Source: Fimbriosthenelais zetlandica (lineage: Eukaryota). Taken from it: a stretch of 64,000 nt of DNA. A program made the translations under genes and the position numbers. Shown in pieces: positions 1-64,000 of the stretch (its first letter is position 1; the number at the start of each line of letters is the position of its first letter). Location: the NCBI GenBank assembly GCA_977030845.1, contig OZ365110.1, forward strand, positions 32,240,001 through 32,304,000, read 5' to 3'. The notes beneath the pieces were generated by a model that made no database searches, had not been told where the DNA came from, and saw only the letters and a list, made by a program, of their open reading frames with translations.

Positions 1-466
1 GGCTTCCCGGGAGTTACGCTGCAGCGCGGTAGCAGGAAAAGTGGGGCCCGCGGAGAGATTTTGTCACATACCTACTTGAAGGGTAAGAATAGGCCTAAAC
101 ATGGTTGAAATGTCCTCTAATCGAGGCTCGCACGTGATACCCTGAGCTCACCAAGAGCGCCGGGGAGATAGCACTCCGGATAAGGTCTGCGTGTCTCAGT
201 GTAGAGTACACTAGAATTATCCACGGAGACCCTCCGTGTATAGGTACCTAGCTTCAGACCATTGGATGCTTATAATTCCTCTCCTTGTTCACTTAGTTCT
301 TCCCTCAATACCTCCCTCCTTTATTTGCATGCCTATATATAGGATATTAATATTTTGATAATGTTCTTAAAATTTAAATCGTATTTGCACTTTAGGAGTC
401 TAGTACTGAACTGAGAAACACTCAGTGCAAAACATAGCCTGCATGTTATGTTTCAGTGCTACATAC

Positions 467-2013
467 CCCTCTGGGTTTGGTTCATGGGAGGTGCCTTGCC
501 CTTCCTCCCTCTTTTTCTGAATGGCCAGGTTGATGGTATTTTCCATAACAGGATCTTCTCTCCCACGGTTGGCAAGTTTGGCCGAGTGTTCTGTTTGGGA
601 AGGTCTACCGGGTGGTCTTTTATGGAGTACAGTAAGGCTGGAGGTTGGTTCTATAAAGGAAGTATTCAAAATAACGATGTAATAGGCCATTCCGGCCATT
701 TCACCAACCTAATAAGCTATTTAATTATACTCATGAATCATTAATTAATACTCATGAATCATTTGTTATGATCATAAATCTATTACCATTCCGAGTGCTT
801 CTGAGCTCATAGGATAAGTTAGACTATAGTACATGTTTTCAAAACCTCTCTTCATTGTAAAGAACAGAATCTGCTATCTGTGGGAAGCACATGCTAGCTT
901 TTGACCATTTTTGACCGAATCCTTCCATTTGCTTCCAATATCTTCACTTCATATGCTGTCATACATTTCTATCTGCAGCAGTGGAAAGTTATGTCATCCA
1001 CACAGGTAATGAACAGATTTCCTTACCAAACAATTCCACTTTGGTTGTCTGTCCATAGAGTTCCATCACCAGCCAGATATCTTTAATCCTCGGGACTCCG
1101 GTCGTAACGACTTCCTCCTCGAAAGCCTGGCGTTTCCCCTTTAACGTCAACCCACACATGATGTCACCCTCATTAGTGATATAGAAGTACACCTCATTTC
1201 CTTTGCAGACAAGCGTTTCTGGTACTGAGGCCAGCCAGAATCCATCTCTTTCCTGGAGCCCGGGGCATGCACACTGCGGAAGGTGTTCTTGCCTCAGAGT
1301 TCCAGGATGCTCTGTTGTTACACCAAATCTTAGGACGCCTCTCCAGGATGGGTTCGTCTCCTTGATTCGCATATCTATATATCTGAAAATCAAAGGAATC
1401 TATTATTTAATATAAGGTTTTCCGTTTTGGTGTGATATATATAGTGTCTTTGGTTTTGCATATTTGTGTATCATGTCATGTCTTGTTTGTTTAATGGGGT
1501 TTAACGTCACTTTCAACAATTTTTTATCTATCATGTTTTTGGTTGGTGCATATCTATTATCTGTCAATGTCTCCATCATCCACCACTATCTTAAGGGCCA
1601 TGATTGCATTTCACAAACCCATTGTAGGGATATAGGCCTATCTGTAAATGACCTTGTTTTCGAGGAAAGGTTCATTGCATTTACCCATTTACTTAATTAT
1701 AATTAAATGATGTAATGTGAGGCCTCTCCATGTAGGATACTTTTCTAGGGGTCATTTCGGATTGTATATGGACATATGATCCTATAAATTAATGGAATTC
1801 ATTATGCAGGGTCACCCGGCGGAAACGTGCAGCTCACCTGTTACGACTAATGGGCTTACTGGAGAAACAAACAGCCTCTTCAAAACCTCGGAGTCGGGTA
1901 ACAGACCTCCAGTCGCTACTAATTTGTACATTTGGTCCATGTAGTCGATGTAATAACACCGCAGGTGGTTTTTCCTGAAGATGGTCCGTGACACTACTGA
2001 GCGAAGAACCCAT
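467..2013 (-). CDS. Neuralized-like NHR (NEUZ) domain protein, 5' part; 3' exons not resolved
   Basis: Exons 2013-1838, 1382-1027 and 650-467 join through GT-AG introns in consistent phases (2,1). Translation MGSSLSS...LHRLHGPNVQISSDWRSVTRLRGFEEAVCFSSKP...WRGVLRFGVT...LPQCACPGL...GFW...IWLVMELYGQT matches the NHR motif series. The N-terminus is MGxxxS. Confidence 0.85.
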
Positions 2014-4320
2014 AATCTAGAATTGAAATAGGCGGAAGCTCGGTCATCCATGATTTGTGACAATACAATAATTGTTTTTGTTTTTTTTGTTTTTTTTATA
2101 GATATTTTCATCTATTTTGTGTTAAATCCAACTCTAAGCCTCTGTGTACCAGGGTTTTTTCTTATATAAAGTTGTTCTTAAGGGGAGTGGGTGATTTGGA
2201 ATCTGGGCAACCAGAAACCCCCTATGCATGCTTGGCCACAACCCTTGTTCGTTCACCCCATCCTCCCAAAGCATTCGTTAGAAACTGTCTTAGATCTTGC
2301 CCTAGGGAGGATGTGTAGCCTATACGTTCTAGTTCCACGTTCTAATTTCTATGCAAGCAGATCCTAGCAATTTAAAAATAGTATATTATTTAAGCAACTC
2401 AATTTTACTCCCTTCATTGGCACTTGACTACATTGTATATCTGGAATATATTTACCTACCTTCACATATCGTGTGATAAACTCCAAAATATCACACTTCC
2501 CTGAGGTTGATCCACAATATACACAAAACAATATTTAATCCCAGAACTGTCTGCATCTTCTGAATTTATATATATATATTCTTGGGTGGGGGTGGGGAGG
2601 AGTTACTGCGTAAATTCAGAGCAATATCAACTTAAATACCTACAGTCTATTGATCTGGCAGTGACCTCGTTTTCTGTATTTTCCTACTGCATTGATCTCC
2701 AACTGCAATGGGGGACCATCTCTGAATAAATTATGTAACTGTAAGCCATTGAGTTCATAGATTAACTAATGGCATGCAACAGGCCCCTGTTCCAAAAGGA
2801 TCGAGCAAGTCTCAGCTTGGTAAGACTAATCATTGTTTTAATCGCAGATCCAAAGGTATGTCAAATAATATACAAGCGTGTGATACTAAATAGTGTCGAA
2901 AATATAATTTCCAGTGAGTCCCTCGTTTTTCTTCAAGAAATATTTAATAAAACACTTACACATATATGATTTATATACAAATTATCCCAATACATTTTAT
3001 GCATATCGTCAGTATTTTTCATATTCCAATGTCGGAAACTAGAAAATAGTGAAAATACACCATACAAATTGTGGACAATTTTTCCGACCCTCGATCAGTC
3101 CATAATTATGGTTACCTTGTTTAGAATATTTCAAGAAAATCCAAATCAAGACATAAAACAACATTTTCGATGCATTCATTTATTATAAGTATATCTACAA
3201 GTTTTCAACGGAGTGAACATATATAGAAAACCCGCTGGCCAAATTTTCGATTTCCTTTCTGGCGGCATTTTAAGTTATATAATAATATTCAACTTATAGG
3301 CATACTTTAATATTTTGGATTATACAAGTTTCGCAGCTAGAAAGCCATGGCATTATGTTATATGTAAATATACATAGTATTTATATAGCTCCTAACAAAA
3401 TTGCAATACCATATTCAGAGGAGGATAGGGGCTCATTTCATAACACGAATATGCTATAGTAGTACTGGCGTATCTTTCTTATGAAACATAACTCAAGAAA
3501 AATGTGCCAGACACTGGACGCGACATGCATGACTGATATTTATGTTATTGATCAGTTCTGTTGGAGGCCTTCACTGCGATAATTCAGTCGACTGGCCAGA
3601 TATACATTTCGTTCTATGTTACATTGTCAAGTAAGTCCTCATCTATAATATTATGAAATGTGCATGATCAGTTCTAAACTGGGCAAGATCACTCACATGC
3701 TGCATGCATGGACACCCCCGGGTATATATTCCAACAATCGCAAACACTTTAATTCTCTTGGCTGCGCAAAACAAGTATGATTGATATATATCAGTGTAAT
3801 TGTTATTTATCTATAGATAGATCTCTAAATGTTAGAGGGTGGCTAGGGGTGTATAGCCCCCCGGGGTCGCATGATGTGTATTGGTGAGGTAGACAATGGA
3901 AATATCAGCTCTCAGACGGCGGCATTTCTGAAAGTTTACTCAAACGACGGCATGCTGTCCAAGAGTAGGCTGGACGGCGACAGGGTCGTGTGAGGCAAAT
4001 AGCAATACGTAGACTTGTGCTAAAGCTGGTCATACTTTGTATTAATGCTTATTCAGAGCCCTCCGCAGCTTGTCAATGAGGGGCGTGTACATGAGCGCTC
4101 TTTTTATGCCTGTGCCAGAATGTCACACGATAAAAATGTCTCATGTCGCGTGTCGCATGTTTGTGGCAGCTCTGTGTGTCGCGCGTGTCAGAATGTCGCC
4201 CTTTATTTAGGCATAGACATATCTATGATTTAGGGCCGTGTCGCCGTGTCGAATTTTATCGATGGACACCAACAATGTTAGTATTGTTCTGTCCAACTAT
4301 TGATTGAGGAAGCTTTTTTT

Positions 4321-7300
4321 CTAATCTTTGTCATTTTGTTTTGGTTTCTCTGTCTTCCTATTTTGTCTAAGTGAGAGGAAAATTATCAGGGACCTGAAAT
4401 CCATGAAAGGCAGACTTTGTAAGACAATCATCAGCCAGGGTATATTGGCATTCCCTTTGTTTGTTTCGTACAGAACGAACAAAATCAAGCTGGTGAACCC
4501 AGCAAATGATGCCAAAACAGGTCTAATGTAAACGAGAGAAAAACTTCTCTGCTCTTTCTGGCTGAACTTTCTACCGCTACATTTCCGTACCTCGTTTATT
4601 CTATTCCAAATTAAAATTATCAGAACCAAAACAGAGACATGTGTCAACAGCAGACAGTAGACAAATAACATAGGATAAATAAGACCGCTCAAGGAATTAG
4701 TCTGAGCAAGAAAGCAGTTCACTTCGAGATTGTCATTGTTTAGTGAGATAAGGCCAACTAAGACAAAAGATAAAACAAAAGAAAGCAAGGATATGAAAAT
4801 ATACCGAAGAACATGTTTTCTGCTAACAACGGCCACTTCTGTGAGATGGAGGTAAAAATTGACGGTTGAAACAATCTGGAAAATTGAGAGAGAAATTATT
4901 GACGACAGCAAGAGATACCTACTCAGGTGACACAATACGCTATTGGTCCATTTGCTTCCCACTAAATTACTTCCTACGCTATGATGTCCATATACAATAA
5001 TGGAAAGATATCCTGAAAACAACAGATTGCAGAAACTAAAGCAGAAAGTGTCAAAAACTGTAACATCCTGCAGTGATTTCAAACCATTATGGACTGCGTT
5101 ACAAATAAAACACATAAGTGAGAAGTTGACTGAGAGCATGAGAGTGAGGCAGACAACGATACCAATGTAACTGATAGTGTCTGGGAGGATACTACAAACA
5201 ATCTGAAAATCTTCCTTTTTTTCAGAATTACAAAATTGAAATGGACGTTGTACATAACAGCACCATTTAGATTCTGAAAAGTGAATGTTGGCGAGATTAT
5301 TGTGTTGAGAAAACGTAGATGTATCAAGGTATTGAATGGGATTCTTACGTAAATCCAAATATTTCAGATTGGTAGCGCCTTCAAGCATAAAATGATCGAC
5401 TGAAATTAATTGGTTTGAACTTAGGTTGAGTGATTCCAAGCCAGTCATGTGAGAAAATGCTTGTTTCGAAATGTAGTGCAGGGATAGATTGGACAAATCC
5501 AACCAATTCATATACGGAATGTGGACGAAACTTAAAAACCCCAGTTCCTTGAGTGGATTGCCCCTCAAATCAAGCTGTTTTAAAGCTGTCAGATTAACAA
5601 ATGTCTGTGAAGGAACAGAATGGATAGAGTTGTATGCCAAGGTGAGTTGAGTCAAGGACCTGATGTTAACAAAGATTGGATATAAGATTTGTATATGATT
5701 ATGTGATAAATCCAGAATTAGTAGTTGATAATATGGCCCTAAATCAACACATTCAAGGCACAGTTGATTATATGAGAAAATGAGGACCTTTGCACGTTCA
5801 ATTTTCGGAGGGATCTGTGTAAAGCTCATATTGGAACAGGAGACCGCATCACCGAGACAGGAACAGTTGTGGGGACAATCAAAGTAAGGACAGAGGGCCT
5901 CATCGTCACCAGAGACAGGACAGTCGATGACACCATCACAAACATGACTGTCATCAACATAAACATTCTCCTCACTACATTTTAACAGGCCCTGGCATCT
6001 CAACTCTTCACATCCCATTTCATCATCACCAAAATAACAATCCATAACACCATCGCACACTAAATGATAAGGTATACAATCCCCCCATTTACATTCAAAC
6101 TCCTTGTTGCAAATCATCCTTCCACATATTGGACTTTCAAAAAGACATTTCCAACCATAGTAGACATGTGCTTGGTTGTCACCAAATGTGGTATTAGGAC
6201 TAATGAGGAGTTCATCAGTACATTTTAGACAGTCACAGTGACCGTCCTCTAGTTTAGACGCTGGTATACAGCCACCTTTTTCACATTGATGGTATAGATC
6301 TCCACATGTACAGCTGGTCTTGATGCATTGTGACCAGCAGTCAGAACTACTACAAACATGTTGACAGTTCATTTCATCGCTTCCATCGGGACAGTCCCTA
6401 ATCCCGTCACACACCCGATGATTTAAAATACATGTGTCGTCCTCGCATCTCCAGTGTTGCATAAAACACTTATTATTTTTCTCCAGTTTCAAACTGCACA
6501 TGTATGATGTGTTCTGGTCAAATATGTCTCCCTCGAGCCGGATGGTTTCATATGCTGACCAAAGGGAAACACCTTGATTTTCATGTAATCTTATATAACG
6601 ATACATATAAAGGTATGATGGTTTGAAGTGTGAAGTCGCATTCATCATTATGCACTTGTCTATGGTGTCCAACCTATAGAAAATTGTTCTAGGGATTGCC
6701 TCAAGGGTCAGGTTTTTCTTTGGGAAACCTTTATGCTTCAGGATCTTAGCTGGCAAATCCATCATTCCCACTTTAGGCTGATCGGTGCACCAAAGATGAA
6801 CTTTCGAAATGTTTTGGTTGCAAGGTATTGTGTGCCATGTGAAATTAAAGTCATCCACCGGGACCATAACCACGCAGTCAAACCCTGAGTCAAGAACTGG
6901 TTGCTGGGTCATCATCGAAATCCTAATAACATCGTCCAAGATTTCCTCCAATTCATTTCCAATCCTCTGTGAGGAAGAATCGCTTTTAACAACTGACTTG
7001 GATATGTTCATTTTAATTGCTTGCCAGTTTGTATAGGTCAGTTTGACGTCATTCATCCATTTGAATGTATTTTCCTGTTTAAAAGTAAAGGTTATTTCAT
7101 TAAGGTGACATAAAGCACAAAGAGGTACTGATTCATTTCTAGGTTTCAGAACTCTAACCTTTTAAATGACGCTGTGCATATTATGGAATATCTAAAAATA
7201 TGATAGCAAATCTATGTGTGACTCTAGCAGCGTTAAGCCTGCGTGGAACACACTAATCCTATGATTCTAATCTCCAATCCGTCGCCATCCGAACCCCCGT

Positions 7301-10300
7301 TTCTGATTGGATCCAATGGTTGAAATTGTGTCAGTGGTTAGCCTTGCCTAGGTGTAAACGTCTGTACAAATTACAAGCATTTGGGTGTGAATAGAAATAA
7401 TATTATAGTTTTGGACAGCTGTCGTATGGATCTGGATAGAGAATCGGCTTTAGTCCCAGAGTCACAAGGAAAAAAGTTCCAAAAGAGTCGCAAGAGTCAC
7501 AAATCACTTTGGCATAGCATGAGGGAGGATATGGCCTTGCCTTATACTTTAACGGTATAGTGGAGATTAATATTATTTACAACAAATGCGAGCTTCAACC
7601 AGTACGTTAGAAACTCATGTCGTGCTGGCATATGAGCTATAGACGAAGACATTCAACATACACTTGTTGCCAAATTGTATGGGGAAGCATACTTACATGT
7701 ATATAATACACTGCATCCCCCAAAATCGCCCGGGCATGGTGCCACCCATTCCCTATACCATTAGTTGCTCTAGGACCGAGCACTTTGGAATTTTCTGAAT
7801 ACGATTTCTTTTATATATCGGGATATCGGAGTGGGACTAGCACCAAAGGTTTGGATATTAATAATCCTTCCATTGAGCCTCGTGTTAATTTTGGCTAAAG
7901 TGGAACTATTAGCAACAATATTATTGATGACAGACTGACGGATAGTTGGCAATTGGGGGAAGATTGGCAACTGTAGGGCTCTTTGTAACATGTCAATTAC
8001 AGAGAAATATTTCACAATTCATTGATTTATATAACAGATTATACCTACCTCATCCTTGATAAGACCAATAAATACTGGGTAGTCTGGATCAGGTACCTTG
8101 GTTAGTAAGTTATTTACCAAGTCTCTCATGTCAGTATGACTTGGAATGAACAATGTCTGATTAGAATCACCACAGATTTTCTCAGCCTCGGACCAGCACA
8201 GATTCTCATGATGCCCATAGAACCTGTGTCGAGTTGAAGAGACCCAGCGAGTGGCAAATGGATCTCGGGATTGTAGATGAATATGAAGTTCATCGGAACA
8301 ATTTGAAATCAACGAATCATGATTACCTCGGATGATCAGAGAGATATTGTGTCCTCTTCTATTCACCCAGGTATAACTAGACGTTTCCATGTGATTGAAA
8401 GAATAGAGAATGTTTCTCTGGGGGCCTACTCTGGCTATAGCCATGTCATATGCATTAAGACACCCAATACTTTCTGTGGAAATATGAAGGTAAGCTCTAT
8501 TATTTGAATATCGGGGATGCCATGCATAGTTAGAAATGGCAGGTGTAAGGTTGAATATATTTTCCTTGAGAAGAGTTGGGTTAGGGATTTTAATTATCAC
8601 ATCCGAGAACATACCAATCCTGTGAAAATATGGTGAGGTTACCAAAGTTGGTGCCTGGTTTCTATACCTTTCAATATGTTTATAGATTACTAAGAAAAAG
8701 CTATGGTGATATTTATGGCAATCACTTAAATGATACTGAATAGTTGTGTCAATGGAATCAAATGGAATTGTTTCTTCCACTCTACCAGGTCCAGAATAGT
8801 CAAAGATCTGTTTTTGATGCGTTTTTAATTTTAAATGTGACTTACAAGAAATACTTGAAGCATAGTGGTCTGAAGCTGGAATGAAAATTTTCAGTCGGAA
8901 TGTCCTAGAACCTGCCACTGAAAGCGAACGTAATACTGCATAGCAGGAACGAAAGCTATGTATGATATAGTCAGATCTGGAGTTTAAATGAAATGTCCTG
9001 CGAACATCAAACTGCTTTGAACAATCCTCAATTACTGTAGATTCTAAATTTGGATTGAATGTCCACTCAACTGCCATCTTCCCCATTCTGCTAGGCATGT
9101 ACACTATAACAGTAGTTTCTATGACATTAATTGGGAAATCAATCTCCATGCCGTCCAAATTAGTACACATGGGATGAAGTGGATTGCCATAGAAATCAAA
9201 GAAAATACCTCCATGCGAGCAAAATCTGTTTGAATACCCATCATATTGTTTAATCTTCAAAGTAAGAATACCAGACATATCCCACTTTTTTCTATACGTT
9301 TCTGTTCTGTTCGTGTTTCCTAGGTTCACATACTGATAAAAGAATGATCTTGGCCAAAAAGTGTAGAATGAAATTTTCACCAATGTTTTCTCCTGATCGA
9401 CTATAAATCCACCGACGATTATGAACCTCAGATTGAGTGACCGAATGCGAGGGAGAACGTTCTTTTTATTAATCACTTCTCCATCATACTTGCAGTGGTA
9501 TTTAAAAAGTAAACCGGAAAGTTCACTCAAACTGCTGTAGATATAAATGTCCAGGTTCTTATATGAACAGAGTAACTCTTGCATGTCATAGCCTGCAGTA
9601 TCCCCCAACAAGTCCAAGGCATAGATAGGCTTCTTTTTGTAAAAACAGACAAGGTTGGAATGTCTTATATATGAAAACGTTGATAAAGGTTTTCGTGGGT
9701 CGGGGACATCAGAAGTACAGTTTACATGTCCTTTATTGTGGACTTGGTATATCAGCCTTACCAAAGACCACTCTGTTGAGTACCGCACATCGAAGATTAG
9801 TTTCATACTGTTCCGCGCGGAGTATTCTGACCAGGGCGGTTTCCTGCCACAGTGAACCAAAGATGTATTAGTCACGTAAGTATTGATCACTTCCAGCCTG
9901 TTATACATGCAGTCTTTGGAAAGTGGAAAGACAAACTCCAGAATACTGACATTGATCATGATGCCCTCTGGTTGAACTATAATCAGGGTCTTACTAAAGA
10001 AAGTGTCGTCATTTTTGATGGCAACAGCCCCGCATATGGAACTCAGGACCTGAACATGATGCGAGCTTGAAAAGTGAGGTTCTCTGCCACCACAGAAGTC
10101 TTTCTCTTTCTGAATCTCAGATCTTAGTTTTGAAAGGCAAGGCTGAGTTTGCTGCACACATGGTGTGATAGATTTCCTTAATGTTATCATAATGAATTCT
10201 GTGAACATATCCTTCCATCCTCCTCTGTCATCGGGGGAATTGGATTCTGAACCCTTGGTTATTTCAGAAAGTGTCCCTGGTAAGAAGGACAAAGAAATGG

Positions 10301-10352
10301 CTGGTGTAATTCCAGCAAATAATACAATGGCGACGATAGAAGAGACTCCCAT
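4321..10352 (-). CDS. GRL101-like LDLa/LRR GPCR with N-terminal CUB and C-type lectin domains (~1685 aa, 2 coding exons)
   Basis: Exon 10352-8049 encodes a signal peptide (MGVSSIVAIVLFAG), a CUB-like segment (DCMYNRLEV...HCGRKPPW) and the first half of a CTLD (WSEAEKIC...VFIGLIKDE). A phase-0 intron (8048-7075) joins it to exon 7074-4321 (ENTFKWMNDVKLTYTNW, LDLa repeats such as CDGIRDCPDGSDE, LRRs, 7 hydrophobic segments). Confidence 0.9.
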
Positions 10353-11557
10353 CTTGGTGAAAAGCCTGATTTTTGAAATAAAGAGGAAATTCCCCAATCC
10401 TCATGGCAGCCACTGTGGAAAAGATGGACGAGGGACTTCCCTACTTATACCAGAAGCGAGACACGATGAAGATATCTTTTTCATCCACCTTATATTGTGG
10501 GGCCAAAAAGTCATTGGAATTGATCATAATTTCTTGGACCCACCCTGACATGTTATACACTACTTTAATGAGAATCCTGACTTTTCTTATGATTTAATCT
10601 CGTGGCAACGCCCAAATACTGGATTTCATTTCTGATTGCTTCGGCTGGGCTAAATCCACTAGTGAGTTTTGCTTTAGAATTCATGTAACTTTTGGTCGCA
10701 CTTCTTGCAATTGCACTAAATGTTAATAGGGCATAATCATGTCATCTCCACTTCGATTTTCACTGTTTCTGATTCTTGTATCACAAATCACAAATGTATA
10801 GGATTATTATTGTAAGGGACCTTCTATCACATCCAACAAGGAAATTGCAACGGAAAAATTGCAACTAATGCTCTGTGATTGGTGTAGAAAAGTTATATAG
10901 GCCTATAGCACGCATGAATGCATGTAAACTATAGTTTTATTATGGCTTAAAATTATTAGCCTGATCATGTTTGTAGGCCCTAATAATAAGAGGCCAACGT
11001 TTATGAAGGGGTTAACTAGTAGGCCTATATGGTATTTCACACTACACCATAATATAGATGACGTGTTTTCACTTAATGAGTCTAAAGTCGCAAAAATGAA
11101 TTTTGCCTTGTCCTCTGGGACAACCCCACTGGTAACATTCACGAGGGCCTCATAGCCCCTACTAGTTTGCCTTGATGAGATCGGATCCCAGTTTTCTATA
11201 GTTCACCTTTCCTCCGCTCTTTTATTTTGGCGCTGTTTATACCCCGATGTCATCTGCATTCGAACCTTGCGGGCACCAGTCGTGCACGCTACCCACAGTG
11301 CCACTGAGTTCACCCACCTCCGTCCTTTCACCTATTGGCTTTATATAGGCCTAATAGTTACGCAACCTCGGCTAATTACAGCGCTGGATGCCAATCAAGG
11401 GTTGATGGTGTCGCTATGACTCAGTGGCGCTACCACACGACAAACAGCCTCATCATTGCAAAACATTAGACTCCCCTCGGGAGAAATTCTGATCCCAAGG
11501 CTATATGTCTCTTTGGCATCCCACCTGGCTGAAATGGAAAAAAGCAAAGCCATATGT

Positions 11558-11630
11558 AGGCACAACAGAGATTCGAACTAGGAATCTTTGTATTTCTAAA
11601 CCAGCGCTCAACCCACAGAGCTACCCAGGC
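11558..11630 (-). mobile_element. tRNA-derived SINE head or tRNA pseudogene
   Basis: TAGCTCTGTGG A-box and GTTCGAATC B-box, with poor stems. Confidence 0.5.
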
Positions 11631-13291
11631 TCGCCACAAAAAATACAGCTACGCAGGGGTTTCGAACCCGGAAACGTTCGCTCTAGACACTGAGCTGTCA
11701 AGGCTTTCCCCGTAGGCCTACCTCCGATAAGCTAGTTATAGGCCTATAGGCACACCTGGAGATTCCAAGAACGAGGGGGACCTAGGCCTACTCTGGCCAA
11801 GGTGACAGAGTAGGCCTAGGCCTATCTAGGCTACGACTTGCCACAATGGGGATTGACACCCAGTTAGAGAGGTACAGTTCTATGCCTACAACAGGGGAAA
11901 ATCCAGTTCATTTCAAAGGGAGGGGCACAACTAGGGGTGCAATAAATTATTAATGTTTTTGCATATATAGGCCTACGGTTATGAAAAATGTATTGATGTG
12001 AAATTCAAAATCGCCAATTCTTTGTTCATTAGGCTACAACCTTTAGAAAATGAGCACTGCACGTCTCAGGAAATTCTAGGCCTACACTAGGCCTAAAAAA
12101 TCTAGGCAAGGGCCCCCCCCCCCCCCCTTAATCCGCGCGTAGTATTATAGGCTAGACTATAATATATGCCAGATGATGCGCGGGAAACTATTAAAGCTTC
12201 CGGTAGACCAGTGGCGCCCTCCAGTAGGCCTAGTGGATACCGGAATTTGTAGGACACAGCAGCCAAAGGAGCGAAGTTCACAGAGTTTAAATACTTACTA
12301 TTGCAAGGTAAGTTCGTCTTTTTAGAAGTTGACATTCTATCTAGTGTTACAGTTTATCCCTATCTTTCGAGGGGTTCCTTGCAAGATCCCGCTGACTTTC
12401 CTAAAGGCTGCATTTAGTGAGTTTGTTGGCGAGCCTGTGAAGTTCCTGGAACTACGACACGAGATCTATCTTTGTAGGAGCGTGTTTGTTGTCAATATTT
12501 GTCTTATCACCTACCGAGACTGGGTTGTGTGTTATTGTGTAAATGGTTGGTTGGTTAGACTTGACTTCTTTTTTGTTATCCTGCTGTATGATTGAATGTA
12601 TTATAAAGTCAAAGCTAGTCCGAACTTGGTCCGGAAGAGCCGCAGGCATTGTGCTATCTGGCTATGTCACATGTGGGATGGAAACCGAAAGTAACTGGTA
12701 CCATCCGTATAGCTACCTGGATTTCAATTAGGCCTATTGTTCAGTTTCAGACCGTGCGAAATAGTGGTGGCACATGAAAGTTATGGAATAGGGGCTTATA
12801 TATCTGGGGTGGGTGGGGGGGGGGGGGGGGGGGGGGGACCCTCGGGCATTACCCATTATACACTGGCATCGACTTTGGAGCCAAAAATAGATAGAACTGA
12901 CCGAGGGCAGGCCTGGGTAGGTGGTATGTCCCTGGCTTCCGGTAGAGGGATGTCCCTCCAAACCTATGCCCGAGGTTGGTTCTATATTTATTCCAATCCG
13001 ACCAACAAAAAATACCCCCAAAGTCATTCATTGTATTCCCATTGCAAATTTATGTTACGGTACCATACAGGAAACTAGGTCAACCAGTATTTCCCTAGGG
13101 AAAATACTGGACATAATATGTCCCACCAGACTGCATATTTCCTCCTACTATTAATCCTATGGATGGACACTACGGGATTCCCTCGTGTATCCATCCCCAT
13201 TCACCCTAAGGTAAATACGAGAAGAAAGATTCTTACTTGGGAAGTCCTATATATTTCTGCCATCTCTTATTTCAATTTATTTATTTCATTC

Positions 13292-13405
13292 ACATTCCTC
13301 ACAAAATCATTTATTTCATCCATATTACACACAAAATCTTTTATTTCATCTGTATTACTCACAACATCATTTACTTCATCCATGTTACCCACAAAATCAT
13401 TTATT
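13292..13405. repeat. 30-bp tandem repeat, ~4 copies
   Basis: Units resemble ATTACTCACAAAATCATTTATTTCATCCAT. Confidence 0.75.
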
Positions 13406-13457
13406 TAAATAATGATTTATTTAATAATGTCTTTTAATAAGTCTTTTGTAGTTGACC

Positions 13458-15802
13458 ATGGATAAGTTTGACCATGATAATTTTGAAGCTGGCGATGCAT
13501 CTGTTGCGAGTCCAATCCCATCAGGACCACCGCCGCCATTTTATGACAACCCAGGTGGTCATCCCAGCTCCGGGTTTGGCTATAACCAAAGTCCATCAAT
13601 ACCTCTCACCCAACCAGTAGTGCAGCAACCGGTAAGTTCGTCAACCTACCAATTCAACCAAATCAATTCCTAAACATGATACCGGTACCGGTAAGTCGCA
13701 GGGGATTAAAACGATTTTTATTGTTTGTCGTTGAAAACATTGTCATAGCATTAGCATTAGCAGCTGGCATGTCGTTAAATCACCATTCATTCATTCATTC
13801 ATTCATTCATTCATTCATTCTGTTCATTCATTCTGTTCATTCATTCGTTCATTCATGAAAAAAGAACATGTACCGAGTATTGTGGTTAATTTTCATCTTT
13901 GAGTTGAGCATAATTTTGAATTTCTGGCCTTAATTGTTATCCTGATAATGGCTAGAAATATCCTTGAATTTGGGCTGTGAAGTGCTTAAGAAATTCTTGA
14001 AAATTGTTTAAAATACTGCCTTGCCCAGCCTTGCCCTATCACTCTCAATCATAACTCCCATCCTCATCTCACATACACTCATAATCACCCACAACAAACC
14101 ATTACCATTAACCCACAATCCATCACTACTCAAAACTTAAACTTTAATACTAACAATCTCAACCTTTCTACTAACCCACTCAAAGCACCTCCCTCTTTAG
14201 TATTTAAATATCCTAAATAAATAAAAAAATTATTAGGCCTATAGAAATGTCATGGGCGCCCTGTGAATATATCCATGACCATCAAGGGATTTCATCCTCG
14301 TTTCCGTACCTTAGTTAATGTTGGATATTTTATAATTTGTTTTTTTATTCTGTGTTGCAGGCCTCGACTCACACCACTGTGGTGATCCAGCAGCAGCCCC
14401 AGATCATAATGTCACATGGACGGAACTGGAACTCCGGTCTGTGTGGCTGCTGCAGTGACTGTGAATCGTGTATGTAACCTACTTTGCTTTTTGTGTCTAT
14501 TGCTTGTTTGTGTTCCATAGTATGTCCGCGGTTTTAAAACTGGTTCTTATTATACAGGGCAATATTACAGAAGCACAGTCATATACATTTACATAGGTAT
14601 ATACCCATTGCAAATATACCCATTGCAAATAATTAATTAAATAATGAAATATTTTGATATATCTCACTTCGCTTAGAAATGTACTTATTATACATAGATA
14701 GAACTGACCGACTTGATGTTACTATTTCCAGGCTGCTGTACTTTGTTCTGCATGTCTTGCTACCTCTGCAGTATATCAAGTGAGATGGGAGAAGGCCTCT
14801 GTATGCCATGCTGCATACCCTATATAGGCGCCATCGCCATGCTCCGCCAGAAACTGAGAATGCAGGAAAAAATCCATGTAAGTAAGCCTACCATACTTAA
14901 TTCACTCCTGGAGTAAGCCAGGATCATTTTTTTAAATGTGTGATGAATTTTGGAAATTGTTGAAATTTTGCACTTTCCCCTCCTCTAAAAAATGCTCCCC
15001 TACCCTCGAGTCCACCTCCTTACCAAGTTGTCGGACTTCCGAGATGGTCACCCACGGATTCGCACCCACTACCCTTGAACCACGAGGCGAGCTCCTTACC
15101 CAGTCGTCCCAGATAGTCACCCACTGGTTCGAAGCGCCCCCCACCCTCGACACCCGAGTCCACGTCGTTAACCAGTCGACCAAGATGGTTACCTAGAAAT
15201 TCCAACCCCCTACCCTCTACATCGGAGTCCCCCTCTGTAGCCAGACTGACTCCTCCAAGATGGTCACCCACAGATTGTTTCCTGCTAGCTTAGACCTAAG
15301 ATAACGAAAACTGTTGAGTGAACTTGGAATGTTGAGTTTGAGTTTAAGAAATTTTATTCACGAGACAATAGAATTACAGTACCCGCAATTATACAATTTT
15401 ATACCAAAGTGAATAGGAGCTGCATCTCAGCGGCGTTGGTTTCCATCTGCAGACCTTGAAAAACCCTATCGGAAATCAATTTCTATAATTAAAACCTGGG
15501 AAAGGCGTATCAGCAACACAATGAAACCTAGTAAATAACAACAGAGGAAACTAACATAATAACACCCATTAACTTAATCAACTAGAGGTAAATGTTGGAA
15601 CATATTTCCTATAAGTTGTCAAATGTTGAATGGAAATATTTATTATTCACCCATTCTTTCTCATTGTCGTTTTCAGGGCAGTATCCGTGATGACTGGCAC
15701 ACTGCCTGCTGCTGCGGCCCTTGTGCCCTCTGTCAGCTGAAACGGGAACTGGACTACTCCCGCTGCCGCCTCGACGCTTACAACCAGCTCCACAATGCCT
15801 AA
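13458..15802 (+). CDS. PLAC8/cornifelin-family Cys-rich protein (184 aa)
   Basis: Exons 13458-13631, 14361-14469, 14732-14877 and 15677-15802 with phases 0,1,0. Pro/Gln-rich N-terminus, then WNSGLCGCCSDCESCCCTLFC...LRQKLR...GSIRDDWHTACCCGPCALCQLKREL, the PLAC8 motif. Confidence 0.92.
13792..13856. repeat. (TCAT)n microsatellite
   Basis: Seen directly in intron 1 of the PLAC8-like gene. Confidence 0.9.
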
Positions 15803-16604
15803 AGGGTGAACATTATTTTAAAAAACAGGCATAGAGACGATCTACTTGACTTGGTTTGATCGGTTTGACCTTGTATGGTCCAATTTTTTTAAAACTACGG
15901 TTTAACCGGTGATAGAGATGGATGACTTTCAAAGATTTGGCATCGTATTTTCCGTGACTTAATGTATAAAAAACATTATAATGTCTTATTATGTTCCCGT
16001 TTGACGTTACATGGTCCAATTTTTTTTAAACAAGGTTTTAACCGGTGATAGAGAAAGTGATATAAGATATAAAAAACGTTCATGTGAGATTTTTGAATTT
16101 CAAAAACTCGCATACATGCTTGAATAATACTTGAAAGATAAGGGTCCAAGGAGGATATAATATTTCCAGGTATTAAAACGATCCATGTTCGGTATTAAAA
16201 ACTCTGGTAAATGGTATTTGAAACATTCCGGATTCCCTCCATGAACAGACTATTGGTATGTAATTTTGCCGTATGAAAATATGCGCATTTTTACTGTGAT
16301 CATATATTTTTGTATACCATATATACCGTAACGAATTTTGAAGGTGTTTGGGTTTCTGCTCATTGAAAAATTTTATTTGAATAATTTAGGATTCCTATCA
16401 TGGCCTGACGAGCGCTTATATAATTGGTATATATATATTATTTTTACTGTGAGAAAAGGTGCTATTTTTGAGGTTATATACATTTTGTATACCATATATG
16501 ACGGACTTTGTAGGTGTTTGGGTTTCTGCTTTGATTTACTACTGATTCTTTGGTTGTTTCTATAGAAGTTTCTATAGCTGTCTTTCTGTATAAGATTTAA
16601 CTAC

Positions 16605-16800
16605 GGTCTACCATTCTGTAGATGATTCGTTAGCTCCTATTCTGTATTACATTATTTAGCCGTCTTTCTGTAGAAAATTCTTTGGCTGCCACTTCTTAGA
16701 AGATTGTTTAGCTGCCATTCTTTAGAAGATTCTTTAGACGACATTTTTAGCTGCCATTCTGTAGTTGATTTTTAGTTGCCATTCTGTAGTTGATTCTAAC
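16605..16800. repeat. Degenerate ~30-bp tandem repeat
   Basis: Recurring AGCTGCCATTCTGTAGAAGATT-like units. Confidence 0.65.
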
Positions 16801-18264
16801 TACTGCTAACTTCACATTTGATACTATTATATTTCATACGTAGAATATACATGTAGGCCTATATTGATATATGATTCTCGTGTCTGGGATATTACACAAC
16901 ATTGATCTTATTTTTGTCTATTCTGGTATTTAATGTGTCTAGTTCGTATGATATTGTAACCAGAGTTTATGGATCATTCAGATGCATAATAGACAGTTGA
17001 TGTGAATAGTGATTGTATGACTGTACTTTACTGTGTAAGGATCTCAACGGAAGTTATAGGTAGGCTTCTGGTAGATCAGATGATGATCCTGACAGGTACT
17101 TTTGTAATTTTTATCAAATATTTTCAAAACAAAATTGCTCTTTGTTGTTATACTATTATTTACAACAGCAAAAAACCAAACGGAATATTTATAATTTACA
17201 TTATTATATTGATTTCCATAATAGTTGTAGCAAATGGAGCTTGCCGTCTTCGAAATGCAAAGAACTTTAACCTACTTAGCTTAAATACCGTCAGCCGTCA
17301 CACTCCGATGCACAGGCCTTTAGTCACTCTGGATCAAAGTGTAATAATACCCAATATTTAATACAATGGGATATATTTTAAATCTTTTATTGACTAAAAT
17401 TGACAATGTAACAGTTATATATAAAGTTACAGCGACAGTTATGGTTACATCTTAAATCATACAAGAAGTATTAATAATATTTGCTCTATATATAAATATT
17501 ATGCACTCTGGAATAGAAAGTTATCGTACAAGGTCTATACCTATTACATTTCTGAGAAATTTTCCGTTTTCTTTATTGGAAACATAATGTGTATATATCT
17601 TGATATAAATATGGATGTAGTGCAATAAGCATCTTAAGGTGCAATAAGCATCTGGTGACACCTAGTGGCCACTAGGTGACCACCTGTGTCCACCGTGGCA
17701 GTGCCTCCCACTCCACCTCCCTCCCTCACCTGTCTCACTCTGGTGTCGACTTTGTGAGGCATGCCAGGAAAATGATTTAGCCAAACGCGTTATTTTGCCA
17801 CCAACGAGTTTAGAAAACGTTCTATACTCGCTCTTGCCATATATAATTATACAGATAATAGGATGTTTCCTCAGATGTGAGATTCGGGTGTTCGATCGAC
17901 CCCCGAAAGTTTAGTTAAAAATCGATGTACTGGTAGGCCTATGCAACTATTTTACATAAGGCCTACACTTTGGAAGATCCACCAACAGGACGTTTATGGA
18001 TTTAATACTGACCATTTCAACGATTTATAGGCCTATTACAAGTTGATGATGAATATGCGTTTTCATCAGGTATTTGAAAACTTCAAAAACCCAAAACTGG
18101 CAATGACACTGACGAGACCGGATGGATGCCAAAAAGGAAGCGTGCACCTATATCATGCTAAGTTTTGGTAAAATTCCCAGCTGTTTTAAGTGTGAAAATC
18201 GGTATTTATTTCCACTTGTTCCAGTCAAAAATTGGTTGAGTGAAGTTCTTTTTTAAAAATATCA

Positions 18265-18336
18265 TGACGCGGACGTGATTCGAACAGGCAAACTTCTGAT
18301 CTGGAGTCAGACGTGTTACCGTTGCACCACGGAGCC
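18265..18336 (-). pseudogene. tRNA-Trp(CCA)-like, probably a pseudogene
   Basis: D, anticodon (CTCCAGA) and T arms resemble eukaryotic tRNA-Trp. The acceptor stem has two mismatches. Confidence 0.7.
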
Positions 18337-18375
18337 AGTTGACCTACTCTTATCTAGTATAAATACATTGAAATA

Positions 18376-20300
18376 GGTACTGCCCATAGGGTCCAATGTT
18401 AAAAATTAATTAGCCCCCCGGACCCCTTCCCAGCCCCCAACCTCCACCCGGACCCCCATGTTCACTCCCGGCATCCACACCAACTCCATCCAAAAAAATC
18501 AGCCCGATTCTATGCGTTTAACCTGTCTAAATCCTTCGAATTCAGCAAAAGTGTCCCCTCCATAGGCCCAATGTTAAAAATCACTCACGATTACAGGAAT
18601 GTGTGCTACAGAGCCGGTTTCCCTGTCTGCTACAATCGACCCTTTCTCTACTTAATATTTGTTATTTTCACTCAAAACCAGGGGTATGTTTGTATTATGA
18701 CTTCTACTGACAAATATGAAAAGAGCAGAGACGTAAAACGAGGATAACACCGATTTCTGCGAAGTTGACAAATCGGTCTTGCGTATACAGGCATATAATT
18801 TGGCCTTTTAAAAACCTTAACAGCGCCCTCTCACTAAAAGTCGAAAAAGTTGAATATCTTTGTAAATAATGGGTCTAAAATTACAATTCAAACGGATTAT
18901 TCTTAGTTGGAAGCACCTCCAGGTATCTATGAGGTTTTCGAGCATCTACAATTAATTTAAAATTTCGATTTTCCAGAATGGAGTCAATTTGAGGTCTACA
19001 GCATTGATCTCTATGGAAGGAGCAAGTCAGGACGATGAAGCGACCCGAGATTTGCAGCGGCAAAAAGGTGAACTACACTACTATGATCCAGCACTGTAGG
19101 CCTAATTACAAACCTCGCCTCCTCGCCTCACCGGGACAGAACTCCGTCTATGATCTAGCCAACGATGAGCGCACTCTATACACCTGACGAGAGAAGGGGG
19201 TGGGGAGAGAGAGAGAATAAAAAAAGGATAAAAGTCCATGCTATTTGCCTACTATTTTCTTTGGGGGAGGAGGGAGGGGCCCCAAATTAACCTGTAAATG
19301 CGTAGAATTTTACCATGTTCTCCATGGCAAACAAGTAGATCTACCCCCATTTTTGAACGCCAGAACCTTATCCTAACTCCCAACCCCTCCCACCCGCACA
19401 GAAAATATATTGCCCGTAGGCCTACATTCCTAAAAGTTAATTTTACTTAGTCCCCGCCTTGCTCTGCATGCCCCCATCCTTAATCCCACCGTCGATCTCA
19501 CCCACTCCCCATTATGATACATCTAATCCCACCTCACTCTTATGTAGCCAAGAGTTGGGTCCATTGGTAAACCTATCATTGACAATACCAAGCTAGTTCC
19601 ACTTTTGGCCGCTCCATATCTCGGGTCCCTAGTGTCGTCCTAACTTGCTCCCTCCATAGAGATCAATGCTATAGACCTCAAATTGACTCCATTCTGAACA
19701 ATCGAAATTTTAAATTAATTGTAGATGCTCGAAAACCTCATAGATAGGCCTACCTGGATGTGCTTCCAACTAAGAATAATCCGTTTGAATTGTAATTTTA
19801 GACCCAATATTTACAAAGATATTCAACCTTTTCGACTTTTAGTGAGAGGGCGCTGTTAAGGTTTTTAAAAGGCCAAATTATAGGCCTGTATACGCAAGGC
19901 CGATTTGTCAACTTCGCAGAAATCGGTGTTATCCTCGTTTTACGTCTCTGCACTTTTCATATTAGTCAGTAGAAGTCATAATACAAACATACCCCTGGTT
20001 TTGAGTGAAAATAACAAATATTAAGTAGAGAAAGGGTCGATTGTAGCAAACTGGGAAACCGGCTTAGTAGCACACATTCCTGTAATCGTGAGTGATTTTT
20101 AACATTGGGCCTATGGAGGGGACACTTTTGCTCATTTCGAAGGATTTAGACAGGTTAAAAGCATAGAATCGGGCTGATTTTTTTGGAGGGAGTTAGTGTG
20201 GATGCCGGGGGTGAACATGGGGGTCAGGGTAAAGGTTGGGGTCCGGGGAGGGGTCCGGGGGGCTAATTAATTTTTAACATTGGAGCCTATGGGAAGTACC
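18376..20300. mobile_element. Foldback / long-TIR non-autonomous element, copy A
   Basis: ~700-bp inverted arms (18376-~19078 and ~19595-20300) around a ~515-bp spacer. Ends GGTACTGCCCATAGG...CCTATGGGAAGTACC, flanked by TA on both sides. Confidence 0.75.
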
Positions 20301-20821
20301 TACACAGTGGGCTATTCCGCTAGATTTTGAGAGGTTAGCCGTTTCAAATCGGGCTGGTGTTTTTGAAGGGAGTTGGTTGGGGTGTTGGGGGTAGACATAG
20401 GTGTGGGGATGGGCATTGGGGGCCAGGGAGGATCCAGGGGGCAAAATGATTTTAAACATTGTGATTTAGCCTTGTCCGGGGCGGTTCAGGCTAAATTAGA
20501 GGGTGCGGACGGCCCAGACAGCTTAGAGGTAAGACACTGGCCTTGAGCGCGAGGGACCGGGGTTCGATTCCCAGTCTCTTAAGTCACTTTTCGCTGCTCC
20601 GTGTATGGCTACAAATTTACACGGCTTCAGAGTCGGCCAATTGATTTGGTCTTTGCTTTTTCGTTTGAGTTACCGAGGGGAGCAGTGGGGGCTGAATTCT
20701 TTTTGTCAACACTGATCGGAGGCAAATCCGATGCATTTGTGATAGAAAGCCTCCGAGAACCTCCCCAACCGAGGAGGCTTTCGAGCTTATTCTACTGCCC
20801 AGACACATCTGAATCATAGCC

Positions 20822-20902
20822 GTTTCAGTGGCCGAATGGATAAGGTGTTGGACTCCCATTTAGAGGGTCACACCAATATGGGTTCGAAACCCACACAAGT
20901 CA
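20822..20902 (+). pseudogene. Degenerate tRNA-like sequence with a long extra arm
   Basis: A-box (TGGCCGAATGG), B-box (GGTTCGAAACC) and an extra hairpin GGT-CAC-ACC. The anticodon stem pairs poorly. Confidence 0.45.
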
Positions 20903-21278
20903 AGATTTTTCCATTTCAAATTCAATATATCTCCTCCGGAGGATTATGAAAATAAACCTCCGAGACTTGACAATAAACCTCCGAGACTTGGAAATAAACC
21001 TCCGCGAGGAGAATATGGAGGTAAACCTCCGGAAAGAACAAAGGAAAAAATGTCGGGCGTAGGATAAAGATGAGTTAGGCCTAGTAGTAGGCCTATTGAT
21101 TGGTATTGGGGGTAGGAGATGGGTTAAACAATTTCTATAGGCCCTAGCTGCCTTGCTGTTCTCCTGATAGAGGAGAGGATTTTTTCGAATAGTTAGAATA
21201 ACCAATAGTCTACAATGTGAAAAATATGTGCCTACATGGCCTACAGCTGGTTGAGTGAATTTCTTTAAAAAAACCATT

Positions 21279-21349
21279 TTACCGGACGGGATTTGAACAG
21301 GCAAACTTCTGATCTGGAATCAGACGCGTTACCGTTGCACCACGGAGTC
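21279..21349 (-). pseudogene. tRNA-Trp(CCA)-like, second copy
   Basis: Paralogue of the 18265 copy within the tandem duplication; its 3' acceptor strand is disrupted. Confidence 0.65.
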
Positions 21350-21395
21350 AGTTGACCTACCGGATACTCCCATCTAGTGTAAATACATTGAAATA

Positions 21396-23303
21396 GGTAC
21401 TGCCTATATGGTCCGATGTTAAAATTAATGAGCCCCCCGGACCCCTTCCCAGCCCCCAACCTACACCCCGACCCCAATGTTCACTACCTGCATCCACACC
21501 AACTCCCTCCAAAAAATTCAGCCCGATTATATGCGTTTAACCTGTCTAAATCCTTCGAATTCAGCAAAAGTGTCCCCTCCATAGGCCCAATGTTAAATAT
21601 CACTCACGATTACAGGAATGTGTGCTACAGAGCCGGTTTCCCTGTCTGCTACAATCGACCCTTTCTCTACTTAATATTTGTTATTTTCACTCAAAACCAG
21701 GGGTATGTTTGTATTATGACATCTACTGACTAATATGAAAAGTGCAGAGACGTAAAACGAGGATAACACCGATTTCTACGAAGTTGACAAATCGGTCTTG
21801 CGTATACAGGCCTATAATTTGGCCTTTTAAAAACCTTAACAGCGCCCTCTCACTAAAAGTCGAAAAAGTTGAATATCTTTGTAAATAATGGGTCTAAAAT
21901 TACAATTCAAACGGATTATTCTTAGTTGGGAGCATCTCCAGGTATCTATGAGGTCTTTGAGCATCTATAATTAATTTAAAATTTCGATTTTCCAGAATGG
22001 AGTCAATTTGAGGTCTACAGCATTGATCTCTATGGAAGGAGCAAGTCAGGACGATGAAGCGACCCGAGATTTGCAGCGGCAAAAAGGTGAACTACACTAC
22101 TATGATCCAGCACTGTAATTACAAACCTCGCCTCCTCGCCTCACCGGGACAGAACTCCGTCTATGATCTAGCCAACGATGAGCGCACTCTATACACCTGA
22201 CGAGAGAAGGGGGTGGCGAGAGAGAGAGAGAATAAAAAAGAAGATAAAAGTTAATGCTATTTGCCTACTATTTTCTTTGGGGAGGAGGGAGGGGCCCCAA
22301 ATTAACCTGTAAATGCGTAGAATTTTACCATGTTCTCCATGACAAACAAGTACCCTCATTTTTGAAACCCAGAACCTTATCTTAACTCCCAACCCCTCCC
22401 ACCCGCACAGAAAATATATTGCCCGTAGGCCTACATTCCTAAAAGTTAATTTTACCTAGTCCCCGCCTTGCTCTGCCCCCATCCTTAGCCTAATCCCACC
22501 GCCGATCTCACCCACTCCCCATTATGATACATCTAATCCCACCTCACTCTTATGTAGCCAAGAGTTGGGTCCATTGGTAAACCTATCATTGACAATACCA
22601 AGCTAGTTCCACTTTTTGCCGCTGAAAATCTCGGGTCGCTTCATCGTCCTGACTTGCTCCTTCCATAGAGATCAATGCTGTAGACCTCAAATTGACTCCA
22701 TTCTGAAAAATCGAAATTTTAAATTAACTGTAGATGCTCGAAAACCTCATAGACACCTGCAGATGCTTCCAACTAAGAATAATCCGTTTGAATTGTAATT
22801 TTAGACCCAATATTTACAAAGATATTCAACTTTTTCGACTTTTAGTGAGAGGGCGCTGTTAAGGTTTTTAAAAGGCCAAATTATAGGCCTGTATACGCAA
22901 GGCCGATTTGTCAACTTCGCAGAAATCGGTGTTATCCTCGGTTTACGTCTCTGCACTTTTCATATTAGTCAGTAGAGGTCATAATACAAACATACCCCTG
23001 GTTTTGAGTGAAAATAACAAATATTAAGTAGAGAAAGGGTCGATTGTAGCAAACTGGGAAACCGGCTCAGTAGCACACATTCCTGTAATCGTGAGTGATT
23101 TTTAACATTGGGCCTATGGAGGGGACACTTTTGCTCATTTCGAAGGATTTAGACAGGTTAAAAGCATAGAATCGGGCTGAATTTTTTGGAGGGAGTTGGT
23201 GTGGATGCCGGGGGTGAACATGGGGGTCAGGGTAAAGGTTGGGGGCCGGGGAGGGGTCCGGGGGGCTAATTAATTTTTAACATTGGAGCCTATGGGAAGT
23301 ACC
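21396..23303. mobile_element. Foldback / long-TIR non-autonomous element, copy B
   Basis: Same arms, spacer and flanks as copy A. Confidence 0.75.
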
Positions 23304-26059
23304 TACACAGTGGGCTATTCCGCTAGATTTTGAGAGGTTAGCCGTTTCAAATCGGGCTGGTGTTTTTGAAGGGAGTTGGTTGGGGTGCTGGGGGTAGACA
23401 TAGGTGTGGGGATGGGCATTGGGGGCCAGGGAGGATCCGGGGGGCAAAATGATTTTAAACATTGTGATTTAGCCTTGTCCGGGGCGGTTCAGGCTAAATT
23501 CGAGCGTGTGGACGGCATTGACCACTCACCCAGACAGCTTAGAGGTAAGACACTGGCCTTGAGCGCGAGGGACCGGGGTTCGATTCCCAGACTCGTAAAT
23601 CACTTTTCGCTGCTCCCTGTATGGCTACAAATTTACACGGCTTCAGAGTCGGCCAATTGAATGGGTCTTTGCTTTTTTCGTTTGAGTTACCGAGGGGAGC
23701 AGTGGGGGCTGAATTCTTTTTGTCAACACTGATCGGAGGCAAATCCGATGCATTTAGATGAGTTAGGCCTAGTAGTAGGCCTATTGATTGGTATTGGGGG
23801 TAGGAGATGGGTTAAACAATTTCTATAGGCCCTAGCTGCCTTGCTGTTCTCCTGATAGAGGAGAGGATTTTTTTCGAATACATGTAGTTAGAATAACCAA
23901 TAGTCTACCAATGTGAAAAATATGTGCCTACATGACCTACAGCTGTGCGAAATTAGATGTGCCTTAGTAAGTCACTGTGCCAGTTTAACTCAATTTTTGT
24001 AGAGCCATGACTCTGAAAAAGAAGGTGCCTCAGTTGTAAATGAGAACAGAGGTGTATACCAATCTGAAAAATATGTGCCTACATGGCCTACAGCTGTGCG
24101 AAATTAGAGGTGCCTGGTTGGTGCCTTAGTAAGGCACTGTGCCTGCTTAAGTCAATTATTTGTCGAGCCGTGGACCACGAAGAAGATAATTATTATGGAG
24201 ATGTGTGGTCTAAAAGTTAGTCTTCCGCTTGACCTAGTAAAAAAGACAAACTCACTCGGACTGAATGAAAATTTATTTGATACAAATGTCAATGTTATAC
24301 TCTCACCTCCAATCAGATCATATTTCAGAAAGTTGTCTGTAAAATCTTTGTAGACGAAAATTGTGTACAACTGTCCACTAAATACATATAATAAATAAGC
24401 GATATTTCTGGCAAATCTTGTGTAGAAACTATGGGAATTTAATTATATTTTTAGATTTATATCTAACAAGTTGTAGAGTTAATAGACTAGCGGGTATGTG
24501 TTAATTTTATATGAAAATATTGCTATAATTAATAGGGATAGTGAGTTCAAAAACAATAAGACAGTTCGCGCAAAATATCCAAGTGTATGCAACGCATATA
24601 TATATATACAAATACACAACACATTATATGTACATTTATAAATATAAGCGAGGTTAAAACGGTCAAATATACTGTGATACATTTAGCACATTACTTCAAG
24701 AGTTTATCTTTACAATGTATTCACAAAACGTCAATCCCACGGAGTTAGATTTAAAATATACGTAATCATGGATCATAAGGTAAGCATTCCACACAACACT
24801 CATGCCTTCGTTAAGTTGAAACGTTTGCTTTTCTAGATGAAAATCATGATCAGTTAAGAGGTATATCAAAAGATGCATGGTGCCTATAGGGTACATGTAT
24901 ATACATGTATGTAACAGGCCACTATTATTATAGCCCGTTGTACAACAATGTTTTAGCCTAATAGTTTGGTTGTACAAGGTTTAATGGATCTCAAGCATGA
25001 AGAGACAATATACAATCTCCGGGGGACTGGGTGTGCAGGAGACTAGATCAGTCTGCAGGAGACTGATCTAGTCTGCAGGAGACTGGATTCAGTTCGCGCA
25101 TACAATTAACTTGAGATATCTAATCGGGATCATAATCTAATCCGTAGGAGACTGGCACCAAATTCACATAGAGTAATACTTTGTCAAAACGTTAATCTCA
25201 AAATGGATGTAAATGTATTGTTATTTTAATGCCCATGTTATTTGGATTCAGCGGATCTGGGGTTAGTTTCACAATACACTTCAGTATGGATTTATGAACG
25301 CGGCCCAGCGAGAATGCATGACCTTAGGTGACTGCACAACAGTTTGAAATTTTACAAGTGAATTTTTTAAAAATCGATACACTATACATGTATATTCGTC
25401 ACACATAGCTTTGAACATCTACATACAGAATTTATATACACCTATGATTTAATGGCTAAGCAAAATTAATTAAACTAGCATCTAGGACAACAGAGATTGA
25501 AAATACTCATTTAGCACTTGATTACAGAAAAGAAGCATTGCTTAATTGTGCAATGCCATGGAAACCTACCTAACTTTTGAATTAAGTGAATTTAGCACAA
25601 GCGCTATTTCAACATATACCCGAAGTTCAGAAGAGTAAATCTCAAGTATACACATGTCAATTAGACTACCATATTCACATTCCTTTCTTATTCATAAATA
25701 TTTCTCAGGGAATCTAGAACCATATCAGATTGTAACTTTAAAGTTTAAAGAAACCGACTTAATTAAGTAATCTAACATGGATTAGAACAACCCTACGATA
25801 ACCCACAAATAAATTATCAACAATGCTTTTTGTGCATATAATTATGATATATTATATATTATATTCAATATAATTATGTATTGAAATACATCGTGGAATT
25901 CCCTGCAATTTCTTTCCCCCAATATCCAATTGCATATTGTTATTGCCGTTTAATGAACACATCTACTGTTCAGGCAGTTTCTCCTGTAGTTTTGGTAGCG
26001 CTCCTTCAGTACGAGAATGGAGCAGGGCCTCCTCTCATCAGGGGATTTATACATACTTT

Positions 26060-29000
26060 TTATCTTTCGGTTCTGTTTAATTCAGTAGGCGACTTCTGGA
26101 CCACTACAATTCAGAAAGAAAAAGTAAATTTAATATTAGGGAAAAGTAGGCATAGAGAATCTATAGAGCATCAGACGCATCTACCATATAGGGAAACTAT
26201 AGGGTGTCAGACACGTGAATGACTGACACCCTATCTAACATGGAGTTAAAGAGTTAGCATTCATATTTACTTACCCACTTCACAATATTTACCCTTGAAG
26301 ACGTGTGAACATTTGCATTTGCCGTTTTTGCAGCGGCCTCCATTGAGGCATGGCGCTCGACACGTCCTCTTCTGACATTTCTTACCAACATATCCCGGAC
26401 GACAGCGACATACCCCAGGCTTTACACAAGTCGAGTTAGGAATGCAACCTCCAGGGCATATAGCTGTAGGGGAAAGGGAGACAATCTTATAGGAAGGTTT
26501 GCAATAGGGAATGCATTCAGCAATCAGATTCATTGACAGGTCATTTCTATTTTTCCCATGATCAAGAAATAAGGAACTGTTCACAATTTGACAAGCCCCA
26601 AAATTCGGTAAAAAGCCTTACCATTTTGACACCATGCTCCTTTGTATCCTGGCTGGCATCTACATTTATCATTTCCTATACATTTCCCACCGTTGTCACA
26701 CCTAGGAATGCAGGTAGGTGGTTTTTTCCAGATCGAACCTGGAAATAATGTAAGCAAGTTAAGACCATTCCCTGAATAAGGCAGATACCTGCGGAAATGT
26801 TGGACAATATATACAGTTTCTATAGTGCAGCGTTCTGGTGTTCAACCAACAATAATTTAAGACATTTTGATTCGCTGACTGTCATGCTCACTCGCTCACT
26901 CACACACCCTTATAGGCCTAAAGCGCGTTCTACACTACACCGATCTGGGGTGCGATTTCATGATCTTAACGGTCTCATCAGATCAAATTGAAGTAAGATT
27001 AAAAATGGGCATAATGTGTATGAAGATGAGATCATGATCGGGATGATTCTCTCATGGAGCTGTGCATGTCAGATCTGATGCGATTTGGGGGCAGATCTTG
27101 CATGTCAGATTTTAATCTGACCAGGTCATGAATCGATGTAGGGTAGACTGCGCTTAAGGAACGATCAAACGGACTAAATTGAATTATATTTTACTAAATT
27201 TGTGTCTTCGATAATTCCAAATAAATTAATGAGTACAAATTCTGTTGCTTGTGCATTTTTCAAACTCACTCAATTTCTTTCTCGCTTACTCCCTCTCACT
27301 CACCCACTCTCTCCCTAGCTCACCATCTCTCACCCCTCTCACTCTCTATCACTTGCTTCCACACTCACTCACTCTCATATTCACTACAGTATGCACACCC
27401 ACCAGCTCACAGTTTTAGTTTCCTACCTTTAGGTCTCTTGGAGCGTCTACAGCAGACCACACCTGTTGTGTGACCTTTTTGGTAATTACATGCTCCGTAA
27501 AAACGTCCCCGGTAGACATCGATACGTCCCTCAGCGAGGCAGGACTTATACGTGCGCCGTATACGCCCACATTTCGACCCAATACCTGCCATATCCTGGC
27601 GGTGGCACCTGAATCAATCAGAATGGGTTCCATTATAATGTAGACCTACATTAAGCCTAGATCATACTAATCCGATTCTCTATCCGGCTCCATCCGATAG
27701 CTGTCAGAAACTATATTTCAATTCAATTGGATGCCATTAGAAATGGGGGGTTCGGATGGGGACGGATTGGAGAATCGGATTAGTGTATTCCAGGTTTTAT
27801 AAATTATTACAGGGTAGGCCTAGATTTGTGCAGTAGATTTTTCTAACCAATATAGGTTACAGTGTGATCCTCAGCCATGGACTCCAAAAGAACTCCTTTG
27901 GATAAACACAGTATCCTTCAACCAAATAGGGCCTTGTTCTGGTCTTATAACTGATATAACATAACTGAATAAATTTGAATTAAAATCATCTAATTGCAAA
28001 AGCAAACTTGTTTCCATTGACTTTATTCATTAAAGTAAATAGAAAAAAACTTGCGAGGATGAGGGAAAATAGACCTGCTTATGATAGATAAACCTATTTT
28101 TGAAAAGCTCTAAAGGCACCCTTGATTACGGTCCATGCATCACATTCTATGGAATCTGATGGCTTTGTAATTAAAGGCATCCTAATATGGGTCAGGTTGG
28201 GGAGACCTACCTGGTGCATTGGTTTAGGATGTTGGCTCCGTTATAAGCGTAACATCCCTCCAGTGACGTCGCTTCATCCCAGGTGATCATTTTGAGGAGT
28301 GACGTATGTCGCGGGTTACAGACGTGCCAGCCCCGTGCACACAGTGACTTTCCTCTCTTCACGTGACCTGACCATGCTCCTGCGCATGCCTGAATGTCTT
28401 CATAATCATGGAGGCCGTTCGTGGTGCCATCAGCACAGCCCGACTCATGGTCTAGAAACAAGATTCAAAAGTGATTATTTTCAAGCCTAATTTGATGGCA
28501 ATAAGCTGAGAAAAATGTAGGGTTTGGTCAACAAATCTGTGGATTTTGCTTGGGATTCGTATTCGAAGTGATAGGCCTAATGTCGAAAGGGTGTGGAAGG
28601 TCGCAGGGTCATACCAAAGACGAACAGTTCTCTTGCTTGGCACTGAGAAATAAGAGGATAATTCTAGGGCTGGTCGACCATGAGAGATTGTTGAAAGTGA
28701 CATTAAACAACCATACAATCGCAATCACTCGTAAGGTACGGAACAGTTGTGGGACTTGTAGAAGATAATAAGCACACAGTGGACATTTACAAGGCTTTAT
28801 GCTGCCTTAGGCAAAAGTTTAGATAACATTTTACGGTCCCTTACCTGTGACAATGACATTGGCCACAGCTTTATCCGTACCCGCCGTATTGCTGACTTGA
28901 CACGTGTATTTTCCAGTATCGGATGTTTGTGCCCCAGATATCAATAAATATCCTGAAAAAAACGAAAAAATAACTAGAAAATCATAACATTTTTGACATG

Positions 29001-32000
29001 TATTTCGAAAGAGCCGATAGCATAAAAATTAGGTCCGTGACCTACACTTTTTATGGTATTTCTGAACATGTATTAAATGTATAAGCAACATGAGAAAAAA
29101 TCATTGCTGCATAGAGATTCACCTTAATGTTAATTGACATCTTACCTGCAGATTCAAATACTGATATTCTAGATATATTTTTGGGTATAGGGAGTCCGTC
29201 CCTCAGCCATCGTACGGTGGGAGTGGGCGTTCCTAAGGCCTGACATGACAAGACAAACGTAACGCCCGTGGTAACATGCGTCATCCGGTTGGGCGCCACA
29301 AGGATCTGGGGAGGGATTCCTGCAAAAATTTGAAATAATTTTGTCCTTTTACTATAATTTAAAAGTTACAGATACAAATTAGCAGACTATAGACAAAAAG
29401 AAGATTTCATAACAAAGATCTATGTGCTACTTTATTTTTTTTCTATGTGCTACTTTAGTGCATGTTATAGTCCTGAAACAGTCAACACCAAAAATGCATT
29501 AGGTATTTCCTTATAGTCGAACCTTGGCCTTTGGACTGTCTTGTAGTTAGCCCAAGTTTTTGCACATGGTCATGAGCAATCACAAGGAAAATATAAACAA
29601 ATATAAAGCGTCGGGGTGATGTAGGCCTACATGTATGTAAGGTCTAAATTCTATACAAGGTCTAAATAATGCAGTTGTATTTTAGACGTCCACAACGCGT
29701 GTTTCCACTTTCATCATGTATATAGCTAATTGTGGACGAGACTTGTGTATAGGTACATGTATATTGGCTGACAGATTTATCAGTGCTCTGAAAAGTTGCT
29801 GAATCTCAATATAATTTTCTTACATATCTTACAAAAATTAACAAAAAAAACTTACCTCGGAGTTTGCAGCAGAGAACACCAGACACCAAGCCCGGTCTGT
29901 ACTGACAGGCTCTGTTAAAGTGGGTATCAACACAACAACTAGCATCTATCTGTCCTCCACTGATACACGACTTCTGACCGAAGTTCTGATGAGGGCAGCC
30001 ACGTCCTACCCCTCCGAGATCATCCTACAAGAACGGAATCAATAACAAAGGGTCCAAACCAAGATGTTAAAGAACCAGTGTTCAACATAGCGATTAGGGA
30101 GGAGGCCATAAACATCTGGACCAAACTGTAAACAGAATGATTTGACAGAATATAGTTTTAAAATTCTTTAAGTTACGAATACACCAAAGCAGTTTTTGGT
30201 CACTCCGCGAATTTTATGGACTTTTTATACACTTTTGATGAAAAGAAAGCAACGGACTAAGAGATGTCAGCCATCTTTAGCAAGTATGATGTCACGGGAT
30301 GTCACATGGTACCATAACACGTGTCGGGTTAGCCAATCAGAATGAGGCTAAATGGGAAATTGCATTTACATACACAGGGAGCACCTGTTTAAAATTTGCT
30401 TATACTTACAGCTTCTAAATTACTTTTGCATGGTTTGCACTGGCCGCCATCTTGGGCGGCGTTGATAGCATAGCAGCCTGGTAGGCTGGTGGCATCCTTC
30501 CAGGTGATGGACCTCAGTAGGAACTTGTCGTCCCAACCACAAACCCGCCAACCCGGGGCACACAGCCTAGATGTGGCATTCTCCACGTGACCTTCCCAAA
30601 TACCTTCACAAGCGGCTATTTTCGGATGTCTAGAATCCTGGAAGCCCGAGGTGATTCCACTTGAACACCCGGAAAAGCCTGAAATGTAGAACGGCAGAAC
30701 AGAATTATGGTTTTGTAATGCCAACTTTATGCAGGAGATTAGTCCATTTAAACCCCAGGCACATATGAAGTAAGGTCTCTGACAACGAAAATATACTGCA
30801 ACAAAATAATGAGACAACCACTCGGGGATTTTCTGGCAATAATTGATAACTGGTTATTTGCCCCATAGAGCTACTATGATTGCCCATGTAGCTAATTATA
30901 TGGAAATAGCCCCTAATCGACCAAGTGAAAAAGTCAAATATCCACTACCTTAGATAAATTTATTAAATGATAACAGGTAGTGAAGGGAGATGGCCTCTAT
31001 AATCGACCAAGAGAGAAAGTCAAATATCCACTACCTTAGATAAATGATAACAGGTAGTGGAGGGAGATGGCCACTAATCGACCAAGTGAGAAAGTAAAAT
31101 ATCCAATGCCTTAGATAATACAATCTGACAGGTAGTCATAATTTTTAGTGACTGTGGAAATCCTGTCAGAATTCAACAATATCAAAAGTACCCAACAATA
31201 TTCAAAAGTACCCGCTTCTCCTCGAAATTGGGAACGAGCATAGGTACCCACTTTAATTCAGAGTGCCCCCCCCCCCGGATTTGCAGCAGTTAATAAACAC
31301 TGCATTAGCACTTGATAGACCCTCCATTTGTAGCACTCAATAAGTGCTGGCAGCGTTTATTAAACGTTGCGTACACACTGGGTTTGCTTTCAGGCTCACC
31401 AACCCTATATAAGAAACAACATAATCATTGTGCAGTAATAATTCCAACTGACAATGTCCAGGGACTAATCTGGTTGATTTTTTTTCTGAATCAAAGCCCA
31501 TGGTTTGTGAAAGTCTCCGATATGGTGCACAAACTAATGATCCAATTAGGGGAAGGAAATATAATGGGGTGTTGGATATAAAATACAGGCTAATCCAATT
31601 ACGTTTACTCAAGGGTTATGATTTCTTATAATTTTCAAACAAAAAACATTCGGTAGAATTTCTTGTAGGCCTATAGTTAAAAGTACCAAGTCAAAGATAC
31701 TTATTGATGTGTTGGCGGTAGCACAAAGGCCAGTGCGCCTATTTAGGTAAAGGTTAGTTCATTCTGTCACAAAGAATGTTTTAAAATGTAAAAGGCAGAG
31801 GGTGATGCTGGTCCCTTTAGTGTTAATGGGTTTTGTCTTTCACAAAGTTCCTCATTTCCGCCTGTCGATCTTTGGAGTATTCCTTATGACCTCTGACCAT
31901 GAAAATTTAATACTGCGCCTTCCCTAAAGGTTTGCGGTATGCATATAGTATGTCAAGTGAAGGTGGTTCAAAGGGTTCCAGGATTTTGTAATTTGGGTGA

Positions 32001-34252
32001 GATTTAAAAAAAAAGAGGATCGGGGTGAGTTCAGTCTGGGAGCAAAACATAACGCACAATTTGGCGACAACATATCCAACGGGGGGAAAGATACATTATA
32101 AGAAATTAGGTCAGGTAGAAATGTCAGAAATCGTTTGGGGAAATTTTGAAAATAGGCCTATAAGTTTTTTTCAACTGTCAAAATGTAGGTTAGTTATACA
32201 TTTAGTGCCATACTATGGGCAGAGGGTTATACCGTAATTTTTCCACACATTTGTTTGAACTGATCGCACCTATAGATTCAAGATGATTCTAGGTTGGGAA
32301 TCACCTATACCCTTATAAAGTTCTGTATTGGACCGTAGGCGAAATTTTATGGCGAAATCCGACTGGCTTCAAGTTCAAATCAAGGGCTTAGAATACATAT
32401 TATTGTAACCGGACCATGCACTGAAACCTACAAATTCCCAGTCCATCTCCTGAAGGGCAGAGATTCATCCAAAAATATGTCCCCGGGGCCCCACGGCCCC
32501 ACAGGGGAGGGGGCTGGCAGGCCAGCATCAGATCCCCCGGCAAATAAACAGGCATCGGAAGCGATAATAAACAAATAAACCCAGAAGACTGGCTCGTGTA
32601 TTTTGGGCCAAGTGTGTACCATTAACACAACCAAGTAGCGGAAATCAAAGCCTAGGGTTTTATACAACAGTATCGGCTATTTCACAATACGAACATGTCA
32701 GTGGCACGTGCTTATTTTTCTAGGAATCCGGGATGACTAGGTGAGCTCACAGGTACGGCGCAACTCTACCAGCAGCTGCCCATCTCTATATAGGGGCTGT
32801 TTCATAATATTTTCCATCGCTTCACAGATTAAACGTGAGAATACATTATCTTCTTTATGACAGAAACGTGCGGGTTTCTGGAAAAATATGCAATTCATGA
32901 GGATGTTCCATAAAAATATATAATATTATAGACTTTAATTCTTTTATTACATATTATGACATATACATAGATTTTGATACAATTAATCAGTATTGAGACC
33001 CCGATTGAGGAATCAAAGCGGAGTTGGAAGGGGCATGGCTATGTCATATGTCAGGGGCGGATCCCGCAATTTGAAAAGGAGAGGGGTAGGGTTCGAATTT
33101 GAGTTGGGTTGGGAGCAATGTAGGCCTACCCTATACCTACATACCTTTGTATAGATTCACATCTCACTATGATTATTTTAACTGATTTGGTTTTATGTGT
33201 ATAGAATGTGTATTGGATGTATGTGAATTGGAATGTGAATTACGCTTAAGCTGAATTTCGGATAAGCTGAACGGATTTTCATTTTAAGTTCACCTTAAGT
33301 GGGAAGCAGTGTAAATACGACCGATCAATACTGAAACCTACATATATTATGATATATTCAAGCTTCCCACCGAACTCGGGCTCCTGGATTCAAAGTCCAA
33401 TGTGCTAACCACTACACCATGGCGCCATTGAGATCAGAGTGAGTCCTACTGCGTTTTCTCCCCCGCCCCACACTCATTACCGGAAAATTTGTTTAACCAT
33501 TCTGTGCTAAAAAAGTCGAGGCACCACCGAGGTTCGAACTCGGGCTCCTGGATTCAAAGTCCAATGTGCTAACCACTACACCATGGCGCCAGTGCGAGCA
33601 AAGTGAGTCCTACTGCGTTTTCTCCCCCACCCCACCCTCATTACCGGAAAATTTGTTTAACCATTCTGTGCGCCATTGAGATCAGAGTGAGTCCTACTGC
33701 GTTTTCTCCCCCGCCCCACCCTCATTACCGGAAAATTTGTTTAACCATTCTGTGCTAAAAAGCTTGAGGCACCACCGCGGTTCGAACTCGGGCTCCTGGA
33801 ATCAAAGTCCAATGTGCTAACCACTACACCATGGCGCCCGCGGGAGTGTACCATAAAAAAAACTATATTTCGGACAGGTATCGGGTATTATACCTATATA
33901 TAGCCTCGGTAAGGCTAACCACACTTTCACAATCATTGGATGCCATTAGAAATGGAGGTCGGATGGCGACGGATTGGGGAATCGGATTAGTGTGTTCCAT
34001 GCTTAAACTTATTGTCTATCGTAATAGTGAGTGTACCCTTGAGCATCCTTGTCTTCTTCATAGATCTAGAAGCACGTTTCTATGTCATTTTCGGCAACTT
34101 TGTTATTTTAATAAGCTTAATTCTAAAGCAGAACAACGGGTATAGGAGACATGCACCCAGCACATACCTGTTCTGAAGGCTTGAGACTTGTACGTCAGAC
34201 TGGCCAAGGTGACGACAGCTAATGACCACACTACGTTCATGTATATCACCAT
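26060..34252 (-). CDS. Secreted protein: signal peptide, Cys-rich domain, Ig, second Cys-rich domain, 2x EGF (>=472 aa)
   Basis: Phase-consistent exons 34252-34168 (MVIYMNVVWSLAVVTLA), 30678-30410, 30024-29856, 29319-29146, 28952-28845 (Ig: SC...WLRDG...DTGKYTC), 28451-28211, 27608-27427 and 26463-26275 (EGF). The terminal exon 26103-26060 is tentative. Confidence 0.85.
27655..27796. mobile_element. MITE-like dispersed repeat, family 1
   Basis: Inverted ends (ACTAATCCGATTCTC...GAGAATCGGATTAGT). Related pieces occur at ~7245-7310, ~33935-34002 and ~52545-52712. Confidence 0.65.
30908..31140. repeat. Three degenerate ~75-90-bp tandem units
   Basis: TAATCGACCAAG...AAATATCCA...CCTTAGATAA...ACAGGTAGT occurs three times. 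Confidence 0.75.
33372..33426 (-). pseudogene. 3'-truncated tRNA-Gln(TTG)
   Basis: Identical to the 5' 55 nt of the intact copy and breaks off in the T-loop. Confidence 0.8.
33519..33590 (-). tRNA. tRNA-Gln(TTG)
   Basis: GGCGCCATGGTGTAGTGGTTAGCACATTGGACTTTGAATCCAGGAGCCCGAGTTCGAACCTCGGTGGTGCCT: complete cloverleaf, followed by a T-run terminator. Confidence 0.9.
33767..33838 (-). tRNA. tRNA-Gln(TTG) variant
   Basis: Same sequence as the 33519 copy except a T-stem mismatch and a loop change (CTTTGAT). Confidence 0.7.
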
Positions 34253-34988
34253 GACTATATCAGCCTCACGCTCCTACCACCTGTCATATCTGAAAAATGA
34301 GACATCATCACTTATTAGCACAGACTGGCAGGTTATAAACCATGTACCGGTACATGTAGAAATTATAAACTTTATTTAGACATTTTATTGAAATAGGGTG
34401 AAATTTTGCTTAAAAATTGGAATGAAATATATAAAGCAAAGTAGCATGAGAGATAAGACGGGGCTGGAGAAAATATATATATTTTATTGATATAAGATAA
34501 CATAAATGTGAAATTGATAAATTGTATGAATAATAGTACAATGACAGTTTTAAGGCAATAATTATAATTAAAACAATTGAATATTTAATATTGAAGAAGT
34601 GAATATAGAACCCGATAAAATATATATATTTAGAATTGAATGTAGGGTGGGTGGGAGGAATTGAAAGAGAGGAGAAGAAAGAGTGAATGAGAATAGAGTA
34701 TGAGAGGGAGCTTTATATGGGAGAGGAAGGTAATTTGATTGGGTTTAAATTTAGAAATAATATAGCGCCCGCCACTCTCATGCCCTGGCAATTTTCCAAG
34801 GCCGAGAAAAATTAAATGAAATAAACAGATAAAATAAAGAAACTAATTAATTCAATTTTAAAATTTGACCAATCGCCGCATGATTACTGTAGGCCTATTG
34901 ATTTCTCTAACTTATTCTATAACAATTTTTCCACATTTCCATAAGCTTTTCCACAACTGTTTTGTCTGATGCAAAGGTACACAAATCA

Positions 34989-35064
34989 AGGGCCTGTTTC
35001 AGAACAAGCAAAAGCAATGCAATGCTAAGTCTATGGGGAATTTTTTAGGATGAAACAGGCCCCT
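34989..35064. mobile_element. MITE family 2 (GGGCCTGTTTCA...TGAAACAGGCCC), representative copy
   Basis: Short TIR pair. The same terminus recurs at ~32793, 44780-44850, 44905, 46981, 49922, 53186-53420, 56663, 58107, 58452 and 63358. Confidence 0.6.
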
Positions 35065-35516
35065 GGAGCCCATCTCAAAACTGGCCATAACATTGCTAAT
35101 AATTATTCCTTTAGAGACGCGTCTCTGACACATGGTTTCAATGATCTACATGTATTTGAGTCCGGCACTAAATTCTTAAGTTTCTGCATTGTCTCAACAA
35201 CACGGATAGTCTTATGTCAACAGTATACTGACATGTCTACTCATCAGGCCATTGTAGGTTAAATAATGTTACTGGTTCTTGCTCACATCAAAAGGTGTGA
35301 TAGACTGTATAGCGACATTTGGCTGTCAACTCATTGCTACTATACGCGGTAATTGCAATGAGTTGACAGCAGAGGTATACAACCTCTTGTCAAAAGGTGT
35401 AACTACATGAACATTCTATAGCGACGTTGGAGCGACAAGCATAAAGTGCATTCGCTAAGACAAATAGCTAACATTTTTAGAGAGTGATCTTGACACATGA
35501 CATCTGAGTCGCGCGA

Positions 35517-35625
35517 CGGTCGCCTGAGTGACGAGGGCGTCACCTTGTGGCGTATAAATACACCAGGCAGGTTAGTGAGCAGACAGAACTTGTCCTCTGC
35601 TCAATCAGCAAACAACAACCAGCAA
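35517..35625 (+). promoter_or_regulatory. Conserved core promoter and leader, copy 1
   Basis: CGCCTGA-GTGACG AGGG CGTCAC-CTTGTGGCG-TATAAAT (35553), then a leader block shared by all copies. Confidence 0.75.
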
Positions 35626-35815
35626 TCATATTCTACGATCATCTATATTACATAACATTCTATTGCCTTCTATACTCTAATACATTCTTCCATCAGCAAA
35701 TTTACAGAAAGAAATCTTCCACTTCAACGATCAGGTTTTGAATTCACCAAGTCATTGAGATTGTCATTTCCTAGAAAACTTCATTTAGCACTTTGTCCTA
35801 AAGCCACAAGTTGCC

Positions 35816-36136
35816 ATGGAATCTTCACAGGGAGCTGAAATGATCCAGAAGATGCGCGTCATGGAACGTCGTTTTGACCGTGTTTGTCGTCAGCTGATAC
35901 TGATGAACAACAACATCCGGGCCGTCAACGCTCGTTACCAGCGCTCCCTCCGCAACGACAGGAAAACACTCCGCTACAACCTGCGACTGCGCATTCTCAC
36001 CCTGGAGGGTGTGAGGGATATGTTTACACAGTATGCAGAAGATAAAGCTGATCAACTGGACGCCATGGAGGACGATCTGCTAGACAAGTATGACATCGAC
36101 TGGCAGGACGTTTATGACGCTGATCTGGAGGGCTGA
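35816..36136 (+). CDS. Unnamed helical protein family, copy 1 (106 aa, intronless)
   Basis: Intact ORF with near-identical paralogues in the window, an upstream TATA box and a downstream stem-loop. Many differences between copies are synonymous. Confidence 0.88.
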   Translation: MESSQGAEMIQKMRVMERRFDRVCRQLILMNNNIRAVNARYQRSLRNDRKTLRYNLRLRILTLEGVRDMFTQYAEDKADQLDAMEDDLLDKYDIDWQDVYDADLEG

Positions 36137-36184
36137 TGGCTGTCACAACTACAGCAGTGCTCTTCACCACCGACCTTAACAAAA

Positions 36185-36222
36185 GGCCCTTATCAGGGCC
36201 CCCCCTCACTGACAAGAAATGA
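36185..36222 (+). terminator. Histone-type 3' stem-loop plus HDE-like element (copy 1)
   Basis: AAAA-GGCCCT TATC AGGGCC (36185-36200), 12 nt, CAAGAAATGA (36213-36222); 48 nt after the stop. Confidence 0.8.
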
Positions 36223-37867
36223 TTTTTCGTGTTCTGTTTCTTTTACCCCAAAAAGCAATATGTCCTGAATATAACCTATCAAAATTTCATGTCAATGTTA
36301 AGCCAATCTACATTCAAGACCTAAATGGTCTGTCTCGGACTTACTAATCCCACTTTCTTAAACTTTTACAAATAAGAATATCTGTGCTACTCCCTGTTCC
36401 CTGTGTGTATCATCAGCATCATATAGCTGATATATGGGTCCGTTGCACAGCGAATCGTAAAGCAAAATTCGCATAGTAAATCTTTCGTAAACGTCTTGCT
36501 GTTGCACAGAGAGAAATCGTATCGTAAAAGGACTGTTCGTATCGTAAATCATAGGTAATTTTGCGAGGTGATCTAAGGCACCAAACATCGTAATCGTATC
36601 TTATATCGTAATCGTATCTTAAACTACGGTAGATCGTTATCTTATGGAGGCATGTGTGTGTGGAGGAGTAATCCTAGCCCTTCGTTATAGGCATAATTAA
36701 ACATCGTCGGACAGTAAAATTTATTTTTTGGCAAGCATGTCCTGAGGTCTACAATCTATTTTTTTTACGGTACATATCCGAATCTCATATTATATAATGA
36801 AGAAGCCTCACATGATGCCACATAATTATATGTATAATTTTGGGTAAATATGGCCAAATTTTGATCAGAAACGGGCCCTGAAAGCTGTAGAAATGTGACC
36901 CAAATCTTCAGGCAATAAAGTCAAGAAACGCAATGACAAAAAAAGTAAGAAATGACCTCGATGCTTCAGCTTTGAGACTAGCAATAGACAACAAATATGA
37001 TTTGCCCCTCAGAGTCCGGGGAATAAGGGGGAGTAAGTGGGGGAAAACCCGGAGGGTCGTAAGGTCAAGGCGGAAGGGAAGGAGGGTGGGTCTGGCCGTG
37101 TGTATGAAACACTCAGGGGAAATCAACCTTCTTGGCCCTTACAACAGCAGAGGGGTGAAAAGACTGAGACTGAGTGATAAGCAGCGTCACCTTCTGGGCG
37201 TTAATTGACACTACAAATTTCCCGGGAGTACGATCAAAGGTAAACATCATCAATCATGACGAATGATGATAGTAAGCTCCAGTAAGCTACGAGTGGTGAA
37301 AATCATAATATCAGTGTGTTTTACAAGTAAATCTTCGCCATCTACCTCGTTGAGTAATTGCATTGTTCCAATGCTGTTAAAAAATGTTTGGACAATAAAA
37401 TGCTTGTTATTGCATTGTCCAAGCATTGGTTTTTTTTTTTAAAAAGTGCCATGAAATGGGCCAGAAATGGAAGTGATGGGAATCATGAGATGGGGACAGA
37501 TGGGGACTCAAAGAGTGTTAATAGGGAGAATAGAGAGTGAGGAGACAGAGATGGGAGAGAGGTGGTAAAGGGAGGAAATGAGTGAGTACTGTAGAGGGGA
37601 TGCCATATATGGAGGCCTGTCACATAAGCTCTACAGTGTTTCTATAAATTAAATATATTATTTACTTTCTTGTCCATACTACATGTACGCAATCTTACCC
37701 ATACAGCGACAGTCGCACAACAAGTGACAAGTGTAGGCCTACTCATTGTTAAACTCAATAATGTCAACAGGCGTGAACAACTGTATAGCGACGGTCGCGC
37801 GACAAGCATTAAATCCACTCATCACTGAGGCAAATCGCTAACATTGTGACAGTGTGATCTAGACATG

Positions 37868-38000
37868 TCAGGTGTCAATCATTCGTGCGCCTGAGTGACG
37901 AGGGCGTCACCTTGAGGCGTATAAATACACCAGGCAGTGTAGTTAGCAGACAGAACTTGTCTTCTGCTCAATCAGCAAACAACAACCAGCAATCAATCAT
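37868..38000 (+). promoter_or_regulatory. Conserved core promoter and leader, copy 2
   Basis: TGTCAATCA (37873-37881), the GTGACG/CGTCAC palindrome and TATAAAT at 37920. Confidence 0.75.
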
Positions 38001-38210
38001 AACTCTACAATCATCTATATAATAGAACATTCTACTGCCTTCTACTCTATTGCATCCGTTGCTTCCCGTAGCAAAGAGAAAGAAACCTTCTACTTCCACA
38101 ACCAGGTTTTGAACCCACCAAGAAGAACAACAGCTAGGCCTCTCATCGAGATCATCATTTCTTAGAATCGTTTCCTTTGCATACTGTCTTAACCCCATCA
38201 AAAGTTCACC

Positions 38211-38537
38211 ATGGAATCTGGCCAAGGAGCTGTTGAAATGATCCAGAAGATGCGCGTCATGGAACGTCGTTTTGACCGCGTCTGTCGTCAGCTGATACTG
38301 ATGAAAAACAACATCCGGGCCATCAACGCTCGTTACCAGCGCGCCCTCCTCGACGACAGGAAAACACTGCGCTACAACCTGCGACTGCGCATTCTCACCC
38401 TGGAGGGTGTGAGGGATATGTTTACACAGTATGCAGAAGATAAAGCTGATCAACTGGACGCCATGGAGGACGAACTGCTAGACAAGTATGACATCGACTG
38501 GCAGGACGTTTGTGACGCTGATCTGCTGCAGGGCTAA
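38211..38537 (+). CDS. Unnamed helical protein family, copy 2 (108 aa)
   Basis: Intact paralogous ORF with the same promoter and 3' signals as copy 1. Confidence 0.88.
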   Translation: MESGQGAVEMIQKMRVMERRFDRVCRQLILMKNNIRAINARYQRALLDDRKTLRYNLRLRILTLEGVRDMFTQYAEDKADQLDAMEDELLDKYDIDWQDVCDADLLQG

Positions 38538-38586
38538 CGAACTTGTCACCATCTAGAGCTTCTTCACTATATCCACTTAAACAAAA

Positions 38587-38624
38587 GGCCCTTATCAGGG
38601 CCCTCCCACCTTCACAAGAAATGA
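38587..38624 (+). terminator. Histone-type 3' stem-loop plus HDE-like element (copy 2)
   Basis: GGCCCT TATC AGGGCC (38587-38602), 12 nt, CAAGAAATGA starting at 38615. Confidence 0.8.
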
Positions 38625-38774
38625 TTTTTCGTGTTTTTGTTGTCCCTTTTCTATTTTTAAATAAATCCCCTTGCTTTAGCCATCCTGAATGTAAGTACAT
38701 ATGTCACAAGTCCTTGTGTAAATCTACCTGGTTCTAAAGTAAGGTTCGTGGGCTAATTTGAGTTTGAAGTCTTC

Positions 38775-39105
38775 ATGGGGGGAAAGGGATGGAGGAGATA
38801 TGGGGAGAGGTATGGAGGGGAGATGGAGAGAGGGATGGAGTAGAGATGGAGAGAACGATGGAGTAGAGATGGGGAGAGGGATGGAGAAGAGATGGGGAGA
38901 GGGATGGAGTGGAGATGGGGAGAGGGATGGAGGAGAGATGGGGAGAGGGATGGAGAAGAGATGGGGAGAGGGATGGAGGGGAGATGGGGAGAGGGATGGA
39001 GGAGAGATGGGGAGAGGGATGGAGGAGAGATGGGGAGAGGGATAGAGGAGAGATGGGGAGAGGGTTGGAGGAGAGATGGGGAGAGGGATGAAGAGTTGGA
39101 TGAGG
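38775..39105. repeat. Purine-rich GGAGAGATGG/GGAGAGGGAT satellite
   Basis: Low-complexity tandem array between family copies 2 and 3. Confidence 0.85.
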
Positions 39106-40164
39106 ATATATGCAGAGATGAGTTTGGATAGGGAGGTGAGATTAATCCTGAGAGAAATGGGACGATAAGGTGGAAGGTATGCATTTAATAATATGAATGA
39201 TACTACGTGTATATTAAGTGTTTAAGTACATGTACATGTACAAGTTTTCAAACATACAGCGGTGGGGAGATGAGAGTCAGCCAGAGGGTGTATAGACAGT
39301 CAGTAGAAGGTCATAGAGAAGAAAGAGAAGAGATGAAGGGGAACTGAAGTACGAAAGGGAGGAAGAAATTAACCAAGAATATAACAAAGAAAGTTGACAT
39401 TTTAATGACTCCTATAAGAAACAAATCAACTCTAGCCAATTATTGAAGCGAGTCGCTCACTTCAGTGACTGATTGCATTTTAAAGAGACCAAGTGTCAAG
39501 AAAGAAAATTGTTGATATTGGAATCTTAAGCTATGCTTCCATAACTGTAATCAATTACTAATTTTACCAATCTACCTCTCTCTCTATAATATAACTATGA
39601 AGCTAGCCTTCCATATACACATTATTTGTAGTGGAAAAGCATCCACTGTCCACTTTGATGTCTCCCCTTCAAATAAGCCACGCTATGGGTAATCCACACA
39701 CCAGAGACCATAGCTGACATAGCTCTAGAAATAATTTCTCTTTGTTTATGTCTTCATCTATTGTAAGGTTTTGTGATCAGAAGATGCCAGACTGCCCATA
39801 CCACTATAGCACCAGTTTGGGTATATAAACCCTGTATATCAGAGTCCAAGCAAGTCAGTTCTGTCTTGGGCATTCAAGCAACATTAACAAGTACTAGAAC
39901 TACCACCTATATTACAAAACGTATCTCTCACATTTGTCTCACACTTCCATGAGAATAGTTTTTCTCACATAATATTTGCATTATTTATTTCTTGGATCGG
40001 GAGGCCAATGTTATCTGACATATGGAGAAACAGTCCCGTGACAACTAACAAATCTACTCAAGTTATTCACTGATATCAGGAGGTGTCATTGACTGCTCAG
40101 TACGAATTGGTTACATAACCCAGCCTAATCACTACAGGAGGGTGACACATGACTATATGACATC

Positions 40165-40296
40165 CCAGGTGTCAATCATTAGCGCTACGGTCGCCTGAGT
40201 GAGGAGAGTGTCACCTTGAGGCGTATAAATACACCAGATGGTGTAGTTAGCAGACAGAACTTGTCTTCTGCTCAACCAGCAAACAACAGCCAGCAA
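40165..40296 (+). promoter_or_regulatory. Conserved core promoter and leader, copy 3
   Basis: TGTCAATCA, a degenerate palindrome (GTGAGG AGAG TGTCAC) and TATAAAT at 40224. Confidence 0.72.
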
Positions 40297-40357
40297 GACT
40301 GAGATCACCATTTCTTAGAATCTTTTACATCGAGTCTCAACCCCATCAGAAGTTAAC

Positions 40358-40681
40358 ATGGAATCTGCCCAGGGATCTTTTGAAATGATCCAGAAGATGC
40401 GTAGCATGGAACGTCGTTTTAACCGCGTCTGTCGTCAGCTGATACTGATGAACAACAACATCCGGGCCGTCAACGCTCGTTACAAGCGCGCCCTCCGCGA
40501 CGACAGAAAAACACTGCGCTACAACCTGCGACTGCGCATTCTTACCCTGGAGGGTGTGAGGGACATGTTTACAAAGTACGCAGAAGATAAAGCTGATCAA
40601 CTGGACGCCATGGAGGACGAACTGTTGGACAAGTATGACATCGACTGGCAAGAAGTTTGTGACGCTGATCTGCAGGGGTAA
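40358..40681 (+). CDS. Unnamed helical protein family, copy 3 (107 aa)
   Basis: Intact paralogous ORF. The leader is shorter (TATA to ATG 134 nt) and the stem-loop has a TTTC loop. Confidence 0.88.
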   Translation: MESAQGSFEMIQKMRSMERRFNRVCRQLILMNNNIRAVNARYKRALRDDRKTLRYNLRLRILTLEGVRDMFTKYAEDKADQLDAMEDELLDKYDIDWQEVCDADLQG

Positions 40682-40716
40682 TGGCCTTGTCACCACCACT
40701 ACCTACCTAAACAAAA

Positions 40717-40754
40717 GGCCCTTTTCAGGGCCCTCTCACATTCACAAGAAATGG
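40717..40754 (+). terminator. Histone-type 3' stem-loop plus HDE-like element (copy 3)
   Basis: ACAAAA-GGCCCT TTTC AGGGCC (40717-40732), an exact match to the histone consensus; 12 nt; CAAGAAATGG starting at 40745. Confidence 0.85.
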
Positions 40755-41974
40755 TATTTCGTGTTTTTGCTGTCCTTTAGAAAAAATAGCCCCCCCCCCC
40801 CCACCCGGAAGATGGTAAAGAGTATGAAGGGATAGGGAAGGCCCTTATAACTGGCCATGTGAGAGAATAAGGCATTACTTTTACATAATAGATGTACAGC
40901 AGATGCAGAAGAAAGGAAAGAGTAGAAAGCATGAGAGTTGGGAAGATTTCGGGAGAGGGGGGAGAGGGCCGGTGAAACCGGAGAGATTATCTAGAATGAT
41001 TATGAAAGAGATTGAGGTGAAAGATGACAGAAGGGCCAAAGATAAATAGAATTAAAAAAATTATCTTTTTAATAGAATAGGAAGTGGGTTTCAGTCATAT
41101 TTAAAGCCACGTGTGGAGCTGCTCACTATGGATTATAAAGACGCCAAATGACATCTGTCATCATGCCTACATATTTTTGTTCATATATTTATTCCTGGTA
41201 CATGTCCATAAAGGCCTATAGTATATCTTGCCCATAGTCGCCCAACATTCCTACTGGTTGCCAAAGCAATTCACTAATATCAAAAGGTGTGAGCGATTGT
41301 GTAGAAGTGCGCGCGACAAGCAATGTGTCGCCCTACTCTCCCAGACCCTGACCTGCTCCTTTTTAGAAAATTATATACAAAATTTAGCAGAAATCGTCAA
41401 GATAATCCCTATATTGAAAATTATACGAAACCTAAAATTTCAGCTTTTTTGTACAATATCAATGACATACAAAGACAAAATAAGTCTTTACTCTTTACTG
41501 AGACAATCATCTGAGAGGTAGATAATGAAGAGAAGTCATGTGGACACAGTTGATGACATGCTAACTGAAGTAATATCATTTCAAGGTCTGCACTCAGAAG
41601 GTTCTAAACTACCGACATTTGCCAACACATAAAACAATACTTTAAAAGTTCAACAATACCAAATAATAAAATCAATATTTCCGGTCTGTTCACAATGTTT
41701 ATCATGACATAATGCTGAAAAAGGTCTGATATTAACTTATTCTGTGACATCAGAAGATGTCATTCAGTGCTAATTCGTTACATAACTGGGGCTAATCGCT
41801 ACCAGTTGCTATCAAGTGACAAGTCCACTCAGAGCTAAATTTATCATTAAATGTCAAAAGGTGTGAACGACTGTAGCGACGTTTGTCCAACGAGCATCAA
41901 GTCAGCTCATCACTGAGGCTATTGCTGACATTGAGAGTGTGATCTTGACATTCGGGCGACGGGCGACATTCGGG

Positions 41975-42095
41975 CGACGGTCGCCTGAGTGACGAGGGCG
42001 TCACTTTTTGGCGTATAAATACACCAGGCAGTGTAGTTAGCAGACATAACTTGTCTTCTGTTCAATCAGCAAACAACAACCAGCAATCAATCATA
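41975..42095 (+). promoter_or_regulatory. Conserved core promoter and leader, copy 4
   Basis: Palindrome intact and TATAAAT at 42014. The TGTCAATCA position is replaced by a short local duplication. Confidence 0.72.
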
Positions 42096-42287
42096 TTCTA
42101 CTACATCTATATTACAGAACATTCTACTGCCTTACATGTTCATTCTCCCATCAGCAAAAAGAGAAAGGAATCTTCCTCTTCCACAATCAAACTGTATTGA
42201 AGTTTCCAAGAAAAGGTCTCACATTGAGATTGCCTTTGCCCAGAATTTTTCCATTTGCACCTTTTCCGAAACCCGACAGAATTTATT

Positions 42288-42611
42288 ATGGAATCTTCCC
42301 AGGGAGCTGTTGAAATGATCCAGAAGATGCGCGTCATGGAACGTCGTTTTGACCGCGTCTGTCGTCAGCTGATACCGATGAACAACAACATCCGGGCCAT
42401 GAACGCTCGTTACCAGCGCTCCCTCCGTGATGACAGGAAAACACTCCGCTACAACCTGCGACTGCGCATTCTCACCCTGGAGGGTGTGAGGGATATGTTT
42501 ACACAGTATGCAGAAGATAAAGCTGATCAACTGGACGCCATGGAGGACGAACTGCTAGACAAGTATGACATCGACTGGCAGGACGTTTATGATGCTGATC
42601 TGCAAGGCTAA
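42288..42611 (+). CDS. Unnamed helical protein family, copy 4 (107 aa)
   Basis: ATG at 42288 by alignment with the paralogues. Carries an L-to-P change (LIPMNNN) and a degenerate downstream element. Confidence 0.82.
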   Translation: MESSQGAVEMIQKMRVMERRFDRVCRQLIPMNNNIRAMNARYQRSLRDDRKTLRYNLRLRILTLEGVRDMFTQYAEDKADQLDAMEDELLDKYDIDWQDVYDADLQG

Positions 42612-42661
42612 CCACATATATATATATAGCAATAGCTGCTTCCATACCAACCTAAACAAAA

Positions 42662-42699
42662 GGCCCTTATCAGGGCCCTCCAACATTCACAACAATTGA
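42662..42699 (+). terminator. Histone-type 3' stem-loop with degenerate HDE (copy 4)
   Basis: GGCCCT TATC AGGGCC (42662-42677), 12 nt, CAACAATTGA starting at 42690. Confidence 0.72.
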
Positions 42700-43716
42700 T
42701 ATTTGTTTTGTTCTTGAAACTTGTTTTCTTTCGCTTTTCATTACTTTTCCTTCTGTTTCTGCATCTCTCCATTCCCCACTTCTTTTCTTCTTCACTATTC
42801 TTCCCCACCCTCTATCTATATCTGTTTTCCCATCTCTTCTCGGCACCTCTCTTCTACTCTCGCAAATCTTTCTCTTGCTCTCCTCTATACCGCAAAATTA
42901 CGATGAACATTGTACACTGGATAATTATTCTGAAGTCATAGAATAGTGACGTAATAATCATTTTCATCCTTTAATTCCAATCTTACAAAAGTACTGAGAC
43001 TTGTTATAATCTAGTCACCTCGCCTATATATTAATAGATCCCTGTCGCTCTTAAATCACACTATAATTCATATCTGACCCGGGTGGGCGATGATGGATTC
43101 TAGCATTAGAGGCGAGACATTGAATAAAGATTTTCTGTCACCCGCACGGAGCACCAGTGACCGTTCCATGGCCGTGCTAAATGATCCGTGTCATCCTGTG
43201 TGCTGAGCATGTTACATTGTCGTGGCACGAGCTCACCATTTGGGCTTTGGGTTGCCTTGGCAACGTAATAGAAGGTGGCAAGATTCTAGAGGTGCCTTCC
43301 TGTTCGCGCTCGGACATTCCTTTCCTGGTGCTTTCCTGTTTGTAAATTATGGGATGGACTGGTAAGTAGCTCGATGGAGTTTTCATAGCTGTGGAGACTT
43401 CTTGATGGGAACAAGTCATATATAATGGCCTTTATAGTATAACTATAATTCATATTTGATAAATTCTGTCCATAATAGGAGTGTCACTATCGGCATAGAA
43501 CCGTATCATTTGTCCATTATTCATTTACATACGATTATGAACAAATAAAGTTAGTAGGCCTAACGACTTAGAATTATATGAAATATGCAAGAATAATATA
43601 CAACGGGAAACAACTTATCATACTAGGTATACATGTCAGGGGATTCCAAAAATCATTAGGAATCAAAAGGAAAGGAAATTTGTAAAAAAACAAAACAAAA
43701 AAAAACTAACGAAATA

Positions 43717-43862
43717 TCATTACTTGTCAGTGAGGGAGAGCCCTGATAAGGGCCTTTTTGTTTGCATTTAAGTCACATTCAAAATGGCTTAAACTGAAAG
43801 ATTTTATTGAACAGAACAATATAAGTGTTTCTTGTGAATGAGAGAGGGCCCTGATAAGGGCC
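43717..43862 (-). terminator. Two tandem histone-type stem-loop plus HDE cassettes (copy 5)
   Basis: Proximal stem-loop 43862-43847, 12 nt, CAAGAAAC. Distal stem-loop 43754-43739 (GGCCCT TATC AGGGCT), 12 nt, CAAGTAATGA. An AATAAA lies between them (43808-43803). Confidence 0.78.
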
Positions 43863-43904
43863 TTTGTTTAGGTGGGACAACAGCTATAGATGGTGACAAG
43901 GTCA

Positions 43905-44216
43905 TCAGCCCTCCAGATCAGCGTCACAAACGTCCTGCCAGTCGATGTCATACTTGTCTAGCAGTTCGTCCTCCATGGCGTCCAGTTGATCAGCTTTATC
44001 TTCTGCATACTGTGTAAACATGTCCCTCACACCCTCCAGGGTGAGAATGCGCAGCCGCAGGTTGTAGCGCAGTGTTTTCCTGTCGTCGCGGAGGGAGCGC
44101 TGGTAACGAGCGTTGATGGCCCGGATGTTGTTGTTCATCAGTATCAGCTGACGACATACGTGGTTAAAACGACGTTCCATGACGCGCATCTTCTGGATCA
44201 TTTCAACAGATTCCAT
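43905..44216 (-). CDS. Unnamed helical protein family, copy 5 (103 aa)
   Basis: Intact paralogous ORF on the minus strand, followed by two stem-loops. Confidence 0.88.
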   Translation of the reverse strand: MESVEMIQKMRVMERRFNHVCRQLILMNNNIRAINARYQRSLRDDRKTLRYNLRLRILTLEGVRDMFTQYAEDKADQLDAMEDELLDKYDIDWQDVCDADLEG

Positions 44217-44354
44217 GTTAACTTCAGATGGGTTTCAGACAAGGTGAAAATGACAATCTCAATGAGAGACCTGTTCTTATCGGTGAGTTCAAAACCTGTT
44301 TGTGAAAGTGGAATATTTCTATAATATGGATGACAGACAGCAGAGTGTGTATGG

Positions 44355-44483
44355 TTGCTCGTTGTTGTTTGCTGATTGAGCAGAAGACAAGTTCTGTCTG
44401 CTAACTAAACTGCCTGGTGTATTTATACGCCACAGGTGACGCCCTCGACACTCAGGCGACCTTGCTCTGACGATTGACACCTA
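44355..44483 (-). promoter_or_regulatory. Conserved core promoter and leader, copy 5
   Basis: Reverse-strand TATAAAT (44427-44421), a near-palindrome and TGTCAATC. Confidence 0.72.
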
Positions 44484-45620
44484 CGATGTCATGTGTCAAG
44501 ATGACACTATCTCAATGGTGGCGATAGCCTCAGTGATGTAACCAATTAGCACTGAGCAGTCAATGACACCTTCTGATATCAGTGAATAACTGAACGATGA
44601 GTTGACTTGTCACTTTTCCCGCGACCGTTGCTCTATTGGGGCCCACATGGAACTGGCCCACTTTATAGTTAACAACGGTTTATCATGCCCTTGTCTTTGT
44701 TTCCAATACCTGAGTGGTTTTCATAAAAATGTCAACTTTCTTTATTTTACTCGCCATCCTTCTCCTTCAATCTCTCCAGGGGCCCATTTCAGCACAAAAA
44801 TATTCCATAGACTTAATTAGCATTGATAATAGTTGTTCTGAAACAGGCCCCAATTCCCACCCATCTATTCTCTTCCCTTTCTCCATCCATTCCTCCACAT
44901 TCAGGGGGCTGTTTCAGCGCAAAAGTCTCCCATAGACTTAACATTGCTAATGGTTGTTCTGAAACCCACTTCCAACTCTTCATCTCTCTGCCCTTCTCTC
45001 CCCTTAAAGGCGAGAATTCAACACAAATTATTAAATAATTGGGCTTATGTAATTTTTGCAAATGTCGCAACGGCTTTGACATTCAATTTAATAAATAGCT
45101 CTAGCAATGAATAGACTTGTCACTTGTCGCGCGAATGTCGCTCTATGAGACATGTACATGCCTATAATATACATATGGGCCTGAATAATGGGCAAAATAC
45201 ATGTGTATCATGTAAGATACACTATGGGCCTATCTTGTCATTTGGTATCTTTAAAATTCAATGAGCCACAATTAATAAATGGCCTCAATTGACTAATAGA
45301 AATTTGTCTATAATTAAAGTATAATTCAAATATTAAAAAGTTTCCCTTTTTCTCTCCCATTCCCTATGTCCATCAGTTTCCCCTATCCTTGCCTCCATAT
45401 CACTTCATCTCTCATTCCATCCATCTCTCGCCATATCTCTCCCATTATCTCTTGTCATAACTATTCAAATATTAAACAATTGGGGTTAAAATGATATCAT
45501 TAGCCAAAGGAGCTTACTATAGGAACTAGGGATTCAGGGAGGGTTTGTGATGGTCAGCCACTTTCAGGATGACTAAGTCTTAAACTGTGGGATTTATTTT
45601 TTTTAAAGAAGAACAAAAAA

Positions 45621-45658
45621 TCATTTCTTGTGAAGGTGGGAGGGCCCTGATAAGGGCC
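45621..45658 (-). terminator. Histone-type 3' stem-loop plus HDE-like element (copy 6)
   Basis: Stem-loop 45658-45643, 12 nt, CAAGAAATGA (45630-45621); 43 nt after the stop. Confidence 0.8.
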
Positions 45659-45701
45659 TTTTTTTGCTAAATGCAGGTAGGGAGAAGACAGATATAGGCC
45701 A

Positions 45702-46025
45702 TCATCCCTGCAGATCAGCATCATAAACGTCCTGCCAGTCGATGTCATACTTGTCTAGCAGATCGTCCTCCATGGCGTCCAGTTGATCAGCTTTATCTTC
45801 TGCATACTGTGTAAACATGTCCCTCACACCCTCCAGGGTGAGAATGCGCAGGCGCAGGTTGTAGCGCAGTGTTTTCCTGTCGTCGCAGAGGGAGCGCTGG
45901 TAACGAGCGTTGATGGCCCGGATGTTGTTGTTCATCAGTATCAGCTGACGACAGACGCGGTCAAAACGACGTTCCATGACGCGCATCTTCTGGATCATTT
46001 CAACAGCTCCTTGGTCAGATTCCAT
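45702..46025 (-). CDS. Unnamed helical protein family, copy 6 (107 aa)
   Basis: ATG at 46025 by alignment. Promoter and 3' flank closely resemble those of copy 2. Confidence 0.88.
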   Translation of the reverse strand: MESDQGAVEMIQKMRVMERRFDRVCRQLILMNNNIRAINARYQRSLCDDRKTLRYNLRLRILTLEGVRDMFTQYAEDKADQLDAMEDDLLDKYDIDWQDVYDADLQG

Positions 46026-46217
46026 GGTGACTTTTGATTGGGGTTTGAGACAGTATGCAAAGGAAAAGATTCTGCGAAATATCAATCTCAATGTGAGACC
46101 TTTTCTTTGTCACTTCAAAACTTGATTGTGGAAGATTTCTTTCTCTTTGCTGATGGGAGAATACAAGTTATTATAAGGCAGTATAATGTTCTATTATAGA
46201 TGATTGTAGAGTAATGA

Positions 46218-46353
46218 TTGATTGCTGGTTGTTGTTTGCTGATTGAGCAGAAGACAAGTTCTGTCTGCTAACTACACCGTCTGGTGTATTTATACGCCTC
46301 AAGGTGACGCCCTCGTCACTCAGGCGACCGTCGCACGAATGATTGACACCTGA
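46218..46353 (-). promoter_or_regulatory. Conserved core promoter and leader, copy 6
   Basis: Reverse-strand TATAAAT (46294-46288), an intact palindrome and TGATTGACA (46340-46348, + strand). Confidence 0.75.
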
Positions 46354-48032
46354 CATGTCTAGATCACACTGTCACAATGTTAACTATTTGCCTCAGTGAT
46401 GAGTGGATTTGATGCTTGTCGCTGCAATTGTTCACGCCTGTTGATGTGAGCAACTAGCATAGTATCAACGAGTTGAGGTTCACGACTTGGCGATCACACC
46501 TTCTGAATAGCTTTTGCATTGAGTAGACATGTCATTTTCGCGCGACCATTGCTATATAGTTCAGATAATGTACACACGAAACAAATACTGTGTTAAATCA
46601 GTTAGAAACACTACCATCCCTTCAGCCATAGGGAATAAACGCAAGGAGTTCAAAGAAGATCATCTATACCACATGTTTTACTTCTGGGTAATTGGTATAC
46701 AAAATTGGTATTTTTTTCATCTAATCTTGGAAAGAAAGAAGAAATTTTCTATTCGAAATAATCATAGATCTATATATGCACCACAAGAAAGATTCGATAC
46801 ATTATGTAATAGATTTATCATCGGTTAATCATATAAGTAACAAATTTTTCTTATGGAACAGACGCCCCATGTTATATTTCTTAACAGTATGACACAGTTT
46901 GTTATAAAAGTAGATTAGGAAACATGAAGCTGAGGATATACCCAAAGATTTACATTTAATTCTGTTTTTGCTTTCGAAAAGGGGCCTGTTTCATAACAAA
47001 AAATCTCCAATTTACTATATAATATGCAACTATAGCCAATGGTATAATGTCAATACATGTATGTACACGGGTGCCTCTTTCAAAACAGAAAATAGTCATA
47101 TGGATTATACTGTTAATATTTTGCTATGAAACGTGCCTCAGATCTCTTGTTGATATCGGTGGAGGAAGCAGGCCCAATCTGAGAGAGTATGAGTAGGGGT
47201 CAAGGTGCGTGAGGTGTTGTAAGGGTTGGGTGCGGGTGGGGGTGGGCCAAGTCACCCGGCCAGAAGGATGCCCCCTCATCTTTCACCATTTATCACCTAT
47301 AGCTAGATAGATAAGCCTTTCTTATCAACAAGAGCATATTTCACCCATACAGGTTCCTGACCAAGGAAACCTGACCGAGGGTATACAAATGGTCCTTAAA
47401 GTGTTAAACAAAGTGTAAGTACCACTTTAACTGTAAGGCTGTAGATTTATAGGAATTGTCTCATGATGTCTGATGCTTTTCCTCCAATAACCTATTTTCC
47501 CTTACACTATTTGAAACAGACACTAAAAGATTCCATTCACTGATATAAAGGCATGACATACCTGCATCCAACTATAAAAGGCATATTTTTAAAATAAAAA
47601 TTCGAAGTACTAGTAGAAAAAGAAGAAGATCAGAAGCAGCAACAACAATTATAACAACAACGATGCAACCATAGATGAAAAGAACAAGAATGGCATGAAT
47701 GAGCATGTAGCAATGAAAGTAACAGAATCTAGATAAGAAACAAGAAGAAGGGGAAGGACCAATGAAAGGGAAAACACTGAAAACAGAGGGTTACCGTACG
47801 ACTGTTGATTTCATATCTTGCTTATTTATTGATATGAAAGCCATTTGAAGGAAACCTCGCCAGGTCGGAGATCCATTGCACTCCAGCCAGAACCACGCCG
47901 TCCGGATTATCTTGTCAGAGTAGACACACTTATTGGACTGGAGGGAATAGTGAATAAAGTGGTCGCATGTGCTCCCATCGATTTGGTGGAACAGTATACT
48001 CGAGGATAGAGACTACATGTATACTAGACTAT

Positions 48033-48298
48033 CCCTCGTCCCATTGACAGGACTGGTGTCTCAGCCCCCTCGTCCCCATGACAGGACTGGAGTCACAGCT
48101 CCCTCGTCCCCATGACAGGATTGGAGTCACAGCTCCCTCGTTCCCACCACAGGACTGGAGTCACAGCTCCCTCGTCTCCATGACAGGACTGGAGTCACAG
48201 TTCCCTCGTCCCCATGACAGGATTGGAATCACAGCTCCCTCATCCCCATGACAGAACTGGAGTCACAGGTCCCTCATCCCCATGGCAGGACTGGATCA
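48033..48298. repeat. 34-bp minisatellite, ~8 copies
   Basis: CCCTCGTCCCCATGACAGGACTGGAGTCACAGCT units head-to-tail, with no spacers. Confidence 0.85.
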
Positions 48299-51200
48299 CA
48301 TCACATCACTTGTCATTTTCTCTTATGAAACGACCCCTTCAAAGTTACTCACATTTGCATTAGGTTACCTTACAGTTACACACTGATCAAAGTCACTGAC
48401 TCCTTGCTTTCTGGAGCTAAGCCAACCGCTTAACTTTTCTAAGATGTCTTTCAGTTTGCCGAGTGACAAAAGGGCAATGTTAATACCCACTTGATACTTA
48501 ATCGAGTGGGAACATATAAGGAGTGATCTGATACAACAAAAGAAGGCCCGCTACTGAATGCTATCAGAGATATAGATCTAAAGGGGAATGATCCTATTCT
48601 CCACTTGGCCTTTCTAATGTCTTACCATCATGACATATCCCAGGTTTTGAAGGAAATATTGGGGCAAAAGGCAAAGGTTTGCTTTTCTGAAACCTAAACC
48701 CCAACTGTTAAAGTTTGAAAAAAATGTTATTAAATCGAGACATTTTGTAACGTTCTGGTCCTATTGGTTTTGGACAATGATTGTCATGATATAATGAGCT
48801 ATTTTCCAAACTTTTTGATGGTGGATTTTTGAAACATAAAAAAGCTATAAAAACGGTGACTGTTGTAACATATATTTGTTGTAAATAACCCCTTTGCTTG
48901 AGCTGCCAGATTGGTTTGTTTTATATCAAGATAGACAGATCCCTTCAAGCAGAGCAAAATTATTTAAGAGGGAAAGGAAATATTTATAATCCTCTTTCTT
49001 ATTTGTTGATTTAAGAAATTAAAAATATTGATTCAGAGCTATTTTCAAAAGGGATTAATGATTGCATTAGTCAGACATGTGGATTGCTTGAGACGCTTTG
49101 CCTTGTTGATGTGTATTGTTTGAACCTATCTTTATACGCCCACTCATCGATCATCCTACCCCAGCCCTCTCCAAAATTCAATAGATTACGGTTATCTCTT
49201 CAAACCACATCTTTTTTTGGAGAGGGAAGAAGAGATCCGGTTTACGTCCACATGAACTGCCAGACCCAATCCATAGATCGACTGATTCTATACTGTACTA
49301 CTGTCTTCCCCTTAAGCCCGACCTCCACTTATGCGATTTCCCTTTCCGACAATTGGCGACCATTTGTTGGAAGGAAGCAACAGTGGAAGGTGTCTTGGGG
49401 TAGCTCATTGAATTTATTTCTTACGAGTGTTGCGTTTTTTTCTGCAATAAATAGCCGCAAATTTCTCCTGCAGAATCGCATCAGTGGAGTACAGGCTTTA
49501 TTTGCAAGTGATGGGCCTATTACAGCTGGAGAATCGCAACACTCGCAGGGGAAAAACCCCAATGGAGCTGTCCCATTACTAAGGTCTTTGATAACTTCAA
49601 CCACGATTTACAACTTACACCAAGAATCGCGGCAGTGGAGGATGGGTTTAAAGGTTTTCAAGTGAAGCTTTTTTTGCTTGCACTTCCTTTTCATTTTCAG
49701 TGCCTTCAATGGAGAACTTGTTTATTGAATAAGTGAATGGTGTTCCCATGCCAAGAAAAATGGGGATATTCACAGTAATATTATGGAGGGGATTGGCAAC
49801 ATATCAGTGTATTGAACGAAGACCTTGCATATTTGCTAAATGATCCGACTCTTCATTCTACGAATGGAAATATGCATGTTAAAAACCACTACGGTAATAT
49901 AGTACAACATCGACCAGATTTTGGGGCTTGTTTCATAAAAAATGGCATTGAGGTACTGCGGATTTCTCTTCTGACATAACCCCCTGCAGCATTAAGGACT
50001 TGCATTAATTAATTGCATTATTATCGCTTTCTCTCACTTTCAGTTAAAGTTTAAGACGGTTTGGGGTTAAATACCTTTCACAATTAACCATTCAACAATA
50101 CACCATCGTCTATACATAATACCAATATTAAAGCAGCACATAAAAGATCATGAAATAACTTACCGCTATTTTATAGAATAATCACATGCCTTGTAAACTC
50201 TCCCTTTGACATACCACTGAATATATCCTATTGATGTATTTCAAAAACTCAAAAATAGAGATGGAATTAATCCAAAACGGAACATCCACGTGAATCCGGT
50301 AATACTATAGTATATATGAAATCCGATTAACCAACTATAGGGTTACCAGTATCCAACAGGTAATAGGCGACAGGTGAGTGGGATGAGTAGGTGTGTTGGC
50401 ACCATCGGTGCATAGGCACAACATTCCTCTTCCTTGACATTAAACTCAATGTGTTTTCCTTGTGGCAAAAGCTGCTGTCGCATATACATTAAAGCTGCGA
50501 CCGGTCCAAGCGCCTTGGGAGGACACTCAGAAAAATGTGGATGTTGATGCTAGTTTTGATAGTTCTCAAATAGACTTCAAAGCCACCAACTGAATGGATT
50601 GCATTGAATTTAATTGTTTTCAAATCAAAGTTTTGGCAATGATGTAAATTCTGATTTTATAGGGATTTTTGTGGAAATATTTGTGAGAAAATGGATGGAA
50701 TGATGAAACAGTATGGGCAATCAAACTTTAAGTCCGGGTAGATATATTTTTGATAGAAAATCATTTCCACTTCAAGAGAAACTTTCTTCTCAGTTGTAAG
50801 AAATCTGGAGCAGTAAAAGCACCCATTTCTCTGATATTTCGAGCTGTTGGCAAAAGAAAGCATTGATTTCTCATTGAAATTTGGAACGACCATAGAGACC
50901 CACTTCAGTGTGGGGTACCTGATAAGGGGTCTATGTCAGAGCTCGCAGCTCCCTGCCAACTTCCCTGCTTCGGTAGTTTTATTAAAGCCCCACGCTTGTC
51001 ACTCACGGACCCAAGTCAGTGTTATTAAGCTTAAAGACGTCAGGAAGAGCGGTGAAATGATGTGTAGGCTCACCTGCCTAAAGAAGATTGTGTCAAAGCC
51101 ACATACATATAGAAAAGTGCTAATTAAAGAGTCAAGTTCTGATCCGAACAAAAACTCTGCCTGAAAAGGTATTATTTCCATTGAGCAACAAACATATTTA

Positions 51201-54200
51201 GATAGAGTTAATTGAACATCGACTGCATGTTATCAACACGGGGATCTGTCAGAAGTGTCTGTAATTTATATTCATCAAGCAAGACGGGGGGTATAGGGGA
51301 ATTATAAAGGCCTTTGTCACTGTCATTCACACATGTATAAGTCACTAAGGTTCTGAATGATAATGGTAAATTAGCTTAATAATGAAGGCAAGAACAAATA
51401 TTATAATGCCATTATATAAGAGGAGGGAAACTGGAAGATTCCTTGTGTGATTCTTAATTAGATTTTCATCTTAAAGGGCCTTATGTACTAAGACGACCGA
51501 TGCTGAAAAACCATCAGATTTTGGAGATCGGTCGGTTTGGGAACAGACAAAGCAAACTGAAGGAAGCATTGCAGAGAATGGTTAAGATAATGACAGTGGC
51601 TTCCACTTCCAATGACCTACATAAATGAATGAATCGGTTGGTCATCGGACTGATTTGTACAAAATCCCATCAGTCTCTAGACTGCTGGATTGGTGAGAGA
51701 GGCCGTAAAATGCAACCGGGCCTTTACTTTAAAGTGGATGAGCACATTCTATGATTGAATGTTATCCGGTCAACAATTTTCATATGGAATTGTCCATGTT
51801 ATTTGGCTTGGACTTGGCCTATATCCAGAAGGGCACTTTTCGAACAGATGAAATTTTGTTCCCATAATATGAAAACCTTATAGGCCCTTGCCATGGATCC
51901 AACACTTTATTTCTCAGCCAATCCATTCAGTAAAGAAATGCACTCGACATGTCAAAAACTGACAAAAATTGGAATTATAAAAATTGCAACAACTTGCGGT
52001 ATGTAATTATAGTAATAACATATTTCACCTTATAAACCCTCTCAAAGTGGACAACTTTCGGGAAATTGCACTTGTTATTATGGCCATTTATAGCCCTTTA
52101 AATCTCGCCAATTGCCTTTTGATGTCAACTCAATCTTAAAGGATTTGAATTAGCAGGAATGTCAGGGGCAATTAAAGGGCTAGGTGTATGAATGATGATG
52201 TCCATTGAATGGTGAGTGTAAGGGGTGTAGAAGGTGATTGTAGGTCTATATTTAAGCTTTGTGCCCTCACTCCGCCCCTTAAAGGCCCTCCACCAAATGA
52301 GTCATGTCCCATCACTGACAGACCTGTCCCATACCTGGGGAGGTCCGCCAGGGTGGGACGTTCATTTCACTGGTCGCATCTGGGGGTTGTTTCAAAGATT
52401 ATTTTTTTCTTTTTTTCATTTTTGATCAGTTATATGTCTATGTAACACCCATGCTTATACCCCTTGAATATTGAATAGAATATTTAGATTTTGACCTACG
52501 AGACATAGAAAACCATGGTGTGTGGAATTCTTTAAAGTATCCGAACCTCTATCCGGTTCCATCCGATAGCTTTCTGAATGCGTCTACATGTAAATTTACC
52601 TTTACACTTAGGTAAGGGTAAACAGTGACAAAGTGTCTATCATTGGATACCATTAGAAATTGGGGTTCGGATGGCGACAGTTTGGAGAATAGGATTAGTA
52701 TGTTCCTGGCTTTATGCTGATAAAAATTTGGATAGTTCAAATTGAAATACAGCAAACTTAGCTGACCAATTTTCCAGGCCTTACTGAGTCTGAAAAAAAG
52801 TTACGGTGAGTGAGACATTACTTTAGGCCTATGTTTTATGCCATATAGAATCATCAAAGTGATTTTTTAAGTTACTTCAATCTGGGAATGTAATTCCTAG
52901 AGGGACCGCTTAGTAGTGTAACGAATCCAAAATTGTAACGTTTTTTATGAGACAGACCCCTGATGAAGGTGGAGTTATTTACCCCCCTCACGACCAGCCA
53001 TCAGGTGAGTATGATATGCTCACCCATTGACTTCCCCCCACACACAGTGAGCCAGCATGGGGGATCATCATGCTTCATACACCCACCCATCAACCCAGTG
53101 AACGCCACTCAATGCATCTATACTACACCCTGACAACTTGTCTTGATGCTGCTTCTTTTCCCTTCTCACTGATCATGATCCATCGGGGGCCGTTTCAAAA
53201 GAAAATTGGAGCAAAGAATGCATTCAATTTACAATCACTGATTGGGCTTCGCTTGCACAAAATTCTCCCACCGGATTCCCTTTTCAAAAGGAAAATTAGC
53301 AATGCTAAGTCTTCGTCAATAGTCTGGCTATATTCGTTTAGAAACACTATTTGGTTGGACATCGTTTGGCCTAAATTCCCTCACTAGTTAACGCAGAGTT
53401 TTATCATGAAAAAGGCCCCTGTTGCACCTATTTTGGGTAATGTGGCAGTTTCATTTGCGTTAGGCAATGCAGCAATTATGAAACAGTTAATTAACAGTTA
53501 ATTATGAAACACCGCTGTTTCTCGCACAAATACTATCCAAAATACTTACCAATACTATCCATTTTGGTAATATATCGCAGGTTTGTTATGTAACACCAAC
53601 AGGCAGAATAAAAGACTGCCAGACTGAGTTATCATGAGTTATGCAACAGCCGCCCCGTTGCTCTCTCACTGTCACTTCTGCCTACATATCTCATTAGCCC
53701 ATTAGCAAAGTTTCCTTCCGAAACAGGAAGCTTTCCCCATACTTCGCACTGGCTAATAACGGTGCGCAGCTTTATGAAACGTTCCCCCGCTGCGTTCTTC
53801 CCCGTACCTCCCGTCCACCTGAGAGTGTAAGTTTTACGGCCTGTTGCCACCAGTGATCTCAACTGACAAGCTGAAGCTCATCTATCTTTCTGCCAACCAC
53901 TTACCGTGTTGATCGCTGTTGGCCCAGAATGGCCGAGGCAATGAGATCAATTAAGTTGGTAAAAAGATGTACTTACTAAAGGCCACCCCACAAGCCCGTT
54001 ACTATCCATAAAGACATACTCAAGCAACTTATCATCTGAATGGATCGACCCACCGAGGCATGAAAAGGGGACTTCAATTGTTCAAATGAAACAGTGGTAG
54101 GCCGCAGTGGTCAGTTTTAAAAATAAAAAATGTACTTTATTGGGGTTTAGGCGTCCACAATATTTACCCCACTGAACCAGAGAAGAATTCTCTTATAAGA

Positions 54201-57200
54201 AGAATTGTATTTTCATTTATATGCTTGGTATGTTTCTTTTCAGAGTTCATGCAATGTTGATCCAACATTATGCATCTTCGAATAATAAGATTATAATCAG
54301 CACTGTTTTTTATAGATTATAATCTATCCATAAACATTGCTCATTTTTATTGAATTTTTTTCATCAAACCACCCAAATTCAAGGATGGATATATACAGAC
54401 ATTGCATCTCAAAAATATACATTAATTGTATTTGTTTGAAAGAATTAACAGAACGTTTTAGAAAATGTGGCTGATGTAACGTAACAATTCTTGTGAAACA
54501 AGCCCCCCCCCCCCCCCCCAATCTTAACTTGAACAAAATATTAGACCCAAATGCAATAACAGAACTAACCATGTGATTATTCTCCTCAAAAGGCAATTAA
54601 TTTTTATCATTTAATATAATTTTATAATAATTATACAGTCGAATCAACTGACCAAATGTGGTCGACTAAATGTGGTCTGACGCTTAAGGGACTTTCACTG
54701 TAAATTTAACATGAATATTTTGAATAATAATATTTAGCGGACAGGAAAAATTCATTTTTCATTTTTCATCAATAATTGGCATACTATCTTACTGCAGGTC
54801 GTAAACACCTCCCAAAAAGACTAGACGGAGTAGAATAGTGAATCATTAATCTTGAGTATCCCTCATCAAATTAACCCCAGTCTTTCCAGCATGAGTAAGT
54901 GTCCTCCCTTTTATCAACAGGTCCCACGGAGGCCGTCTGATTGTAATCGAATTTTTATCCCTTTCTCCCATAATAACTCAATTCTAGCTCCTCTGGGGCG
55001 GCTTTCTGCATTGATGAATCACCATTTCTCATGGTGGGCGCAAAATGCAGGCACAAAGGTCATCCAGCCATCCCTGGCCGTTTTGGCCCAGCACTTGTGG
55101 AGTCATTTCCATCTTTGCGGATGCTCAATTTTCCATCGCCAATATATATTATGGGAATGGAGTCCATTTGGAAAGATCATAAATTGAGGCGTACAAAAAT
55201 GTGATGGGAGAGTTTGGGATGGACTTGGGTCCATGCATCCAAAAAGGAATCAATGTTATCAGTGGTGAACGTTTCCTGTATATTATGCATGTTAGTTCTT
55301 ATAGTTCAATAGGGACAAGTCATGTTTTAAAGGCAATATGCTACATTTTCCAGACTCACTGTCCCTCTATCCAATTCTATCAATTCCTCTACTTCCCCCG
55401 CATCTTTCCTGTCCCCTCCCTCCTCTTTGTCCCTCTCCAGGCCTCCTCCATGTCCCTCACTCCCATCCACCGCTCGCTCGTTTCTGCCATGTCCCAGTTC
55501 CAATAAACTTGGATCATGAATTTTTATGTAATGATTAAAAGATATTTCAAATGTTCCTGATAACTATTTCTATAGATAGAATTCTAACAAATTCCCAGAG
55601 CTTTCGATTGATATTTTTTTTATAATAACCCCAGGATTTGTATCATGCATGTGCCAAATTCATTTTCAGATAATCCACAAACATATTCTATGAACAGATA
55701 AATAAAGTGAAAAGAGTGAGGACATGGCGTTATGGGTTATGGGTGATGAACAAACATCACATGCCATACTAAATCAGTTAATAAATCAGTGCTCACTTAT
55801 TTCTGGATCAAAAAGCTGAACCCGTATACCATCCTGCTTGGATCAATTACTTTATGATCAGCTCTCTTCATCCCTTGGCCTTTTAAAAGCCTTTATCAAA
55901 CCGTCCGCCGAAAAACATATTGGATCCCATTAGAAGCTACGGGTGGGTTTCCACAGGGGTAGGATTGACCAAAGAAGGGGGTGCAGCTACTGGGGGATGA
56001 GAGAAGAGAAGGGATGAGAGAAGAGAGGGAAGAAGGGTGGTTGAGAGGGAGGGAGTGGGAGAGAGAGAGGGGGGAGAGAGAGAAAGACGGACGGAGAGAG
56101 ACAGAGGGAATGAGTGAGTGAGGGGAGAGAGATAGAGAGGAGGGTGGGGGAGACCACCACACCCTTAGCTCCACAAAATTTTCATTTTGAACAAGCATAA
56201 ATTTCAACGGGTGATGGTCCAAATAGCCCCCATCAACTCCAACCACCTTTGATTCTTCCATATTGCCGATAATCTGTTCCCTAAACCCCCAATGGAAGCA
56301 ATGAATACATGTGCATTTGATGATGAGGGGATGCCCCACTGCAGTCTCAGACCACCTGTAAGCTTATCATTGAGACAACAGACGGTAGGCAGTGGCCTAT
56401 ACATGAGCCACGGGGGGCGACTCCCCCATACCATGGAAATCATCAGAGAAGGTAAAACACTAGTATGGCGGTACTATACTCATCGACAGTTTGTTTTCAC
56501 ACTGCGTTCATCAAAGACTAGACGGCTTGACAGTGGGCTAGTTTGATGTATCATTATAGCGGGCTCATAGTTTAGTTTAGTTTCATTGCTACTTTGATGG
56601 TAGGTTTTCTTTTGGATATGCGCAATGTAAACAGATAATGATTAATCTATGGCTGATATTTATTATGAAACGGCCCCGGGACGTACGCAATTAAAGATAA
56701 AGATGCCATGGCCATATGGGACACATATACTGTTGTTATATTTGGATGAAATGCACACATGGTGAGGATATTGGGTATGGTTTCACTTTGAGAGATGGGG
56801 GATGTTTAATAACAAAGCTGAACAGCCGCTGAACAGTTCAAAATGAATATTAACAATGGTTAGTGTATGGTTCTATTGGTATAGTGCATTTTGTTATAGA
56901 ATGGCACTAAATGCAGGAACAAACCAGGGAATCTTCCATAAGAAATAATGCGAAAATCTATTGACTGCACCAGCGCATCTTATGAAACGGACCCAGGATT
57001 TCGGTGTCAAGATTCTAATGGTATTCTCGGATATGGTTCCATTTAATAGAAAATACTATATGGAAGATATATAGCTAGAGTCCTATACTGAATGGCATGG
57101 CACTTTATTCAGGTAATAAAACTATATATGAGAAATCCATACATCCCGGTATAATAGGTACTTGCAACTTGTATTCTTTCTCCATCTCACGAAGTCAAAA

Positions 57201-60011
57201 TACATTATTTGTATCCAATTCCCACGAGGGCACCTCTGTCATTGACTGATGCTGTCTGGAATAACCCGGTTTATTTCAGAATCATTGTCTCTATATCGCA
57301 ATGTGAATTGCTCTGCAACTTGCAAGCAATCTAAAAAATACTCCTGCACACCAAAAAACTATAGAGGGGCATTCTGGCAGTGGCCCCTGTGTAAGAATGG
57401 ATGCAACAAAGAGTTGGAAGCGTGACAAAGCACAAAAGAAAGTTATTAAAACCATGTATTTCTTCATCTATATGTTGGGATATGTTTGACTGATGGCATG
57501 AGAAATGGCAGACCTACATCGAGTCTTCATCAAATGCACGTATCCCTATTGTTTGTGTGTCCATTTTCCATCATGTATTCTACTCTCTGTGTAGATTTAG
57601 TTACTTGTACATTCCTTCGACTAACTAAGATTTTGCAACATTTTCAACATGGAATCATCTCGGATTCACGCATTCTTTCATGAAGAAATTCTTCTCAAAA
57701 TCAAATATGTCAATCTGGGCAAATAAACCTATAGGAATGATCAGATTACAGTTTCTAAAGTCATTATTCTCAAGGCAATCAAGGCATGTGTGAGAAATTT
57801 CTCACTTCATACCTCTAGAGATTTTCCCCAGTCATGGAGTCATGCTATTGTTGTATGGAGAACCGATTAACCCCTCATTGTTATGTAGTAAACGCAGGCC
57901 CCATGTCAATTCCTCCTAATGACTTTCAATTCCCTCATCTCTCACTGCATAACATCAGTGACATAAGGTCCGGTCTGTCGAACATCCTGGTTTGAGGAGT
58001 CAGTCCTGACAGTTTCATAAAAAAGTGATCCGTCTTAGACAATTTAGGCCCACCATGTATTATATTCCTTATATCCATCACTAGCATTAAATTTTTACGA
58101 GATTTGATGAAACAAGCCCCTTTTAGGACGGAGATGTACAAAATATATCCTGCGCGTACACGTCCTTATGAAATTTAATTTTAAACCATAGTTACGAGGA
58201 AACGGGATCCATGTATCGTTTCATGAAATCACGCATTTGGCCAGGACAACTACCAGACAGACATTTAGTAATAAATTGATAGCTATAGCAGTAATTATCG
58301 CTATATTAAATCCTGATAAACTGATATCAAGCTAGCTGTATCTTAATAGGACTTCCAAGTAGCGTTTGACCTTTTTAATATCGGACCTTGTAGATGCTCA
58401 AGTGGCTTGGTATTTGACTCGATTATGACAGGGATATTGGGATGATCATCTGGGGACTGTTTCATAAAATAAAGCAAAAGAGTGAGCGGCCTGCCTCTCG
58501 CAAACAGCAGCAATGGTTCTTTTACATGCCACTCTTTATATATTCATCTAATGTGAGACATGGCTGGCCTTTTACAACATGCCTCTCACAACACACAGTC
58601 TGATAGTGCATGCTTGGTCTTTGATAAATTCGATATTTGTACTATCTGTCTATAGGTTGTACGCATAATATACCCCATGCACAACTTAGGAATGAAAGAG
58701 ACACTCTAGGAGTGTTTCATAAAAATATAAATGAACAACAGGCAACAGTACGTTTATCGGCTATTGCTGAGTACACTTTTTATGAATCGACCCCGGAAGA
58801 CCTCCCCACTCCAATGGATGGGTTCTCCTGGAGGTTTTCGGCAAAGTAAAATTGTTTTCCAAAATGGAATAGCATGCCTGGAGGAAATAACAATTTATCG
58901 CTGGGGTTCTGCAGATTCCCTGCTTGCGGATTGCCTTGAAACAAAGCTTAAAGGCTGGGGGCAATATGCCTTTTTTAACTCCGTGGTTGCAGGGATATTG
59001 GTTGGTGTAAAATATTGTCCTGGCTATGCCATCCATCTAACCGACATCTCTCCATCCCCATGCCCCCCTCTTTTGCTCCAAGGAACGCTCCTGCACGGTT
59101 TTGCTCCGATGAAAAACAATGACTACGAAATACGACAAGCTCTGGAATCTTCCATTAGTAAATAGGAGTGGGTGAGACGGAGAGGGGGGGGGGGGCGGTC
59201 TGCAATGTCTGTTTTAGTATAATATCAAAGAAAGCTCAGAGCAAAGAGCAAGAATGACCAGATTATTCTATAATTAGCTCTTAAATTTCGAGCGGTTTCT
59301 TTGGTTTCTTCTCAGACCGACCGATGGTAATGAAAAAGCAAAATCTAGTAATAATAACAATACTATGTCTATGGCTAATGTTCAGTTTGAAACGGGCTCC
59401 TGACGATTTCACAGGTTTGGTTTGTGACAAATAAATGGATAAGCCTAATTGAGGAATTGTTTGATAAAAAAGATGCATTCATTTTAGGCATATAGGCCTA
59501 CTATGTTATAAGCATGTTTGGAATGGGCTAATGAGTAAATTTATGTTTTTAACGTCTAGTTTAACTATGTTATAGAACGAGGAAGAAACACGTTGTCGGC
59601 ACACAATTGTCGATGCTTCCTGAATTAATAATATATAGCAGGAATGGTGCTTTTACATTTCACTCACTATAGAGAGTGGGAGGCATGACTGGCTTAAGTA
59701 TAAAGATAACATACTTATTGCTACATGCCTGTATCCAAGGATAATCATTACAGAGCCTACCATAATAATCACAATCATTTAGCATGGGGCTCTCTCTACG
59801 GGCTGAGGAAAATGGATCCCTCCCGAGGGCCGGGAATCAGACGCGTGATCTCCAGCCATTTATCTGGGCGAGTAACAACTGATAACCGGTTAAAGGAGCA
59901 ATAGAAAGACACGCTCCGTGGATCTAAACTGGACATTGAATTATATCTCAAGATTGACTGTAAGAACTGTTATTTTACCATACCATATAGCAATGATATA
60001 GACTATAGGAT

Positions 60012-60338
60012 GGCCACGGAGGTGTAGTGGTACTGGTTAGAGTGTCTGTCCCGTGTGTGGAAGGTCGCCAGTTCAAACTGCAGTCACGTCAAACCAGAGA
60101 CTCTCGATATAGTGTCTCTGGTCAAACCAAGACTTGGTACTAGTTGCTCCCTCACTTGTAAGAGGACAATACTAGGACTGGCCTGTCTGGTGTCAGGATA
60201 ATGTGTGAGGTATCATGTCATGTGCCTACGACGTGATACCTCAGCTGTGAGGCAGCACTATAAAAGAGCATCACTGTCACAAGTATAGGCACCGTCAGGA
60301 TATAACTGAAACATTTTCGAAAGTGGCATTAAAACCCG
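60012..60338 (+). mobile_element. tRNA-headed SINE
   Basis: tRNA-like head (GGTGTAGTGG...GTTCAAAC), a central GGTGTCAGGATAATGTG...GAGGCAGCACTATAAAA segment and a TTAAAAC tail. The centre resembles invertebrate SINE cores as recalled from memory, not searched. Confidence 0.6.
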
Positions 60339-63300
60339 TGGAGGTCCAGGGGGTCAGGACCTAATGCTCTAAAGATATATTTTTGACCACAAGGCAGGGC
60401 TCCTCCCCCTTTTTATACAGGTGACCCCCACAGGTCTGATCCCTCTGACCAGCCCACCCCTTTTTTTAAACCCTTGATCCGACTCTGCGTTGTAGTCTAC
60501 ACGCAATGACAAGCATACGATCAAAGGAAAGCTTAATCTATGGGGAAAATAATTATATAGGCCTACCTATGAAAATAATATATACCCATATGACTTGGTA
60601 TTCTCCTTCTGAATAATTATTGAGTAGAGGCAGATTAATATGCTGTGAATGAAATAGCCATGAAATATACCCATTACAAGCTCTGTTTGCTGGTGCCCCT
60701 TTAACTGCAATATCTCTATATGAAACAATCGCAGTTTTGGGGGTGGATTACTGAATAATTACATGGTCATTTTACAAACTATGGTCAATCGTAAAAGTAG
60801 GATAAAATCATGCTAGTAGGGGTTGATATAGTTGGTCAAGTGCCGATGCTGTCATACATTATTAATCTACATTTAGGACTATAATGATAAGCCCCGGATG
60901 TGAAGTGGTGTTAGGAATACCTTGATAGTCCAATACTTAACTTGATACGCAAATTTACACTCTGATAACATGTGGATATATCCTAAACTTAGTTTTGCAA
61001 ATTCCGATATAACTTCTAGACATGTTTCACTATTTGCAAATCATCATACAACACACCGATAGTGTTCAACCTACAGTCATATTTTACAGATTTCAGTTCC
61101 TTGAGAAACATTGGCGCATGGAAATTTTGCAAGAAATATATCTGGTTCTTTTACATGCCTTTCACCATAGACAGTGAGAGATACGGCTGGCCATGTATAT
61201 CCCAGTTACCAGCACTGGATGGAGAAGGGCAATGACATCTGACAATGTATAAAGCTTGGTCAATAAATCAGATGATTCGACCATTTTTTAATTTTTTCTT
61301 TAGAAAAACTGTCCACTGTCCGTTGGTCGGTGGGCTGGGAATTTTATCAATTCACAGACAAATTAGTGAGTAGATAATCTTTAAACTAGGTTTTCAGCAG
61401 GACTCGGTCAATGCTTTAATCCCCTTGATTAGAAAGTGTATAAATCTTCAAACGTATTAGATAACCATGAAATCTCACCCCGGGATGTGATTTTTCAGTG
61501 ATCGCGTTTGATTGAAGTCTAGATGACAAGTGTTATTCACTTCATGACAGGGGTTCATACCGGAGGCAATGAACGGAGCCAAAGGTTGCCAGATAGTAAG
61601 AAAGCCTGTGAGAAAAAATTGATTCACCTACAAGGTTGTCATTAAATATAAAATGCCTTCAAATGTCGAAATTACATCGTTATTATTTCCAAACAGATTC
61701 CTTTAAGAAATTAACATTTCAATGATATCAGCAATCCCTTTACGGATTCTTTCTCAAAGTGTAAAAATTAACAATAAATGTAAAGAAAATTTAACAAATG
61801 AAGAATATTTAGAAGGAAATATTCTAAATTCATTGGCAACACTGTATTTGCAAAGGATTTTCTCTCCATCTCATCTTACCTCCAGTGGTTAGAGCGAGCA
61901 CCTCAAAAAATGATATGACATTTGGATGCAATTTACTATTAGTTTTGGCAATCACAAGTCAGTGAGCAGCTAGGCTACGAGCCAAGTTGGCCCTCTTGGT
62001 GCGAACCTTCACAAGTTCCCTTCGCTTTACATATTCCTATATAGATTCACTCAAATACCAGAGAGAAATGATTAGGATGTGCGACCCAATGCCAAGATCT
62101 ATAATCAATAATTTGTCTTTTTTTCCATGTTTACTGCAATGCTTCATCTGCGGCAAATGATGTGTGTGGGATGGAGGTTGTTGGGGTGGGGGGCGGGGGG
62201 GGGGCATGGAGAGGGGATCAACCGAAGACCATTGTATAAGATCTACAAATGAATATTGTAACTGGGTTTGTTTCATAAAAAAGACTGGGCATAATAAACG
62301 ATCAATTGAAGGCTTAAAGTACGGACCTTATCTGAAACAGAGTAATAATTTCCAACACAAAATAGATATATAAAGGAAAAGAAATAGATAAAAAGGTACA
62401 TTTACTTACATTAATTTTACATCCAATAGGAATGGGCACCTTGCTTTCCTTTCCTTAAAGTTCCAAGAGTATACGAGGTAAACGTAATCCAACTTCTCAG
62501 TTTACATGTATAGGATGTTTCATGCTAGTGATATTACATGTTTTTCCGCCATGTCACGCATGGACCACCAGTAATAGTCCTATGTGGTAGGTATACATCC
62601 ATGCAAAGTAGTTTTTTGGTGGGTTATTTGATCCGTTTTTCTTGTATTTTTTCCTTTCTTTATCTCTCTTCTCTCCTGTGTCTCAGAGTGTGTCTCTGTC
62701 TCTGTCTTTCTCTGTGTCCTCTGTGTCTAGAGTTCTTTTCTCTGTCCCTCTTTCGTCTGTCTCTTTTTCGTCTGTCTCTATGTGTGTGTCTGTCTTCCTC
62801 TCTCTCTGTCTTGTACTCTCTCTCTTCTCTCTCTACTCTTTCCTCTCACACGGAATAAATGATGAATGGAAAGAAAAGACTGAAAGACAGTGAATGAGGC
62901 ACAGAGATCCCACTTGGAGATATGATTATGTCAAAGGTCCCTCTATATTTATGGCGCCCACCTCTCTATCACGCATCGCCTCTGTATACTGGCTACTTTT
63001 TTTCCTAGATTCATAAAGGCCTCGTCAGTACTGCTTGCTCTGGCAGTATTTCACCAAGGCACCTCCTCATTACATCTCCGGTCATGGTGATTCGTTCCAC
63101 ACGAAATCTCGCTCTAGCTCCTCCTTCTTCTCTCTTTCCCTCTCTCCAACATACACTCTCACTATCCCCTATTCCCGATGCTGCGGTTGCAGGGACTGGT
63201 AAAGTTCCTTTGGAAAGCTTCAAGGTAGTTGGGAGTAAGCCTAGTGGCTCACCTATAGCGTCCTCTCTTGGTAGGAAGGGGAACCGTAACAACCATCGCC

Positions 63301-64000
63301 CAGCATCCAATGCATGGTGGACTTGGGGATTCGCTGGTAGAGCTGCCAGTCTTGCAAGGGCCTGTTTCATAAAAAAAAAAAGTAGCGTTAGCGATAGTGG
63401 TCAATCAATGGACAATGCATCTTGTTGTCTTAAACATGCCCTTGATACCAGCAGAGTTTAGAGTTAAAAAACTCATTTAAATCGTTCAGAAAGTGCTTAT
63501 GATGAAATAAAAATACAAGATTTAAAGTTCCATTTACGATTCCACGCACTAATGTAAATTGGGTTTTCATTTAAATGAACCTAAAAAAACAAAGAGAATT
63601 TGGGGTTTGGAAGAGCTGCCTTCATGGAAATCGGGTGCATTTTTTTAAATTGCGCAATCTCGCATATCATTCCCATGAAAACATCAATAGACTGCATTGC
63701 ATAACTTTAACTTTAACTACAAAACGTTAGATTCCATACATTATCAATATGCCTAAACCCATTTTTCTCAACTCGGATATATCAAGAAAATGTCATTGGA
63801 TAACAAAAAAGGCGTCAAAGATCTAATAAGTGAATTCAAAGTATTAGTATTAGTTGGTTAGTATTTTACTAAACATTTTATCTATTCCTGTTTCATAAGC
63901 CCGACCATCATGCTATACTTGCTAGGTCCTGTTTCACAATAATCAGCTCATGAGCCGTCACATCAGCCCATGCGCCGCTTATGCAACCCATTTTATTATG

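Follow-up and report, generated by a model that had tools for sequence, protein, structure and literature searches.

Histone-type 3' processing signals follow six genes of a conserved non-histone family in Fimbriosthenelais zetlandica

The window analyzed here, a 64-kb stretch of contig OZ365110.1, contains six copies of a gene that probably encodes an undescribed but widely conserved protein and in which each copy ends in a functional 3' processing signal of the replication-dependent histone type, a reading to which we assign a probability of about 0.75. We know of no stem-loop with a purine-rich downstream signal outside the replication-dependent histone genes, and the comparisons presented below suggest that this family is the first outside the histones to use the pathway that processes histone mRNAs. 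At the level of sequence, they demonstrate that the signal is present, under selection, and tied to this protein family in many lineages, and that the protein is not a histone.

Gene copies and their 3' cassettes

All six open reading frames (103 to 108 aa) are uninterrupted and intronless, and each is followed by a hairpin on its 3' side (Table 1). The copies are clustered, with the remaining ones 89 to 95% identical to copy 1, and they lie in mixed orientation within the window. As dN/dS ranges from 0.18 to 0.63 among the six copies and from 0.05 to 0.20 against their nearest homologues, where synonymous sites are saturated, these substitution ratios identify the six frames as real genes under purifying selection. 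Neither the window nor any of the flanks that were fetched contains a histone gene.

Table 1. Features of the six gene units (positions within the 64-kb window)
Feature	Position	Strand	Remarks
Gene 1 promoter and leader	35521..35626	+	Conserved across all six units; remaining 5' UTR drifted
Gene 1 CDS	35816..36136	+	106 aa; dN/dS against other copies 0.18-0.54
Gene 1 cassette	36185..36222	+	Stem-loop 36185-36200, UAUC loop; 12-nt spacer; CAAGAAATGA 36213-36222; Histone3 31.3 bits
Gene 2 CDS	38211..38537	+	108 aa
Gene 2 cassette	38587..38624	+	Stem-loop 38587-38602; HDE-like element 38615-38624; AATAAA ~40 nt on; Histone3 30.2 bits
Gene 3 CDS	40358..40681	+	107 aa
Gene 3 cassette	40717..40754	+	Stem-loop 40717-40732, consensus UUUC (TTTC) loop; CAAGAAATGG 40745-40754; Histone3 36.1 bits
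Gene 4 CDS	42288..42611	+	107 aa, counted from ATG at 42288
Gene 4 cassette	42662..42699	+	Stem-loop 42662-42677; degenerate HDE CAACAATTGA 42690-42699; Histone3 29.7 bits
Gene 5 CDS	43905..44216	-	103 aa
Gene 5 cassette 1	43825..43862	-	Stem-loop 43847-43862; weakened HDE CAAGAAACAC 43825-43834; then AATAAA; Histone3 29.1 bits
Gene 5 cassette 2	43717..43754	-	Stem-loop 43739-43754, closing (last) pair G.U; HDE CAAGTAATGA 43717-43726; Histone3 21.4 bits
Gene 6 CDS	45702..46025	-	107 aa, counted from ATG
Gene 6 cassette	45621..45658	-	Stem-loop 45643-45658; HDE CAAGAAATGA 45621-45630; AATAAA downstream; Histone3 29.7 bits
TATA palindromes, genes 2-4	37916-37931, 40220-40235, 42010-42025	+	Equivalents of gene 1 palindrome
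TATA palindromes, genes 5-6	44416-44431, 46283-46298	-	Equivalents of gene 1 palindrome

When the six gene units are aligned, only three blocks are conserved, namely, the promoter and leader, the coding sequence, and the block formed by the hairpin and the HDE. The last of these starts with AAACAAAA, takes in the hairpin and the HDE, and extends ~15 nt past the latter, while the spacer between stop and hairpin and all DNA farther 3' have diverged, with indels. The hairpin and the HDE are thus a conserved island between diverged flanks. At the 5' end, the promoter of gene 1 has an inverted repeat (GTGACG-AGGG-CGTCAC), a TATA palindrome (GGCGTATAAATACACC, 35549-35564), and a conserved leader of ~60 nt. 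At ~230 nt, the 5' UTR of the window genes is longer than one would expect of a histone-like mRNA, a point against the reading preferred here.

Hairpins were located by searching for GGCCCT-TATC-AGGGCC with at most two mismatches, and the chance level was taken from 100 dinucleotide shuffles. We recovered seven hairpins against 0.01 expected, a count that none of the 100 shuffles equalled, and all seven have a 6-bp stem and a 4-nt loop. The first-pass annotation had placed such a hairpin 35 to 50 nt past the stop of six intronless genes, and the stop-to-stem distances of genes 1 to 6 (48, 49, 35, 50, 42, and 43 nt) agree with it, as does the histone-consensus loop that it had read in copy 3. 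Histone genes seldom have an A as the second loop nucleotide, as the UAUC loop does. All of the hairpins have the A-rich 5' flank AAACAAAA, and the 3' flank is CYCYCAC instead of the usual ACCCA (in most relatives it begins with AC or ACC). A 10-nt HDE-like element begins exactly 12 nt past the stem at all seven hairpins, again as described before, including its degeneration in copy 4; it is spelled CAAGAAATGA three times and CAAGAAATGG, CAAGTAATGA, CAAGAAACAC, and CAACAATTGA once each. The second cassette of gene 5 lies 108 nt 3' of the first and scores 46.5 bits with a covariance model built here (R1).

Scoring with the Rfam Histone3 model (RF00032), a check proposed in the first-pass annotation, recognized all seven hairpins (21.4 to 36.1 bits, E values of 1.7e-7 to 0.05). 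Only copy 3 passed the gathering score of 34, with 36.1 bits; the other six obtained 21.4 to 31.3 bits (E values of 1e-5 to 0.05). The same model found no match elsewhere in the 64 kb, and no match to a U7 snRNA was detected in the window. The 3' ends of these genes share with those of replication-dependent histone mRNAs (RF00032 plus HDE, handled by SLBP and the U7 snRNP) a 6-bp GGYYYU/ARRRCC stem, a 4-nt loop with U1 and U3, an A-rich 5' flank, a purine-rich element that lies a constant ~12 nt away, and an intronless multicopy gene with a short 3' UTR, found in tandem arrays in relatives. They differ in coding for a non-histone protein, in having no adjacent histone genes, and in the UAUC loop, the C-rich 3' flank lacking the ACCCA consensus, and the long 5' UTR, and their processing is predicted from sequence. 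The HDE of sea-urchin histone genes is CAAGAAAGA; its first seven nucleotides are common to CAAGAAATGA of the window, which departs from it beyond CAAGAAA and does not have the AAAGA core found in the elements of most relatives.

Conservation of the cassette among homologues

A histone-type cassette follows most of the fetched homologues, in at least ten sequence-distinct versions. The nearest homologues (64 to 73% identical) have single or double histone-type stem-loops 28 to 90 nt past the stop. A tandem array with a 1.84-kb period in another assembly has a cassette after each copy, and a further array has one after genes of both strands. Among the metagenome loci, a strict pattern detected ~20 cassettes and the covariance model built here ~19 more right after the stop, counts in which many loci may be paralogues of a few organisms. 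AATAAA-like hexamers are found downstream in many homologous loci. A minority of members lack the cassette, among them those of a limpet (L014) and a tubeworm (L015) and loci L012, L017, L019, L022, L024, L025, L049, L052, L053, and L069-L085. As both halves of the family tree include members with the cassette, these comparisons make its link to the family an old and family-wide one, with no local adoption in this genome. The first-pass annotation had proposed that a non-histone family adopted the signal and that orthologues be checked for it; the non-histone family with a histone-type signal stands at the sequence level, and most homologues keep the cassette despite the saturation of synonymous sites, but adoption confined to this genome has to be dropped.

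The variation of the hairpin is informative on its constraints. Stem pairs 3 and 4 change on both sides, from C-G to U-A, and it is only on such compensatory changes that we place weight, since the hairpins used for pair counts were selected by pairing ability and a figure of 100% paired is circular. In one group, the first pair has changed to A-U from G-C, and pair 4 is mismatched (C.A or A.C) in one clade. All 43 distinct cassettes have a 6-bp stem, a 4-nt loop, G as the second stem nucleotide, and U at loop positions 1 and 3, bearing in mind that the pattern search demanded U1 and U3 and that the covariance model search did not, though it was trained on such loops. Positions 2 and 4 of the loop are free to vary, and the top pair is U-A in the 29 cassettes aligned in A4 (29/29). 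An invariant G2, loop U1 and U3, and a U-A closing pair are what recognition by SLBP would lead one to expect. In 38 of the 43 cassettes, but in none of 43 upstream control windows, six or more purines in a row start 10 to 16 nt past the stem, and AAAGA, which complements the universal U7 box UCUUU (PMC5054213), occurs in 28 versus none. The HDE sequence varies between lineages, as expected if each one follows its own U7.

The encoded protein and its family

The family comprises 725 representative proteins, and numerous other sequences of invertebrate or marine origin contain relatives that have the cassette as well; its only named members are hypothetical proteins of the limpet Patella caerulea and the tubeworm Lamellibrachia satsuma. 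One cluster alone has 135 member sequences, and its representative lies on a 710-kb contig. We found no published description of the family, no Pfam family for the 30 members tested, and no sequence relative in the PDB with the family profile. The AF2 model, built from 90 sequences, has a pLDDT of 95.2 and a pTM of 0.77, with helices at residues 2 to 47, 50 to 92, and 96 to 105. This confident model shows a protein of ~105 aa folded as a long antiparallel alpha-hairpin, whose center is basic and rich in arginine and whose tail is acidic and bears tryptophan.

Searches by fold match generic alpha-hairpins, with uncharacterized proteins as the nearest AlphaFold DB clusters (26 to 33% identity). 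These and the limpet and tubeworm proteins belong to the same family by profile search and have the same predicted fold; unlike the window genes, L014 and L015 lack the cassette, and none has a described function. The core hairpin of PspA/Vipp1/ESCRT-III, the LSD1 tower, and the STAT coiled coil reach TM-scores of 0.7 to 0.85 over ~90 residues, with a sequence identity of 10 to 18% and Foldseek E values of at least 0.1. As such hairpins recur in unrelated proteins, we take these model-based likenesses as no evidence of common ancestry or function. Membership in the PspA/ESCRT-III group was considered and rejected, there being no Pfam PspA or Snf7 match, with Foldseek E values of at least 0.2 and an identity of 10 to 19%. 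The basic hairpin, the acidic aromatic tail, and, in relatives, long acidic tails and histone-like tandem arrays point more weakly to a protein that may act on chromatin, nucleic acid, or histones.

Proposed processing and alternative explanations

From these features, we infer actual cleavage by the SLBP/U7 machinery and coupling to the cell cycle. SLBP would bind the 6-bp/4-nt stem-loop with its UAUC loop and the A-rich 5' flank, and the U7 snRNP would pair with the purine-rich element (CAAGAAAUGA) 12 nt downstream, so that the U7-associated endonuclease CPSF73 would cleave a few nucleotides past the stem. The resulting mRNA would be mainly nonpolyadenylated, with the stem-loop at its end, and its export, translation, and decay would be under SLBP-dependent control like those of histone mRNAs. 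Expression would then be coupled to S phase or provide a massive supply during rapid cleavage divisions.

A different possibility is that the hairpin is conserved and functional but that the mRNAs are mostly polyadenylated downstream, which would make the stem-loop an element of the 3' UTR serving stability, translation, or localization or else a facultative alternative end. Three of the six copies (2, 5, and 6) have AATAAA 35 to 45 nt beyond the HDE, so some or most of their transcripts could be polyadenylated, and similar hexamers occur at many homologous loci. Mussel histone genes carry both signals, as do some invertebrate and maternal histone mRNAs. For maternal Drosophila histone mRNAs, one study reports SLBP-dependent polyadenylation (PMC11997800). 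Nevertheless, copies 1, 3, and 4 have no AATAAA nearby, and the HDE keeps its position across lineages while its sequence changes. To our knowledge, the only role of an HDE at a fixed distance is U7-directed cleavage, and we consider predominant polyadenylation unlikely.

The protein itself could be a highly diverged histone or histone-fold protein whose 3' end was inherited from a histone ancestor, as its small size, its arginine richness, its intronless multicopy gene with a histone-type end, and the tandem arrays of relatives might suggest. We regard this as extremely improbable, as no Histone or CENP-type (CENP-S/T/W/X) Pfam family matches at E values up to 1 or 0.1, the profile meets no PDB histone at E values up to 1, the model is a two-helix antiparallel hairpin (~45 residues per helix) plus a short helix rather than a helix-loop-helix-loop-helix, and there are no histones in 50 PDB and 30 AlphaFold DB fold matches. 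The non-histone nature of the product, which the first-pass annotation had stated, is upheld by the same searches and model, and those of its proposed refutation tests that can be run in silico all came out in favor of its reading. The genes could also be chimeras, or duplicates in decay, that acquired the 3' flank of a histone gene by recombination here, with the cassette as a nonfunctional passenger. The clustering of copies 89 to 95% identical to copy 1 and an HDE that is degenerate in copy 4 and weakened in copy 5 would fit, but such a passenger is already contradicted by the comparative data and is thus very unlikely: the cassette is kept by numerous distant homologues whose synonymous divergence is saturated, it is a conserved island amid diverged flanks, and the frames are under purifying selection. 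Equally unlikely would be the cargo of a mobile element or virus with a borrowed histone terminator, which would explain copy number and patchy presence and agrees with the 135-sequence cluster, the 1.84-kb-period arrays, and the mixed orientation in the window. Against it, a search of 2.9 million viral contigs yielded no relative, the surroundings of the units show neither a transposase nor terminal repeats or target duplications, conservation stops at the promoter and at the HDE, and the purifying selection, like the depth and diversity of the family tree, fits a host gene.

Returning to a functional histone-type signal at the end of a non-histone gene, we lean slightly towards its fuller version, in which the family belongs, so far unnoticed, to the replication-dependent histone regulon, its transcripts are the first cellular mRNAs other than those of histones to be made by SLBP/U7 cleavage, and the protein is a stoichiometric partner of new histones or newly replicated chromatin. 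Such a partnership would account for the histone-like intronless tandem arrays. The crux of the finding is that the gene product is neither a core nor a linker histone. SLBP and the U7 snRNP are, as far as we know, regarded as dedicated to replication-dependent histone mRNAs, an exclusivity that would end with a conserved family of non-histone genes carrying the complete cassette. The natural variants of the family reveal at which stem-loop positions change is tolerated (among them an A-U first pair and C.A or A.C at pair 4). Such genes would escape transcriptomes made by poly(A) selection, and most of them lack annotation. The family would serve as a natural test of the contribution of the pathway outside the supply of histones, and it would point to a protein whose dosage apparently must follow DNA replication.

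Seven histone-type cassettes in the window

A pattern search of the window with GGCCCTTATCAGGGCC, allowing up to 2 mismatches, recovered seven hairpins, all in gene-sense orientation, where dinucleotide shuffles give a chance expectation of 0.01 matches. As described in the first-pass annotation, each hairpin follows an intronless ORF, with the stem starting 35 to 50 nt past the stop codon. The ORFs are uninterrupted and of 103 to 108 aa, and the 5' flank of the stem is AAACAAAA. The HDE-like element reported there, a decamer like CAAGAAATGA, begins exactly 12 nt past the stem in 7/7 hairpins and is indeed degenerate in copy 4; the loop is UUUC in copy 3, also as first read, and UAUC in the remaining copies. 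In copy 5 the first decamer is weakened, and a second complete cassette is located 108 nt further downstream. Scoring with the Rfam Histone3 covariance model (RF00032), which had been suggested as a check, matched all seven hairpins at 21.4 to 36.1 bits, that of copy 3 exceeding the gathering score of 34 bits, and the scan of the 64-kb window gave no other match. The HDE-like element of the window, CAAGAAAUGA, is a candidate pairing partner of U7.

Alignment of the six gene units with their flanks revealed three conserved blocks, namely, a promoter/leader block of ~105 nt surrounding a TATA palindrome, then the coding sequence, and finally a 3' block that runs from an A-run through the hairpin and the decamer to ~15 nt past the latter. 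Indel drift affects the middle of the 5' untranslated region, the spacer between stop codon and hairpin, and all DNA further downstream. Each gene has two promoter palindromes, the first of which, GTGACG-AGGG-CGTCAC, consists of paired TGACG half-sites, while the second holds the TATA box within GGCGTATAAATACACC. The TATA box and an ACACC(C)AGCA motif are retained in two homologous loci (L003 and L006). Between window copies, dN/dS is 0.18 to 0.63, and comparison with the closest foreign homologues gives 0.05 to 0.20, synonymous sites being saturated; these low ratios and the saturation indicate that the six ORFs are real protein-coding genes.

Among the neighboring features, the two tRNA-Gln genes are near-identical, and the LGR-type receptor is at most ~30% identical to any homologue found in the homologue search. 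The 23-bp tandem repeat yields spurious long ORFs on both strands.

Features of the window and of homologous loci (L-numbers)
Feature	Position or loci	Strand	Remarks
Hairpins	36185, 38587, 40717, 42662	+	pattern search
Hairpins	43847, 43739, 45643	-	pattern search
Double stem-loop, copy 5	43717-43862	-	wider spacing than the 14-20 nt of homologues
Double stem-loops, nearest homologues and one metagenome locus	L001 449-536, L003 1556-1613, L006 1394-1451, L059 581-638		14-20 nt apart
Two promoter palindromes	35521-35564		equivalent sites in the other five genes
23-bp tandem repeat GGGGAGAGGGATGGAGGAGAGAT	38779-39090		13.6 copies, between copies 2 and 3
tRNA-Gln(UUG), two genes	33518-33590, 33766-33838	-	separated by 250 nt, immediately upstream of the cluster
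tRNA-Trp(CCA)	18264-18337	-	lower-scoring, 39.6 bits
Uninterrupted ORF, 911 aa	4321-7056	-	LDLa + LRR + 7TM receptor, GRL101/relaxin-receptor type
Uninterrupted ORF, 792 aa	8019-10397	-
Stem pair 4 mismatch, GGCCCT...AGAGCC	L027, L029, L036, L037, L039, L045
Stem pair 4 mismatch, GGCACT...AGCGCC	L040, L041, L065

The cassette among homologues

A check of orthologues elsewhere had been suggested, and many homologues keep the cassette. The nearest homologues (64 to 73% identical; Logan assemblies of three ERR runs) carry one or two histone-type hairpins 28 to 90 nt past the stop codon, followed by CAAGAG- or GAGAG-type elements. In the ENA assembly ERZ26222911 (L009 to L011), family genes of 105 aa form a head-to-tail array with a period of 1.84 kb, and every gene is followed at 39 nt by GGCCCT-TCTA-AGGGCC and, 11 nt later, by CAGAAGAG. 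In a second array, from another assembly, two paralogues have diverged and are encoded on opposite strands; both have a cassette of their own. Cluster P0246 comprises 135 member sequences, its representative being on a 710-kb contig, and the copy numbers of this cluster and of the 1.84-kb array resemble those of histone gene arrays.

Fifty-one metagenome loci, many of which may be paralogues from few organisms, were fetched by a conserved peptide pattern. A strict hairpin pattern (GG...CC, full pairing, U1/U3) found the cassette after ~20 of these genes but missed ~19 loci that bear a stem-loop; a covariance model trained on 29 cassettes recovered ~19 further cassettes directly past the stop codon. 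Among them are a stem variant, AGCTCT/AGAGCT, with pair 1 exchanged on both sides, and one clade in which stem pair 4 is mismatched (C.A or A.C), the cassette is otherwise canonical, and the HDE is of the GAAAGAA type. The mismatch may be tolerated as a wobble, or it may weaken the signal.

The cassette is truly absent from the Patella and Lamellibrachia genes and from L012, L017, L019, L022, L024, L025, L049, L052, L053, and L069 to L085. Within this set, L069 to L077, which come from two different assembly sets, adjoin a GRIM-19 (NDUFA13) gene, and this vicinity may be a conserved neighborhood for a polyadenylated branch of the family. On the family tree, which is poorly resolved, the cassette occurs in both halves; the count of gains and losses was scored with the strict pattern, overstates changes, and is usable only for this distribution. 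The presence in both halves means that the association of family and cassette is old, with losses or repeated gains.

Comparison of the cassettes shows which positions vary. Base 2 of the stem is G in 43/43 distinct cassettes, U occupies loop positions 1 and 3 throughout, and the loop-closing pair is U-A in all 29 aligned cassettes; we take these to be the positions read by SLBP. Loop positions 2 and 4 accept any base, giving ten loop variants, and at stem pairs 3 and 4 C-G is exchanged for U-A on both sides. Hairpins were chosen for pairing, which makes the figure of 100% pairing circular. Purine runs of 6 nt or more begin 10 to 16 nt past the stem in 38/43 cassettes, compared with 0/43 upstream control windows. 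In 28/43 cassettes, and in none of the 43 controls, there is an AAAGA, which is complementary to UCUUU, a universally conserved box of U7 (PMC5054213). The HDE-like element keeps its position but varies in sequence between lineages, a pattern to be expected if the element of each lineage follows the U7 of that lineage.

The encoded protein

Neither the window proteins nor 30 members of the family matched a Pfam entry, a PDB sequence search with the family profile found no relative, and the protein atlas gave no lead on identity. Searching 1.84 billion representatives with the profile retrieved 725 proteins at an E value of ≤0.001 (276 at ≤1e-10), with only three named members, all "hypothetical protein," from the tubeworm Lamellibrachia satsuma and the limpet Patella caerulea. 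No relatives were found among viral contigs. AlphaFold2 with a 90-sequence alignment (pLDDT 95.2, pTM 0.77; helices 2-47, 50-92, and 96-105) predicts a long antiparallel alpha-hairpin plus a short helix; this run replaced an earlier one with 10 sequences, which gave one continuous helix (pTM 0.38) and nothing in a Foldseek search against the PDB. With the newer model, Foldseek returned generic hairpins only from the PDB and uncharacterized proteins at 26 to 33% identity from the AlphaFold DB. The net charge is +10 for residues 13 to 68 and -12 for residues 69 to 106; Arg40, 43, 53, 57, and 67 are conserved in 82 to 97% of the family, and many relatives have added long acidic tails.

A probable processing signal in a non-histone family

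From the sequence evidence, the cassette is probably a working SLBP/U7 processing signal for a non-histone family, to which we assign a probability of about 0.75; all the in-silico tests that could be run favor this reading. The main rival has most transcripts polyadenylated at downstream sites and the hairpin internal to them; copies 2, 5, and 6 have AATAAA 35 to 45 nt beyond the decamer, and we regard this scenario as unlikely overall. The dN/dS values together with the block conservation imply that the hairpin block is maintained by selection, and it is very improbable that the cassette is simply a passenger flank. We give equally little credence to the gene unit being the cargo of a mobile element.

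A diverged histone would account for a histone-type 3' end, but the confident model is an antiparallel alpha-hairpin and histones are absent from both Foldseek match lists (PDB and AlphaFold DB), so this origin is hardly credible and the non-histone nature first proposed for the protein stands. A histone motif scan detected no histone gene in the window, nor in the loci that were fetched, and the U7 gene likewise lies outside the window. Searches of full texts other than those of subscription journals brought up no account of a non-histone family whose genes end in the histone manner. The processing mechanism is known, while the client, a non-histone family, is new.
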